57,670 nucleotides of DNA, from positions 1-57,670 of the forward strand of contig CAJBVW010000019.1 of the NCBI GenBank assembly GCA_903959175.1, given 5' to 3'. The notes under the pieces were generated by a model, which was not told where the DNA came from, searched no databases, and worked only from the letters and a program-made list of their open reading frames with translations. The stretch is from an uncultured Pseudomonadota bacterium. Lineage in GTDB: Bacteria > Myxococcota_A > UBA796 > SXON01. The number at the start of each line of letters is the position of its first letter. Position 1 is the first letter of the stretch. Both the position numbers and the translations under genes were made by a program. Shown piece by piece: positions 1-57,670 of the stretch.

Positions 1-70
1 ACTTTGCAGTTAAATCATCGCACCAGGCGTAATAGGTATTAATCCATTGGCCAAATGGTCCTTCGTTAAC

Positions 71-859
71 GCGGCCCGGCCAGGGCTCCAGCACCTTCAG
101 CATCCGGTGGTACTCGCCCACGTCCTCCATGTCGATCTGAAGGGCGCGGGAGATGGCGCCGTAGTTCCGCTTCTCGAAGTCACCGAGGTGGTTCTTGATC
201 AGCGCTGGGAACGTCGGGTCGTCCGGATAGACGATGCCGATCTGGACCAGCAGGCACTCCTCGAGGTCTCGCGCGCCGCAGCCGAGGGGGTCGAGGTGCT
301 GGACGATGTCGAGGGCGCCCTCGAGGTCATCACGGTCGACGTCCTGCCCAGCGACGAGATCGTCCAGGGGGACGGAGAGCCACCCGCGATCGTCCAGGTT
401 GCGGATGATCAAGAGGGCGGCGGCGCGCTCTCCGTCCGTGCAGCTCTGCATCTGCAGCTGCCACTCGAGGTGCTCGGTGAGCGACTCGCGACCCACGAGG
501 TTGGTCTCGATCGGGGGGAGCTCTTCGAGCCCGCTGGCGCCGCGCGGGGGCCCCGTATCGGAGCCCTGGGCCTCCATGTACTTGTTCCAGTCGATGTCGT
601 CGCCCTGGCCGTTGTTCTGCTCGTCCTGGTCGCGACTCACGTCCGCAGCCTGGGACTCGAGGGCCCGCTCGGCGTCGCTCGTGGTGTCCACGGCGGTGTC
701 GGGCACCTCCTCCAGCGTAGGGTTTTCGAGCATCTCCTGCTGGACCTGCTCGACAAGCTCAAGGTGATTGAGCTGGAGGAGCTTGATGGCTTGCTGCAGC
801 TGAGGCGTGATCGCAAGCTGTTGCTGGAGCCGCAGGTTCTGCTTGATCTCCAACCCCAT
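71..859 (-). CDS. rpoN: RNA polymerase sigma-54 factor, N-terminal part only
   Basis: Manual translation from ATG 859: MGLEIKQNLRLQQQLAITPQLQQAIKLLQLNHLEL...ENPTLEE (sigma-54 region I), continuing to ...LKVLEPWPGR. Lies downstream of lptB, as is usual. Missing from the ORF track because there is no stop in the window. Similarity to RpoN ends at about position 70. Confidence 0.95.
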
Positions 860-926
860 CGACTACGCGTTCCTCCCTACGGGCGAAAGTCGGGCGATTT
901 GCCCGATGAAGCGGCCTTTTGATTGA

Positions 927-1696
927 CTACTCCTCCATCGTATCGGTCTTGCGGGCGCTTGGCAAAGGCACTCCGAGCACGAAGTCGGGCCCGAGGTACC
1001 GGGCACGGGCGCGGGGGTCGTTGGCGACGGCCGATGGAGTACCTTCCACCTGTACTGTTCCGCCGTCGACCACAGTCGCCCGGTCACAGATCGCAAGGGT
1101 CTCGCGGACCGCGTGATCGGTCACCAACACCGCGATCCCGGTGGCGGCCAGCGCGCGCACGAGCCCCTGCAGCCCGCTCACTGCGACGGGGTCGATGCCC
1201 GCGAAGGGCTCGTCGAGGAGGAGTAGCCGCGGCGAGAGCGCGAGGAGGCGGGCGATCTCGAGCCGCCGGCGCTCGCCGCCGGAGAGGCCGTCCACGCGGC
1301 GCCCGCCGAGGTGGCCGATGCCCACGCGGTCCAGCAGCGCGTCGGGGCTGGCGCCCGCCGGGCCCATCGCGGCGGCGAGGGCGACGTTCCCGCGCACGTC
1401 CAGGTCGCGGAACAACGTGTCCTCCTGCGGCAGGTAGCCGAGGCCCCGCGCCGCGCGCCGATGGAGCGGGAGCCCGTCCAGCGCCTGCCCTCCCAAAGAG
1501 ACGCTCCCCGCGTCCGGCGACTCGACGCCGGCGAGCATGCGGAACACGGTGGTCTTTCCGGCCCCGTTGGGGCCCAGGAGGCCGTGGACGGTGCCCAGCG
1601 GCACGGTGAGGGACACGCCCCCGACGACGACACGCCGCCCGTAGGCCTTCCGGAGGCCCACGGCGACGAGGCCGATCGCCGCGGGGTCGGGGAGGC

Positions 1697-1700
<4 letters not shown>
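927..1700 (-). CDS. lptB: LPS export ABC transporter ATP-binding protein
   Basis: GLLGPNGAGKTT, LGYLPQE, LSGGERRRLEIAR, LLLDEPFAGIDP, TDH motifs; sits between lptA and rpoN. Start uncertain: CTG 1700 overlapping the lptA stop, or GTG 1733. Confidence 0.92.
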
Positions 1701-4801
<3,101 letters not shown>

Positions 4802-4867
4802 CGGGCGCTCCAAAAACACGAAAGTCCCGCGCGGACGAGCCGCACGGGACTGACGTAGTCGACGCGT

Positions 4868-5266
4868 TTAGCGCTTGCTGAACTGGAAGCGCTTGCGGGC
4901 GCCCGGACGACCGTACTTCTTGCGCTCGACCATGCGGTCGTCGCGGCGGAGGAAGCCGGCACGCTTGAGCTCGGTGCGATCGGTCGGGTTGGCGACGCAG
5001 AGCGCGCGGGCGATGCCCATGCGGATCGCCTCGGCCTGGCCGGACTTGCCGCCACCGGCGACGGTGACGAACACGTCGTAACGCTCGGGGGCGCCGACGA
5101 GCTGCGCCGGCTGGCGCACGATCATCTTGGCCGTGGCGCGCTCGAAGTACACCTCGATGTCACGGGCGTTGACCTGGATCTTCCCAGTGCCGGGGCGGAG
5201 GAAGACACGGGCGGCGGCCGTCTTGCGGCGACCAGTCGCGTAGTACTGAACAGGGGAAGTGCGCAT
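4868..5266 (-). CDS. rpsI: 30S ribosomal protein S9
   Basis: [42 protein letters not shown]. Confidence 0.99.
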
Positions 5267-5272
5267 GTGATC

Positions 5273-5725
5273 TCAGAGGTGATCGGGGAGGGGGCGGGGC
5301 TGCTGGGCGACGTGGGGGTGCGTCGTACCGGCGTAGACCTTGAGCTTGCCGAGCATGACCCGGCCGAGGCGGGTGCCCGGGACCATGCCCTGAACGGCGG
5401 CCTGGAGGACGCGCTCGGGGTGGATCTCAAGCTGCCGGCGGGCGGTCACGGAGCGAAGGCCGCCCTTGTACCCGGAGTAGTTGTGGTACTTCTTCTGGTC
5501 GAGCTTGCGGCCCGTCAGCACCACCTTCTCGGCGTTGACGACGACTACGAAGTCGCCGGCATCGACATGGGCGGTGTAGGACGCCTTGTGCTTGCCCTGG
5601 AGCACCTTGGAGATGCGGGTGGCGAGGCGGCCGAGGGTCTGCCCCTCGGCGTCGACGATGAACCACTCGGGCGCGAGCTCGGAGGCCTTCGTCGAGTGGG
5701 TGGTCCAGCTGTGATGCTCGATCAT
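5273..5725 (-). CDS. rplM: 50S ribosomal protein L13
   Basis: WFIVDAEGQTLGRLAT, GDFVVVVNAEKV, LKVYAGTTHPH; directly upstream of rpsI. Confidence 0.98.
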   Translation of the reverse strand: MIEHHSWTTHSTKASELAPEWFIVDAEGQTLGRLATRISKVLQGKHKASYTAHVDAGDFVVVVNAEKVVLTGRKLDQKKYHNYSGYKGGLRSVTARRQLEIHPERVLQAAVQGMVPGTRLGRVMLGKLKVYAGTTHPHVAQQPRPLPDHL

Positions 5726-5781
5726 GGAGAAATCCCTAGGGTGCGCCCCTCGTCGGGGAGGGGCAGGATCGGAACCGGCGG

Positions 5782-5810
5782 CGCTTATCCGGAGGCCCAC
5801 CGGACGTCAA
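5782..5810 (-). promoter_or_regulatory. Putative sigma70-type promoter of rplM-rpsI
   Basis: TTGACG-N17-TAAGCG, 56 nt upstream of the rplM ATG. Confidence 0.5.
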
Positions 5811-7234
5811 GGATCGCGGTCCGAGACGGAGGCCACCGAAGGGGCGGATTGGTAGCGTTCCAGGACCAGCCCGTCAAGCCCCGGATGCACCCGCAGGACG
5901 GCGGAAAAGGCGTCCGAACGCGCCCCTGCCTCCGAGATGGCCCTTGCCGTGCGGATCTGCGAGCCGATCGCGTCGGCACCGCTCGGTGCGTCCGATCGCA
6001 TGCGGGGGTCGGGGCGACGCGCGGCCAGCTCTCCCCACGTCTCGGGGACCAGCGCCGCCCACGGCATGTCGCGGCTGCCCCGCGTCCCGACGGCTGCGAC
6101 GTGGTCGGGATCCTGCGCCGCCCAGTCCGCGAGCGCTCCGCCGACGTCCCCGCCGACGAGGAGGCGGATCGCGACGCGCGCGCGGTGGACGGGCTCCCCG
6201 GCGGGCTCGGCGGTGAGCGCGTCCGCGAGCGCGTCCTCGACGCCGAGGCGGTCGCCCTGCGCCGCCGCGACCCGGGCCCGGACGACCGCGGCCTGCGCCC
6301 CCGGTAGGGCGGCGAGGGCCGTCACGTCGGCGCCCCCGGCGCTCGCCATGGCCCGCGCCAGGCCCGCGGGGACGCTCGCGTCCAGACCGGCCGTGGAGGG
6401 CTCGCCGCTGTAGAGGAGGGCCATCCAGAGGCCGTGCAGGGCGGCGGGCGGCGGGCGCCCCGTCGCGTCGGGTGCCAGGAGGTGCGCAGCCTCGGCGAGC
6501 CGCTCGGGAGTCGGCGACTCCTGGTAGAGGATCGCGGCCCGGTGCACGTCGAGCCCCGCCGCCGCGTAGGCGGCGGCAGCCGCCTCGAATTCACCAGCGC
6601 GATCCAAGGCTTCGGCTCGGATCCGCAGCAGTTCGGGCGCGCGGGGGCCGAGCCCTCCGCACGCGGAGGTCTCGATCGCCCAGGCGAGATCGCCCTCGGC
6701 GAGCGCCGCCAGACCGACGATGCGGCAGGCCAGCACGTCGCGCGGCTCCTCCACGAGCGCGCCCTCCGCGGCGAAGCGGGCGGCGTCACCGTCCCCCTTG
6801 GCGAGCGCGATCCGCAGCCGCGCGGCGTCGTCCCCGCGCTCGCCCAGGATCGCGAGCGCGTCGCCATCCCCGAGCGCCGCCTTCCACTCGGCGCGGGGGC
6901 CGCGCCACCGCGGCTTCCCCTCCCCCCACGTCGCGAGCGCGCTCCCCAGCGCGTCGGTGAGGCACCCGCCGGTCGTCCGCGCCTGCGCGGGCACGCGCGC
7001 CGCGGCCAGGAGCAACATCCGCCAGTCCTCGTCGAGCCCCTCCGCCACGACGCGCGCGCGCAGCCCCGCGCAGGCCGCCGCGATCTGGCCCAGCAGGACA
7101 CGCTCCTCGACAGCGGACGGCGCGGGGACCGACGCGGGGGGCGGCGCGGCGCCGAGGTCCCGGACGATCGCCGGGCGAGGGTCCGGGGGGGCGCCGGGCC
7201 CGCAGGCCAACAGCGCGAGGAGGACCAGGGTCAC
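5807..7234 (-). CDS. Hypothetical Ala-rich helical (TPR-like) lipoprotein
   Basis: MTLVLLALLAC lipobox, coding-like codon bias, start overlaps the upstream gene's stop. Confidence 0.7.
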   Translation of the reverse strand: MTLVLLALLACGPGAPPDPRPAIVRDLGAAPPPASVPAPSAVEERVLLGQIAAACAGLRARVVAEGLDEDWRMLLLAAARVPAQARTTGGCLTDALGSALATWGEGKPRWRGPRAEWKAALGDGDALAILGERGDDAARLRIALAKGDGDAARFAAEGALVEEPRDVLACRIVGLAALAEGDLAWAIETSACGGLGPRAPELLRIRAEALDRAGEFEAAAAAYAAAGLDVHRAAILYQESPTPERLAEAAHLLAPDATGRPPPAALHGLWMALLYSGEPSTAGLDASVPAGLARAMASAGGADVTALAALPGAQAAVVRARVAAAQGDRLGVEDALADALTAEPAGEPVHRARVAIRLLVGGDVGGALADWAAQDPDHVAAVGTRGSRDMPWAALVPETWGELAARRPDPRMRSDAPSGADAIGSQIRTARAISEAGARSDAFSAVLRVHPGLDGLVLERYQSAPSVASVSDRDP

Positions 7235-8685
7235 GGCTCGGCGGGCTCCTCGGGGGGCACGTACCGGCTCTGCTCCCCGAGGGTGCGACTGGCCGCGAAG
7301 ATGTCACTGGAGCCGAAGCGACCGTCCCCCCACACGGCGAGCACGGCGTCGTCTCCGAGGTGGATCCCGAGGTCTACCGCGTAGGCACTGCCAGGCTCGT
7401 TCGAGTTCAGGCGTAGGTCGTCCGCGCTCCAGTCCTGGCCGCCGTTCTCCGAGTAGTTGTAGAACAGGTCGTTGAAGCCAACCTCTTCCCCGTCCGCGCG
7501 GCCGTCTCCCCAGCCGACGAGCACGGTGTCCCCCTCGACGAGGAGGACCGGCGTGAAGCTCTGGGACTCGCCGCCGGCGTCGGTGTCCAGCCGACGCTCC
7601 TCGCCCCCCCACTCCTGGCCGCCGTCGCGGGAGAAGCGGTGGTAGATGTCGTACCCGCCGGCACGTGCGTCCTGCCAGACGACGTGCACCCGATCTCCCA
7701 CGGCGGCAACCACGGGGTTGATCGACGCGAACTTGCCGGCAGCGTCGCTGTCCACCCTCTTCGGTTCGTCCGGCCAGGAGGCACCCCCGTCGGACGAGGC
7801 GCTCATGAAGACGTCGCGTTCGTCGCCGTTCCGCTCGTCGTGCCATACGACGTAGACGTGGTCCCCCGCCATGGCGAGCGAGGGCAGGAAGCTGTCGTGC
7901 ACGCCGCCGTCATCGCCCCCGTCGAGGCGGGCGTCGTCTCCGGCGAAGGTGACGCCGCCGTCGGTGGAGACGTTCGCGTAGATGTCGGACCCGCCCGCGC
8001 GGCTGTCCTCCCACGCGACGACCACGCGGCCGTCCTCGTTCGCGGCGAGGCGAGGCCATGCGCTGTAGGCGTCTCCGGCGGGGTCCGTGTCGACGCGCGT
8101 GGGCGCTTCCAGCCAGGTGGCGCCCCCGTCGGCGGTAGCCTGCACGTAGATGTCGTAGGCGCCGTCGCGGTTGTCGAACCACGCCACGTACGCCTGGTCC
8201 CCCACCGCCACGACACGCGGCGCGAGGCTCATGGCCTCGCCCTCGAGGTCCCCGTCGATTTGGAGCGGCTCCGCGAGCCAGCTCCGACCGCCGTCCGCCG
8301 ACACGTTCACGTAGATGTTGCGGTAGCGGAGGTCCCCGTCGCGCTCGTCCTCCCAGACCACGTACATGCGCTCGCCCGCGCACGCGATGTCGGGGGCGTA
8401 CGCGCCGGCCTCGCCGAGGGAGAGCGGCACGTCCGCCGTCATCCAGGTGGCGCCCTGGTCGCCGCTCGCGTTGAACCAGATCGCCGGGGCCTCGTCGCGA
8501 TCGTCCTGCCACGCCACGGCGAGGTGCCCGTCCGCGAAGCAGCTGCGGGGCACGATCGACTCGATCGCGGCGTCCTTCAGGTTGTGATCGACCTTCACGT
8601 CCTGCGTCGGCCCCTCGTCCTCGGCGCTCTCGCCGGTGCAGGCAGCGAGGAGGGAGGCCAACAGCAGGGGCGGGGCGACGCGCAT
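7231..8685 (-). CDS. BNR/Asp-box repeat (sialidase-fold) beta-propeller lipoprotein
   Basis: LLAAC lipobox; seven S/T-x-D/N-G/Q-G-x-x-W/F Asp-boxes inside roughly 58-aa repeats of the form VYVVWxDxRxG..DIY. Confidence 0.85.
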   Translation of the reverse strand: MRVAPPLLLASLLAACTGESAEDEGPTQDVKVDHNLKDAAIESIVPRSCFADGHLAVAWQDDRDEAPAIWFNASGDQGATWMTADVPLSLGEAGAYAPDIACAGERMYVVWEDERDGDLRYRNIYVNVSADGGRSWLAEPLQIDGDLEGEAMSLAPRVVAVGDQAYVAWFDNRDGAYDIYVQATADGGATWLEAPTRVDTDPAGDAYSAWPRLAANEDGRVVVAWEDSRAGGSDIYANVSTDGGVTFAGDDARLDGGDDGGVHDSFLPSLAMAGDHVYVVWHDERNGDERDVFMSASSDGGASWPDEPKRVDSDAAGKFASINPVVAAVGDRVHVVWQDARAGGYDIYHRFSRDGGQEWGGEERRLDTDAGGESQSFTPVLLVEGDTVLVGWGDGRADGEEVGFNDLFYNYSENGGQDWSADDLRLNSNEPGSAYAVDLGIHLGDDAVLAVWGDGRFGSSDIFAASRTLGEQSRYVPPEEPAEP

Positions 8686-8797
8686 CGACAGGCTCCGAAC
8701 GGGGGGCGACCGCGAGGATATCCCACGCTCCCGACCCCGTCAGGGTTGACGCGCCCTTGGGGGTAAGTAAAGAGGGCGGCTCGCGTCTGGGAGACCC

Positions 8798-9115
8798 ATG
8801 CAGGACAAGAGCAAGCTCGGCAAGCGCTACCAATGCTTCCAGTGCGGAATGAAGTTCTACGACCTCAATCGGCCTGAGCCGCTGTGTCCGAAGTGCGGCG
8901 CGGATCAGCGTGAGAACCCGAACCCCGATCCGCGCGAGGCCATCCTCGCCCGCTTCAAGGGCAAGGGCGCCATGACCAAGGGCGCCTCCCGCGAAGAGTT
9001 CGCGGAAGAAGAGGCCGAGGAGTCGGACGAAGACTCCGACACGGACGAGGCAGATGACCTCGAGGAAGAGGAAGAAGACGTCGGCGAGTCCGCCGAGGTC
9101 GAAGAAGAGGACTAG
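8798..9115 (+). CDS. FYDLN acid domain-containing protein (Zn ribbon plus acidic tail)
   Basis: [28 protein letters not shown] followed by an E/D-rich C-terminus. Confidence 0.92.
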
Positions 9116-9927
9116 TCCTCGTCGTCGGGCTCTTCTTCGGAGGGGCCCGCCGCATCGCCGTCGGCTTCGAGCCGCATTGCCGCCTCCGGATAGCGTACCT
9201 CGACGAGGTAGAGGCCGTCCGGGGGCGCTGTGCGTCCGGCCTTCGCGCGTTTTCCCGTCTCAAGCGCCTCGCGCACGTCCTCGATCCGCAGCCGCCCCAG
9301 GCCGACGTCGATCGCAGTTCCGCTCATGATGCGAACCTGATAGCGGAGAAAACCGCCGCCCTCGAACTCGAGGTGGTGTTCGTCCCCGCGGACCAGGTGC
9401 TCGGCGCGCTCGATGCTCCGCACGGTGCGCGGGTTCTCGCAGCCGGACGACCGGAAGCCGGCGAAGTCGTGCGTCCCCCGGAGGAGCGCGAGCGTCTCCT
9501 CGACGCGGGCCCAGTCGACCGGATGGCGGATGTACCAGGCGCGCCCGACGTGGAAGGGCGAGCGATCCGCCCGCGCGAGGACGACGTAGCGGTACTTCTT
9601 CCCGCGCGCCGACTTGCGGGCGTGGAAGTACTCCGGTGCCACGGCGGCCTCGATGCACGAGAGGTCCCGCGGCAGCATCGTGTTCATCGCGAGCCGGACC
9701 TTGTGCGCCTCGCGCGGGGTCTCCGCGCGGAAGCTGATCACCTGGCCGAGGGCGTGGACGCCGGCGTCCGTCCGGCCGGAGCCGTGGACGATGATGCGCT
9801 CGCCGCCGAAGAAGCGGGAGAGGGCCTCCTCGAGGGTCTCCTGGACGGTGCGCGGGCCCGCCTGGCGTTGAAAGCCGGAGAAGGCGCGGCCGTCGTACTC
9901 GATGACCAGCCGCCAGGTGGTGCGCAT
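9112..9927 (-). CDS. truA: tRNA pseudouridine(38-40) synthase
   Basis: [50 protein letters not shown]. Confidence 0.98.
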
Positions 9928-9928
9928 G

Positions 9929-12286
9929 TCAGAAGTCGAACTTCAACCCGAAGGAGACCTCGGAGGAGGACAGGTTGAGCTGGTCCTCGCCGTGCACGAG
10001 GAGGGTGTTGCGATACTCGGCGACCAGGAAGGTGTCGTTGATGCCGCTCACGGCCTCGAGCCGGCTCGCCGCGCGGCGATCCACGGCGTCGAGCAGGAAC
10101 ATGAGGCCGCCGCCGAAGTGCCAGCCGTACTTCCCCCCGTTCGCGATGTGGTCGGTGGTCTCCGGGGACGCGACGTACCAGTTCTCCTCCCACATCCAGT
10201 AGTCGACCCCGAGGCGCCCGAACGGGACGATGGGCTGCTCGTCGAAGAGGTCGAGGCGGCCCGTGAGGGTCAGCGCCAGCGGCACCATCGTGAAGGTGTC
10301 GTCCTCGGAGCTGGCCTCTCCGGCCGCGGTCTGCAGGAAGCCCTTCTCCTGGAAGAAGCCGACGCCGAGATTCGCGTCGACGAAGCGGGACGCGTAGCCG
10401 TACTCGAACCAGAGGATCCCGGTGGCGTTCCCACCGAACACGTCCGTGATGTAGGGATCGGCGACGGTGATCGGCCCGTAGCGCAGCTGCACGTTCATCG
10501 TGCGGGGGCTCTCGTCGTCGTCCGTCGCGGCGTGCGCCGGGGTCACCGCGAGGCCGATGGCGAGCAGCGCCGCACCGCCCGCGACGCGCCGACGGCGGGT
10601 CACGAGCGCGGCCGCGAGGGCCACGACCGCCGCGCCGGCTCCGCTCCCGGTGCCGCAGAGCGGGGGGAGATAGCCGCCCTTCTCGCCCGCGCGCGCGCTG
10701 ACGGAGAAGGTCTCTTCGGGCGTGACGGACTGGATCTCGGACATGGGACCCTCGAGGCCACCCTCGTCGGTGGCGCGTACGGCGACGTAGTAGGTTGTCC
10801 CGTTGGTGACGGGGGAGAACGTCCTGCTAACTGACGACCCGGGGTCGGCGGCGAACGAGAGCGGTGCCGTGATGTCGTCTGTGCCGGAGAACTCCGGCCC
10901 CCCCGTAGGGTGATCCGCGGCAGTGAAGGGAGCAACGTCGACGTAGATCGTGTAGCTCTCGATGTCCTCGGCCTCCAGCGCCGTGAACGCGACGGAGAAG
11001 GACTCGTTCCCGAGGCCGACGCCCGACTCGTCGAAGCCCACCTTGCCGGGCGGGTTGTCGACGAGGATGGAGCCCGCGGCGCGGCCGACCAGGCCGTTGG
11101 CGTCCTTCAGGAACACCCAGAGCGTGTTGGCCCCCTCCTCGTAGCCACCGGCGGAGGACACGGTGAAGGACACGCTGGTGGGGGTGTCGGCGGCGACATC
11201 GCCGTCGTCGAGGACGGTGCCGTCCGCGACGGCGGTGCCGCCGCGGCGGATCTCGTAGTAGCCGGCGGTGTCCGTCGAGAAGGTCAGCGTGACCTCGTCG
11301 CCGTCGGTCACCGACGCGGGGCTCACGGAGTCGACCGTGACCCAGGGGTGGTCGGTGAGGACGAGCACCGTACCGTCCGAGGTAGCGCCTAGCGCGTAGC
11401 CCTCGAAGGTCACGATGTCGGTGAGGTTCGTCGCGCCGTCGATGGCGGACTGCTCGGTGCCGGGGAGCCCCGAGTCGAAGCCGTAAAGGAGCGCGTCGGC
11501 GCCCCCCGCGCCGAGGATCATCCAGCCTTCGACGGGCTCGATCCCGACGGCGGAGATCACGTCCGCCACGTTGGTCAGCGAGGCGACGTAGTCGTTCTCG
11601 GTGATCTCGAAGCGCACGAGGCCCCCACCTTCGTCGGCGAGGTACACGTCCAGGCCGTCCGTGTAGGGGTAGGCGTCCACGAGCTGACGGCCGAGGCTGC
11701 TCTGCGGCAGGAGGGCGGTCCCGTCGGTGGTGAGGACCTTCGACACCTCGTCCCCGCCGTGCGCCACGATGAGCGTGGTGCCGACGAGGACGGTGTCCTC
11801 GACGGTGTCGCTCTGGAGGGCGGTGGGGAAACCGGAGAGCTCGTCGCCGTCGACGGTGACGGCCGCGACCATGGCGCCCTCGGTGGGGTCGTCCACGACG
11901 GCGTAGACGTTCTCTCCGTCCGTCTCGACCGCGAGCACGGGGCCGTCGCCGAGAGTGAGCGGGGTGCCGGAGAGCGAGATGTCCCCCGCGGGCGAGACCT
12001 CGATCACCGCGACGGTGCCGTCGTCACAGCCGGTGTAGAAGGTCCAGCCGACGGTGGTGTCCCCCGAGACCGCGGCGCCCGTAGCGCTCGGGCAGGAGGC
12101 GGCGATGACCGTCGGGATGAAGGTGCCGGTGTCGAGGACGGTGAAGTCGCCGGTACCCTGGTCGTTCCAGCCCGCCCAGCCGCCCTCGGCGCTCACGACC
12201 ACATCCGTGACGGAGGTGCCGACGACGTAGGTGGACGCGAGGCGATCGGGGGCTGCGACGGCCGCCGCGACGAGCGAGAGGATCAC
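9929..12286 (-). CDS. Fusion protein: beta-propeller/Ig/FN3 surface protein with internal MYXO-CTERM (MXAN_2561-like) plus C-terminal outer-membrane beta-barrel (MXAN_2562-like)
   Basis: GTG start overlaps the upstream stop. FN3 motif NGTTYYVAVRATDEGG; sorting-type segment GGYLPPLCGTGSGAGAAVVALAAALVTRRRR; second signal peptide ending AHA; amphipathic strands ending FGLKFDF. Confidence 0.8.
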   Translation of the reverse strand: MILSLVAAAVAAPDRLASTYVVGTSVTDVVVSAEGGWAGWNDQGTGDFTVLDTGTFIPTVIAASCPSATGAAVSGDTTVGWTFYTGCDDGTVAVIEVSPAGDISLSGTPLTLGDGPVLAVETDGENVYAVVDDPTEGAMVAAVTVDGDELSGFPTALQSDTVEDTVLVGTTLIVAHGGDEVSKVLTTDGTALLPQSSLGRQLVDAYPYTDGLDVYLADEGGGLVRFEITENDYVASLTNVADVISAVGIEPVEGWMILGAGGADALLYGFDSGLPGTEQSAIDGATNLTDIVTFEGYALGATSDGTVLVLTDHPWVTVDSVSPASVTDGDEVTLTFSTDTAGYYEIRRGGTAVADGTVLDDGDVAADTPTSVSFTVSSAGGYEEGANTLWVFLKDANGLVGRAAGSILVDNPPGKVGFDESGVGLGNESFSVAFTALEAEDIESYTIYVDVAPFTAADHPTGGPEFSGTDDITAPLSFAADPGSSVSRTFSPVTNGTTYYVAVRATDEGGLEGPMSEIQSVTPEETFSVSARAGEKGGYLPPLCGTGSGAGAAVVALAAALVTRRRRVAGGAALLAIGLAVTPAHAATDDDESPRTMNVQLRYGPITVADPYITDVFGGNATGILWFEYGYASRFVDANLGVGFFQEKGFLQTAAGEASSEDDTFTMVPLALTLTGRLDLFDEQPIVPFGRLGVDYWMWEENWYVASPETTDHIANGGKYGWHFGGGLMFLLDAVDRRAASRLEAVSGINDTFLVAEYRNTLLVHGEDQLNLSSSEVSFGLKFDF

Positions 12287-13290
12287 GCGACCCCCAGGAG
12301 TCCCGCCGTGGCGAGCCAGGATGCGGCGCGGGCGGCGGCGAGGCCGGCGCCGTGGAGGTCGTCGGTCACCGCCCACACGAAGACGCCGTCGCCGCCGGGA
12401 TCGGCGCGGAGACGCCCCCACCACACGCCGGCCTTGCCGATCGCGGCGCGGGGGCGGAGGCGGGCGGTGCGCGACACGGCGACGAGGCCCGACGCGCCCC
12501 GGAGGGCCTCCTCGGCGGCGTCCAGCGTGACGCCACGCAGATGCAGACCGGCGCTGACGCCGGCGAAGAGCGGCTGGGTCGCCACCTGCACGCCGACGGC
12601 GGTGGCCGGGAGGCCGGTGAGCGCCTGTACTTCCGCCGCCGCGAGCAGCTCGGCGCCGCTCCACTCGTCCATCGCGGTGTCTTCGGGGAGCGTGTCGAAG
12701 GCGAGGCCGTCCACGAAGACGCGCCGGGCAGGATCCTGGTTGTTCAGGGCTGCGACGACCTGCTGCGCGAGCTCCTGCACGCCGGCGCGGCCACGGGCGC
12801 TCGCCGCGAGCGACACGACGCCGGTGCACCCGGTGAGGCCGACCGACATCAGCGGCGCGATGAGCGCGGCGAGGAGCGTCCCCACAGAGGACGGCAAGCG
12901 CACGGCGCCGGCGCGAGCGACCTCTTCGGGGAGGGCCGGGGTGACGCCGGGGAGGACGAGGGGCGCGTCGAGCACGCCGACGGTAGCGTTCCCGACGTCC
13001 ACGACCACGATGCCGCGCGCGACGAGCGTGGGCGCAAGCTTGCCCGCGATCGCCGGCGGCAGGCAGAGGATGGCGAGGTCGGGCTTGACGCCGGTGAGCG
13101 CCGAGAGGGGCTCCACGCCGACGGACTCCCCGCGGAACGTCACGGTGTCGACGCGCGGCGAGCGCGCCGCCGACCCGTACGCACGCAGGGACGCGATGAC
13201 GACGTCCGACGCGTCCAACGCCGCCAGGACCTGGGCGCCGGCGCTTCCTGTTGCTCCGACGACCGCTACTTCCAATGCCGAGCTGCTCAT
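12283..13290 (-). CDS. Aspartate-semialdehyde dehydrogenase-like protein (Usg-like, catalytic residues absent)
   Basis: VAVVGATGSAG Rossmann motif, PLVLPGV, ELAQQ, LAFDTLP, WAVTDDL (normally DNL). No NPNC catalytic Cys. Confidence 0.85.
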   Translation of the reverse strand: MSSSALEVAVVGATGSAGAQVLAALDASDVVIASLRAYGSAARSPRVDTVTFRGESVGVEPLSALTGVKPDLAILCLPPAIAGKLAPTLVARGIVVVDVGNATVGVLDAPLVLPGVTPALPEEVARAGAVRLPSSVGTLLAALIAPLMSVGLTGCTGVVSLAASARGRAGVQELAQQVVAALNNQDPARRVFVDGLAFDTLPEDTAMDEWSGAELLAAAEVQALTGLPATAVGVQVATQPLFAGVSAGLHLRGVTLDAAEEALRGASGLVAVSRTARLRPRAAIGKAGVWWGRLRADPGGDGVFVWAVTDDLHGAGLAAARAASWLATAGLLGVA

Positions 13291-13362
13291 ACCGCGCCAC
13301 CTAACCGGAAACTGGGGAAGACCTCCCCTCTCCTCGCCGGCCGGCGCGGCATCGACGGAACG

Positions 13363-13587
13363 TTACGCCTCGCGGTGCTTGGCGATGATGACCTGGATGC
13401 GGTCCTTGCCGCGGAGCTTGAGACGCTTGATGCGGTTGATCTCGCGCCGCTCGCCCTCGGCGGGGTAGCGGATGCGCTCCAGCCGCATGAGGTCGCGCTC
13501 GTAGTCCTGGTGCTTGCCCACCAGATGCCGAAGCTCGTCGTGGGAGGAGGTGAGCCGGTTGATCAGGTCGAGTTCCGTGGCTTCCAT
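13363..13587 (-). CDS. DUF465/YdcH-family small coiled-coil protein
   Basis: ELRHLVGKHQDYE...IKRLKLRGKDRI pattern; SD-like AGAGG and a good promoter upstream. Confidence 0.8.
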   Translation of the reverse strand: MEATELDLINRLTSSHDELRHLVGKHQDYERDLMRLERIRYPAEGERREINRIKRLKLRGKDRIQVIIAKHREA

Positions 13588-13614
13588 GAGACCTCTCTGC
13601 AAGGTGGCACGGCG

Positions 13615-13644
13615 AGTCTACCGAAACCCGTTTCGAAGTGTCAA
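13615..13644 (-). promoter_or_regulatory. Near-consensus sigma70 promoter with a palindrome in the spacer
   Basis: TTGACA-N18-TAGACT; the spacer contains CGAAAC-GG-GTTTCG. Confidence 0.6.
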
Positions 13645-14276
13645 ACGCGAGACGGACGGGCGTCGGGTTCACGAAGGTAGCGTAGACCCACCGTTCCCGC
13701 CGAGCGGCCTTCCATCGAACGGCAGAGCGTCGCGCCGGCCCCGACCGGGGAGTCGGCAGGCGTGGCGTGGAGCGTGTGCCCGGCCGCGCGCACCGCGTCG
13801 GCGAAGACCGCCGCGCCCTCCCCCACCGCGATCCCGGGCGCCTGGGCCGAGACCTCGTCCAAGAGGATGTCGAGCTCGGGGCCCAGCGGGAGCGGGAGCG
13901 GCCCGCGCGTGTCGAACCACCCTCCGTAGACCTTGCCTTTGCGGGCATCCAACAGCGAGAGGACCCGCGGCTGTCCGGGCGCGAGGCAGGCCCGGAGCGC
14001 GAGGGAGGAGACGGGCGCGACCTCGACCCCGCGCGCGAAGGCGAGACCGAGCGCCGCCGCCACGCCGACCCGGATCCCGGTGAACGCGCCGGGGCCGACG
14101 CTCACGGCCACGCGGTCGAGCGTGCCGACCGCCTCAAGCGCGGCGGCGAGGTGCTGCTCTATCCACGCCTCGGTGCCCGAGGGCACGCGGGCAGACGCGC
14201 AATAGAGCACGGTGTCCCCCGTGAAGGCGGCGATCCCCGCCACCGGCCCCGCCGTGTCGAGGAGGAGCATCCGCAT
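13641..14276 (-). CDS. tsaB: tRNA threonylcarbamoyladenosine biosynthesis protein TsaB
   Basis: LLLDTA, VSVGPGAFTGIRVG, VSSL, LDARKGKVY, YLREPDA. Confidence 0.93.
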   Translation of the reverse strand: MRMLLLDTAGPVAGIAAFTGDTVLYCASARVPSGTEAWIEQHLAAALEAVGTLDRVAVSVGPGAFTGIRVGVAAALGLAFARGVEVAPVSSLALRACLAPGQPRVLSLLDARKGKVYGGWFDTRGPLPLPLGPELDILLDEVSAQAPGIAVGEGAAVFADAVRAAGHTLHATPADSPVGAGATLCRSMEGRSAGTVGLRYLREPDARPSRV

Positions 14277-15964
14277 CAGCCGACGGCCGCGCGATGGATG
14301 TCGAGCACGAGCACGGACAACATAAGTAGGACGAGGAAGATGACGCCGGCCTGCTGGGCGCGCTCACGGAGCACGAGGGGCAGAGGGCGACCACGCACCC
14401 ACTCCGCCAGGTACATCACGAGCTGACCGCCGTCGAGCACGGGGATCGGAAGCAGGTTGATGATCCCCAGGCTGATCGAGAACAATCCGAGCTGACGGGC
14501 CCAGTCGAACACGCCGCGCTCGGCGGCCGCGCGCGTCTGGCGGAAGATCTCCACCGGACCGCCGACGCTCTGGTCGAAGGCGGCCTCGCCCGTGGTGAGC
14601 TTGCCGAGCTGCTCGAGGATGAAGCCGGAGACGAGGACGACCTCGTCGGACGCGCGCCCGAGGGCCTCGGGGAACGGGTAGACCCGCGGGACCATCGGGG
14701 TGAGGACGGTGTCTCCACCGCTGCCGATGCCGAGGAGCGGGCGCCACCGGTAGCGGCCGAGCTCGTCGGTGTCCTCGACGACCTGGGGCTTGACCTGGAT
14801 GTCCCGGACCTCACCGGCGCGGCGCACGGACACGACCATCGAGCGCGTGGTCTGAGCGCTCCCCTCCCCGCTCGCGGAAGCGGCCACGGCGAGCACGACA
14901 TCGCGCCAGACGTGGATGGGCCGCCCGTCGATCGCGAGGAGGCGGTCGCCTTCCTTCACGCCGGCGTCCTTCGCCGAAGACCCGTTCTCCGCGAACTGGC
15001 CCACGGAGACGAGCGCGCTGGCGAGGCCCCAACCCTGCCAGAGGTCGTCGTCGACCGGGGTGAGGGAGGGGGCCCAGGTCGGGTCGGCACGGAGCGTGAG
15101 GGGCTCGGCGGGGGCGTCGGACGCGGCCTCGGCGCGACGGACGGTGACCTGGACCTGGGCGAGCCCGCCGGCCTTCGCGCGGAGGAGCAGGCGGCGGACC
15201 TCGTTCCAGTTGCGGACCGGGGCGCCCTCGATGGCGGTGAGGGCATCTCCGGTGTGGAGGCCTGCCTTCCCAGCGGGGGACGCCGGATCGTCGACGAGGA
15301 CGGTGGTGTCGGGCGCCGAGCTGGAGAGGCCGAAGTCGTACGGGTCGCGCGCGGCGCCGTAGTCCCCCTTCTCGACGGGGATGGCGATGGGGATGCGTGC
15401 CCCTTCGCGGTCGACGACGAGGTCGATCGTCGCGTCCGTGCTCGCCTCGAAGGCCTCGATGACGTCCGACCAGGTGAGCGCGGGGGCGCCCTCGACCTCG
15501 ACGATGCGGTCCTCCGGGAGGACGCCCGCCGCGGCGGCACCGCCCTCGGCGTAGACGGTGCCGACGTCCGCGCGGGGCTGGGGCTCGCCCGCCATTTTGA
15601 GCGAGGTGAACACCACGAACGGCAGCACGAGGTTCATCGCGGGGCCCGCGAACACGATCAGCAGCCGCTTCCAGGCCGGCTGTGCCATGAAGGCGCCGTC
15701 CGCGCGCGGGTCGTCGTCGTCCGCGCCGCCTTCCATGAAGGGGTCCGCGCCGGCCATGCGGACGTAGCCGCCGAAGGGGATCCAGGAGATCCGGTAGTCG
15801 GTGTCGCCCCAGCGGAAGCCGACGAGGCGACCGCCGATGCCGACGCTGAAGACCTTGACCCGGACACCACACGCCTTCGCGACGATGAAGTGCCCGAACT
15901 CGTGGATGGCGATCAGCGCCGCGATGAGCGCGACCGCGGCGAGGCTGGTTCCGAGGACCATCAT
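14276..15964 (-). CDS. rseP: RIP metalloprotease RseP with multiple PDZ domains
   Basis: HEFGH, IPFGGYVRMAG, AGPAMN, INLLPIPVLDGG. Confidence 0.97.
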   Translation of the reverse strand: MMVLGTSLAAVALIAALIAIHEFGHFIVAKACGVRVKVFSVGIGGRLVGFRWGDTDYRISWIPFGGYVRMAGADPFMEGGADDDDPRADGAFMAQPAWKRLLIVFAGPAMNLVLPFVVFTSLKMAGEPQPRADVGTVYAEGGAAAAGVLPEDRIVEVEGAPALTWSDVIEAFEASTDATIDLVVDREGARIPIAIPVEKGDYGAARDPYDFGLSSSAPDTTVLVDDPASPAGKAGLHTGDALTAIEGAPVRNWNEVRRLLLRAKAGGLAQVQVTVRRAEAASDAPAEPLTLRADPTWAPSLTPVDDDLWQGWGLASALVSVGQFAENGSSAKDAGVKEGDRLLAIDGRPIHVWRDVVLAVAASASGEGSAQTTRSMVVSVRRAGEVRDIQVKPQVVEDTDELGRYRWRPLLGIGSGGDTVLTPMVPRVYPFPEALGRASDEVVLVSGFILEQLGKLTTGEAAFDQSVGGPVEIFRQTRAAAERGVFDWARQLGLFSISLGIINLLPIPVLDGGQLVMYLAEWVRGRPLPLVLRERAQQAGVIFLVLLMLSVLVLDIHRAAVG

Positions 15965-15977
15965 CAGTGCACAGTAT

Positions 15978-16781
15978 TCACGGAGCGAGCAGCAGGCGCA
16001 CCTGGAGCACCGCCCAGAGGAGAGGACCGGTGAACAAGAGAGAGTCGATGCGATCCAGGATACCGCCGTGACCCGGCATGATGGACCCGCTGTCCTTCAC
16101 ACCGAACGCCCGCTTCAGCATGGACTCGGCGAGGTCCCCGATGACGCCCGCGACGTCCAGGACCGCGGCGAGCACGAGCACGACCGGCCAGGAGAGATCG
16201 AGGTTCGACACCGACTTGATCAGCGCCGCGCCCGCCACGGCGAGCAGGAGGCCGCCAAAGACACCCTCGCGCGTCTTTTTCGGGGAGACGCGGGGGAAGA
16301 GGGGGGTCTTCCCGAACGCGCGGCCGGCGAAGTAGGCGCCGGTGTCCCCGAGCCAGGTGGAGGCGAGCAGGAAGAAGATGAGGGCCAGGCCGTCGGGCTC
16401 CATGCGGATGCGCGCGAGCGGCGCCATCAGGACCGGGACGTACACGAGGCCGAAGCCGAGGCGCACGGCCTGACGGGCGGCGATGTCGACCTCGGCGCGG
16501 GCGAACATGGGCACGCAGAGGCACGCCATGAACATCACCGCGAGCGCGAGGCCCAGGTGCTCCGGGGCGTGCACCGCGACGGTGACCGTGCCGAGGCCAC
16601 CGGCGAGGTAGGCGATCTTTCCGAGCAGCGACAGCTCGGGGGCGGCCATCCGCACGTACTCGTCGAGCGCGATGAGGACGAACGGCAGCATCAGCCACCA
16701 CACGCTCGGGGCGCCGCCGAGGACGATGATGGGGACCACGACGGCAAGGCCGGTGAGCCCCGCGATGATGCGGGTGCCCAT
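15978..16781 (-). CDS. cdsA: Phosphatidate cytidylyltransferase
   Basis: DTGAYFAGRAFG, SPKKTREG, GDLAESMLKRAFGVKDSGSIMPGHGGILDRIDS. Confidence 0.97.
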   Translation of the reverse strand: MGTRIIAGLTGLAVVVPIIVLGGAPSVWWLMLPFVLIALDEYVRMAAPELSLLGKIAYLAGGLGTVTVAVHAPEHLGLALAVMFMACLCVPMFARAEVDIAARQAVRLGFGLVYVPVLMAPLARIRMEPDGLALIFFLLASTWLGDTGAYFAGRAFGKTPLFPRVSPKKTREGVFGGLLLAVAGAALIKSVSNLDLSWPVVLVLAAVLDVAGVIGDLAESMLKRAFGVKDSGSIMPGHGGILDRIDSLLFTGPLLWAVLQVRLLLAP

Positions 16782-17533
16782 CAGCCCTTGACCTGGGCGC
16801 CCGTCTGCCCGAAGCGACGCTCGCGCGCGCGGAACGAGGCGAAGGCCTCCTCCAGCTGGGAGCGCCGGAAGTCCGGCCACGCCGTCGGCGTGACGAAGAT
16901 CTCGGCGTAGGCGAGCTGCCAGAGGAGGAAGTTCGAGAGCCGCAGCTCACCCGACGTGCGGATGAGGAGGTCCGGCTCGGGGAGGCCGGCCGTGCCGAGC
17001 TCAGCGGCAAACGCGGCCTCGTCGATGGCGTCCGGGCGGAGGCGACCCGCGGCTGCCTTCTTCGCGAGGGCACGCGCGGCCTCGACGATCTCCGCGCGCC
17101 CGCCGTAGGAGAGGGCCAGGGTGAGCGTCATCCCCTTGTTGTTCCGCGAGGCGTGCGAGAGCTCCTTGAGCGCAGCGCGGACGGCCAGCGGCAGGCGATC
17201 GAGCTGACCAATCGCGTTGAGCCGGATGCCGTTCTCGAGGATCTCGCGCCGCTCCTCGACGAGGAAGCGCCCGAGGAGCCCCATGAGCCCCGACACTTCC
17301 TCGTCGGGGCGACGCCAGTTCTCCGTGGAGAAGCTGTAGAGGGTCAGGGCCTCGACGCCGAGGGTACGGCAGGAGCGCGTGATCTCGCGCACGCTCTCCG
17401 CGCCCGCTTCGTGCCCGGCGAGACGCGGCAGCCCACGGGCCTCGGCCCAGCGCCCGTTGCCATCCATGATGATGGCAAGGTGTCGGGGGACAGCGGATCG
17501 GGGGACAGCGTGGCGAGGGACGGCGTCGCTCAA
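16781..17533 (-). CDS. uppS: Undecaprenyl diphosphate synthase
   Basis: PRHLAIIMDGNGRWA, YSFSTENWRRP, IRTSGELRLSNFLLWQ, RERRFG. TTG start overlaps the frr stop. Confidence 0.97.
   Translation of the reverse strand: MSDAVPRHAVPRSAVPRHLAIIMDGNGRWAEARGLPRLAGHEAGAESVREITRSCRTLGVEALTLYSFSTENWRRPDEEVSGLMGLLGRFLVEERREILENGIRLNAIGQLDRLPLAVRAALKELSHASRNNKGMTLTLALSYGGRAEIVEAARALAKKAAAGRLRPDAIDEAAFAAELGTAGLPEPDLLIRTSGELRLSNFLLWQLAYAEIFVTPTAWPDFRRSQLEEAFASFRARERRFGQTGAQVKG
17480..17524 (-). repeat. Three imperfect 15-bp tandem repeats in the 5' end of uppS
   Basis: gtgtcgggggacagc / ggatcgggggacagc / gtggcgagggacggc, encoding AVPRH-AVPRS-AVPRH. Confidence 0.8.
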
Positions 17534-18096
17534 ACCTCCAGGACCTCTTTCTCCTTGGCGGCCGCGACCTCGTCGACCTTCTTCACGTGCGCGTCGGTGG
17601 CGGCCTGCACCTTCTCGTTCGCGCGCTTGTGCTCGTCCTCGGTCAGCTCCTTGTCGTCCAACGCCGACTTGAGGAGCTCGTTGTACTCGCGCCGAACCGC
17701 GCGGACGCGCACCTTGGCCTCCTCCGCGGACTTCTTCACGATCTTCACGAGGGCCTGCCGGCGATCGCCCGTGAGCGGCGGGATGGGGATCCGGATGATC
17801 TGCCCGTCGTTGCTCGGGTTGAAGCCGAGGCCGGCGTTGGCGATCGCGCGCTCGATGTCGCGGAGCGTCGACTTGTCCCAGGGGTTGACGATGAGCAGCC
17901 GCGCGTCGGGCGCGGTGATGTTCCCGCACTGCTTGAGCGGCATCGTCGAGCCGTAGGACTCGATGTGGATGGGGAGGTTTTCGACCAGCCCCGGCGTCGC
18001 GCGCCCGGTGCGAACCGCCACGAGCTCGCGCTTGAGGGAGTCGATCACCTTGTCCATGTCTTCGGCAAGGCTGGAGAGGTACTCTTCGGCAGACAT
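17530..18096 (-). CDS. frr: Ribosome recycling factor
   Basis: VRTGRATP, PWDKS, NPSNDGQIIRIPIPPLT, KEKEVLEV. Confidence 0.98.
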   Translation of the reverse strand: MSAEEYLSSLAEDMDKVIDSLKRELVAVRTGRATPGLVENLPIHIESYGSTMPLKQCGNITAPDARLLIVNPWDKSTLRDIERAIANAGLGFNPSNDGQIIRIPIPPLTGDRRQALVKIVKKSAEEAKVRVRAVRREYNELLKSALDDKELTEDEHKRANEKVQAATDAHVKKVDEVAAAKEKEVLEV

Positions 18097-18111
18097 CGCG
18101 GTGGCCTCCGG

Positions 18112-18837
18112 TCAGGGCTTCGGGGAGTTCACATGCGTGCCCACCGTCTCGCCCATCACAACCCGCCGCACGTTGCCGGGGCGATTGAGGTCGAACACGA
18201 TGAGCGGGATTCGGTTTTCCATGCAGAGGCTGATGGCCGTCGCGTCCATCACCTTCAACCCGAGCTTCAGCGCGTCGAGGTGGGTGATGGTGTCGTAGCG
18301 AACGGCGTCATCGAACTTCTTGGGATCCTTGTCGTACACCCCGTCCACCTTGGTGGCCTTGAGGATGACGTCAGCGTGAATCTCCGCGGCGCGCAGGGCA
18401 GCGGCCGTGTCGGTGCTGAAGTAGGGGTTCCCAGTGCCCGCCGCGAAGATGACGACCCGACCCTTGTTGAGGTGGGCCATCGCGCGGCGACGGATGTAGG
18501 GCTCACACACCTGTTCGATGCGCACCGCGGACATGACCCGCGTGTAGCAGCCCTTCTGCTCGAGCGCATCCTGGAGCGCGAGCGCGTTGATGCAGGTCGC
18601 AAGCATGCCCATGTAGTCGGCATGCGCGCGATCCATTCCGCCCTCGGAGGCGGGAACACCCCGAAAGATGTTCCCCCCGCCGATGACGATGCCGACTTGG
18701 ACACCGAGCTTGTGGACCTCGATGACCTCTTCGGCAAAGCGGCCGAGCACGGCTTGCTGGATGCCGAAATCGGCTTCCCCAGCAAGCATCTCCCCCGAAA
18801 GCTTCAGCAGGATTCGGTGGTAGACGGGACCGGCCAC
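18112..18837 (-). CDS. pyrH: UMP kinase
   Basis: [37 protein letters not shown]. Confidence 0.99.
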
Positions 18838-18847
18838 GATACCTCCG

Positions 18848-19498
18848 TTACTTCAGACCCGCTTGAGCGGCGACCTCGGCGGCGAAGTCACTCGACTTCT
18901 TCTCCAGGCCCTCACCCATCACGTAGCGGACGAAGCGACGAACCTTGATGTTCTCGCCGATGGTGGAGACCGTCTCCTTGACGAGCTGATCGATCGTCTT
19001 GGAGTCGTCCTTCACGTACTTCTGGTCGAGGAGGCAGACATCCTCGTACCACTTGCTCATGCGCCCTTCGACGATCTTGGACGCGATGTGCGCGGGCTTG
19101 CCCTCGGACATCGTCTTCTCGAGCTGGACCGCCTTCTCCTTCTCGAAGGCGTCCGCGGGGACCTCTTCGCGGGAGAGGTACTCGGGCGCGGCGGCCGCGA
19201 TGTGCATCGCGATGTCGCGCGCGAGGCCCTTGAACTTCTCGTTCATGGCCACGAAGTCGGTCTCGCAGTTGAGCTCGACGATGACGCCGATCTTGCCGCC
19301 AGCGTGGATGTAGGCCTCGACGAGGCCCTCGCTGGCGACGCGGCCGGACTTCTTCGCGGCGGAGGAGAGCCCCTTCGCGCGGAGCCAGTCGATGGCCTTC
19401 TCAACGTCGTCACCCGACTCGCCGAGGGCCTTCTTGCAGTCCAGGATCCCGGCGCCGGTGCGCTCGCGGATGTCCTTGATTTGTTCCACGGAAGCCAT
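18848..19498 (-). CDS. tsf: Translation elongation factor Ts (short form, 216 aa)
   Basis: [51 protein letters not shown]. Confidence 0.98.
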
Positions 19499-19529
19499 GT
19501 TCTTCTCCAGGTGCGTGCTGGTGCCGGCC

Positions 19530-20342
19530 TTAGGCCTGGGTCTCGTCCTTCTCGGCGGCGGCGGCAAGGGCGGCGGTGGGATCCTCGGTCACCGTGCGGC
19601 GGTAGACCTCGACCCCGCGGCCGTCGTCGCCCTGGATGACGGCGGTGGCGTCCGTACGGCCGGCCTGCACACCCTCGGCCGCCGCGTCAGCGATGGCGGC
19701 GGTGAAGAGGCGGATGGACTTGATCGCGTCGTCGTTGCCGGGGATGACGTAGTCGATGCCGTCGGGATCGCAGTTGGTGTCGCAGAGCGCCACGACGGGG
19801 ATGCCGAGCTTGCCGGCTTCCTTGATGGCGATGTGCTCCTTCTTCGGGTCGATCACGAACAGGGCGCCGGGGAGGGCGCGCATGTCCTTGATGCCGCCGA
19901 GGGCCTTCTCCATCTTCTCGATCTCGCGGGTCAGCGTGAGCGCTTCCTTCTTGGTGAGCTGCTCGAACTTGCCCTCGGTGCGCGCCTTGGTGAGGGAGTT
20001 CAGGCGCTCGATGGACTTCTTGACCGTCTGGAAGTTGGTGAGCGTGCCGCCCAGCCAACGGTCGTTGACGAAGAACATCTGGGAGCGACGCGCCTCCTCG
20101 GAGATGATGTCACGAGCGGCGCGCTTGGTGCCGACGAACAGGACCGGCTGGCCACGGCTCACGATGCTCGTGACGTAGCGGGACGCTTCGACGAGGGCGC
20201 GCGCGGTCTGCTGGATGTCGATGATGTGGACGCCGTTCTTCTGCCCGTAGATGTACGGGCGCATGCGGGGGTTCCAGCGGCGGGTCTGGTGACCGAAGTG
20301 GACACCGGCCTCGAGGAGCTCACGAAGGGAGACGTTTGCCAT
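19530..20342 (-). CDS. rpsB: 30S ribosomal protein S2
   Basis: [44 protein letters not shown]. Confidence 0.99.
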
Positions 20343-20379
20343 TTTGATTCCGACTCGATGCGGGCAAGGCCCGCGGTAT

Positions 20380-20448
20380 GGTTGTTGCGACCGCCGGAGG
20401 TCGCTGCCCGACCCCTGAATCAGGGGCACCGGGGGCAACGATCCTGTG
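20380..20448 (-). ncRNA. rpsB leader (t44-like S2 autoregulatory RNA)
   Basis: CAC...TCGTTGCCC-CCGGTGCC-CCTG-ATT-CAGG-GGTC-GGGCAGCGA...AACAACC: nested stems with the GGUG internal loop, and CAC/AACC flanks typical of rpsB leaders. Confidence 0.7.
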
Positions 20449-20488
20449 ATCCAGCGTGGATCTCTTCGGGACTCCCCGAAGGCTCGCC

Positions 20489-20517
20489 CGTCTAACGCGC
20501 GGGCTTCACGGTGGCAA
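20489..20517 (-). promoter_or_regulatory. Putative sigma70-type promoter of rpsB-tsf
   Basis: TTGCCA-N17-TAGACG upstream of the leader. Confidence 0.5.
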
Positions 20518-20555
20518 CCGGAGCCGTGGGGCCTCCGGTGCCGAAGCGTGCGGGA

Positions 20556-23312
20556 CTAGGTGGAGGACGAGGCCTCACCCGGCTCTTCGTAGCAGCACTT
20601 CTTGTACTTGAGCCCGCTGCCGCAGGGACAGGGGTCGTTGCGACCGACGCCGTGCTCGAGGGCGAACAGACGGGTCTCCGCGCCCTTCGCGGGACGCGCG
20701 AAGGAGGCCTGGGGCGCCGACATCACGGGGATGGGCTCGTACTCGGGCATCGCCGGCGCGTCCTGCTGCTCGAGCTCGTCGTCCAAGGCGCCGGACGAGA
20801 GCCGCTTCGCCATCGCCTTGCTCGGCGAGCTCGACGCGGTCTCGGCGACCTGCATCTGGATGCGGAGGAGCCGGCTCAGGACCGCTTCGTCGCGGAGCGA
20901 ATTCATGAGCTGGAACATCTGGAACGCTTCCTTCTTGTACTCGAGGAGCGGGTTCCGCTGGCCGTAGCCGCGCAGCCCGATCCCGTCGCGGAGGCGGTCC
21001 ATCGCGAGGAGGTGGTCCTTCCAGAACTGGTCGGCGAACTGCAGGAGCAGCATGCGCTCGAGCTGGCGCATCCCCTCTTCGCCGATCTCCTTCTCCTTGC
21101 CCTCGTAGGCGGCCAGGGCGCTGTCGGTCAGGCGCTGCTTGATCTCGACGCGGGAGAGCTCCTTGAGCTGGGCCGGGGTCTCCTCCCAGGTCACGGTGAA
21201 CACCTCATCGATGCGGCGGAGGAACGCTTCGGTGTTCCATGCCTCCACCGAGGTGGACTCGCCGATGTGCTCGTCCATGAAGTCCGCGATCAGCGCGGCG
21301 ATGCTCTCGAGCATCATCTGGCGCACGTTCTCACCGGTCAGCGCGCGGCGACGGAGGTCGTAGACCGCCTTGCGCTGGAGGTTCATGACGTCGTCGTACT
21401 CGATGAGGTTCTTGCGGATGTTGAAGTTGTGCCCCTCGACCTTCTTCTGGGCGCCCTCGATGGAGGACGTGATCCAGCGGTGCTCGATCGGCTCGTCGTC
21501 CTTGAGGCCCATCCGCTCCATCCAGACGATGATCTTGTCACTGCCGAAGATGCGCAGCAGATCGTCTTCGAGGGAGAGGTAGAAGCGGGAAGAGCCGGGA
21601 TCTCCCTGGCGTCCCGCGCGGCCGCGGAGCTGGTTGTCGATGCGGCGCGACTCGTGCCGCTCCGTGCCGAGGATGTGGAGGCCGCCGGCCGCCATGACCT
21701 TGGCGCGCTCGTCGTCCACCTGCGCGCGGTACTTCGCCACCGCGGCGGACCATTCGTCGGGCGAGGCCTGGAGCCCCACCTCCATCCGGGCGAGGCCCTC
21801 GGGGTCACCGCCGAGCTTGATGTCGGTGCCGCGACCCGCCATGTTCGTCGAGATGGTGATGGCGCCGAGGCGACCGGCCTGGGCGACGATCTCGGCCTCA
21901 CGCGCGTGGTTCTTCGCGTTGAGGACCTCGTGCGGGATCCCCTTCTTGGTGAGGAGGCGCGCGACGAGCTCGGACTTCTCGACGCTGGTCGTGCCGACGA
22001 GGACGGGCTGCTTCTTCTCGTAGCACTCCTCGAGCTCCTGCATGACCTTGCGGAACTTCTCGGCCTGCGTCTTGTAGACGATGTCGTGGTGGTCGAGCCG
22101 CTGCACGCCGCGGTTCGTCGGGATGGGCACGACTTCGAGCTTGTAGATGTTGCCGAACTCCTCGGCCTCCGTCTCCGCCGTGCCGGTCATGCCGGCCAGC
22201 TTGGCGTACATGCGGAAGAAGTTCTGGAACGTGATGGTCGCGTAGGTCTGGCTCTCCTTCTCGACCGTGACGCGCTCCTTGGCCTCGATCGCCTGGTGCA
22301 GGCCGTCCGACCAGCGGCGGCCCGCCATGAGGCGGCCGGTGTGCTCGTCGACGATGACGACCTTGCTCTCCTGGACCACGTAGTCCTTGTCGCGCTTGAA
22401 GAGGAAGTGCGCCTTCAAGGCCTGGTTGACGTGGTGGAGGATCTCCATGTTGTGGGGATCGTAGAGGTTGTCGACGCCCAGGCGGGCCTCGATCTTGTCC
22501 ATGCCCTCGTCAGTGAGGCTCACCGCGCGCTGCTTCTCGTCGACGATGAAGTCGATCTCCTTCTGCAGCAGCGGGATGATGCCGTCGATGATGAAGTACT
22601 TGTCGATCGCCATGTCCGTCGGACCGCTGATGATCAGCGGCGTACGGGCCTCGTCGATGAGGATGGAGTCGACCTCGTCCACGATGGCGAAGTTGTGCCC
22701 CCGCTGGACGTAGTCCTCGATCCGGAACTTCATGTTGTCGCGGAGGTAGTCGAAGCCGAACTCGTTGTTCGTGCCGTAGGTGATGTCCGAGCCGTACGCG
22801 GCGCGCTTCACCGGATCCGAGCGTTCGCCCGAGAGGATCTTGCCGGTCGACAGGCCGAGGAAGCCGTAGATGCGCCCCATCCAGTCGGCGTCGCGGCTGG
22901 CGAGGTAGTCGTTCACCGTGACGACGTGCGCGCCCTTGCCCGACAACGCGTTGAGGTAGACGGGGAGGGTCGCGACGAGGGTCTTGCCCTCGCCGGTCTT
23001 CATCTCCGCGACCATGCCGCGATGGAGCACCATGCCGCCGATGAGCTGCACGTCGAAGTGGCGCATCTCCATCGTGCGACGACCGGCCTCACGCACGGTG
23101 GCGAAGGCCTCGTGCATGATGTCGTCCAGCTTCGCGCCGTTGTCGATCTTCTGGCGGAACGCCGCGGTCTTTCCACGCAGCTCCTCGTCCGAGAGCGCGC
23201 GCAGCGACGCCTCGAACTCGTTGATCCGGACCACGTCGGGGCCCATTTTGCGGATCAGACGGTCGGCGCGTGTGCCGAAAACACGCTTGAAGACGGTATC
23301 GAGGCCCAACAT
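20556..23312 (-). CDS. secA: Preprotein translocase subunit SecA
   Basis: EMKTGEGKT, IVDEVDSILIDEARTPLIISG, TNMAGRGTDI, GRAGRQGDPG, C-terminal GRNDPCPCGSGLKYKKCC. Confidence 0.99.
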   Translation of the reverse strand: MLGLDTVFKRVFGTRADRLIRKMGPDVVRINEFEASLRALSDEELRGKTAAFRQKIDNGAKLDDIMHEAFATVREAGRRTMEMRHFDVQLIGGMVLHRGMVAEMKTGEGKTLVATLPVYLNALSGKGAHVVTVNDYLASRDADWMGRIYGFLGLSTGKILSGERSDPVKRAAYGSDITYGTNNEFGFDYLRDNMKFRIEDYVQRGHNFAIVDEVDSILIDEARTPLIISGPTDMAIDKYFIIDGIIPLLQKEIDFIVDEKQRAVSLTDEGMDKIEARLGVDNLYDPHNMEILHHVNQALKAHFLFKRDKDYVVQESKVVIVDEHTGRLMAGRRWSDGLHQAIEAKERVTVEKESQTYATITFQNFFRMYAKLAGMTGTAETEAEEFGNIYKLEVVPIPTNRGVQRLDHHDIVYKTQAEKFRKVMQELEECYEKKQPVLVGTTSVEKSELVARLLTKKGIPHEVLNAKNHAREAEIVAQAGRLGAITISTNMAGRGTDIKLGGDPEGLARMEVGLQASPDEWSAAVAKYRAQVDDERAKVMAAGGLHILGTERHESRRIDNQLRGRAGRQGDPGSSRFYLSLEDDLLRIFGSDKIIVWMERMGLKDDEPIEHRWITSSIEGAQKKVEGHNFNIRKNLIEYDDVMNLQRKAVYDLRRRALTGENVRQMMLESIAALIADFMDEHIGESTSVEAWNTEAFLRRIDEVFTVTWEETPAQLKELSRVEIKQRLTDSALAAYEGKEKEIGEEGMRQLERMLLLQFADQFWKDHLLAMDRLRDGIGLRGYGQRNPLLEYKKEAFQMFQLMNSLRDEAVLSRLLRIQMQVAETASSSPSKAMAKRLSSGALDDELEQQDAPAMPEYEPIPVMSAPQASFARPAKGAETRLFALEHGVGRNDPCPCGSGLKYKKCCYEEPGEASSST

Positions 23313-23403
23313 GTCAGGTACTCCAACGGACCCGCGCGCATAACCCCGATCCCGCGCGGATGCGCCCCCGACCCCCGCGGCAGCGCGCGCGCGCGCGGCG
23401 GGT

Positions 23404-24357
23404 TCAGGGCAGGTACTCGAGCGGATCCACCTTCTCCCCGTCGATCAGCAGCTCGTAGTGGAGGTGGGGGCCGGTGCTCATCCCCGTGCTTCCCACCAGG
23501 GCGATCACATCGCCAGCGACGACGAGATCGCCCTCGGTGACGAGGAAGCGCGACGCGTGGCAGTAACGAGTCGTAACGTCGTGACCGTGATCCACCACGA
23601 CCGTGTTGCCGTGGCCGGAGTCCCAGTCGGCGAAGGTGACGAGGCCGTCCGCCGTCGCGTAGATCGCGGACCCGTAGGCCGCGCCGAGGTCGAGCCCCGT
23701 GTGGAACTTCCACTTTCCGCCGAAGGGGGCGCGGCGATACCCGAAGGGCGACGTGAGCACGCCGTCCACCGGCCAGAGCTGCGGGAGGGCCGACTGGATG
23801 CCGTCGAACCGGGCGAGGAGGGCCTCGTAGTCGTCGAGCCCGGTCGAGACCGCACGGAAATCCTCCTCCAAGGCGGCGAGACGCGCTTCCACGGGCGGAT
23901 CGTCTCCGCGCTGCGCCGCCCCTACCGAGGGGACGATGCCCTCGATCCACGCCTGTCGGGCCGCGATCTCCTCCGGATCGAGGGGGCCGAAGCCCGGGAG
24001 GGCCTCGCGGGCTTCGATGGCGCGGAGCTGCTCGTCGTACGCACGGACCCGCTCGACGAGGGGTTGGAGGTCTGCGATACGACGGTCCACCTGGTCTAGA
24101 CGCGCCTTGAGCGCCAGGTTCTCGCCGACGATCCGATCGTGGGCGACCACGCGGGGGAGGGTCGCTGCCTGGACAATCGCGAGCACCACCAGCACCGCCA
24201 CGGTCGTGGCCACCGCGGCGATCCCCTGGCGCACGCGGCGCAACGGCACGCTGACCTGCCAGACCTGACCACGCCCCCCCTCGGGCACGAGCATGACCGT
24301 ATAGCGGGCGTTGGACGCCTCATGCTGCGGGACTGGGCTAAGCGAGCTCGTCGACAC
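23404..24357 (-). CDS. M23 family metallopeptidase (TM, coiled coil, M23 domain)
   Basis: WPVDGVLTSPFGYR, HTGLD, YCHAS, GSTGMSTGPHLHYE. Confidence 0.95.
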   Translation of the reverse strand: MSTSSLSPVPQHEASNARYTVMLVPEGGRGQVWQVSVPLRRVRQGIAAVATTVAVLVVLAIVQAATLPRVVAHDRIVGENLALKARLDQVDRRIADLQPLVERVRAYDEQLRAIEAREALPGFGPLDPEEIAARQAWIEGIVPSVGAAQRGDDPPVEARLAALEEDFRAVSTGLDDYEALLARFDGIQSALPQLWPVDGVLTSPFGYRRAPFGGKWKFHTGLDLGAAYGSAIYATADGLVTFADWDSGHGNTVVVDHGHDVTTRYCHASRFLVTEGDLVVAGDVIALVGSTGMSTGPHLHYELLIDGEKVDPLEYLP

Positions 24358-25099
24358 GCGTGATCACGGCCGTGATGTTGTCGTCCCCGCCGCGCGCGCA
24401 CGCGAGCTGGACGAGGTGCCGCGCGGCCTCTTGCGGGTTCATCGAGCGGACGGCCTCGCCCAGCTCGGCGGGCTCGACGAGGTTGGAGAGCCCGTCGCTG
24501 CAGAGGAGGAAGCGGTCACCCCGGCGGAGGGCGCGCACCTGGATGTCGATCTCGACGTCCTCGGTGTAGCCCAGCGAACGGGTGATGATGTTCTTGAGCT
24601 TGTGGTGCCGCGCCTGCTCGGGCGTGAGGAGCCCGGCGCGGATGCGCTCGTTGACGAGGGAGTGATCCTCGGTGAGCTGCTCGATGCGGCCCTCGCGGAC
24701 GATGTAGCCGCGGGAGTCTCCGACGTGGGCGACGAAGGCGTTCGAGCCGTCCACGAGGAGCACGAGGCAGGTCGTACCCATGCCGCGGTACTCGGGCTCG
24801 GCGTTCGCCTTCTCGAAGATGCGCTTGCCGGCGAGGCGGATCGCGTAGCGGAGGCGCTCGCGCATGACCTCGACGCTCCCCTCCTCCCGCGCGGCCTCGA
24901 TCTCGGGCGAGGTCTCGAGGTCGGACAGGACCTCCTCCACCGTGTTCACCGCGATGGCGCTGGCGAACTCGCCGCCGGCGTGCCCCCCCATCCCGTCGCA
25001 GACAACGAAGAGGTTGAGCTCATCGTTGATGAGGTAGTTGTCCTCGTTGTTGGTGCGTTTTACGCCAACGTCGGTGATTCCGCAGGAGGTGATCCGCAT
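24338..25099 (-). CDS. PP2C-type Ser/Thr phosphatase (Stp1/IreP family)
   Basis: TDVGVKRTNNED, CDGMGGH, GMGTT, HVGDSR, LLCSDGL, GGDDNIT. Confidence 0.96.
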   Translation of the reverse strand: MRITSCGITDVGVKRTNNEDNYLINDELNLFVVCDGMGGHAGGEFASAIAVNTVEEVLSDLETSPEIEAAREEGSVEVMRERLRYAIRLAGKRIFEKANAEPEYRGMGTTCLVLLVDGSNAFVAHVGDSRGYIVREGRIEQLTEDHSLVNERIRAGLLTPEQARHHKLKNIITRSLGYTEDVEIDIQVRALRRGDRFLLCSDGLSNLVEPAELGEAVRSMNPQEAARHLVQLACARGGDDNITAVITRVDELA

Positions 25100-25209
25100 G
25101 GGCGTTCGCTTGCCTTCCCCTGGGGCGAATAGCGCGAGCGGCCCCCCGTGCCAAGCGTCCGGGGCCGAGGTTCCGACAGAAGAGGACGCGCGGCGGCGTC
25201 CGCGCTCCA

Positions 25210-26103
25210 CTACGGCTCGTCTTCCGCGTCGGTCTCGGCGGCGTCGGGCTCCCCCTCGGAGGCGTCGTCCCCGCTTGCTTCCGTGGTGCGCACGGCGTCC
25301 ACCGCGGCCACGAGGCGGCGCCACTCGGGCAGGTCGAGCGTCTCGGCGCGACGACGGGCGTCGACCCCGGCGGCGTCGCACGCGGCCTGGGCGTCCACGC
25401 GCATCATGCCGCTGCCGAGGGAGTTGAGCAGGGTCTTCCTACGGTGGTGGAAGCCGAGGCGCACGATGCGGTCGAACACGCGCGCGGCCACGCCGCCGAA
25501 GTCGGGCTCGGGGAGCAGCTCGAACCCGAGCACCACGGAGTGGACCTTCGGTGCGGGGTGGAACGCGCCGGGCGGGAGGGTGAGGACGTGGCGCACGCGC
25601 GCGCGGACCTGCACCTGGACGGAGAGCGAGCCGCGGGAGGGGTGGCTGGGCCCCGCCTGGATACGCTCGCCCACCTCGCGCTGGAACATCAGGACCATCG
25701 TGGAGAAAATGCCGGGGTGCGCCAGGAAGCGGAGCAGCAGCGGCGTCGCCACGTTGTAGGGCAGGTTGGCGATGACCTTCCAGCCGCCGGGAGGGGGGCA
25801 GATCTCGGGGAGGTCGACGCGCATGGCGTCTCCCTCGACGAGGTCGAGGTCCGGCCACTGCTGACGGAGGCCCGCGGCGAGGTCGCGGTCGAGCTCGACG
25901 CAGCGGAGGGCGGCGCCGCTGCCGCGGATCTGCTCGGTGAGGACGCCGAGGCCCGGCCCAATCTCGAGGACGCGGTCGGTGCGCTGGAGCGAGGCGGCGC
26001 GCACGATGCGGTCGACAGCCTCTTCGGAGACGAGGAAGTTCTGGCCGAAGCGGCGACGGGCGCGTTGTTCGAGCTCGCGGAGGCGGACGGAGGGATGGAT
26101 CAC
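25210..26103 (-). CDS. rsmA: 16S rRNA m6(2)A1518/1519 dimethyltransferase
   Basis: RRFGQNFL, VLEIGPGLG, IANLPYNV, MFQREV, FHPAPKV. GTG start overlaps the tsaD stop. Confidence 0.97.
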   Translation of the reverse strand: MIHPSVRLRELEQRARRRFGQNFLVSEEAVDRIVRAASLQRTDRVLEIGPGLGVLTEQIRGSGAALRCVELDRDLAAGLRQQWPDLDLVEGDAMRVDLPEICPPPGGWKVIANLPYNVATPLLLRFLAHPGIFSTMVLMFQREVGERIQAGPSHPSRGSLSVQVQVRARVRHVLTLPPGAFHPAPKVHSVVLGFELLPEPDFGGVAARVFDRIVRLGFHHRRKTLLNSLGSGMMRVDAQAACDAAGVDARRRAETLDLPEWRRLVAAVDAVRTTEASGDDASEGEPDAAETDAEDEP

Positions 26104-27065
26104 GGGGTGCCCACGGCCCATCGGGGGCGCGCATTCGAGGGGCCGGGGACGAGCCCGGCGAGGAGGCGGAGCCGGCCGACGTTGGCGATCATGGCGCCAT
26201 TGTCGGTGCAGCGGGCCCGGGGAGGGAGGAAGGGCTCGAGCCCGCACGCGGCGATGCGGGCGCGGATGCGGCTGTTCGCGGCGACGCCGCCGCCGATGGA
26301 GATGCGCTCGACGCCCGTACGGACGCTAGCCCGTTGGATACGGTCGACGAGCACGTCCGCCACGGCCTCCTGGAAGCTCGCGGCGAGGTCGGCGGGGCGT
26401 GTGTCCGGGAAGCGCTCGAGGCGGGTACGCACCGCGGTCTTGAGGCCGGCGAAGCTCATGTCGAGGTCGCCCACGCGCGGGCGCGGCAGCGGGACGGCCC
26501 TCGGATCCCCACTCTCCGCGAGGGCGTCTACGAGCGGGCCGCCCGGGTAGCCGAGGCCGAGCATGCGCGCGACCTTGTCGAAGGCCTCGCCGACGGCGTC
26601 GTCCACGGTCTCGGCGAGCGTCTGGTAGGAGCCGACGGCCTGGGCGAGGTAGAGCGTCGTGTGCCCTCCGCTCACGACGAACCCGAGGAACGGGAAGGCC
26701 GGCGCGGGGTCGTCCAGGAGGGGCGAGAGGAGGTGGCCCTCGAGGTGGTTCACGGGCATGAACGGCACGCCCCATCCGAGGGCGGCGGCGCGACCAAAGG
26801 AGAGGCCCACCAGGACGGCGCCGATCAGCCCCGGACCGGCGGTCGCCGCGACGGCGTCCGGCCGCTCGACGCCGGCCTGCTCGAGCGCGGCGCGGACCAC
26901 GGGCACGATCTGCTCGGCGTGAGCGCGGCTCGCGATCTCCGGCACGACGCCACCGTACGCCGCGTGGATGGCCTGGCCGTACACCACGTCGGAGAGGACG
27001 CCCTCGGGCCCGACGACGGCCGCGGCGGTCTCGTCGCAGGAGCTCTCGATGCCGAGCACGCGCAT
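26100..27065 (-). CDS. tsaD: tRNA N6-threonylcarbamoyltransferase
   Basis: LGIESSCDETAAA, GGVVPEIASRAH, VNHLEGH, VSGGHT, DDAVGEAFDK, CTDNGAMIA. Confidence 0.98.
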   Translation of the reverse strand: MRVLGIESSCDETAAAVVGPEGVLSDVVYGQAIHAAYGGVVPEIASRAHAEQIVPVVRAALEQAGVERPDAVAATAGPGLIGAVLVGLSFGRAAALGWGVPFMPVNHLEGHLLSPLLDDPAPAFPFLGFVVSGGHTTLYLAQAVGSYQTLAETVDDAVGEAFDKVARMLGLGYPGGPLVDALAESGDPRAVPLPRPRVGDLDMSFAGLKTAVRTRLERFPDTRPADLAASFQEAVADVLVDRIQRASVRTGVERISIGGGVAANSRIRARIAACGLEPFLPPRARCTDNGAMIANVGRLRLLAGLVPGPSNARPRWAVGTP

Positions 27066-27994
27066 CAGACGACCGGCGCCGGGGCGGGAGGTCCGGCGGG
27101 GAAGCGCGCGAAGAGGGCGACCGCGACGAGGAGCAGCACGATGCCGCCGGCGACGCCCATGACGCCGACCACCTGGGGCGCGCCCGCGTGGAGGATGAGC
27201 TCGTGGAAGCCCATCAGCGCGTTGAGGACGCCGTGCGCGACCGCCGCGGCCCACACGGTCCCGCTCGCCTCACGCACCCAGGCGAGGAGCGCGCCGAGCG
27301 GGATGGAGACGCCGATCAGCACGAGCGTGCCCTGGAGCGGCGCGTCGGGGAAGTGCCCGGCGAGCAGGACGAGCGGCGCGTGCCAGATGCCCCAGGCGAG
27401 GCCGATGAGCAGCGCGGCGGGCCAGAAGCCGAGCGGACGGAGCTCGCGGAAGAGCACGCCACGCCAGCCGATCTCCTCGGCGAAGGCGAGCGGCGCGTAG
27501 AAGAACAGGCCGACGATGAGCGCCTGGAACGAGGCGAGGAGCGGGTACGGGACCGAGGAAGCGTCGAGCCCGGCGCGCATCTGGGCCGCGGCCTCCTCCC
27601 CGCGGAGGGAGAGGACGCGCTCGACGATGGGGCCGCCGGTGAGATCGAGGGTGGCCCATCCGAAAGCGTTGGCGACGAACGCCGACGCCCACACGATGAG
27701 CACGGGCGCGAGCCAGGACAGGACGACCACGCCGCCGAAGCGGAGGCTCGTGTCCAGGCTGGAGGCGGGCTCGTGGACGACGAAGCGCTTCCAGAGGAGG
27801 GAGGCGAACAACGGACCGACGAGGAAGGGCACGGCGAGGAGGAGGCTCCAGTAGCCGTCGACCGGGAGGCGAAGGGCGGCGACGAGCGCGGCGATGCCCC
27901 AGCTCCAGGCGAAGACCAGGGCCAGCCACGCGCCCGCGCGGCGGAGGAACGTACGGGAGACGCCCGCTTCGGCCGGATGCGGCTCGGAACTCAA
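27065..27994 (-). CDS. CPBP (Rce1/Abi) family glutamic intramembrane protease
   Basis: AEEIGWRG, WGIWH and HGVLN motifs in a multi-TM protein. TTG start overlaps the upstream stop. Confidence 0.92.
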   Translation of the reverse strand: MSSEPHPAEAGVSRTFLRRAGAWLALVFAWSWGIAALVAALRLPVDGYWSLLLAVPFLVGPLFASLLWKRFVVHEPASSLDTSLRFGGVVVLSWLAPVLIVWASAFVANAFGWATLDLTGGPIVERVLSLRGEEAAAQMRAGLDASSVPYPLLASFQALIVGLFFYAPLAFAEEIGWRGVLFRELRPLGFWPAALLIGLAWGIWHAPLVLLAGHFPDAPLQGTLVLIGVSIPLGALLAWVREASGTVWAAAVAHGVLNALMGFHELILHAGAPQVVGVMGVAGGIVLLLVAVALFARFPAGPPAPAPVV

Positions 27995-29508
27995 TGGGTC
28001 ACCTTCGGGAGGTAGGTCGCGTGGTCGAAGCGCCCTCCGTCTTGCTTGCCGTCGTGACAGTCGACACAAACGGAGACGTCGGGCTTCGCAATCATCTCCA
28101 CCGTCGGCGGCTTGGCAACGTGCGCCTTGCCGGGACCGTGACATGCCTCACACCCGACGGCCTCGAGGCCCGCGACGGCGCCGGGATCCTGGGGGCCGTC
28201 CGGATGGAAGGCGCCGGTGACGTGGCAGGAGTAGCAGGAGCGATCGCGCTCGTTTCCCGCCGTCACGAGCGTGCTCCAGGCGCGGGAGTGGGCCGTACCG
28301 CCCCACTGGGCCGCCTGCTCGGCGTGGCAGCCCGTGCACGCGGAGGAGCCGGCGAAGGGGCTGTTCGCGAGGGCCGAGACGGTGGACACGGGCTCGGCGG
28401 CCTGGATCGCCACCTTCGCCTTCGCGACGAGCGCGGCGGTCGCGGCGTGGTCGGCGATGTCCGTTCCGAGGTCGACGAGGCGGTTGGTCACCCGGTGCGC
28501 GGGCTCCTTCGCGGTCGCGGCATCGGTGAGCGAGCCCTCGACCTCCACGAGCTTCCCCTCGAAGAAGCTGACCTGCTTCCCGATGCGCTCCCGCGTGGGG
28601 TCGTCCTTCGCCTCGGACTGACGCTTCTTCAGCTCGGCGACGCGGTTGCGGTAGCTCTCGCGCTGGTCCGCGAACTGCTGCAGGGCCTGACCGTCCCGCC
28701 ATTTGGTCGCCCCTGGAGTGAGCGTGTACGAGATCACGCCGACCTGCTTGCCGCGCGAGCCCGCCGCGAGGAGCATGCCCCCGTTCGAGAGCGCGTCCGG
28801 ACGCTCGAGCTGCTTGCGCTCCTGGCCGTTGACGATGAGGGAGACCGTCGGGAAGGTCGCGGCGAGCGCCTCGTCTTCCTGAACCTTCTGGCCCGAGAGG
28901 ACCACGATCACCCCCGGCGGGGCGGCGGCGATGGCGGCGCGCGCGGCGGCCATCGGCTCGGTGGCCCGGCAGCCGGGCTCCTTCGCGGAGTTCCCCACCA
29001 GGCCGATGACGGTGAGGGTCTGCCCGCCACGGTCGACCGACACGGAGGCCGGGAACGGGTTGGAGCCGCCACAGTCAAGGTTCGCGGCGACGTACGGGAG
29101 GGAGTAGGCAGCGGCCAGCTCTCGTACGGTCGCGATGCCGAGGGCGAGGTCACCGGCGCCGGGGAGCATGGCGTCCACGCCGACGAGCGCGTAGCCCTCG
29201 GCGAGGAGCCGCGCCTTCTCGAGCTGCTGCGCGCGCTCGGTGTCGCGGAGCGTTGCCCGGCCCCAGAAGAGGTTGCCGGCGTCGAGCACGACGACGGGGC
29301 CGTCCTTTCGGAGCCCCTCAATCACGGTGTTTCGTCTGGACAGACCGCCCATGGGATGTTTGGGTCAACCACAGGGCTCGATCTCGCCGTCCACGTTGCC
29401 CGTGTAGGCGAGGGTGAGCGCGCCGGGAGGCGCCACGGGGACGTCGGGCGCGCCGCACGCGGTGAAGGCCAGCGCGACGAGGGCGACCATGCGGGGTCCG
29501 AACCTCAC
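27991..29508 (-). CDS. Selenocysteine-containing lipoprotein: UshA-like N-terminal domain (CGU motif), coiled coil, tetraheme cytochrome c (c554-like)
   Basis: The frame continues upstream of the track ORF through one TGA (29365-29367): (M)RFGPRMVALVALAFTAC...LTLAYTGNVDGEIEPCG-U-PKHPMGGLSRR...VLDAGN. Heme motifs CTGCH, CYSCH, CEACH, CVDCH. SECIS present. Alternative ATG start at 29490. Confidence 0.88.
29337..29364 (-). promoter_or_regulatory. Bacterial SECIS element
   Basis: After the UGA: CCCAAACAUCCCA-UGGGC-GGUCU-GUCCA. Five-pair stem; the apical GGUCU starts after 18 nt from the UGA. Confidence 0.8.
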
Positions 29509-30983
29509 TTCTTCATCTCGGCACGCTCGGACTCGATGCGTGAGCGGCGCTCGGTCTTCTCGTCGTCGCCCGTCGCCTTACGACGGTGCTCGCGAAGGAG
29601 GTCCTTCACCACGTCGATGACGCCGCTGTCGATGATGTAGACCTCAGGGAACTCCAGGGCGCGGGCGTAGAAGCGCTCTCGCTCGTGGCCCTCGGGGTCC
29701 GTGACGGGCGAGGCGTTCTTGCCGACGACGACGGTGCGGGCCTCGCCGCTGCGGTCCGTCATCACGATGGTCGCACGGGGGGACTCGAAGCCGTACTCGC
29801 TGCCCTCGGCGACCTCGGCCACGAACTCGTCCGCCTGAACATTCGCCACGCGGGTGGCGAGGCGCTTCGGGGTGCTGCCGGGGACCGGCACGCCGGTGTC
29901 CCATAGCCAGGTGTCGGCCTCCATCGTCACGGTCACGGTGCCGGTGAGATCGGGGTCGCGCTCGTCCCCGGCGTAGGTCGTCACCATGGAGGCGAGCGTG
30001 TTCGGGTCCATGCGCGCGAAGCGCTTGAGCCGGAAGGTCTCGGGCTCCGCGAGGTAGTCGTCGAGCAGGCCGTCGCGGGCGGCGTAGATGGTCGGCTCGT
30101 CCGCGAGCTTGACGTAGGCGAGGGCGTACTCTCCGTCCTTCTCGCCGGTGACGCCGCCGAGGAGCAACGTGAGGGGGTCGCGGCCAGAGAAGCGGATGGT
30201 GATCTGGGCGCGCGGCGCGTCCAGGCCGTACTTCGCGAAGTCGGTCGTGTCCTCGGTGACGAAGTCGACGGCCTTGAGCGCCGAGACGCGACCGAGGAGG
30301 CCGCGGATCTCGCTGTCGTTGGCAGCGAAGGCCTGCGGCGCGAGCATGTCCCAGCTGTTCTCGCCGGTGCGCTGGAAGGCGAGCCGCTTGCCCCCCGGGA
30401 GCTCGGCCGCGAGGGCGTCGACGTCCTTGCTGTCAAAGGAGGCGAAGCGCCGCTCTCGGAACTCGGCGAGCGAGAGGCTGTAGTAGTCCACCGCCGACTT
30501 CTTCACGGTGTAGACGGCGGTGTCGCCCGACTTCCGGATGTAGAAGCTCACGCCGGACGGGTTCGGGTCGCCGGCGTCGAACTCCTCGGTGGAGCCGTCG
30601 CGGAAGGTGAGCTTGACGTGGATGGTGCTGTTGCCGAGGCCGTAGAGGGCGTCGTCCGCGGGGCCGTCCACGACGCTGGCGCGCGCGACGAGGTCGTGGA
30701 GCTGGTGCTTGACGCGGTTGACCATCGAGCGGCTTGCGCGGAGCTCCTCTCCCTCCAGCCACCACCCGTCCGCGCGCTCGGCGAGCACGATGGCGCCGTC
30801 GGGCCGGGTGACCTCGACCTTGACGAGGTTCGCCTTCTCGAAGACGAAGATGGGCTTCTCGTTCTCCTTGAGGGCGGCCTTGCGCTCGGCGGGAGTGAGC
30901 TCGGCGGGGCGGACCATCCACCACGCGCCCAACAGGCCGAGCAGCGCGACGAGCGCCAAGAGGGTGCCGCGAAAGTTCTTCAT
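29505..30983 (-). CDS. DUF4340 domain-containing membrane-anchored protein
   Basis: N-terminal TM, then three repeats with YGL/YGF..P motifs (LYGLGNS, KYGLDAPR, EYGFESPR); follows a GldG-like gene. Confidence 0.85.
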   Translation of the reverse strand: MKNFRGTLLALVALLGLLGAWWMVRPAELTPAERKAALKENEKPIFVFEKANLVKVEVTRPDGAIVLAERADGWWLEGEELRASRSMVNRVKHQLHDLVARASVVDGPADDALYGLGNSTIHVKLTFRDGSTEEFDAGDPNPSGVSFYIRKSGDTAVYTVKKSAVDYYSLSLAEFRERRFASFDSKDVDALAAELPGGKRLAFQRTGENSWDMLAPQAFAANDSEIRGLLGRVSALKAVDFVTEDTTDFAKYGLDAPRAQITIRFSGRDPLTLLLGGVTGEKDGEYALAYVKLADEPTIYAARDGLLDDYLAEPETFRLKRFARMDPNTLASMVTTYAGDERDPDLTGTVTVTMEADTWLWDTGVPVPGSTPKRLATRVANVQADEFVAEVAEGSEYGFESPRATIVMTDRSGEARTVVVGKNASPVTDPEGHERERFYARALEFPEVYIIDSGVIDVVKDLLREHRRKATGDDEKTERRSRIESERAEMKK

Positions 30984-31014
30984 GTCGCTTCCTCCCGATC
31001 CGCCGAACCGCGGA

Positions 31015-32469
31015 TCATTGGCCGCGCCTGGACGACCAGACACCCGCGCCCAAGAGGACCGCGAGGAGCGGACCGATGGAGAGCACGAGCCAGCGCACCT
31101 TGCCGAGGTCCTCCGCGGAGAGCGCAAGGCGACGGACCATGCTCGGACGCCCGACGACGGAGAGTCGCCCTTCGTCTCCGAGGAGCCAGCGGAAGGTGTT
31201 GATGGCGAAGCTGGCGTTGCCGGGGCCTTCGGCGAGGAGGCCGTTCGCGATCGCGTCGGCATCGCCGAGGACGACGACGCGAGCGCCGCCGCGCTTGACC
31301 AGCCCGGACTCGGGGCCGAGCTCGAGCGCGAGGGCCATGGCCGCGGGGCCGGCACCGTCGATGTCGGCCTCGAACCTGGCCGCTCCGCTGTCGAGCGCGC
31401 CGCCGCGATCGATCCAGCCGTCGCGCGAGGTCTCGAGGAGAGTGGAGGCGCGGACGCCCTCTTTCGGCGGGACCGAGGCCTGCACGGGCGCGGCGCGCGA
31501 CACGACGGTCACCAGCATCTCGTCGGAGAGATCCTTGGTGATCGGGTGCGACTTGTACCGGGGCACCGGGCGATCGGGGTACGGGAAGACGAGGAGCTTG
31601 TCGAGGACGATACCGTCCGGCACGACCACACCGAGGCGGCCGAGGAGGCTCGGCACGTAGGAGCCGGGCTCCACCGCGACGAGGACCGACCCGCCCGTGG
31701 CGAGGTAGCCGAGGATGAGGTCTTCTTCGAGCGCGGGGATGGCGACGCGCGGACGGGCGATGAGGATGGCCGCGGCGTCGTCGGGGACGCGGGGGGCCAC
31801 CTGATCGCGGTCACGCACGAAGTCGAGCTTCTTGAGGTCGTAGTTCTCCTGGTCGAGCGCAGCGGCGAGCTCGGACAGGCCGTTCGGGTCGTGCCCCTCC
31901 ACGTCGAGCTCGCCGTGGCCGACGAGCGCGTAGACGACGCGCCGGCTGTCGGACATGAGCTGGGAAAAGGCACGGTTTATCCCTGCTTCTCCCAGGAACT
32001 CGATCTTGCGGTCGTCCCCCTTGCCGGAGCGGCGGAAGAGGTCGCGGTCCTGGAGGTCGACGCGGCGGTCGCCGCGCTGGACGACGACGGTGCCGTAGTC
32101 GGTCACACCAAGCTTCTCCGCGGTCAACCTCTCCTTGTCGAAGTCGATGAACCGGGTCTCGACGATCGCCGAGTTGTAGTCCATCTCCTCGAGGAGGTCC
32201 TGGAGCTGGCGGTCCTTGAAGTAGGACTCCTTCTTCCCGCGCTGCGCGGAGAAGGCCGTGACGGTGACCGGCTGCCCGTCCCGGTCGAGGAGGCCGAGCT
32301 TGTTGACCGTGTCGGCGGCGAGGACGCTGCCCTGATCCGCAGATAGATCCAAGCGGATCCGGAAGCGGTCGACCAGGAGGTAGACGACGACGACCGCCGC
32401 GACGACGAGGACCGTCACCGCGGTGGCGTTGGAGCCGACGGCGAGGCGGCGCTGCAGGTTGCGGTTCAT
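31015..32469 (-). CDS. GldG-family ABC transporter auxiliary component
   Basis: RLDLSAD, VYALVGHGE, SHPITKDL, RVVVLGDAD, NTFRWL; N- and C-terminal TM segments. Confidence 0.88.
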   Translation of the reverse strand: MNRNLQRRLAVGSNATAVTVLVVAAVVVVYLLVDRFRIRLDLSADQGSVLAADTVNKLGLLDRDGQPVTVTAFSAQRGKKESYFKDRQLQDLLEEMDYNSAIVETRFIDFDKERLTAEKLGVTDYGTVVVQRGDRRVDLQDRDLFRRSGKGDDRKIEFLGEAGINRAFSQLMSDSRRVVYALVGHGELDVEGHDPNGLSELAAALDQENYDLKKLDFVRDRDQVAPRVPDDAAAILIARPRVAIPALEEDLILGYLATGGSVLVAVEPGSYVPSLLGRLGVVVPDGIVLDKLLVFPYPDRPVPRYKSHPITKDLSDEMLVTVVSRAAPVQASVPPKEGVRASTLLETSRDGWIDRGGALDSGAARFEADIDGAGPAAMALALELGPESGLVKRGGARVVVLGDADAIANGLLAEGPGNASFAINTFRWLLGDEGRLSVVGRPSMVRRLALSAEDLGKVRWLVLSIGPLLAVLLGAGVWSSRRGQ

Positions 32470-33176
32470 CGCCACCGGCGCGACTCCAGTGAGCGGAAGG
32501 TCAGGAACAGGAAGACCGCCGTGAAGGCGACGAAGTAGAAGATGTCCGCGCTGTCGAGCACGCCGCGGTTGAACGAGTCGAGGTGGACGAGCACGGAGAG
32601 CGGGCGCACGGTGTCCGCCCACTCTTCCGGCAGGAGCGCCTCGGCCCGGCCCACGAGCCAGAACGGCAGGAGGAGGACGATGCCGACGAGGCCAGCCGCG
32701 ACCTGGTCATCCGTGAGGGAGGAGGCGAACAAGCCCGCGGCGCAGAACGCGGCGGCGACGCCGACCAGCCCGAGGTAGCTCGTGAAGACGACGCCCCAAT
32801 CCGGGTCGCCGTAGTAGGCGAGCACCGCCGGGAAGACGAGCGTACCGAGGAACATCAGGAGGCAGAGCGTCAGCGAGGCGAGCCACTTGCCGAGCACGAT
32901 CGCCCCGAGCGAGACGGGCGCCGTCATCAGCAGCTCGAGCGTGCCGAGGCGGCGCTCCTCAGCGAAGTGGCGCATCGTGAGCATCGGGAGCACGAAGAGC
33001 TGGGTGATCGCGAGGTTCCCGAGGAGGACGCGGAGCGAGGCCTCCCCCGTGAGGGTGACGCCCAGGTAGAAGAACAGGCCCGCCAGGAACAGGAACGCCG
33101 AGAGGAACACGTACGCGAGGGGGCTCACGAAGTAGATCCGCATCTCCTTCTTCCACAAGGTCCAGATCGCCCTCAT
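32466..33176 (-). CDS. ABC-2 type permease (GldF-like)
   Basis: KEMRIYFVSPLAY, LTMRHFAEERRLGTLELLMTAP, IVLGKW, RGVLDSADIFY. Confidence 0.92.
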   Translation of the reverse strand: MRAIWTLWKKEMRIYFVSPLAYVFLSAFLFLAGLFFYLGVTLTGEASLRVLLGNLAITQLFVLPMLTMRHFAEERRLGTLELLMTAPVSLGAIVLGKWLASLTLCLLMFLGTLVFPAVLAYYGDPDWGVVFTSYLGLVGVAAAFCAAGLFASSLTDDQVAAGLVGIVLLLPFWLVGRAEALLPEEWADTVRPLSVLVHLDSFNRGVLDSADIFYFVAFTAVFLFLTFRSLESRRWR

Positions 33177-34090
33177 TCACGCCCCACGATGGAGACGAAG
33201 GCCTCCTCCAGGGTCGGGAGGCGGTGCTCGAGGGTGCGCACGCGGGCACCGGCCTCGCGGGCGAGCTCGGCGACGGCGGGGCGGGGGTCGACCCGGGCGT
33301 TGAGGCGGAAGGTGCGCCAGGCGCCGTCCGCACCGAGGGGCTCGACGAGATCGACCTGCGGGAGCGCGCCGAGGCGGGGGCCGTCGAGCCCGTCGACCTC
33401 GACGAGGTACCAGTCGCCCCGGGGCGCCATCGCGCGGAGCTCGTCCAACGAGCCCTGCGCCACGAGCTGGCCCTTGGTGATGACCAGGGCGCGCGGGCAG
33501 AGCGCCTCGACCTCGGAGAGGATGTGCGTCGAGAGGATGACGGTGTGCGTGCCGGCGAGGGACTTCACGAGGTCCCGGATGCCGACGAGCTGGGCCGGAT
33601 CGAGGCCGCTGGTGGGCTCGTCGAGGATGAGCACGGGCGGATCGTGGAGGAGCGCCTGAGCGAGCCCGACGCGCTGGCGGTAGCCCTTCGAGAGCGAGCC
33701 GAGGATGCGACGCTCCCAGCCCGAGAGCCCGACGCGCTCCATCACCGAGCCGGTGCGCTGGTGGCGTGCCCGCCCGGTGAAGCCGCGAAGCTCGGCGATG
33801 AACCCAAGGTAGTCGCCGACGCTCAGCTCGGGGTACAGCGGCGGGGACTCCGGCAGGTAGCCGACGCGACGCTTGACCTCCATCGGGGACTCGAAGACGT
33901 CGAACCCCGCCACGCGCGCGTCTCCCCCGGTGGCCGGGAGGAACCCCGTGAGGATCCGCATCGTGGTGGTCTTGCCCGCGCCGTTCGGCCCGAGAAACCC
34001 GACGATCTCGCCCCTTTCGATCGTGAAGGAGACGTTGTTCAGCGCGAGGCGCGGACCATAGGACTTGGTGAGGGCGATGGCTTCAATCAT
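33173..34090 (-). CDS. ABC transporter ATP-binding protein (GldA-like)
   Basis: GFLGPNGAGKTT, VGYLPESPPLY, LSKGYRQRVGLAQAL, ILDEPTSGLDP. Confidence 0.95.
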   Translation of the reverse strand: MIEAIALTKSYGPRLALNNVSFTIERGEIVGFLGPNGAGKTTTMRILTGFLPATGGDARVAGFDVFESPMEVKRRVGYLPESPPLYPELSVGDYLGFIAELRGFTGRARHQRTGSVMERVGLSGWERRILGSLSKGYRQRVGLAQALLHDPPVLILDEPTSGLDPAQLVGIRDLVKSLAGTHTVILSTHILSEVEALCPRALVITKGQLVAQGSLDELRAMAPRGDWYLVEVDGLDGPRLGALPQVDLVEPLGADGAWRTFRLNARVDPRPAVAELAREAGARVRTLEHRLPTLEEAFVSIVGRE

Positions 34091-34146
34091 CAGAACGGCC
34101 GACCATCTAACGGGTACCCGCCCAGCCGCTACCCCCGGGTTAATCC

Positions 34147-34650
34147 ATGCCGATGCTTTGGGTCGTACTCGCGGCGCTCGCGCGCGCCGAGGTCGTCGAC
34201 GGGATCCTCCACGTCGTGGGGGATCGCATCGTCACCCGCTCCGATCTCGCGTTCGAGCAGGACTTCGACGCGCGGGACCGCGGTCCCCTCGTCCCCTTCG
34301 AGGACCCGAACTATCCGCTCGAGCAGCGGCTGATCGACTTCGCGATCCTCCGCGAGCTCGCGGGGGACATCGAGATCTACAAGCCCCCCGCCGGCGACGT
34401 GCGCGCGCGGTGGGAGCGCTTCCGGGACGGATGGCCCCATCCCGAAGATCATGCGGCGTTCCTCACGCGGTGGGGCCTGGACGACGAGCAGCTCCTCGGG
34501 TTCGTCTACAGCCGGATGGTGGTCGAGCGGTACGCGGCCCGCAACGCCGGTCAGGCGGTGGCGCTGGACCGCGGAGAGCTGACTCCCGAGGCGTACCAGG
34601 CCTGGATGGGCGCGCTCCGGGAGCGGACCAGCGTCCGGAACACGCCATGA
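34147..34650 (+). CDS. Secreted protein resembling the SurA N-terminal domain
   Basis: Signal peptide, then EVVDGILHVVGDRIVTRSDL, LEQRLID and a C-terminal YQAWMGALRERTSV; no PPIase domain. Confidence 0.6.
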   Translation: MPMLWVVLAALARAEVVDGILHVVGDRIVTRSDLAFEQDFDARDRGPLVPFEDPNYPLEQRLIDFAILRELAGDIEIYKPPAGDVRARWERFRDGWPHPEDHAAFLTRWGLDDEQLLGFVYSRMVVERYAARNAGQAVALDRGELTPEAYQAWMGALRERTSVRNTP

Positions 34651-35087
34651 GCGGCGTCCCCCGTCGGGCGACCGCCGCGGACATCGACGCGGTGCTCGCG
34701 CTCGAGCAGTCGTGCTTCTCGGACGACCCGTGGACCCGCAACATGCTCCAGGAAGAGCTGGGCCGCGCCGGCGGCGTCTTCGTCGCGCTCGGGGACGAAG
34801 GGCGGCCCGTCGCGTTCGCGATCGGCTGGTCGGTGCTGGACGAGCTCCATGTGCTGCAGGTCGCCGTGGATCCGGCACAGCGCCGCGGGGGGCTCGGGCG
34901 CCGCATCATGGAGGCGCTCGAGGCGGGCGCGGGCAGCGCGGAGACGGCGTGGCTCGAGGTCCGACGCGACAACGCCGCGGCCATCGGGATGTACGAGGCC
35001 CTCGGCTACCGCGCGGTGGGCTGCCGCCAGCGCTACTACACCGACGGTTGCGACGCGCTGCTGCTCCGGAAGACGCTCAAGGGCTGA
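34647..35087 (+). CDS. rimI: Ribosomal-protein-alanine N-acetyltransferase (GNAT)
   Basis: LEQSCFSDDPW, DELHVLQVAVDP, RRGGLG, LEVRRDNAAAIGMY, RQRYY..DAL. Confidence 0.9.
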   Translation: MSGVPRRATAADIDAVLALEQSCFSDDPWTRNMLQEELGRAGGVFVALGDEGRPVAFAIGWSVLDELHVLQVAVDPAQRRGGLGRRIMEALEAGAGSAETAWLEVRRDNAAAIGMYEALGYRAVGCRQRYYTDGCDALLLRKTLKG

Positions 35088-35111
35088 GCGGGGGGGCGCC
35101 GCGCTCCCCGT

Positions 35112-35997
35112 TCACCAGCTGCCCGCGCCGAAGCGGTAGGTCTTCTTGACGGGCTGATCCTTGATGATCTTCTGGAACTTCCAGCTCAAGACGGCGCGCG
35201 TCATGCAGCCCTCGAGGTCGCGGTCGGACCCGTTCACACCGGTGACGCGCACGTTCTTCGACGTGCCGTCCTTCGCGACGGTGAAGGAGACCTCCCACGC
35301 GCCCTTGAGGCCCTCGACCTGCTTGAGGCGCTGGTTGTAGCACCCCTGGAGCTGCGGGCTGGACGCGTTGATGACCGCCTTGGCCATGGCGAAGATCTCG
35401 TCGTCGTCCGAGAGGACGCGGTCGCTCGCGGCGAAGGAGACCTTGATCTGGTCGGCACGGACGCCGCCGCCGTCCCCCAGGGCGGAGCCGACCGCGGGCG
35501 CGAGCTGGTCCACGCCGGGCTCGGAGGGCGGGCGGGGCCGGACGCTCATGTCGCCAACGGGGGTGCCAACGCCGATGGTCGGCGCCTCGGTGGCGGGCCG
35601 CTTCGCGCTCGGGCGGGTGCCCGTTGCCGGGGGTGACGACCGGGGTGTCCGCGGAGGCCACGGGGACCGGCGCGGCGGCCTCGAGCTCGGAGAGCGGCGT
35701 GGCGTAGTAGTCGTCCATCTCGTAGGTGAGGGCTTCCTGCTGGTCCTGCCACACCGCCGTGCCCGCCCCGGCGACGCCGATCAGCGCCACGAGCGCGACG
35801 ACGCCCAGAATCCGGCTCTTCTTCTTCTTCTTCTCGAGGGCGAGCTGGTCCTCTTGCTCCTTCTTCAGGCGGAGCTGCAGGCCAGGGTCGGTCGGCGCCT
35901 CTTCACCCGGGATCTCCAACATGCAATGAGGGCAATTGCCCCCAAAGCGGAGGGTGTCCGATGGGATGGCGCCCTTGCAGAAGGGACATACGGGCAA
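35112..35997 (-). pseudogene. Zinc-ribbon / TM / Pro-rich / TonB-C-like (AgmX/PglI C-terminal) protein, split by a 1-nt frameshift
   Basis: 5' frame: CPFC..CPHC plus a TM. 3' frame: LQGCYNQRLK..LKGAWEVSFTV..LEGCMTRAVLSWKF. The two join if one base is removed from the run at 35629-35633. May be a sequencing error. Confidence 0.7.
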
Positions 35998-36130
35998 GGG
36001 CGAGGCCAGGGACGGCTCCAGGAAGAGGTGCGAAGGGTAGCAAGACGGCCGGGGACAAGGCAAGGCGGAGGAGGTCGGGCACGCGCATTGTCCCGACTGC
36101 CGGCCGCAGATCGACGCAGCGAGCCAGCCG

Positions 36131-37012
36131 CTACGCCGAGGTTCGTCCGGCGCGTTCGCGCGGACCGGTCCATTGGGACATCCCGCCGACCACGTTGTAG
36201 ATGCTCGACGAGCCGACGCTCGTCATGAACTCGGCGGCAGCGGCGCTACGCCCCCCACCCTGGCAGACGAAGATGAGGTGGTGGGTCTGCCCGAGTTCGC
36301 CGTAGCGGTGCGGCAGCTCGTCCACCGGGATGTGGCGCGCGAGGGGGGAGCGGTCACCCTCGAACTCTCCCTTCGTGCGGACGTCGACGAGGAGGTAGGG
36401 GGAGTCGTCCTCGCCGAGGAGGGCGAGGGCGCCCTGGGAGTCGACCTCGAGCACGGCCGCAGAGGGCTTCCCCGGGGTGCGGATGGCGCCGGACGCGGCG
36501 GAGGGCGGGGGCGGCTCGACGACGGGCGGCTCCTTGCCCTCGGCGCGCGCGGCGGCCGCGAGGATGGCGGAGACGTCGACCCGACCGCGCTCGGACATGC
36601 ACACCTTGCCGTCCTTTCCGACGAGCACGACGGTGTCCTTGCAGAAGGGGCGCACGCGCCCGGAGGCGCGAAAGCCGCGCGCGGCGAGGGCCAGAGGGTC
36701 GTAGAGGAGGAAGAACTCGGTGGCGATGCGGGCACGGTAGGCGCGGAGCTCGTCCGTGCGCGAGGTGTGGACGCCGAACACGGCGGTGTCCAGCCCCTCG
36801 AGGGCCGGGCGCGCGCGGTCGATCGTGCGGAGCCAGGCCTCGGTGTCGGCGTCCGTCACGGAGCGGAAGAAGACGAGGAGCACGTTGAGGTGCCCCTTGA
36901 AATCGTTCAGCTTGATCCAGGTACCATCGTCCGCCGTCAGCGAGAGTGGGGTGGCCGCCTCCCCCACTTCGAGCGGCTTCCACGAGAGGAAGTTCGTCAG
37001 CTTCGAGCCCAT
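36131..37012 (-). CDS. AhpC/TSA-fold domain (no peroxidatic Cys) fused to a rhodanese domain
   Basis: LEVGEAATPLSL..DGTWIKLNDFKG..VLLVFF, LLYDP; C-terminal LVDVRTKGEF, CQGGGRS, YNVVGGMSQW. Confidence 0.85.
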   Translation of the reverse strand: MGSKLTNFLSWKPLEVGEAATPLSLTADDGTWIKLNDFKGHLNVLLVFFRSVTDADTEAWLRTIDRARPALEGLDTAVFGVHTSRTDELRAYRARIATEFFLLYDPLALAARGFRASGRVRPFCKDTVVLVGKDGKVCMSERGRVDVSAILAAAARAEGKEPPVVEPPPPSAASGAIRTPGKPSAAVLEVDSQGALALLGEDDSPYLLVDVRTKGEFEGDRSPLARHIPVDELPHRYGELGQTHHLIFVCQGGGRSAAAAEFMTSVGSSSIYNVVGGMSQWTGPRERAGRTSA

Positions 37013-37059
37013 CGCGGACCTCCGGAGCGACCGTCTATCCGAAATCCGGAAGCCCGGCG

Positions 37060-38982
37060 CTACGTGCGCTGCTCGTCGCGACGTCGGAGGGCGTCGAGCA
37101 GCAGGAGGTCGGCCGCGCCTGCGAGGTTCGTCAGTCCAGCGTCCTCGAACCGCACCTCGAAGCGCCCCTCGCGCACGGCGACGAGCGTCTGGAGCGCGGC
37201 TTCGCCCGCGCGGATCCCGTGGGTCGCGGCGACGAGCCGCCCGTCGCGGACCTGGATCGCGCCGAGGTCGGCCGTCCCGATGATGACGACGCGCGCGGGG
37301 CGCCCGCCGCGGAGGAAGGTCTGGAGGAGGTCCACCAGGGGCAGCTCGGAGAGGCGGCCCGTCACCGCCGCCGGCGGCTCGGGGCGACGCCGGAGCACCT
37401 TCCGGAGCGCGCCGAGGAGGGCGGGGATGGCGGTCTCGCCCGGCGCGGCGGCGGACTCCATACGGACGACCGGGATGCCACCGTCCGCACGGAGGGCTGC
37501 CTCGAGGTCCTCCTCGCCGGGCGGGTTGGGCTCGGCGAGGATGGCGCCGGCGCGCAGGCTGTGGGCGAGCCGCAGCGCTTCGGGCGCGCCCTCGGCGGTC
37601 GCGACGGTGAACCCCTCGGCGGCGAGCTCGGCGCGCGCGGCGGCGGCGAAGGACGAACGCTCGGAGGCGACGACGACGACCGCGCCGGGCGCTGCCTCGG
37701 CCGCCTGGACCCGCTCGCTGAGCCCCCGGCGGCGCAGGACCGCGGCGAGCGCGTGGAGGGCCGTCGCGTCGTGACGCGTGGCGTCCACGCCAAGGGCCGC
37801 GACGGCGTCGTCGCCAGGGCCTAGCGAGGCGCGCACCGCGGCGCGGGCCGTGTACACGATCTCGGCCCCGAGGTGGGGTCCCGGCCCGGACTCTCCCCGC
37901 ACGCGCACGAGCAGGGCGTCGAAGAGCGCCTGAACCTCGTACGGCGGAGACCAGACGCGCAGAAGGTCGGCGGCCCAGCGGATGCCGGCGGCCTCGTCGC
38001 GATCCCCGGAGCGGTCGGGGCCCTCGCCGAGCGCGGTGAACATGGCGGCCAGCGTGACGGTGTCGCGCTGCTCCGCCGGCAGCTCCGCATACTCTGCCAT
38101 CTCCCGCACGAGCTCCGCGGTGCGCCGGCCCGCGCCCGAGCGCCCGTCGGCGTCGACGAGGAGGTGGCCGAGGAGGCCGAAGAAGAAGTCTCGTGTGCGA
38201 TCGTAGGGAATCCCGATCCGCCGCCCCGGACCGAACCCGTCCAGCGCGCAGATCTGGACCATCGGGCGCAAGCGGCGCCAAGAGAGCAGGTAGGGCTCCA
38301 CCTCGGGGAGCACCGCGCGGCGAAGGAAGACGCGATCGGCCTGATTTGCCTCGATGAAGGCGCTCACCTGCTCGGGATCGCCCACGATCTCGGAGCTCCC
38401 GCCCTCGAGCGCCTCGAGGCGCCGGAGCGCGGCGGCGCGATCCGGATCGGGCTCGAACACCACCGTGAGCCCAGCGGCGGCGTTCTCGGCCTCCACCTCC
38501 GGCAGGGGCGCGACCGAGCGATCGTCGGTGTGCTCCATCGGGAGGAGGCGATCGACGAGGATCCGCATCGCGCCCCGCGGCGCGACGAACAGGCGGAGGC
38601 GGGCCGCACGGGCAGAGGTCTGGGCCGCGCGAAGTGATGGAATGTCGGTCGGATCAGCGGTGAGGAGCGACAGGACGCGCTTCTCTTCGTCGAGGAAGGT
38701 CGGCAGGAGGAGCCGCTCGCGGATGAGGCCGTGCGGCAGCAGGTCCAGCACCTCCGGCGCGATCGAGAGCCGCGCGAGCCGCTCCTCGGGCACCATGTTG
38801 AGTCGGAACTGGTGGGCGAGGGCGCGCGCGAGCCCGTCGTCGTCGAGGAGACTGAGCTCCATCGCGACCTCGCCGAACCGGGAGCCCCCGCCGTCCCGCA
38901 GGCGAGCGAGCACCTGCTCCACGTCGTCTTTGCTCATCAACCCGAGGGTGAGGCAAACCTCCCCCAGCGGCGTGTGACTCAT
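37060..38982 (-). CDS. MshEN/T2SSE N-terminal domain protein with a degenerate receiver-like region and C-terminal DUF4388
   Basis: PLGEVCLTLGLM...RFGEVAMELSLLDDDGLARALAHQ, VLDLLP, TADPTD; C-terminal GRLSELPLVDLLQ, GEAALQTL..EGRF. Alternative ATG start at 39006. Confidence 0.8.
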   Translation of the reverse strand: MSHTPLGEVCLTLGLMSKDDVEQVLARLRDGGGSRFGEVAMELSLLDDDGLARALAHQFRLNMVPEERLARLSIAPEVLDLLPHGLIRERLLLPTFLDEEKRVLSLLTADPTDIPSLRAAQTSARAARLRLFVAPRGAMRILVDRLLPMEHTDDRSVAPLPEVEAENAAAGLTVVFEPDPDRAAALRRLEALEGGSSEIVGDPEQVSAFIEANQADRVFLRRAVLPEVEPYLLSWRRLRPMVQICALDGFGPGRRIGIPYDRTRDFFFGLLGHLLVDADGRSGAGRRTAELVREMAEYAELPAEQRDTVTLAAMFTALGEGPDRSGDRDEAAGIRWAADLLRVWSPPYEVQALFDALLVRVRGESGPGPHLGAEIVYTARAAVRASLGPGDDAVAALGVDATRHDATALHALAAVLRRRGLSERVQAAEAAPGAVVVVASERSSFAAAARAELAAEGFTVATAEGAPEALRLAHSLRAGAILAEPNPPGEEDLEAALRADGGIPVVRMESAAAPGETAIPALLGALRKVLRRRPEPPAAVTGRLSELPLVDLLQTFLRGGRPARVVIIGTADLGAIQVRDGRLVAATHGIRAGEAALQTLVAVREGRFEVRFEDAGLTNLAGAADLLLLDALRRRDEQRT

Positions 38983-39071
38983 CTCGGCCTCGCGGACCCG
39001 TAGCATACGCCATCCGACCGACCGGGACGGCCGCGCGCACAGGCCCGCGTCAATGCGGTATCGTCGCCGGG

Positions 39072-40796
39072 ATGTCCATCCCCGGTGCAGCAGGCAGGGC
39101 GCCGAACCGGCCCACAACGTCCGCGAACGACGTTGCCGCCAACCTGCGGGACGCCTTCGAGCACCTGGCGCGCGCCACGCGCACCGCGCGGCCCACCGCG
39201 GGCGGCATCGCGCCGGCGCGGCTCCCCGCCGCGGAGCGCACGGGGTGGATCGAGGGGCTGACGCACGCCCTCACCGACGCCCAGGCAATCACGCTGCATG
39301 TGACATCCGCGGCGATCACGCTCGGGGACCTCCCGGTGCTGGACGGCGCGGAGCGGCCCCTCGCCGAGGGCCTGTACGTCGCGGGGATGCGCGCCCTCAC
39401 CGTCTTCGCGGGGGCGCCCCAGGCCGAGCTCGTGGCGGTGGGCGCGATCCTCGCCACCGACTGGAGCGGGCAGGGCGCGGCCGGCCTCGCCGACGCCGTG
39501 TGGCGCGCCGAGCTGAACCAGGTGCACGTCGACCTCGCCGCGCCGCTCGCCGACCCGACGCAGCCGCCTCCGACGCCCGCCCCGGTTCCGCACCTCGCGC
39601 TGCTCGCGCGCGCGCCGGCAGAGGCCCAGCGCAAGGGCACGCTCCACGGGGACGCCCTGCAGGCCCTCCGGCAGCTCAGGGAGACGGCAACGCCGGATAC
39701 GACCTCCTTCCTGGACGTCCATCCGACCGCCAGCGTGCTCCCCGCAGAGCTCGTCGCGGCTGTGGCGCTCGTCCGGGGGGGGACGGACCTCGACACCGCC
39801 GACCTCGCGAGCGCGCTCCTCGCGGCGATCGGCCGCGCGCCCACGGCGAACGCCGCGCGGCGGGTGGCGCGAGAGGTCCTGGGCGTCGCGGTCGACCTGC
39901 TCGGGAGCCCGATCGACGGGACCCCGGTGCTCCACGGCCTCCTGCAGGCGGTGGATCCCGAGCTCGGTCCCGACGAGGAGGTCCGCGACGCGACGCGCGC
40001 CGCCCTCGGCGACCTCGCGAAGGAGCCGCTGCGCGCCGCGCTCGCGGCCCGACTCGGGGCCGTCGCGACCCCCGATCTGCGCGGCCAGCTCTTCTCGCTC
40101 CTCTCCCTCCCGCTGGCCGACGAGGACGTGCGAGCCCTCGCGCCGCGCCTCCCGCGCTGGGCGGTCCAGGTGTTGGCGGACACCCAGCTCCTGCGCGAGA
40201 TGGACGAGTCCACCACGCGCGTGGAGCGGGTGCGCGCCCGTCTCGGGAGCGAGGAGCCCGGCGTGCTCGCCCTCGGCCTCGCCATGGCCGCGCGCCTCGA
40301 CGACACGCGCCTCCTCGACCCGGTCCTGGCGCTGGCCGGCCACCCCCGCGCCGACGTACGCGAGGGCTCGCTCTTCGCCCTGCGCCAGCAGACAGGACGC
40401 CGGGTGCGGGCGCTCGTCCTGCAGCGCCTGACCGACGCCACGCCGGACGTACGCGTCGAGGCGCTTCGGTACGCCGTGGCGCACCGGCTGCCCGAGGTGC
40501 TGCCGTACCTCGAGGCGCGCATCGTCGATCCGGCGCTGGAGACCCTCCAGGAGCCCGAGATCCGCGCCCTCTGCATCGCGTTCGGGCGGGTCGCCCGCGA
40601 ACGCGCCGAGCCGACGCTCTCCGAGCTCGCCCTCGGCCGACGCCGCCTGGGGCACCCTGCGCTCGCACGCTACGCGCTCCACGGCCTGCGTGCGATCGGC
40701 ACCCCGCGCGCACGGGCCGCCCTCCAGCACGTCGCGGCGGAGATCCCCCGACTTCGCCAGGAAGTAGAAGCTTTGTTGGCGGGAGACGGCCGATGA
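39072..40796 (+). CDS. HEAT repeat-containing protein
   Basis: C-terminal repeats HPRADVREGSLFAL and LTDATPDVRVEAL; coding-like codon bias. Confidence 0.75.
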   Translation: MSIPGAAGRAPNRPTTSANDVAANLRDAFEHLARATRTARPTAGGIAPARLPAAERTGWIEGLTHALTDAQAITLHVTSAAITLGDLPVLDGAERPLAEGLYVAGMRALTVFAGAPQAELVAVGAILATDWSGQGAAGLADAVWRAELNQVHVDLAAPLADPTQPPPTPAPVPHLALLARAPAEAQRKGTLHGDALQALRQLRETATPDTTSFLDVHPTASVLPAELVAAVALVRGGTDLDTADLASALLAAIGRAPTANAARRVAREVLGVAVDLLGSPIDGTPVLHGLLQAVDPELGPDEEVRDATRAALGDLAKEPLRAALAARLGAVATPDLRGQLFSLLSLPLADEDVRALAPRLPRWAVQVLADTQLLREMDESTTRVERVRARLGSEEPGVLALGLAMAARLDDTRLLDPVLALAGHPRADVREGSLFALRQQTGRRVRALVLQRLTDATPDVRVEALRYAVAHRLPEVLPYLEARIVDPALETLQEPEIRALCIAFGRVARERAEPTLSELALGRRRLGHPALARYALHGLRAIGTPRARAALQHVAAEIPRLRQEVEALLAGDGR

Positions 40797-42094
40797 CGTC
40801 GTACCCGGGGCGCGACACCGCAGCCGCCCACGCGGTCGCGACGGCCTTCGCGGCCCACCTCGCGGCCTTGGCGCGGGCCCCGGAGCCCGATGACCGCGTC
40901 GTCTCTCGCGTGCTCGGCGACGTCGTCCAGGACTGGACGGCGCTGGCCGCCTCGGCCACGCCGACCTTCGAGCTGGACGGCGCCACGCTCTGGGTGGGCA
41001 CGACCGCCGTCGCGCTCCCGTCCTCGTGGCGGGACGCCCTCGCGCCGCTCGAGGCGGCGCTCCGTTCGCACGGCGTGGGCGGGGTCCAGATCGGCGCCCC
41101 CGTGGACCGCGGTACGGTCCGCGCGCTCCTCCGCGGGGTCCGCGCGCTCCCCGCGCACGCGCAACGCGAGGAGCTCCAGCGCTGGCTCCTCGCGCACGGC
41201 GGGGCCTCGCTCTCCCTGATGACGCCGCGCCCGCCGACGGGGCATGACGCCCGCGCGGCGCTGCGCCCCGTGTTCGAAGCCTGGGCCACGTTCGCCGGCG
41301 CCGCCGACCGCCCCCTGTCCGATCCGCACGCGGCGCCCCCGCTGAAAGCCGCCCTCCGATCGCTGGTCGACCGCGCCCGTCAGGAGCCCCGCGCGCTCCC
41401 CGTCGTGCTCGCGCTCGCCGGGCCGGGCGCTTCCCGCCGCGCGGTCGCCGTGGTGACGCTGGCGCTCATCGTCGGGCTCCGGTTGGGCCTGCCGCGCGCC
41501 GCGCTCTTCGACCTCGCGCTCACCGCGCTCGAGGTCGCGCACCTCCCGCCCGGCTTCGACGCCGAGGAGGCCGCGCGCGTCGCCGCCCGTCGGGCCACGC
41601 GCGGCGTGGGCCAGACCGACGCGCGCGTCCTCTGCACGCTGTGGGGGCTCTCGGCGGACACCGGGAGGGGCGCCGGGTGGCCCCACCTCTTCGGCCGCAT
41701 CGTGTCGCTCGCGCTCCAGGCCGAAGGCCTGCTCCGGGGCGACGATCCGGCGCGCCTCTTGCCGGACGAGGCCGTCGCCCGGCTCCAGTCCGAGGTGGGC
41801 CGCGCGCACGACGGGGCGCTGGTCGAGGCGCTCGTGTCCAGCATCGGCCGCTACCCCGTCGGGAGCACGCTCGTGCTCGACAGCGGAGAGGTCGGCATCG
41901 TCTGCCGCCCCCCGGCGTCGGGTGACCAGGTCGCTCGCCCGGTCGTGCGCGTCGTGGTCGACCGCGCGGGCGCCCTCCTTGGAGGTGGCCCCGTGCTGGA
42001 CCTCGCGCAGCCGGCGCGCGCGCGCGCCCGCATCATCGCGACGGTCGATCCGGTGCGCCTCGGGCTGTCGGTCGCGGATGCCGTCCTCGGGTAG
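40793..42094 (+). CDS. Degenerate HD-GYP-like protein
   Basis: LGLPRAALFDLAL, PHLFGRIVSLA, PDEAVARL, IGRYPVGSTLVLDSGEVGIV...RPVVRV; no HD or GYP motif. ATGA-coupled to the HEAT gene. Confidence 0.7.
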   Translation: MTSYPGRDTAAAHAVATAFAAHLAALARAPEPDDRVVSRVLGDVVQDWTALAASATPTFELDGATLWVGTTAVALPSSWRDALAPLEAALRSHGVGGVQIGAPVDRGTVRALLRGVRALPAHAQREELQRWLLAHGGASLSLMTPRPPTGHDARAALRPVFEAWATFAGAADRPLSDPHAAPPLKAALRSLVDRARQEPRALPVVLALAGPGASRRAVAVVTLALIVGLRLGLPRAALFDLALTALEVAHLPPGFDAEEAARVAARRATRGVGQTDARVLCTLWGLSADTGRGAGWPHLFGRIVSLALQAEGLLRGDDPARLLPDEAVARLQSEVGRAHDGALVEALVSSIGRYPVGSTLVLDSGEVGIVCRPPASGDQVARPVVRVVVDRAGALLGGGPVLDLAQPARARARIIATVDPVRLGLSVADAVLG

Positions 42095-42159
42095 CGCGAC
42101 GCGGTTCCGGACGGGACCTCCGGACCCCACCGGGGTAGACGAAGGGCGGAGAATCGTCG

Positions 42160-42891
42160 CTGCCTCCCCTCGCCCTCCTCACCGACTTCGGCCTCTCGGA
42201 CCCCTACGTGGGCGTGATGAAGGGCGTCCTGGCGACGCGGGCGCCCGGCGTCCCGATGGTCGACGTGACGCACGGCGTCCCGCCGCAAGACGTGCGCGTG
42301 GGCGCGCTCTTCCTCGAGACGGCGTGGCCCTGGTTCCCCATCGGTACGGTCTTCCTGTGCGTGGTGGACCCCGGCGTCGGCACCGCGCGTCGCCCCCTGG
42401 TCGTCCGGGCCGCCGAGCGCCTCTTCGTGGGCCCGGACAACGGGCTGTTCGGGCTCCTCCCCGACCCCGTGGCGCGCGAGATCACGGCCCCGTGGGGCTT
42501 CCCCGTCGCCTCCGCCACGTTCCACGGTCGGGACCTCTTCGCGCCGGTCGCCGCCCGCCTCGCCATCGGTGCCGCCTTCGACGAGGTCGGTCCGATCGTC
42601 GACGACGCCGTCCCCCTCACGATCCCCGTCGCGGTCCACGGTCGCGGCGAGGTCCTCTACGTCGACCACTACGGGAACGCCGTCACCAACCTGCCCGCCG
42701 CGGACTCTGGCGTCGTCCGCCTCGGCGCCGCGCGCCTTCCCGTCGTCCGCACGTACGGTGCGGCCGCACCGGGCCAGCCCGTCGCCCTGACCGGGAGCAC
42801 CGGCCGGCTGGAGCTCGCGGTGCGCGACGGCGACGCCGCCCGGACCCTCGGCGTCGCGCCCGGATCGCCCGTGCACTGGGAGCCCGAATGA
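42160..42891 (+). CDS. SAM hydrolase / SAM-dependent halogenase (DUF62) family protein
   Basis: LLTDFGLSDPYVGVMKG, DVTHGVPPQDV, VVDPGVGTARR, GPDNG, SATFHGRDLFAP, VDHYGN. Start inferred at CTG 42160. Confidence 0.92.
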   Translation: MPPLALLTDFGLSDPYVGVMKGVLATRAPGVPMVDVTHGVPPQDVRVGALFLETAWPWFPIGTVFLCVVDPGVGTARRPLVVRAAERLFVGPDNGLFGLLPDPVAREITAPWGFPVASATFHGRDLFAPVAARLAIGAAFDEVGPIVDDAVPLTIPVAVHGRGEVLYVDHYGNAVTNLPAADSGVVRLGAARLPVVRTYGAAAPGQPVALTGSTGRLELAVRDGDAARTLGVAPGSPVHWEPE

Positions 42892-43805
42892 CCGACCTCT
42901 CCCCTCCCCTCTCGCCCGAGCTCGCGGCGAAGCTCGACACGCTCAGGAGCCTCCTCCGCGCGATGGGGGACGTCCTGGTGACCTTCTCCGGCGGCGTGGA
43001 CTCGGCGCTCGTCCTCAAGGTCGCGGTCGACACCCTCGGGGACCGCGCCCTCGCGCTCACCGCCGACTCGCCGACCTTCCCGCCCGAGGAGTGCGCCGAG
43101 GCCCGTCGCTTCGCCGCCGAGATCGGCGCCCGGCACCTCGTGGTGGCCGCGCACGAGCTCGAGCGCGAGGGCTACGCGCGCAACACCGGCGACCGTTGCT
43201 ACTTCTGCAAGACCGAGCTGTTCGACCTCGCGCGGGACACCGCCCGGGCACGCGGCATCGGCGCGATCGTCGACGGCACGATCGTCGACGATCTCGGAGG
43301 GCACCGCCCCGGGCTGATGGCCGCCGCCGAACACGCCGTCCGCCACCCCCTCGTCGAGGCCGGCTTCACGAAGAAGGACGTCCGCGCCGCCGCCCTGGCG
43401 CTCGGCATGCCTGTGTGGGACAAGCCCAGCTTCGCGTGCCTCGGGAGCCGCTTCGCCGTCGGGACCCGCGTCACGCTCGGGCGCGTCACGCGCGTCGGAC
43501 GTATCGAGAGCGCGATGCGCGCCCAGGGGTTCCGGCAGTTCCGCGTCCGTTTCCATGAGCTCGGCGGGACCGAGCTCCTGCGCATCGAGGTAGAGATCGG
43601 CGACCTCGGGCGGCTCGTCGCCCCCGGCGTGCGCGAAGACATCGTGGCCGCGTGCCGCGCGGAGGGATTCTCGTGGATCACGCTGGACCTGGAGGGCTAT
43701 CGAACGGGCAGCACGTCGGGGGCCCACCCGAGCACCCCCTCGGCATCGGCGACCGCGTCGAGCGCGTCCCCCCCGGGCTCCGGAACCGCGTCTTCCTCGA
43801 GCTGA
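42888..43805 (+). CDS. larE: ATP-dependent sacrificial sulfur transferase LarE family
   Basis: FSGGVDS PP-loop, DRCYFCK, DGT..DD..HRPG, WDKPSFACLGSRF, LDLEGYRTGS. The 3' tail is doubtful. Confidence 0.9.
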   Translation: MTDLSPPLSPELAAKLDTLRSLLRAMGDVLVTFSGGVDSALVLKVAVDTLGDRALALTADSPTFPPEECAEARRFAAEIGARHLVVAAHELEREGYARNTGDRCYFCKTELFDLARDTARARGIGAIVDGTIVDDLGGHRPGLMAAAEHAVRHPLVEAGFTKKDVRAAALALGMPVWDKPSFACLGSRFAVGTRVTLGRVTRVGRIESAMRAQGFRQFRVRFHELGGTELLRIEVEIGDLGRLVAPGVREDIVAACRAEGFSWITLDLEGYRTGSTSGAHPSTPSASATASSASPPGSGTASSSS

Positions 43806-44458
43806 CCGCACTCTGGCTCGCGACGCTCCTGCTCATCCGCGCGGTCGTCGCGCTGCAGGGCGCGGGCCTCCCGGAGTGGACGCTCGCCGCGGTCCCGTTC
43901 CTGTTCATCTACGCGCCGGTGCTGCTGTGCCGCTGGCGGAACGTCGACAGCTACGGCTATCGCATCGCGATCCCCGCCTTCTCCGACCTGCCGGCGTGGC
44001 GCGAGGCGTTCGTGAGCGCGGGCCTCGTGGTCGCCGTCATCCTCGTGCCGTGGCTGGTGGGCTACCACCTCTACCAGACGACGCTCTTCCACCTGACGCC
44101 GCACTGGCGCCTGCCGAAGGACGCCGCGCTCCTCGTCCCGTACCACCTGTTCTTCGTGGCGATCCCGGAGGAGTTCTTCTACCGCGGCTACTTCCAGACG
44201 CGGCTGAACGAGATCTTCCCGAAGAAGTTCCTGATCTTCGGGGTGCCGATCGGCTGGGGGCTGGTCATCGCCTCCCTCTTCTTCGCCTTCGGCCACTCAC
44301 TCGTGGTGTTCCGGTGGTGGCACTTCGCCACGTTCTTCCCCGGGCTCCTCTTCGGCTGGCTCCGCGAGAAGACGGGGCAGCCGGTCGCCGGCGCGTTGCT
44401 GCACGCCTGGGCGAACGTGACGGTCACCTGCCTCGATACGCTCTACGGCGTGATCTGA
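43727..44458 (+). CDS. Myxosortase-like (MrtX/MrtC family) CPBP intramembrane protease; start unresolved
   Basis: IPEEFFYRGYFQTRL, SLFFAFGH, TFFPGLLFGWLREKTG, HAWAN. The coding signal in this frame begins at about 43727; the nearest canonical starts (GTG 43652, 43673) lie deep inside larE. Confidence 0.8.
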   Translation, partial: PEHPLGIGDRVERVPPGLRNRVFLELTALWLATLLLIRAVVALQGAGLPEWTLAAVPFLFIYAPVLLCRWRNVDSYGYRIAIPAFSDLPAWREAFVSAGLVVAVILVPWLVGYHLYQTTLFHLTPHWRLPKDAALLVPYHLFFVAIPEEFFYRGYFQTRLNEIFPKKFLIFGVPIGWGLVIASLFFAFGHSLVVFRWWHFATFFPGLLFGWLREKTGQPVAGALLHAWANVTVTCLDTLYGVI

Positions 44459-44461
44459 GGC

Positions 44462-46369
44462 CTACTTCAGCAGCTTCTGGAGGCCGCGCATGTGCGCCTC
44501 GACCTCGCCGACGCGGTAGCCCGGATCCAGGTCGCGGAGCTCCTCGAGCAGCCGTACAGCGGCGCGGTGCTTGCCCGTGGCGGTGTAGAGCGCGGAGAGC
44601 TCGAACAGCGCTTCGGGGTAGGCCGGATCGGTCTCGGCTGCGTCGTTCGAGGCCTCGCGCAGCAGATCGAGCGCGCGGGACACCTCGCCGAGCCCGCGCA
44701 CGGCCTGGGAGCGGAGGACGGCGGCCTCGAGCCCCTCGAGCTCCTCGAGCATCGCGAGGGCGTCGGTCCACATGCCGACGGCCACGAGGGAGCGGGCCTC
44801 GTCGACGTCTCCGAGGGGGGACACCTCGTCCAGGGCGTCAGGGAGGACCTCGGCGAAGGTGCCGTCCTCGAGCGGTCCGAAGTCGGCGAAGGCGTCCTCC
44901 TCGGAGGGCTCGGGCGGGGCGACGGCCGCGGCGGCGCGGGGGGCGCTGCGGAGGGCGGCGATCTTGCCGAGCACGGTGTCGTCGAGGGGGTTCGTGGCGA
45001 GCGCCTCGCGGTAGGCCATCACGGCGCCCACGAGGTCACCGGCGGCGGCGAGGCGGTCCCCCTTCGCTTCGGGGCCGGACGCGTCGGGGGCGGCCGGTGC
45101 GGGCGCAGCCAGCGGAGAAGCCGCCGCGGAGGCTGGAGCGGATTGGGAAGAAGCCGGCTCCAGGCCCGCCGCGAGGCGCACCAGCGCGATGCGCTCGCGG
45201 ACGGCGTCGGCCTCGGTGCCGGCGCGGAGGAGGATGCGCTCCATCGTCACGAGGGCGGCGGCGGCGTCCCGCGTGGCCTCCACTTCGGCCTTCGCGGCGA
45301 GCAACCCGAGCGCGTCCGGCGCCTCGGCCAGGGCCTCGGTCAGCGCGCCGTCCGCACGATCGGCGAAGCCGTAGCGGAGGTAGACCTCGGCGCGCACCTG
45401 GGCGCGGAGCTCGGCCTCGGTGGTCGGCTCGGCGAGCGCGAGCTGCGTGAGGCGGCGCTCCATCCGCGTGATCTTCTCCTCGGCGACCCGGAGCCGGGCG
45501 AGGAGGTCCGCTTCGCCGGGGGCGAGGCGCAGGGACCGTCGGAGCGCTTCGGCTTCGAGGGCGGGCTGGCCGCGCTCGGCGGCGACGCGCGCGAGCTCAC
45601 CGAGCACCTTGAGCGCCTTGTCCGCCTGGCCCACGCCTTCGAAGGCGCGAGAGAGGAGGTCGAGCGTCTGCGGGTCGCGGGGCGCCTGACCGAACGCGAG
45701 CTGGAGGTGGGCGAGCGCACGCTTGTACTCGCCGGCCTCGACCCGGGCACCGGCGGCATCGAGGAGGAGGGGGAGATCGTCGGGCTTCAGCCGGAGCGCC
45801 ATCTCGGCGATGCGACCGACCTCGTCGGGGCGGCCGCGCCTGCGGTACTCCTCCGCGACCTCCTGGTAGGCCGCGGCGGCGCCGAGGGCGTCTCCCCCGG
45901 CCTCGAGGAGCTCGGCCACCTTCAGGCGCAGCGGGGGCTCCCCCGGGCTCAGCTCCGCGACGCGCCGGGCCGCCTTCGCGGCCTCCAGCGGCCGTCCCGC
46001 GCCGATCCACAGGCGCATCGCCATGTCGAAGTGCGGCCGCGCGTCGTTCGCGTACCCGGAGGCGACATAGCACTCGGCGAGGTCCATCTGGATGGCGGGA
46101 TCGTCCGGTCGAAGCGCCAGGAGCTGCTTGAGGACGGCCACGGCGGCGCGGTGCGCGCCCTCCTTCATCAGCCCCTCGGCCACCTCGCGGAACTGCTTCT
46201 CCGCGTCGATAGGGCGGCCGAGCTTCAGCATCAGCTCCCCGACCTTCTGGCGGATCCGGCGATCGCGAGGGTCGAGCTTGAGGATGGCCGAGTAGGCGCG
46301 CAAGGCGCCGTCCTGGCTGCCGAGGTTCAGTTGGCGCATCGCCTCCTGTTCGAGCTGGTTCCGATCCAT
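44462..46369 (-). CDS. TPR repeat protein, SgmX-like by position
   Basis: Many TPR-like helices (ILKLDPRD, AVAVLKQLLALRPDD, C-terminal DPGYRVGEV). Lies directly after accC downstream of pilMNOPQ, the position of sgmX in Myxococcus. Confidence 0.75.
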   Translation of the reverse strand: MDRNQLEQEAMRQLNLGSQDGALRAYSAILKLDPRDRRIRQKVGELMLKLGRPIDAEKQFREVAEGLMKEGAHRAAVAVLKQLLALRPDDPAIQMDLAECYVASGYANDARPHFDMAMRLWIGAGRPLEAAKAARRVAELSPGEPPLRLKVAELLEAGGDALGAAAAYQEVAEEYRRRGRPDEVGRIAEMALRLKPDDLPLLLDAAGARVEAGEYKRALAHLQLAFGQAPRDPQTLDLLSRAFEGVGQADKALKVLGELARVAAERGQPALEAEALRRSLRLAPGEADLLARLRVAEEKITRMERRLTQLALAEPTTEAELRAQVRAEVYLRYGFADRADGALTEALAEAPDALGLLAAKAEVEATRDAAAALVTMERILLRAGTEADAVRERIALVRLAAGLEPASSQSAPASAAASPLAAPAPAAPDASGPEAKGDRLAAAGDLVGAVMAYREALATNPLDDTVLGKIAALRSAPRAAAAVAPPEPSEEDAFADFGPLEDGTFAEVLPDALDEVSPLGDVDEARSLVAVGMWTDALAMLEELEGLEAAVLRSQAVRGLGEVSRALDLLREASNDAAETDPAYPEALFELSALYTATGKHRAAVRLLEELRDLDPGYRVGEVEAHMRGLQKLLK

Positions 46370-46377
46370 GCCGCTCC

Positions 46378-47724
46378 CTACCCCGGACGGTTCTTCAACC
46401 ACTCGTCGATGTACCGCGTGTGGAACTTCACGTCGCGAAAAGCCGGGTCCGAAAGCAGGAGCTTCTGGAGCGGCAGCGAGGTGCGGATGCCCTCGACGAC
46501 GTACTCGTCCATCGCGCCGAGGAGCTTGCGGATGGCCGCTTCGCGGTCGGGCGCGTGCACGATGAGCTTCGCGACGAGCGAGTCGTAGTAGGGCTGGACG
46601 AACGCGCCCTCGTGGACCGCGCTGTCGACCCGCACGCCCGGCCCGCCCGGCGCGTGGTAGCCGACGATCCGGCCCGGGGACGGCGTGAACTTCCAGGGGT
46701 CCTCGGCGTTGACGCGCACCTCGATGCTGTGCCCGTCCAGCTTCACCTCGGACTGGGTGAACGGCATGCGCTCCCCGGCCGCTAGGCGGATCTGGAGCTG
46801 GACCAGGTCGATCCCGGTGACCATCTCGGTGACCGGATGCTCGACCTGGATGCGCGGATTGACCTCGAGGAAGAAGAACTCGTCGCCTTGGACGAGGAAC
46901 TCGCAGGTGCCGACGGTGACGTAGCCGGTGGACGCGACGAGGCGCGCGGCGGCGGCGCGGATGCGGTCCCGCAGGCCCTCGTCGAGGTTGGGCGCGGGCG
47001 CCTCCTCGATGATCTTCTGGTGGCGGCGCTGCATCGAGCAGTCGCGCTCGCCGATGTGCACGGCGGCGCCGTAGCGATCCCCGGCGAACTGGACCTCGAT
47101 GTGGCGCGGCGCGCGCAGGAAGCGCTCGAGGAAGACCTCGCCGCTGCCGAACGCCGCCTTGGCCTCGGCCGAGGTGATCGCGAAGACCTTGCGGAGCGTG
47201 TCCTCGTCCTCGACGACGCGCATGCCCTTGCCGCCGCCACCGGCCGCGGCCTTGAGCATGAGCGGGTAGCCGGACGCCCGGGCGACCTCGACGGCCTCCT
47301 CGAGCACCTCGACGGCGCCGTGGCTGCCCGCGAGCAGCGGCAGGCCGGCCGCGCGGGCGGCTGCCTTGGCGGAGAGCTTGTCGCCGAACTGCCGAAGGTG
47401 CTCGGGGGACGGACCGATGAAGGTCATCCCGTGGGCGTTCACGGCCTCGGCGAAGGTGGCGTTCTCGGCGAGGAACCCGTAGCCGGGATGCACCGCGTCG
47501 ACGCGGGTGATGTCGGCGGCGGAGATGACGGCCGGGAGCGAGAGGTAGGACTGCCGCGCCTGGGCCGGGCCGATACACACGCTCTCGTCCGCGAAGCGGA
47601 CGTGCGTGGCCTGGCGGTCGGCCTCCGAGTACACGGCGACGGTGCGGATGCCGAGCTCGCGACACGCGCGGATGACGCGCATGGCGATCTCGCCGCGGTT
47701 CGCGATGAGGATTTTGCGGAACAC
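46378..47724 (-). CDS. accC: Acetyl-CoA carboxylase biotin carboxylase subunit
   Basis: KILIANRGEIA, HPGYGFLAEN, GGGGKGMR, ERDCSMQRRHQK, RIQVEHPVTE. Confidence 0.98.
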   Translation of the reverse strand: MFRKILIANRGEIAMRVIRACRELGIRTVAVYSEADRQATHVRFADESVCIGPAQARQSYLSLPAVISAADITRVDAVHPGYGFLAENATFAEAVNAHGMTFIGPSPEHLRQFGDKLSAKAAARAAGLPLLAGSHGAVEVLEEAVEVARASGYPLMLKAAAGGGGKGMRVVEDEDTLRKVFAITSAEAKAAFGSGEVFLERFLRAPRHIEVQFAGDRYGAAVHIGERDCSMQRRHQKIIEEAPAPNLDEGLRDRIRAAAARLVASTGYVTVGTCEFLVQGDEFFFLEVNPRIQVEHPVTEMVTGIDLVQLQIRLAAGERMPFTQSEVKLDGHSIEVRVNAEDPWKFTPSPGRIVGYHAPGGPGVRVDSAVHEGAFVQPYYDSLVAKLIVHAPDREAAIRKLLGAMDEYVVEGIRTSLPLQKLLLSDPAFRDVKFHTRYIDEWLKNRPG

Positions 47725-47727
47725 CGC

Positions 47728-48177
47728 CTACCTCGCGGCGAGGCGGAAGAGATCCTGCCCGAACTGCACGGGCTGACCGTTCTCGATGAGGATCTCGGTC
47801 ACGACGCCGTCGACGTCGCTCTCGATCTGGTTCATCAGCTTCATCGCCTCGACGATGCAGACGACCTGGCCTTTGCGTACCGAGTCCCCGACGTTGACGT
47901 AGGCCTGCGCGTCCGGCGAAGACGATCGGTAGAATGTACCGACGATCGGGGCCTTGATCACGCGGCCGTCAGCGGCGGCGGGCTTCGCGGCAGCGGCGGG
48001 TGCGGCGGCGACCGGCGCGGCCTGGGCGGCAACCGGGACCTGCATGTACCCGGACGGCGTGGCGCCCTCGAACCGGACCTTGAGCTTCGAGCCGTCTTCC
48101 CCGGTCTCGTAGGTGAACTCGGCGACGCCCTGCCGCTTCATCATCCGGATGAGTTCCGCCATCTCCTTGCGTTCCAT
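47728..48177 (-). CDS. accB: Biotin carboxyl carrier protein
   Basis: [21 protein letters not shown]. Confidence 0.98.
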
Positions 48178-48638
48178 CAGCTCTCCTCCCCCGTCGTCAA
48201 CTCGGGGGCCGCGCAGCCTAACAGGCCGCGGAGCCCAAGCTCGTAGCTGGTCGCTCCGAATCCACAGACGACGCCCACCGCGGCGTCACTGAAGTAGGAG
48301 TGGCGCCGGAACGGCTCGCGCGCATGGACGTTCGAGAGGTGCACCTCGACGAACGGCAGAGCGACCGAGAGCAGCGCGTCCCGGAGCGCGACGGACGTGT
48401 GCGTCAGCCCGCCGGGGTTGATGACGATGCCGCGCACCCCCTCGTCGGCGGCGGCGTGCACCCGGTCGATCAGCGCGCCCTCCCAGTTGGACTGGAAGGT
48501 CACGACGCGCACCCCGAGCTCAGCGCCCAGCGCCACGAGCCGCGCGTCGACGTCGGCGAGGGTGGCGCGGCCGTAGATGTCCGGCTCCCGCTTCCCCAAC
48601 CGGTCGAGGTTCGGACCGTGGACCACGAGGATCGTCAT
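48177..48638 (-). CDS. aroQ: Type II 3-dehydroquinate dehydratase
   Basis: [56 protein letters not shown]. Confidence 0.98.
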
Positions 48639-49330
48639 CCCGCCCTCCAGAAGTGGCGCGCGTAGCGGAGCAGCGGGGCGGGCCCCGCGGTCGGGGCGGG
48701 CCCGGCGGCGTCGAGCGTCACGTCCTCAGGGGGGCTCCGCGCCGCGAGGGGCGTGCGCGCCACGGCGGCCAGGGCCTCCCGCGCGGTGGAGGAGTCGGGG
48801 TCGACCGAGGCGAGGCGGCGCCAGAGCGCGACCGCGCGCTCCGGGTGGCCCGCACGGGCGAACCGATCCGCGAGACGGGGGTGATCGAAGGGGTCTCCGC
48901 CGCGCGCGGAAGGCGCCTCGACCCGCTCGCCGGTTGGCGGCAGGTGGGCGCGGAGGGCGGCGTCCGGATGGTTCGCCATCTCCAGCCGCTCGATGAGCGG
49001 GCGCGCCTCGACCATGCGGCCGTCCTCGACGAAGAGGCGGGCGAGCAGGGAGGCGGCGGCGAGGTTCTCGGGGTCACCCGCGACGACGTCCTGGAGGACC
49101 TCGGCGGCAAGGGGGCGGTTCCCCATCTCGAGGTGGATGCGCCCGAGGACGACGCGCGCGGGGGCGTGGTCGGGGTGCACGCGGAACCCCTCGCGGAGCA
49201 CCTGGAGGCCCTCGCCGAAGCGACCGCCCCGCCGAAGCGCGTCAGCGAGGGCGACGAACACCGTCGACCTGGGCTCGTCGCGCAGGCGCCTGGAGAGGCG
49301 AGCGATGTCCGCCTCGGCCGCGCTGGTCAT
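48635..49330 (-). CDS. TPR repeat protein
   Basis: [38 protein letters not shown]; coupled to aroQ. Confidence 0.8.
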
Positions 49331-49333
49331 CGG

Positions 49334-49900
49334 CTACTGGAAGTCGTAGGTCCAGGAGTCCGCGGCGACGCCGATGCTGGCGAAGATGGGGATGGGGAAG
49401 ACCTCCCCCTCGTCGTCGACGGGGATGGAGTCGATGAACACGTAGAAGTCGAGGATCCCACGGTTGTCGGTGCCGCCCCGGTAGTACGTCGGGCGGAGGC
49501 CCCCGAGGTCGGTGTAGTCGCCGCCGAACTCGACGTAGCGGTCCTCGCCGATGTCGAACCAGGCCGCGCACTCCTCGGAGCCGTCGGTCTCGCAGGCCTC
49601 TTCGTACTCGGTCACGGTGGTCACCGCGGTGGCCGGGATGATGTAGGCCTCCGACCACCCCGAGGTGAGCTCCACCAGGATGTTGTTCAGGGGCATGGTG
49701 CGACCCTGCTCGGTGTCCTCGATGGTGACCATCACCTGCTCGCGGAGGAGGAGGCCGACGCCGTCGTCCGGGTCGTTGTAGGCGAGGTCGAAGATCGGGC
49801 CCGTTTCGTCGCTACCCGTGAGGTACACGATCTCGGCGCCGACCGGCGCGCCGTAGGGGCCCATGGCGCAACCGAGGGTGAGGGCGAGGAGGATGGACAT
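49334..49900 (-). CDS. Hypothetical acidic lipoprotein (Ig-like beta-rich)
   Basis: MSILLALTLGC lipobox; strong GC3 bias; SD GGAG upstream. Confidence 0.75.
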   Translation of the reverse strand: MSILLALTLGCAMGPYGAPVGAEIVYLTGSDETGPIFDLAYNDPDDGVGLLLREQVMVTIEDTEQGRTMPLNNILVELTSGWSEAYIIPATAVTTVTEYEEACETDGSEECAAWFDIGEDRYVEFGGDYTDLGGLRPTYYRGGTDNRGILDFYVFIDSIPVDDEGEVFPIPIFASIGVAADSWTYDFQ

Positions 49901-49927
49901 CGGCGACTCCGTGTTGCCCGCGGGCGG

Positions 49928-51016
49928 CTACCGGTCGATAGGAAGGGCCTGGATGAGCGTAGGCACCTCGTCCAGGGGGAGCGAGCGCAGCTCGATCCGA
50001 CCCGGCGCGTACGGCACCACGATCCGGAGCATACCACGCAGGCGCTTCTTGTCATAGCCGACGGCCCGCGCGAGTGCGGCGGGGTCGACATCCGCCGGCG
50101 CGGAGATCGGAAGTCCGAGGGCGGCGATCAGCGATTCCAGGCGCCGCGGCAGGGACGGCTCGGTGAGCCAGCCCTCGGCCTCCGCGAAGCGGGTGATCCC
50201 GAGCAGGCCCAGCGCGACGGCCTCGCCGTGGCGGAGGACGCCGTAGCCACAGACCGACTCGAGCGCGTGGCCCAGCGTGTGGCCGAGGTTGAGCACGGCG
50301 CGACGGCCCTGCTCGTGGGGATCGTCCGCGACCACGGCGGCCTTCGTGCGCACCGAGTCCGCGACCATCCGCGCGAGGGCGGCGGGATCGCGCGCGACGA
50401 GCGCTGGCGCGAGGGCCTCGCAGGTGGCGAGGGCCTCCTCTCCGGCGAGCACCGCGTGCTTGACGATCTCGCCGAAGCCGCAGCGGAGCTCGGCGTCGGG
50501 CAACGTGGCGAGCGTGTCGAGCGCGGCCCACACGAGGATCGGCTGGTGGAACGCGCCGACGAGGTTCTTCCCGCTCGCGGTGTTCACCCCGGTCTTCCCG
50601 CCGACGGAGGAGTCGACCATCGCGAGGAGCGTCGTCGGGACCTGGACCAGCGGCACGCCGCGCAGCACGGTGGCCGCGGCGAACCCGACGATGTCGCCGG
50701 TGACGCCGCCGCCGAGCGCGAGCACGGGGGTCTGCCGGTCGACGCGCGCCGCGAGCAGGCCGCCCACGAGCGCTTCCCAGGTCGCGAGCGTCTTGTTGGC
50801 CTCCCCGTCGGGGACCTCCAGCTGCTCGACGTGCCAGCCCGCGCCCTCCAGCTCCGCGCGGAGGCGTGCAGCGTGGAGCGGCGCCACCACGGGGTTGGTG
50901 ACGACGACGCACCGCCCGGGGCCGCGCCCCACGGCCAACGCCGCGCCGAGGCCGGTCAGGCCCTCCGCGACCACCACGTCGTACTCCGCTCCGCCCGCCA
51001 CTACGGGGATGTGCAC
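49928..51016 (-). CDS. aroB: 3-dehydroquinate synthase
   Basis: PDGEANKT, ALGGGVTGDIVGF, PTTLLAMVDSSVGGKTG, LNLGHTLGHALE, HGEAV. Confidence 0.98.
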   Translation of the reverse strand: MHIPVVAGGAEYDVVVAEGLTGLGAALAVGRGPGRCVVVTNPVVAPLHAARLRAELEGAGWHVEQLEVPDGEANKTLATWEALVGGLLAARVDRQTPVLALGGGVTGDIVGFAAATVLRGVPLVQVPTTLLAMVDSSVGGKTGVNTASGKNLVGAFHQPILVWAALDTLATLPDAELRCGFGEIVKHAVLAGEEALATCEALAPALVARDPAALARMVADSVRTKAAVVADDPHEQGRRAVLNLGHTLGHALESVCGYGVLRHGEAVALGLLGITRFAEAEGWLTEPSLPRRLESLIAALGLPISAPADVDPAALARAVGYDKKRLRGMLRIVVPYAPGRIELRSLPLDEVPTLIQALPIDR

Positions 51017-51480
51017 AGCGCCTCCACGCGATCCGCGACTTCGCGCGGATCCCGGCCCTCCGTATCCACCCAGGGCCCCGCCGCGCGGTGCGCCGCGTCC
51101 CTCGCAGCCAGCAGCGCCTCCAGGTTCGGCGCGAGCGGGCGGCCGACTCCCTCGCCGATCCGGGCGCGCAGGGTCGGCGCGGCCCCCATCAGGACCACCA
51201 CGCGCCACCCCTCAAGCCGGCGGCGGTTGGCGGGGTCGACCACGGTGCCCCCGCCGAGCGCGAGCACGCCGTGGCCGGCGACCGCGCGCACGAGAACCTC
51301 GGCCTCACGTCGTCGGAACGACGCCTCACCACCGGACGCGAAGAGCGCGGGAATGTCCCCGATCTCGGAGTCGAGATCCAGGAAGGGCACGCCCCAACGC
51401 TCCGCGAGGAGCCGCCCGACGGTCGACTTGCCGGCGCCCATCGGGCCCGCGAGGGCCAGGCGAACCGGCGCGTGGACCAC
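51001..51480 (-). CDS. aroK: Shikimate kinase
   Basis: GPMGAGKSTVG, FLDLD, GEASFRRRE, LGGG, RPL. Confidence 0.95.
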   Translation of the reverse strand: MVHAPVRLALAGPMGAGKSTVGRLLAERWGVPFLDLDSEIGDIPALFASGGEASFRRREAEVLVRAVAGHGVLALGGGTVVDPANRRRLEGWRVVVLMGAAPTLRARIGEGVGRPLAPNLEALLAARDAAHRAAGPWVDTEGRDPREVADRVEALCTSP

Positions 51481-53811
51481 TTAGTCCTCCGACTCCAGCG
51501 GGACGATGCGCGGCGTGATGAACACCAGCATCTCGTCCTGGATCCGGGCCTTCTCCGAGTTCTTGAAGAGCAGCCCGATGATGGGAATGCTCCCGAAGAA
51601 CGGGACCCGCGTCTGCTTCTGGCTCTCGCTCGTGGCGTAGACGCCGCCGAGGACCGTGGTGTCGCCGTCCGGGACGAGCACGCGCGTCGAGATCGACTTG
51701 GTGGTGATCGCCGGGTTGCCGCCCACGCCCGCCGCGAAGTCCGGGCGGTCGTTCGACACCTTGATGTCGAGGAAGATCGTGCCGTCCGACGTGATGTGCG
51801 GGGTCACGGCCAGCTCGAGGTTCGCCTCGACGAACTGGACCTGGGTGCCGTTCTGGCTGGTCGAGACGAACGGGATGCGCGCGCCTTGGATGACGGTCGC
51901 CTCCTCGTTGTCCAGCGCGGTCACGCGCGGGCTCGAGATGATCTTGCCCCAGCCCTCGGCCTCGATGGCGGAGAGACGCGCGTCGAGGTTGAGCAGTCCG
52001 GGGATGCTGCCGAGCGAGAAGCCGAGCGCGCCCGCCGAGCCGGTCGCGGCGAGGTCGACGAGGAGGTTGTCCGCCGCCGAGTCGAAGCCGACGTTGCCGC
52101 CGCTCCCGCCGCTGACGCCGACGCTGCTCGGGAAGAACGCGCCGGTGGGGTACCCGGTCGCCGCCGAAGCATCGACCGCGCCGCCCCACTCGATGCCGAG
52201 GCTGCGGGAGAAGTTGCTGGTCGCCTCGACGAAGCGGGCCTCGATGCTGACCTGCCGGTTGGGCTTGTCGAGCGTGCGCAGCAGCTCGCGGATCTGGGCG
52301 ACGTTGTCTTCCTGGTCGCGCACGATGAGCTGGTTGCCGCGCGAGTCGACCTGGACGCTGCCGCGCGCCGAGAGCACCGAGGTGACCTGCTCGACGAGCT
52401 CGTCCGCCTGGGCGTAGTTGAGCGGCGCCACGTAGAGCTGGAGCTCGGCGAGGTCGTCCTTGGTCTTCTCGGTCTCGAGGGAGGCCTGCTGCTCCGCCTT
52501 GATCGTCTCGAGCGGCGCGATGCGCACGATGTTGCCGAGGCGCTCCGCGCCGAGGCCCTTGGCCTGGAGGACGGCGCCGAGCGCCTCGTCCCAGGGCACG
52601 TCCTTCAGGCGCACCGTCACCTTCCCCGAGACGTCGTCGGAGGTGATGATGTTGATGTCCGCGAAGTCCGCGATGAAGCGGAACACCACATGGATGTCCG
52701 CTTCCTGCAGATCGATGCTCATCCGCTTGCCGTTCGAGCGGGAGGAGTTGGAGCTCTTCACGTCGGAGGCGAAGCCGAAGGAGCCGGGGGCGGAGGTGCC
52801 GCCGCCGCTGCCGAAGACGGCTTGGGGGTCGACCGAGCGGCCGTTCCCCGTGATGAGGACCTCGGAGCCATTGGAGTTGGAGAGGCCCTCGCCGCCGTTG
52901 GTGGCGGGCGTGCCCGGCGCGGCCGGGACCGCACGGCTCACCGCCGCGCCCTGGAGCGCAGCCTCGCGCTTGGCGAGGATGTCGGCCGGGATGCGGATGG
53001 AGAGCACGGTGAGGCCGCCCTCGCGGGAAACCTCGTACTCGGCGCCTTCGCGCAGGCCGACGGTGATGCGCGCGCCCGCCGCGGTAGGCGCGGCGCGGAC
53101 GGAGTCGACCGCGCTGTAGAAGAAGCGGGTGTCGATCTCGCGGCCGAGGCTCTCCGCGATGCGGGCGCCGGGGAGGTCGATCGCGATGGTGTTCCGCGAC
53201 GGCTGGGACACGGCGGGCTCCACGTCCTTCGAGCCGATGAGGATGCGGCTGACGCGATCCTTCTGCTGGAAGTCGAGCGTGGTGAGCGCGGGGCCACTGA
53301 TCGCGGCCAGGGGACCGGAGAGCTTGACGCCGTCCACCGTGGGGGCGCCGAGGGCGTCCGCGAGGGGGTCGGAGACGGCGCCCGCGGTGAGCGTCAACAC
53401 GATCGCGCCAGGCTCGCTCTTGATGTCCCACTGGGCGGGCCCCGTGAGCCACAACGTCACGCGCACGTTGTCCGTGCCGTCGTTGAACGTGCCGTACTCG
53501 GCGCGCGAGACGATGCCGCCGCTGCCGAGCGCGGCGTCGGCACCGAGGCGAGCGCCCGCGATGTCGAGCACGAGGCGCTCGGGGTTGGTCTGACGGAACG
53601 GGCTGACGGACGGCTGTCCGCTGGTCGCGTCGACCGCGATGCGGACGACGGTCACCCCCGACGCGGTGCCGATCTGGGCGCTACCGACCGTGAGCGGATC
53701 CGCCGCGAAGGCGGGAGCGACAGCGAGCGCGGAGAGCAGGACGATCCCGGCCACACGACCGGCGGGGAGGAGCCTGCGCATACCCGAATCCCCAATAAAG
53801 AAGCGGATCAT
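51481..53811 (-). CDS. pilQ: Type IV pilus secretin with AMIN domains
   Basis: PERLVLDI (AMIN), SIDLQEADI, VPWDEAL, QVSIEARFVE, LAVTPHIT, RVPFFGSIPIIGLLFK, VFITPRI. Alternative ATG start at 53781. Confidence 0.97.
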   Translation of the reverse strand: MIRFFIGDSGMRRLLPAGRVAGIVLLSALAVAPAFAADPLTVGSAQIGTASGVTVVRIAVDATSGQPSVSPFRQTNPERLVLDIAGARLGADAALGSGGIVSRAEYGTFNDGTDNVRVTLWLTGPAQWDIKSEPGAIVLTLTAGAVSDPLADALGAPTVDGVKLSGPLAAISGPALTTLDFQQKDRVSRILIGSKDVEPAVSQPSRNTIAIDLPGARIAESLGREIDTRFFYSAVDSVRAAPTAAGARITVGLREGAEYEVSREGGLTVLSIRIPADILAKREAALQGAAVSRAVPAAPGTPATNGGEGLSNSNGSEVLITGNGRSVDPQAVFGSGGGTSAPGSFGFASDVKSSNSSRSNGKRMSIDLQEADIHVVFRFIADFADINIITSDDVSGKVTVRLKDVPWDEALGAVLQAKGLGAERLGNIVRIAPLETIKAEQQASLETEKTKDDLAELQLYVAPLNYAQADELVEQVTSVLSARGSVQVDSRGNQLIVRDQEDNVAQIRELLRTLDKPNRQVSIEARFVEATSNFSRSLGIEWGGAVDASAATGYPTGAFFPSSVGVSGGSGGNVGFDSAADNLLVDLAATGSAGALGFSLGSIPGLLNLDARLSAIEAEGWGKIISSPRVTALDNEEATVIQGARIPFVSTSQNGTQVQFVEANLELAVTPHITSDGTIFLDIKVSNDRPDFAAGVGGNPAITTKSISTRVLVPDGDTTVLGGVYATSESQKQTRVPFFGSIPIIGLLFKNSEKARIQDEMLVFITPRIVPLESED

Positions 53812-54296
53812 TTCCTTGCCTCGGTGGGGAAGCACACCGTTACGGGGTTGACGACGAGCTCGCCGTCGAGTGTCTGGTACTCCTCGGTCACCACGACGCA
53901 GCCGTCGGAGATGGACGTGACCTTCCCCCAGTTGCGACCGACGTAGGTACCGACGCGAATCGAGTGCCCGGTGCCTTCCGGATCGACGAGCAGGGCCTGT
54001 GGCCGCGTCGTGTTCCAGATGACGCCCGCGAGCGTGTACTTGTCGATGTCCCAGCGCTGGAGAGCGGGCGCGTCCTCCCGAATTTCTTCGGCGGTGCCCC
54101 GCTTGATGAAGCTCTGGAAGGGATCACGCTTGCCGGCGGGGTTGTAGAAATACTCCTGCACCCCCTCCGTGCTGGCGGCGGCCACCGCGGCCTTGGGAGG
54201 CGGCTTGGGGGGGGTGATCGCACCGCCACCCGACGGCACCGGCTCGCCGCAGCCCACCACCGCGACGACACACAGGAAGAGCGGGAACCTACTCAT
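53808..54296 (-). CDS. pilP: Type IV pilus assembly lipoprotein
   Basis: VVGC lipobox, YNPAGKRDPF, LQRWDI, VGTYVGRNWGKV. Confidence 0.95.
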   Translation of the reverse strand: MSRFPLFLCVVAVVGCGEPVPSGGGAITPPKPPPKAAVAAASTEGVQEYFYNPAGKRDPFQSFIKRGTAEEIREDAPALQRWDIDKYTLAGVIWNTTRPQALLVDPEGTGHSIRVGTYVGRNWGKVTSISDGCVVVTEEYQTLDGELVVNPVTVCFPTEARK

Positions 54297-54924
54297 CGCC
54301 GCCCCCTCCCGCTGCTTTCTTCGGCTTCTTCGCGTTGCGGCCGGCTTCGATCTCCGCCTCGGTGAGGAAGCGGTAGGTCACCGCCTGCGCGCTCACCTTC
54401 AGGCTCGTCTCGGAGCCAGACTGGACCGGGTCCGTCATCTCGATGTCCTGCACGGAGACGATGCGGCCCATCTTGCGGACCTTGTCGAAGAAGATGCCGA
54501 TCTCGTGGAAGCTCCCGTCCATGACGAGCTGCACCGGCACGTCCGCGAAGTACTCGTGGAGCACCTCGGGGAGCGGCTGGAAGCGGCGCACGTCCAGGCC
54601 GGACTTGCGCGCGTGCCCGTCGATCTCGGAGAGCAGCCCGGGGATCTCGCGATCGTTCGGGAGTTCCTTGAGGGCCTGCTTGAGCTCGGTGGCGAGGGTC
54701 TCGAGCTCGGCCTCGAAGGAGGCGCGGTTCTCGGCGCGGGTACGCACCTGATCCCGCTTGGTTGTGAGCTCGGCGCGGGTCGCGTTCGCCAGGTCGATAT
54801 CTGCCAGGGTCGGCGAGATCAACGAGAAGAAGAACACCACACAAATCAGCAGGTACCCGAGCCCGACCAGCAACAACCGTTGCGAGCGGGGGAGCTTGGT
54901 GTACCGATCGAGGAACTGGCTCAC
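54289..54924 (-). CDS. pilO: Type IV pilus assembly protein
   Basis: LPNDREIPGLL, YFADVPV, GSFHEIGIFF, AVTYRF. Confidence 0.95.
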   Translation of the reverse strand: MSQFLDRYTKLPRSQRLLLVGLGYLLICVVFFFSLISPTLADIDLANATRAELTTKRDQVRTRAENRASFEAELETLATELKQALKELPNDREIPGLLSEIDGHARKSGLDVRRFQPLPEVLHEYFADVPVQLVMDGSFHEIGIFFDKVRKMGRIVSVQDIEMTDPVQSGSETSLKVSAQAVTYRFLTEAEIEAGRNAKKPKKAAGGGGDE

Positions 54925-55613
54925 GCGCCACCTCCGGTGGCCGGCGCAGGCGCCGCGCCGTCAGCAGGAGCGACCGGGGCGGGCGCCGCCGGCGCGGGGG
55001 CCGGCACCGCGCCCGCAGGTGCCGCGGCACCCTCGACCGCCGGGGTCGCCTCGGCCACGACCGCGGGGGTGACCAGCTTCGCGGTCAACTTGAACTTCTT
55101 CAGGGTGATCGAGATGTTCTTCTCGGGGGGCATCGCCTCGATGTCCACGAGGTAGACCTTCTCGAGGTAGGGCGAGTCGTCCAGGGCGCGGAGGAACTGG
55201 CTGATCACGTCGTTGCTGACGGAGACGCCGCTGAGCTCGAGCTCGCCCGCCTTCTCTTTGACGCTCGTGATGAAGAGCTTCTCCGGCGTGGCGACGGCGA
55301 TCTCGTCCAACATGTGGACCGGACCGGCCTTCTTGTCGCGGAGGCTCTGGATGACCGCGAGCTTGCGCTCGAGCTCGGCCTTGAACTTCTCCATCTCGTC
55401 GACCTTCGCAACGTCGGCTGCGAGGCGGTCGATCTCGGCTTGGAGGGCCGCGTTCTCGTCCTGGGTGGCGCTGAGCTGCCAGGTGAACAACGCCCAGGTG
55501 GCGCCGGCCAACACCGTGACCAGAAGCCCACCCGCGACCGCGAGGGAGAGCTCCAGACGAGCGGCTTCGAGTTTACGGGTCTGCCGGACAGGCAGGAGGT
55601 TGATGCGGATCAT
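54921..55613 (-). CDS. pilN: Type IV pilus assembly protein
   Basis: MIRINLLP, TM segment, KLAVIQSL, GPVHMLDEI. Confidence 0.95.
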   Translation of the reverse strand: MIRINLLPVRQTRKLEAARLELSLAVAGGLLVTVLAGATWALFTWQLSATQDENAALQAEIDRLAADVAKVDEMEKFKAELERKLAVIQSLRDKKAGPVHMLDEIAVATPEKLFITSVKEKAGELELSGVSVSNDVISQFLRALDDSPYLEKVYLVDIEAMPPEKNISITLKKFKLTAKLVTPAVVAEATPAVEGAAAPAGAVPAPAPAAPAPVAPADGAAPAPATGGGA

Positions 55614-56680
55614 TTGTCGTCCGGCCTCCGCAACCCGAGCCCGACCACCACGGCCGCCTGCGGGGCCACATCCTGGAGGAAGCGCGGCTTGAACGCGCGC
55701 TCGTCCACCTGGATCTTCTTGAAGGGGTCCACGATCTCGACCGCGCACCCGCACAAGCGCTGGAGCGCGGTGCGCAGACCGGGGGTCGACGCGGCGCCGC
55801 CCGAGAGGGCGACCTTCGCGAGGGGCGCGCCGCCCGAAGTGGACAGGAAGAAGTCCAGCGACCGATGGATCTCGCCGGCGATGGTGTCCGAGACGGTCGA
55901 AAGCACGCGCTCGACCTCTTCCGGGACGACCGCGGAGCGGTCCTTCTCTCCGCCGCCGACCTTGAAGGCCTCGGCCTCCTCGTAGGAGACGTTCATAGAG
56001 CGCTGAATCTCCTCGGTGTAGGCCCGGCCGCCCATCGCGATGTCGCGCGTGAACGCGCTGACACCGTTGCGGAGGACGTTGAGGTTCACCGTGGAGGCAC
56101 CCACGTTCACGAGCGCGGTGGGCTCGCGGGGGGTGTCGTAATTGAGGTTGTACTGGTTCTCGAGGGCGAAGGCCGCCACGTCGATCACCGCGGGGCGCAG
56201 GCCGGCTTCGAGCACCAGGCTCTGGTACTCGTTGATCAGCTCCTTGCGGGCCGCCACGAGGAGCACTTCCATCTGCCCGGCTTCGTCGGCCTGGCCCTTA
56301 AGGATGTGGGCGTCGATGTTGACGTCGTTCACATCGAAGGGGATGTACTGCTCCGCCTCCCAGGTGATGGACTCCTCCAGCTCCTGCTGGGTCATCACCG
56401 GAAGCGAGATCCGCTTGATGATGACCGAGTTGCCCGCGACCCCGACGATCGCGTCCTTGGACTTGACGCGGTGTCGGGCGAGCAGCTCGCGGATGGTGGC
56501 GACCACCGCGCTGGTGTTCATGAAGGCGCCGTCGACGATGGCCTCGGGAGGCACAGGAGCGATGCCGAAGTGCTTCAGGCGGCGACGCCCGGCACGATCG
56601 GTCTCAAACTCCAGGAGCTTGACGTGGCTGGACCCGATGTCCAGTGCGACTGCATTTCGGGGACGGGCAAACAGGGCCAA
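55610..56680 (-). CDS. pilM: Type IV pilus assembly protein
   Basis: VALDIGSSHVK, EAIVDG, WEAEQYIPF, VLLVAA, SLDFF, LSGG, GLGLR. TTG start after SD GAAGGA. Confidence 0.96.
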   Translation of the reverse strand: MALFARPRNAVALDIGSSHVKLLEFETDRAGRRRLKHFGIAPVPPEAIVDGAFMNTSAVVATIRELLARHRVKSKDAIVGVAGNSVIIKRISLPVMTQQELEESITWEAEQYIPFDVNDVNIDAHILKGQADEAGQMEVLLVAARKELINEYQSLVLEAGLRPAVIDVAAFALENQYNLNYDTPREPTALVNVGASTVNLNVLRNGVSAFTRDIAMGGRAYTEEIQRSMNVSYEEAEAFKVGGGEKDRSAVVPEEVERVLSTVSDTIAGEIHRSLDFFLSTSGGAPLAKVALSGGAASTPGLRTALQRLCGCAVEIVDPFKKIQVDERAFKPRFLQDVAPQAAVVVGLGLRRPDDK

Positions 56681-56706
56681 ACCAATTCCTTCGAAAGGCT
56701 GGAGGC

Positions 56707-56736
56707 TTTGTAGCAGGAAGCGTTCCCGCTGGTCAA
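56707..56736 (-). promoter_or_regulatory. Putative sigma70-type promoter of the pilM operon
   Basis: TTGACC-N18-TACAAA with an extended -10 TG. Confidence 0.45.
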
Positions 56737-56755
56737 CCTTCGGGCGGGCCGCGAT

Positions 56756-57670
56756 ATGATGGAGGCCGTGCGTAGCCCCTCTTTCGTGTCCCTCGCGCCC
56801 TGGCTCGCCGCCGCCGGCGCGGGGGGAGTCGTCTCCCTCGCAGTGCGGCTTTCCAACGACTTGTTCGCCGCCGGTCCCGTCGCGTCGACCGTGGGCGCGG
56901 CCGTAGGGCTGGTCTGGCTCACCCCGGTCACCGCGAACAAGCGCAGTCGTTTGTTTCTGGCCACTGCGGCCGCAGGAATGGTGCTTGCACGCGATCCTTT
57001 TGCGCGCGCCGCGGTGTGGGTGGGGGGCTACACCGCGCTCCCCTTCGTAGCGGCGGGCCTCGGCGCCCTGATCGCCACCGGCTTGAGCGCGCCGCTCCAG
57101 ATCGCCGTGGCGCGCGCGGCGCGCGGGCCCCGAATTTTGGGGGTCGCGAGCTTCGTGGGGGGCGCGTGGCTCGATCCGCGCGCGTTGCTCGCCCTCGTGA
57201 TCCTCCTGGGTGGCGGCGCGCTTCTCGGCGAAGGCCCGCCCGGGGCATCTCCGCGCGCCACGGCGGCGTCCCGCGCGCCACGCGCCCTCGCCGCCGCGCT
57301 CCTCGGCGCGCTCGTGTGTGGCGCGTGGGCCCTCGGCCGAAGCGCGCTGGATCCGACGCCGCTCGGCTTCGTCGCGCTCGGCGCGGGGTTGGCGCTCGGC
57401 GCCACGCTCTTCGGCGCGGCCCGGAGCGCGGTGTTCGGCGTGGTGGTGGCGGCTTCTACCGCCTACTTCACGACTGCGCGCCTCCCCGATCTCCTGGGCG
57501 CGCACCCCTACGCCGGCACCCTCGCCCTCGGCGTCTTCGGCCTGGGCGTGGGGCCCCTCTTCGGGGCGCTCCGCCTCGACCGCGGGAGCGCGGCCGCGGC
57601 GCTCGGGGCCGTCGCCCTCGCGCTCGCGCCGCTCCTCGGGGCGCTGCCCGCCGACGTCGCGGCGCGTGCC
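56756..57670 (+). CDS. Hypothetical polytopic membrane protein, 3'-partial
   Basis: Manual translation MMEAVRSPSFVSLAPWLAAAGAGGVVSLAV... is highly hydrophobic and appears open to the window end. Confidence 0.65.
   Translation, partial: MMEAVRSPSFVSLAPWLAAAGAGGVVSLAVRLSNDLFAAGPVASTVGAAVGLVWLTPVTANKRSRLFLATAAAGMVLARDPFARAAVWVGGYTALPFVAAGLGALIATGLSAPLQIAVARAARGPRILGVASFVGGAWLDPRALLALVILLGGGALLGEGPPGASPRATAASRAPRALAAALLGALVCGAWALGRSALDPTPLGFVALGAGLALGATLFGAARSAVFGVVVAASTAYFTTARLPDLLGAHPYAGTLALGVFGLGVGPLFGALRLDRGSAAAALGAVALALAPLLGALPADVAARA

Follow-up and report, generated by a model that had tools for sequence, protein, structure and literature searches.

A UGA-containing gene of the UshA-like (seleno)protein family in a Myxococcota clade encodes a predicted lipoprotein with a nucleotidase-like domain and a four-heme cytochrome

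The minus strand of the window (the whole stretch of DNA analysed here, 57,670 nucleotides) carries a real gene for a predicted lipoprotein, in which a 5'-nucleotidase-like domain is fused to a four-heme cytochrome and one in-frame UGA is very probably read as selenocysteine (Sec). An earlier note on this DNA had proposed a hidden selenoprotein at this place, and that reading was supported in every test that we ran: conservation of the UGA, Cys homologues, the SECIS hairpin and the Sec machinery of the genome. Taken as a whole, the best explanation, and one that we consider very probable, is an NF041198 lipoprotein whose UGA is decoded as Sec and in which Cys46 and Sec48 would form a redox centre linked to a four-heme chain.

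Results

The reading frame extends upstream across a single UGA

The open reading frame that is found mechanically starts at an ATG and covers 27991..29352 of the minus strand (453 aa). Upstream of this ATG the frame stays open for 52 more codons, to a GTG at 29508..29506, for a total of 505 aa, and the single TGA in the extended frame is codon 48 (29367..29365), in the context EIEPCG-U-PKHPMGGLSRR. The GTG start and the TGA stop of the upstream gene (29507..29505) overlap as GTGA. The hidden extension across one TGA from an overlapping GTG had been described in the earlier note, and its coordinates all check out (Table 1). The AT-rich composition that had been remarked near the TGA is also present, as a dip in G+C to 0.61 at 29300..29399 against 0.70-0.79 in the flanks.

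At its N-terminus the extended protein has a putative lipoprotein signal region, MRFGPR-MVALVALAF-TAC, with Phe and not Leu at the -3 position; the lipobox residue, Cys18 (codon 29457..29455), is invariant in 20/20 orthologues. Attachment of c-type hemes requires export, and the ATG-started frame, which opens MGGLSRR, has no signal peptide; this speaks for read-through.

Table 1. Features of the selenoprotein gene and its upstream neighbour (positions are those of the window)
Feature	Coordinates	Strand	Basis
Complete selenoprotein gene	27991..29508	minus	505 codons plus TGA stop, GTG start, one internal UGA (Sec48)
Upstream DUF4340 gene, last of an ABC-ATPase / ABC-2 permease / GldG-like / DUF4340 set	29505..31355	minus	Pfam
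Predicted lipoprotein signal peptide, residues 1-18 (MRFGPRMVALVALAFTAC)	29455..29508	minus	cleavage and lipidation predicted from sequence
5'-nucleotidase/SoxB-like metallophosphoesterase-fold domain, residues ~30-272	28693..29421	minus	2z1a profile, Foldseek
Cys46 (TGT), partner of Sec48 in C-G-U	29371..29373	minus	invariant in 20/20 orthologues
In-frame UGA, read as Sec48	29365..29367	minus	conserved column in orthologues; Cys in paralogues and distant homologues
SECIS mini-helix, U-GGGC / GGUCU loop / GUCC-A	29337..29351	minus	frozen codons, fdhF register, folding
Long helical hairpin and linker, residues ~273-371	28396..28692	minus	AF2 helices 275-299, 303-332, 355-371
Cytochrome c554-like tetraheme domain, residues 383-505	27994..28362	minus	Pfam PF13435, PDB profiles
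Four CxxCH motifs	28324..28338, 28222..28236, 28138..28152, 28054..28068	minus	invariant

The UGA is conserved and is replaced by Cys codons in homologues

A match with one in-frame TGA was found in 38/41 related genomes, at identities down to 33%, and therefore a read error at 29365-29367, which the earlier note had named as a way for its reading to fail, does not apply. The TGA column is identical in 20/20 aligned orthologues and in 10 further loci. Missing homology upstream of the TGA, a second point on which the reading could have fallen, does not apply either: homology continues there in all 20 orthologues, with D40, G41, E44, P45, C46 and G47 invariant.

Cys homologues aligned to the TGA, which the earlier note had proposed to look for, were found at three levels. 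Two paralogues in the same genome, on contigs C466 and C515, read CGC, with Cys at the Sec position; across 65 wider loci that position is Cys in 42, TGA in 20 and neither in 3; and the protein P0064 has Cys there as well. The Cys relatives come from six phyla or more, with forms found in Planctomycetota, Verrucomicrobiota, Armatimonadota, anammox bacteria, Acidobacteriota and Myxococcota (in a cultivable Myxococcus, for one), and Sec forms are present in Desulfobulbia loci. An alternative code, in which TGA would stand for Trp or Gly, was considered and rejected: TGA terminates both the upstream gene and the selenoprotein gene itself, and the homologues have Cys.

A SECIS hairpin conserved beyond chance

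The GGUCU loop of the hairpin begins 18 nt past the UGA. Reading the E. coli K-12 fdhF gene directly gave the identical spacing (GGTCTG), as the earlier note had said. That the hairpin goes beyond chance follows from its conservation and not from its folding energy. Among the 41 columns tested, namely invariant amino acids with at least 4-fold degenerate codons, codons 54-56 (GGC GGT CTG) were the sole ones to keep a single codon in 20/20 orthologues (3/41), and GGT is a rare choice in this gene, whose GC3 is 0.91. GGUCU is absent from the Cys paralogues. Paired cells amounted to 88.7% in the proposed register, against 24.6-55.2% in slid controls, and the fifth pair changes from U-A to G-C in 2 sequences and is unpaired in 9/29.

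The minimal 27-nt segment adopts the proposed fold at -6.2 kcal/mol (-5.7 for fdhF). Against shuffled sequences the folding energy showed no excess, with z = +1.26 over 71 nt and z = -0.21 over the 27-nt segment, and the proposed hairpin is missing from the minimum free energy structure that single-sequence folding gave for the 71 nt. RNAalifold returned a 4-bp stem with 0 compensatory pairs for the 20 orthologues, and no excess of covariation was seen, the 3 double-change cells in 29 distinct sequences being equalled in 216/500 shuffles. An Rfam scan of 28800..29800 with E up to 10 gave no SECIS family and one chance snoRNA match. Taken together, the SECIS check that the earlier note had suggested yields an fdhF-like element, with frozen hairpin codons and a fold as proposed.

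The genome encodes the Sec machinery

In the same genome selA (466 bits), selB (284 bits) and selD (272 bits) each score above the family cut-off, and there is one tRNA-SeC(tca), on contig C144; the complement of genes in which the earlier note had sought a test of its reading is thus present. The formate dehydrogenase alpha homologue of this genome is without an in-frame stop, and therefore the Sec machinery may serve few proteins. Scanning the whole genome for TGA-N14-stem-GGTCN-stem in open frames revealed no further selenoprotein gene: there were 4 matches, only the window's own being plausible, and the other three are Arg-rich and look off-frame. The Sec machinery may be kept for a small protein set that includes the UshA-like selenoprotein.

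A new member of a catalogued family

The protein matches NCBIfam NF041198, "UshA-like (seleno)protein" (UshA_like_PCGU), at 291.1 bits against a curated equivalog cut-off of 275, with residues 12-490 lying on profile positions 5-513 of 519. When the genome was searched with this model, the locus scored 282.9 bits and was the sole one above the cut-off. The P-C-G-U motif of the family is present (EIEPCG-TGA-PKHP) and is shared by 20/20 orthologues. Because NF041198 already covers the full architecture, including the cytochrome tail, this is a new member of a catalogued family and not the discovery of a new one.

The family is listed as 'COG0737, UshA-like, CxU' in tables published in 2008 (PMC2398784), again in 2022 (PMC9312934) and in 2026 (PMC13188914), and in the parts of these papers that list it, membership comes from bioinformatics only. 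The same three sources, together with the Sec forms in Desulfobulbia loci, agree with the earlier note's statement that UshA-like CxU selenoproteins were already known. No functional study of the family was found in the literature searched, and members of the clade may be listed in the supplementary tables of selenoproteome studies. In the public records of the Myxococcota clade the proteins are truncated at the TGA, at ~430-465 aa, under the names 'multiheme c-type cytochrome' or 'hypothetical protein'.

A nucleotidase fold that has lost its metal site, joined to four hemes

The profile of the Thermus 5'-nucleotidase 2z1a matches the N-terminal domain with an E value of 7e-11, and in the Foldseek search the top matches of this domain were 5'-nucleotidases and SoxB, with probability 1.00 and E from 1e-11 to 3e-15 (UshA, CD73, SoxB). 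The AF2 model has pLDDT mostly >90 here. Relative to 2z1a, all five metal-ligand motifs are replaced: NDTH by GNVD, DAGD by DAGN, GNHE by GAGD, LSH by LSG and GGHSH by NGQER (as patterns, D-x-H by N-x-D, GD by GN, GNH by GAG, H by G and GHxH by NGQE). The three segments that had been called degenerate in the earlier note, GNVDG, DAGN and PGAGD, align to motifs I-III and are indeed degenerate there. The C-G-U triplet lies in the loop directly after the former motif I. D40, E44 and D76 are invariant across the orthologues, and therefore one metal site may survive.

The C-terminal domain bears out the tetraheme fusion, its four CxxCH motifs (at C391, C425, C453 and C481) being present and invariant in 20/20 orthologues. 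It scores 45.2 bits with Pfam PF13435 against a gathering score of 20.8 (E 1.9e-11), and matches the PDB profiles 1bvb (E 7e-16) and 6i5b (E 3.5e-21). In the AF2 model pLDDT falls to 55-70 in the heme domain and to <50 in the Sec loop (residues 47-50). Fusions of a c554-like module with a thioredoxin-like CPHC redoxin occur in related bacteria (P0105-P0120, the sequences of P0113 and P0119 having been read).

Neighbouring genes

A DUF4340 gene lies upstream in 19/19 family orthologues and in 7 further loci of the clade; the stop-start overlap was seen in the window, and at the other loci adjacency only. Only the Myxococcota clade with PCGU-P conserves the ABC/GldG-like/DUF4340 set on the upstream side and TsaD on the downstream side, and this arrangement may reflect simple synteny of the lineage. 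In other clades the neighbours are DUF4159, a thioredoxin-HEAT protein and DUF1573, and comparing the clades by neighbourhood gave no partner gene shared across phyla. The neighbours in the window, an ABC exporter set, an Rce1-like protease and TsaD, offer no metabolic hint.

Proposed mechanism and alternatives

As in bacterial Sec decoding generally, SelB and Sec-tRNA(Sec) would bind the hairpin on the translating mRNA and so place selenocysteine at the UGA. The product would be exported by the Sec pathway and then receive its lipid and its hemes. In the pocket that once served the phosphoesterase, Cys46 and Sec48 would be joined by a reversible selenenylsulfide, and electrons would be exchanged two at a time between this centre and the chain of four hemes. 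The role would be that of a periplasmic oxidoreductase with a small substrate, for which sulfur compounds, selenium compounds and peroxides are the most plausible candidates. We infer a redox enzyme of this kind, in which a Cys/Sec centre exchanges electrons with four hemes, because the metal motifs are lost, CxU is conserved and the c554-like module is fused to CPHC redoxins elsewhere.

A fuller version of this proposal is offered tentatively, and in all its parts together it is more doubtful than probable. Here Cys46-Gly-Sec48 would make the metal-less phosphoesterase pocket a selenium catalytic site wired to the hemes, one of which may lack a sixth His. The enzyme would belong to a class of periplasmic selenoenzymes without a characterised member, and in this clade its gene, overlapping the stop of the GldG/DUF4340 exporter set, would have been missed systematically by annotation.

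Another way to view the Cys/Sec pair is as a set of ligands: the protein would still be a selenoprotein, with Cys46 and Sec48 ligating a metal in place of the lost dinuclear centre or giving the sixth ligand of one heme, and would work without selenenylsulfide cycling. We judge this unlikely, and yet it is the alternative that fares best. Besides the His residues of the four CxxCH motifs only H407, H463 and H505 are invariant, which therefore leaves one heme without an obvious His distal ligand, and the domain has a metalloenzyme fold, with the invariant acidic residues D40, E44 and D76 next to the motif. There are also precedents: one heme of cytochrome c554 is five-coordinate, and SoxAX and TsdA contain Cys-ligated hemes. 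However, no conserved His cluster is left in the N-terminal domain, the AF2 model shows no confident contact, and CPHC redoxins are found fused to this heme module as well. In the selenoprotein tables of PMC2398784, PMC9312934 and PMC13188914, moreover, spacings of the CxU/CxC kind are typical for redox pairs, as far as those tables list them.

A selenoprotein that has kept a hydrolase activity like that of SoxB or the 5'-nucleotidases, releasing for instance sulfate or phosphate from a carrier-bound substrate and having its hemes downstream or as structural elements, is improbable. A weak likeness to SoxB does exist, in TIGR04486 (28 bits), in the 4uwq and 2wdc profiles (E ~1e-6) and at Foldseek ranks 23-49, but the 28 bits are far under that model's cut-off of 550, all five metallophosphoesterase motifs are replaced, and the C-terminal substrate-binding domain found in 5'-nucleotidases has given way to helices and the cytochrome.

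That the TGA is a true stop, leaving a pseudogene or two separate genes, one for a lipopeptide of 47 aa and one for a cytoplasmic protein of 453 aa, we reject as contradicted by the conservation data and give almost no credence: gene callers and public records do end or start at the TGA, with truncated proteins of ~430-465 aa, and the mechanical frame has its ATG at 29352, but the TGA keeps to one column in 20/20 orthologues with the protein strongly conserved on both sides, matches in 38/41 related genomes have exactly one TGA, homologues carry Cys at its position, the codons of the hairpin do not vary, the genome has a complete Sec machinery, and a c-type cytochrome with four hemes could not mature if it lacked a signal peptide.

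Discussion

The case for a selenoprotein is strong, but what it adds is limited, as the family was already catalogued. The whole Myxococcota clade of this family has been deposited in truncated form, without the signal peptide or the active-site motif. The clade's fdhF-like SECIS is now documented, and the loss of the metal site in the nucleotidase-like domain is now shown. If a selenium site is indeed wired to the hemes, identifying its substrate would bring to light a widespread extracytoplasmic redox reaction that has so far gone unrecognised.

Comparison with known systems

With the NF041198 family the protein shares P-C-G-U, the alternation of Sec and Cys, and a nucleotidase-like N-terminal domain followed by a tetraheme tail, although it scores barely over the cut-off (291 vs 275 bits). 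Within the family, the Myxococcota clade, with PCGU-P(K/R)HP, and the Desulfobulbia-type Sec forms, with PCGU-K/S/Q..Q, have 23-28% identity.

The SECIS of E. coli fdhF resembles that of the window in that a short G+C-rich helix is capped by a GGUCU loop, at a spacing of 18 nt; its stem sequence is different and its host protein unrelated. The fdhF element contains a bulged U, whereas the hairpin in the window has a paired U-A at that place.

The N-terminal domain has the calcineurin-like alpha/beta sandwich of UshA, CD73 and SoxB, and a GG(L/V)xRR segment is common to both. Unlike the protein described here, those enzymes keep the motifs of the dinuclear centre and a C-terminal nucleotide-binding domain, and have no Cys-Gly-Sec triplet. 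Judged from its sequence, the protein would work unlike UshA, CD73 and SoxB and is not a functional member of that group.

In the C-terminal domain, the heme motifs and their spacing match those of Nitrosomonas cytochrome c554 (1bvb) and of the multiheme protein 6i5b. Cytochrome c554, however, is a free electron carrier, whereas the module here is the C-terminal domain of a lipoprotein and its distal ligands are partly identifiable. The redoxin (CPHC)-c554-like fusions P0113 and P0119 likewise combine the common heme module with a thiol redox domain and a signal peptide. They differ in having a thioredoxin-fold CxxC and two heme modules, where the protein of the window has a nucleotidase-fold CxU. 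By analogy, these two fusions may be the best guide to how the selenoprotein works.

Decoding of the in-frame UGA

Read with its TGA as selenocysteine (U), the gene encodes a predicted product of 505 residues with the N-terminus MRFGPRMVALVALAFTAC, the Sec context EIEPCG-U-PKHPMGGLSRR and four CxxCH motifs at the C-terminal end (C391, C425, C453 and C481). The frame, the TGA, the GTGA overlap, the Sec context and the hemes were all described correctly in an earlier note, which proposed a hidden UshA-like selenoprotein fused to a tetraheme cytochrome c. G+C content dips to 0.61 at 29300-29399, with flanks of 0.70-0.79 on either side. Attachment of c-type heme needs export, and the ATG-started ORF is without any export signal; the signal peptide at the N-terminus of the extended frame, with a Cys18 that is invariant in 20 orthologues, appears compatible with a lipoprotein.

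Features of the selenoprotein locus and of the Sec machinery in the same genome
Feature	Location	Strand	Remark
Selenoprotein gene	27991-29508	-	mechanical ORF plus 52 further upstream in-frame codons
Mechanical ORF	27991-29352	-	453 aa, ATG start; ORF track
In-frame TGA, read as U	29367-29365	-	sole interruption of the 52-codon upstream extension
GTG start	29508-29506	-	overlaps the TGA stop of the upstream gene as GTGA
Hairpin U-GGGC/GGUCU/GUCC-A	29351-29337	-	GGUCU begins 18 nt past the UGA
DUF4340 gene	29505-31355	-	stop overlaps the selenoprotein GTG start; last gene of the four-gene set 29505-34090
GldG-like ABC_transp_aux gene (PF09822)	31015-32622	-	
ABC-2 permease gene	32466-33176	-	
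ABC ATPase gene	33173-34090	-	
selA	contig C335		466 bits, above curated cut-off
selB	contig C342		284 bits, above curated cut-off
selD	contig C56		272 bits, above curated cut-off
tRNA-SeC(tca)	contig C144		one copy

A six-frame search of the source genome and 40 relatives found a match in 41 of 41, and in 38 of these a match contained exactly one in-frame TGA, at identities down to 33%, counts that overstate the number of independent observations because kin genomes are not independent. The three exceptions were a copy cut by a contig end (genome G013) and two genomes with paralogue-level matches only (G014 and G030). In all 20 extracted orthologue loci the TGA falls in the same alignment column, preceded by (D)GE(I)EPCG, with the lipobox Cys farther upstream, and followed by P(K/R)HPxGGL(S/P)RR. 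Conservation of the predicted protein thus runs on across the TGA on both sides, and the upstream segment, for which a lack of homology had been named as evidence against read-through, is conserved in the 20 orthologues.

Homologues with Cys aligned to the TGA, which the earlier note had suggested seeking, were found both in the same genome and beyond it. One paralogue (C466:346-1713, + strand) is fused like the window gene, at 32% identity, and has C-G-C at the Sec position; another (C515:3540-4960, - strand) is split into a nucleotidase-like gene adjoining a tetraheme cytochrome gene and also has C-G-C. More partial relatives lie on contigs C559 and C293. Judging by its nearest named relatives, the source genome is that of an uncultured Myxococcota bacterium. 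A wider pattern search, restricted to a single genome for each species, yielded 310 relatives, from which 80 loci were kept; the motif was readable in 65 (TGA in 20, Cys in 42, neither in 3), the other 15 being left out as matches that were C-terminal only or started after residue 48. The Sec forms come from the Myxococcota clade and Desulfobulbia, with a single locus each from Eisenbacteria and Acidobacteriota; Cys forms were read in Planctomycetota, Verrucomicrobiota, Armatimonadota, Scalindua/Brocadia, Acidobacteriota and other Myxococcota.

The search for selA, selB, selD and tRNA-SeC(tca) recovered all four in the source genome. The selA contig is only 1810 bp long and its match begins at profile position 52, the gene being cut by the assembly. 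Formate dehydrogenase alpha is the commonest bacterial selenoprotein; its homologue here (C560:8501-10519, - strand; 714 bits, above cut-off) is without an in-frame stop and is therefore not a Sec form in this genome.

The putative SECIS element

In E. coli K-12 fdhF, which we read directly, the TGA is followed by an 18-nt spacer and GGTCTG, the same spacing as in the window gene, so the comparison with fdhF drawn beforehand is exact. Among 41 invariant, at least fourfold-degenerate columns, only three use a single codon across all 20 orthologues, and these are the consecutive codons 54-56 (GGC GGT CTG); the remaining invariant Gly, Pro, Leu and Arg columns use two to five codons each. This freezing of synonymous sites is the strongest evidence for the predicted SECIS. 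GGUCU is absent from the corresponding site of the Cys paralogues on C466 and C515. The isolated 27-nt segment is predicted to fold as proposed (-6.2 kcal/mol; -5.7 for the fdhF segment), and a 7-bp version of the hairpin was paired in 88.7% of cells across 29 distinct sequences, compared with 24.6-55.2% when the partner was slid. In two of the 29, a G-C replaces the U-A of the fifth pair; double changes among them were few, at a level matched by 216 of 500 shuffles, and family orthologues had no compensatory changes. The hairpin showed no excess stability over shuffled sequence, the 71-nt MFE fold did not contain it, and an Rfam search of the region gave no match. A Sec-form orthologue from a Red Sea MAG (L039:6079-6120, + strand) reads CTCGGC-GGTCT-CGCCAG, a natural SECIS variant with the stem register shifted by one base and a GUCU tetraloop closed by G-C.

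TGA conservation, Cys homologues, the putative SECIS and the Sec machinery are together the bioinformatic signs by which bacterial selenoproteins are normally recognised. A read error at the TGA, a pseudogene and a two-gene reading are each untenable.

Family membership and genomic context

The product matches the NCBIfam equivalog model NF041198 (UshA_like_PCGU, 'UshA-like (seleno)protein') at 291.1 bits, above the curated cut-off of 275, with residues 12-490 on profile positions 5-513 of 519, so the curated model already takes in the cytochrome tail. The window gene is the only locus above this cut-off in its genome (282.9 bits in the genome search, with one TGA inside), and Pfam matches the heme part only (PF13435, residues 390-458). 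In the text available from three papers, the family appears as 'COG0737, UshA-like, CxU' among known selenoprotein families (PMC2398784, 2008), as 'UshA-like protein' (PMC9312934, 2022) and together with NF041198 (PMC13188914, 2026), and that text gives no function for it. Both the family and its CxU motif are already known and modelled, as is its standing as a selenoprotein, and the window gene is an additional member. Public records among the best 89 of 119 database matches (P0002-P0090, at least 36% identity) measure 328-511 aa; of these, the Cys form P0064 alone extends across the N-terminus, and P0003 starts at MIEGLRAEGP, downstream of the TGA. They are named 'multiheme c-type cytochrome', 'predicted CXXCH cytochrome family protein', 'hypothetical protein' or '2',3'-cyclic-nucleotide 2'-phosphodiesterase (5'-nucleotidase family)', and none of the 89 carries a selenoprotein label. 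The PCGU-P clade, the Myxococcota forms reading PCGU-P(K/R)HP, is absent as a Sec clade from public annotation.

The four-gene ABC set upstream resembles GldA/F/G gliding-motility-type exporters; downstream lie genes for an Rce1-like protease, TsaD, rRNA adenine dimethylase (PF00398), a PP2C phosphatase, an M23 peptidase and SecA. All 19 family orthologues carry DUF4340 on the upstream side and 15 of the 19 carry TsaD on the downstream side, and the entire ABC-to-TsaD order recurs in more distant PCGU-P members. Across the 80 wider loci, DUF4340 is present in 7 and TsaD in 8, and the order occurs in no clade other than PCGU-P, so lineage synteny, and not a functional link, may account for it. 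Armatimonadota and anammox forms adjoin a DUF1573 protein, and Planctomycetota/Verrucomicrobiota Cys forms adjoin DUF4159 and a thioredoxin-HEAT protein. The latter cluster (L046, L053-L055, L065, L072, L073, L075, L086, L087, L090 and L100) comprises DUF4159, two large proteins that match no Pfam family and a thioredoxin-like, HEAT-repeat protein of ~1300 aa; it is clade-specific and differs from the window's gene set.

Domain architecture and a possible redox function

An AlphaFold2 model built with a 20-sequence alignment (mean pLDDT 79.7, pTM 0.74) is mostly above 90 in the N-domain, below 50 in the Sec loop (47-50) and at 55-70 in the heme domain. In Foldseek the modelled N-domain resembles UshA, CD73, other 5'-nucleotidases and SoxB (E 1e-11 to 3e-15), and a PDB-sequence profile search returned Thermus 5'-nucleotidase 2z1a (E 7e-11). 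Aligned with 2z1a, all five metallophosphoesterase motifs are replaced (NDTH by GNVD, DAGD by DAGN, GNHE by GAGD, LSH by LSG and GGHSH by NGQER), bearing out the earlier description of degenerate phosphoesterase ligands; residual hydrolase chemistry is accordingly a very improbable function. The C-G-U triplet lies in the loop immediately past former motif I, which would place it at the mouth of the old active site. Whereas 5'-nucleotidases carry a C-terminal substrate-binding domain, the selenoprotein has in its stead a pair of long helices (275-332), a small beta/alpha element and a module resembling cytochrome c554 (1bvb, E 7e-16; 6i5b, E 3.5e-21). Besides the four CxxCH motifs only H407, H463 and H505 are invariant His, leaving one of the four hemes without an obvious His sixth ligand. 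That Sec serves as a ligand to a metal or heme is a possibility we regard as unlikely.

Among functional models, a Cys46/Sec48 redox pair is the one we tentatively favour, at somewhat under an even chance. Insertion of Sec48 at the UGA is predicted to depend on SelB, and the product to be exported and lipidated; in the favoured model Cys46 and Sec48 would then form a reversible selenenylsulfide that trades electrons with the heme chain. Three wider loci have neither Cys nor Sec at the U48 column (L049, ERWGRP; L095, DGCGGL; L111, AGVGTG), the upstream Cys being retained in L095 and missing too in L049 and L111; such a pair is therefore not universal across the wider family. By analogy, the redox-pair step is supported by redoxin fusions in related bacteria (P0105-P0120; PF00578 or PF08534), which have the same c554-like module as the selenoprotein. 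These uncharacterised thiol-redox/multiheme fusions consist of a redoxin domain followed by two c554-like tetraheme modules and, in the two sequences read (P0113 and P0119), combine a signal peptide with a thioredoxin-fold domain bearing CPHC.
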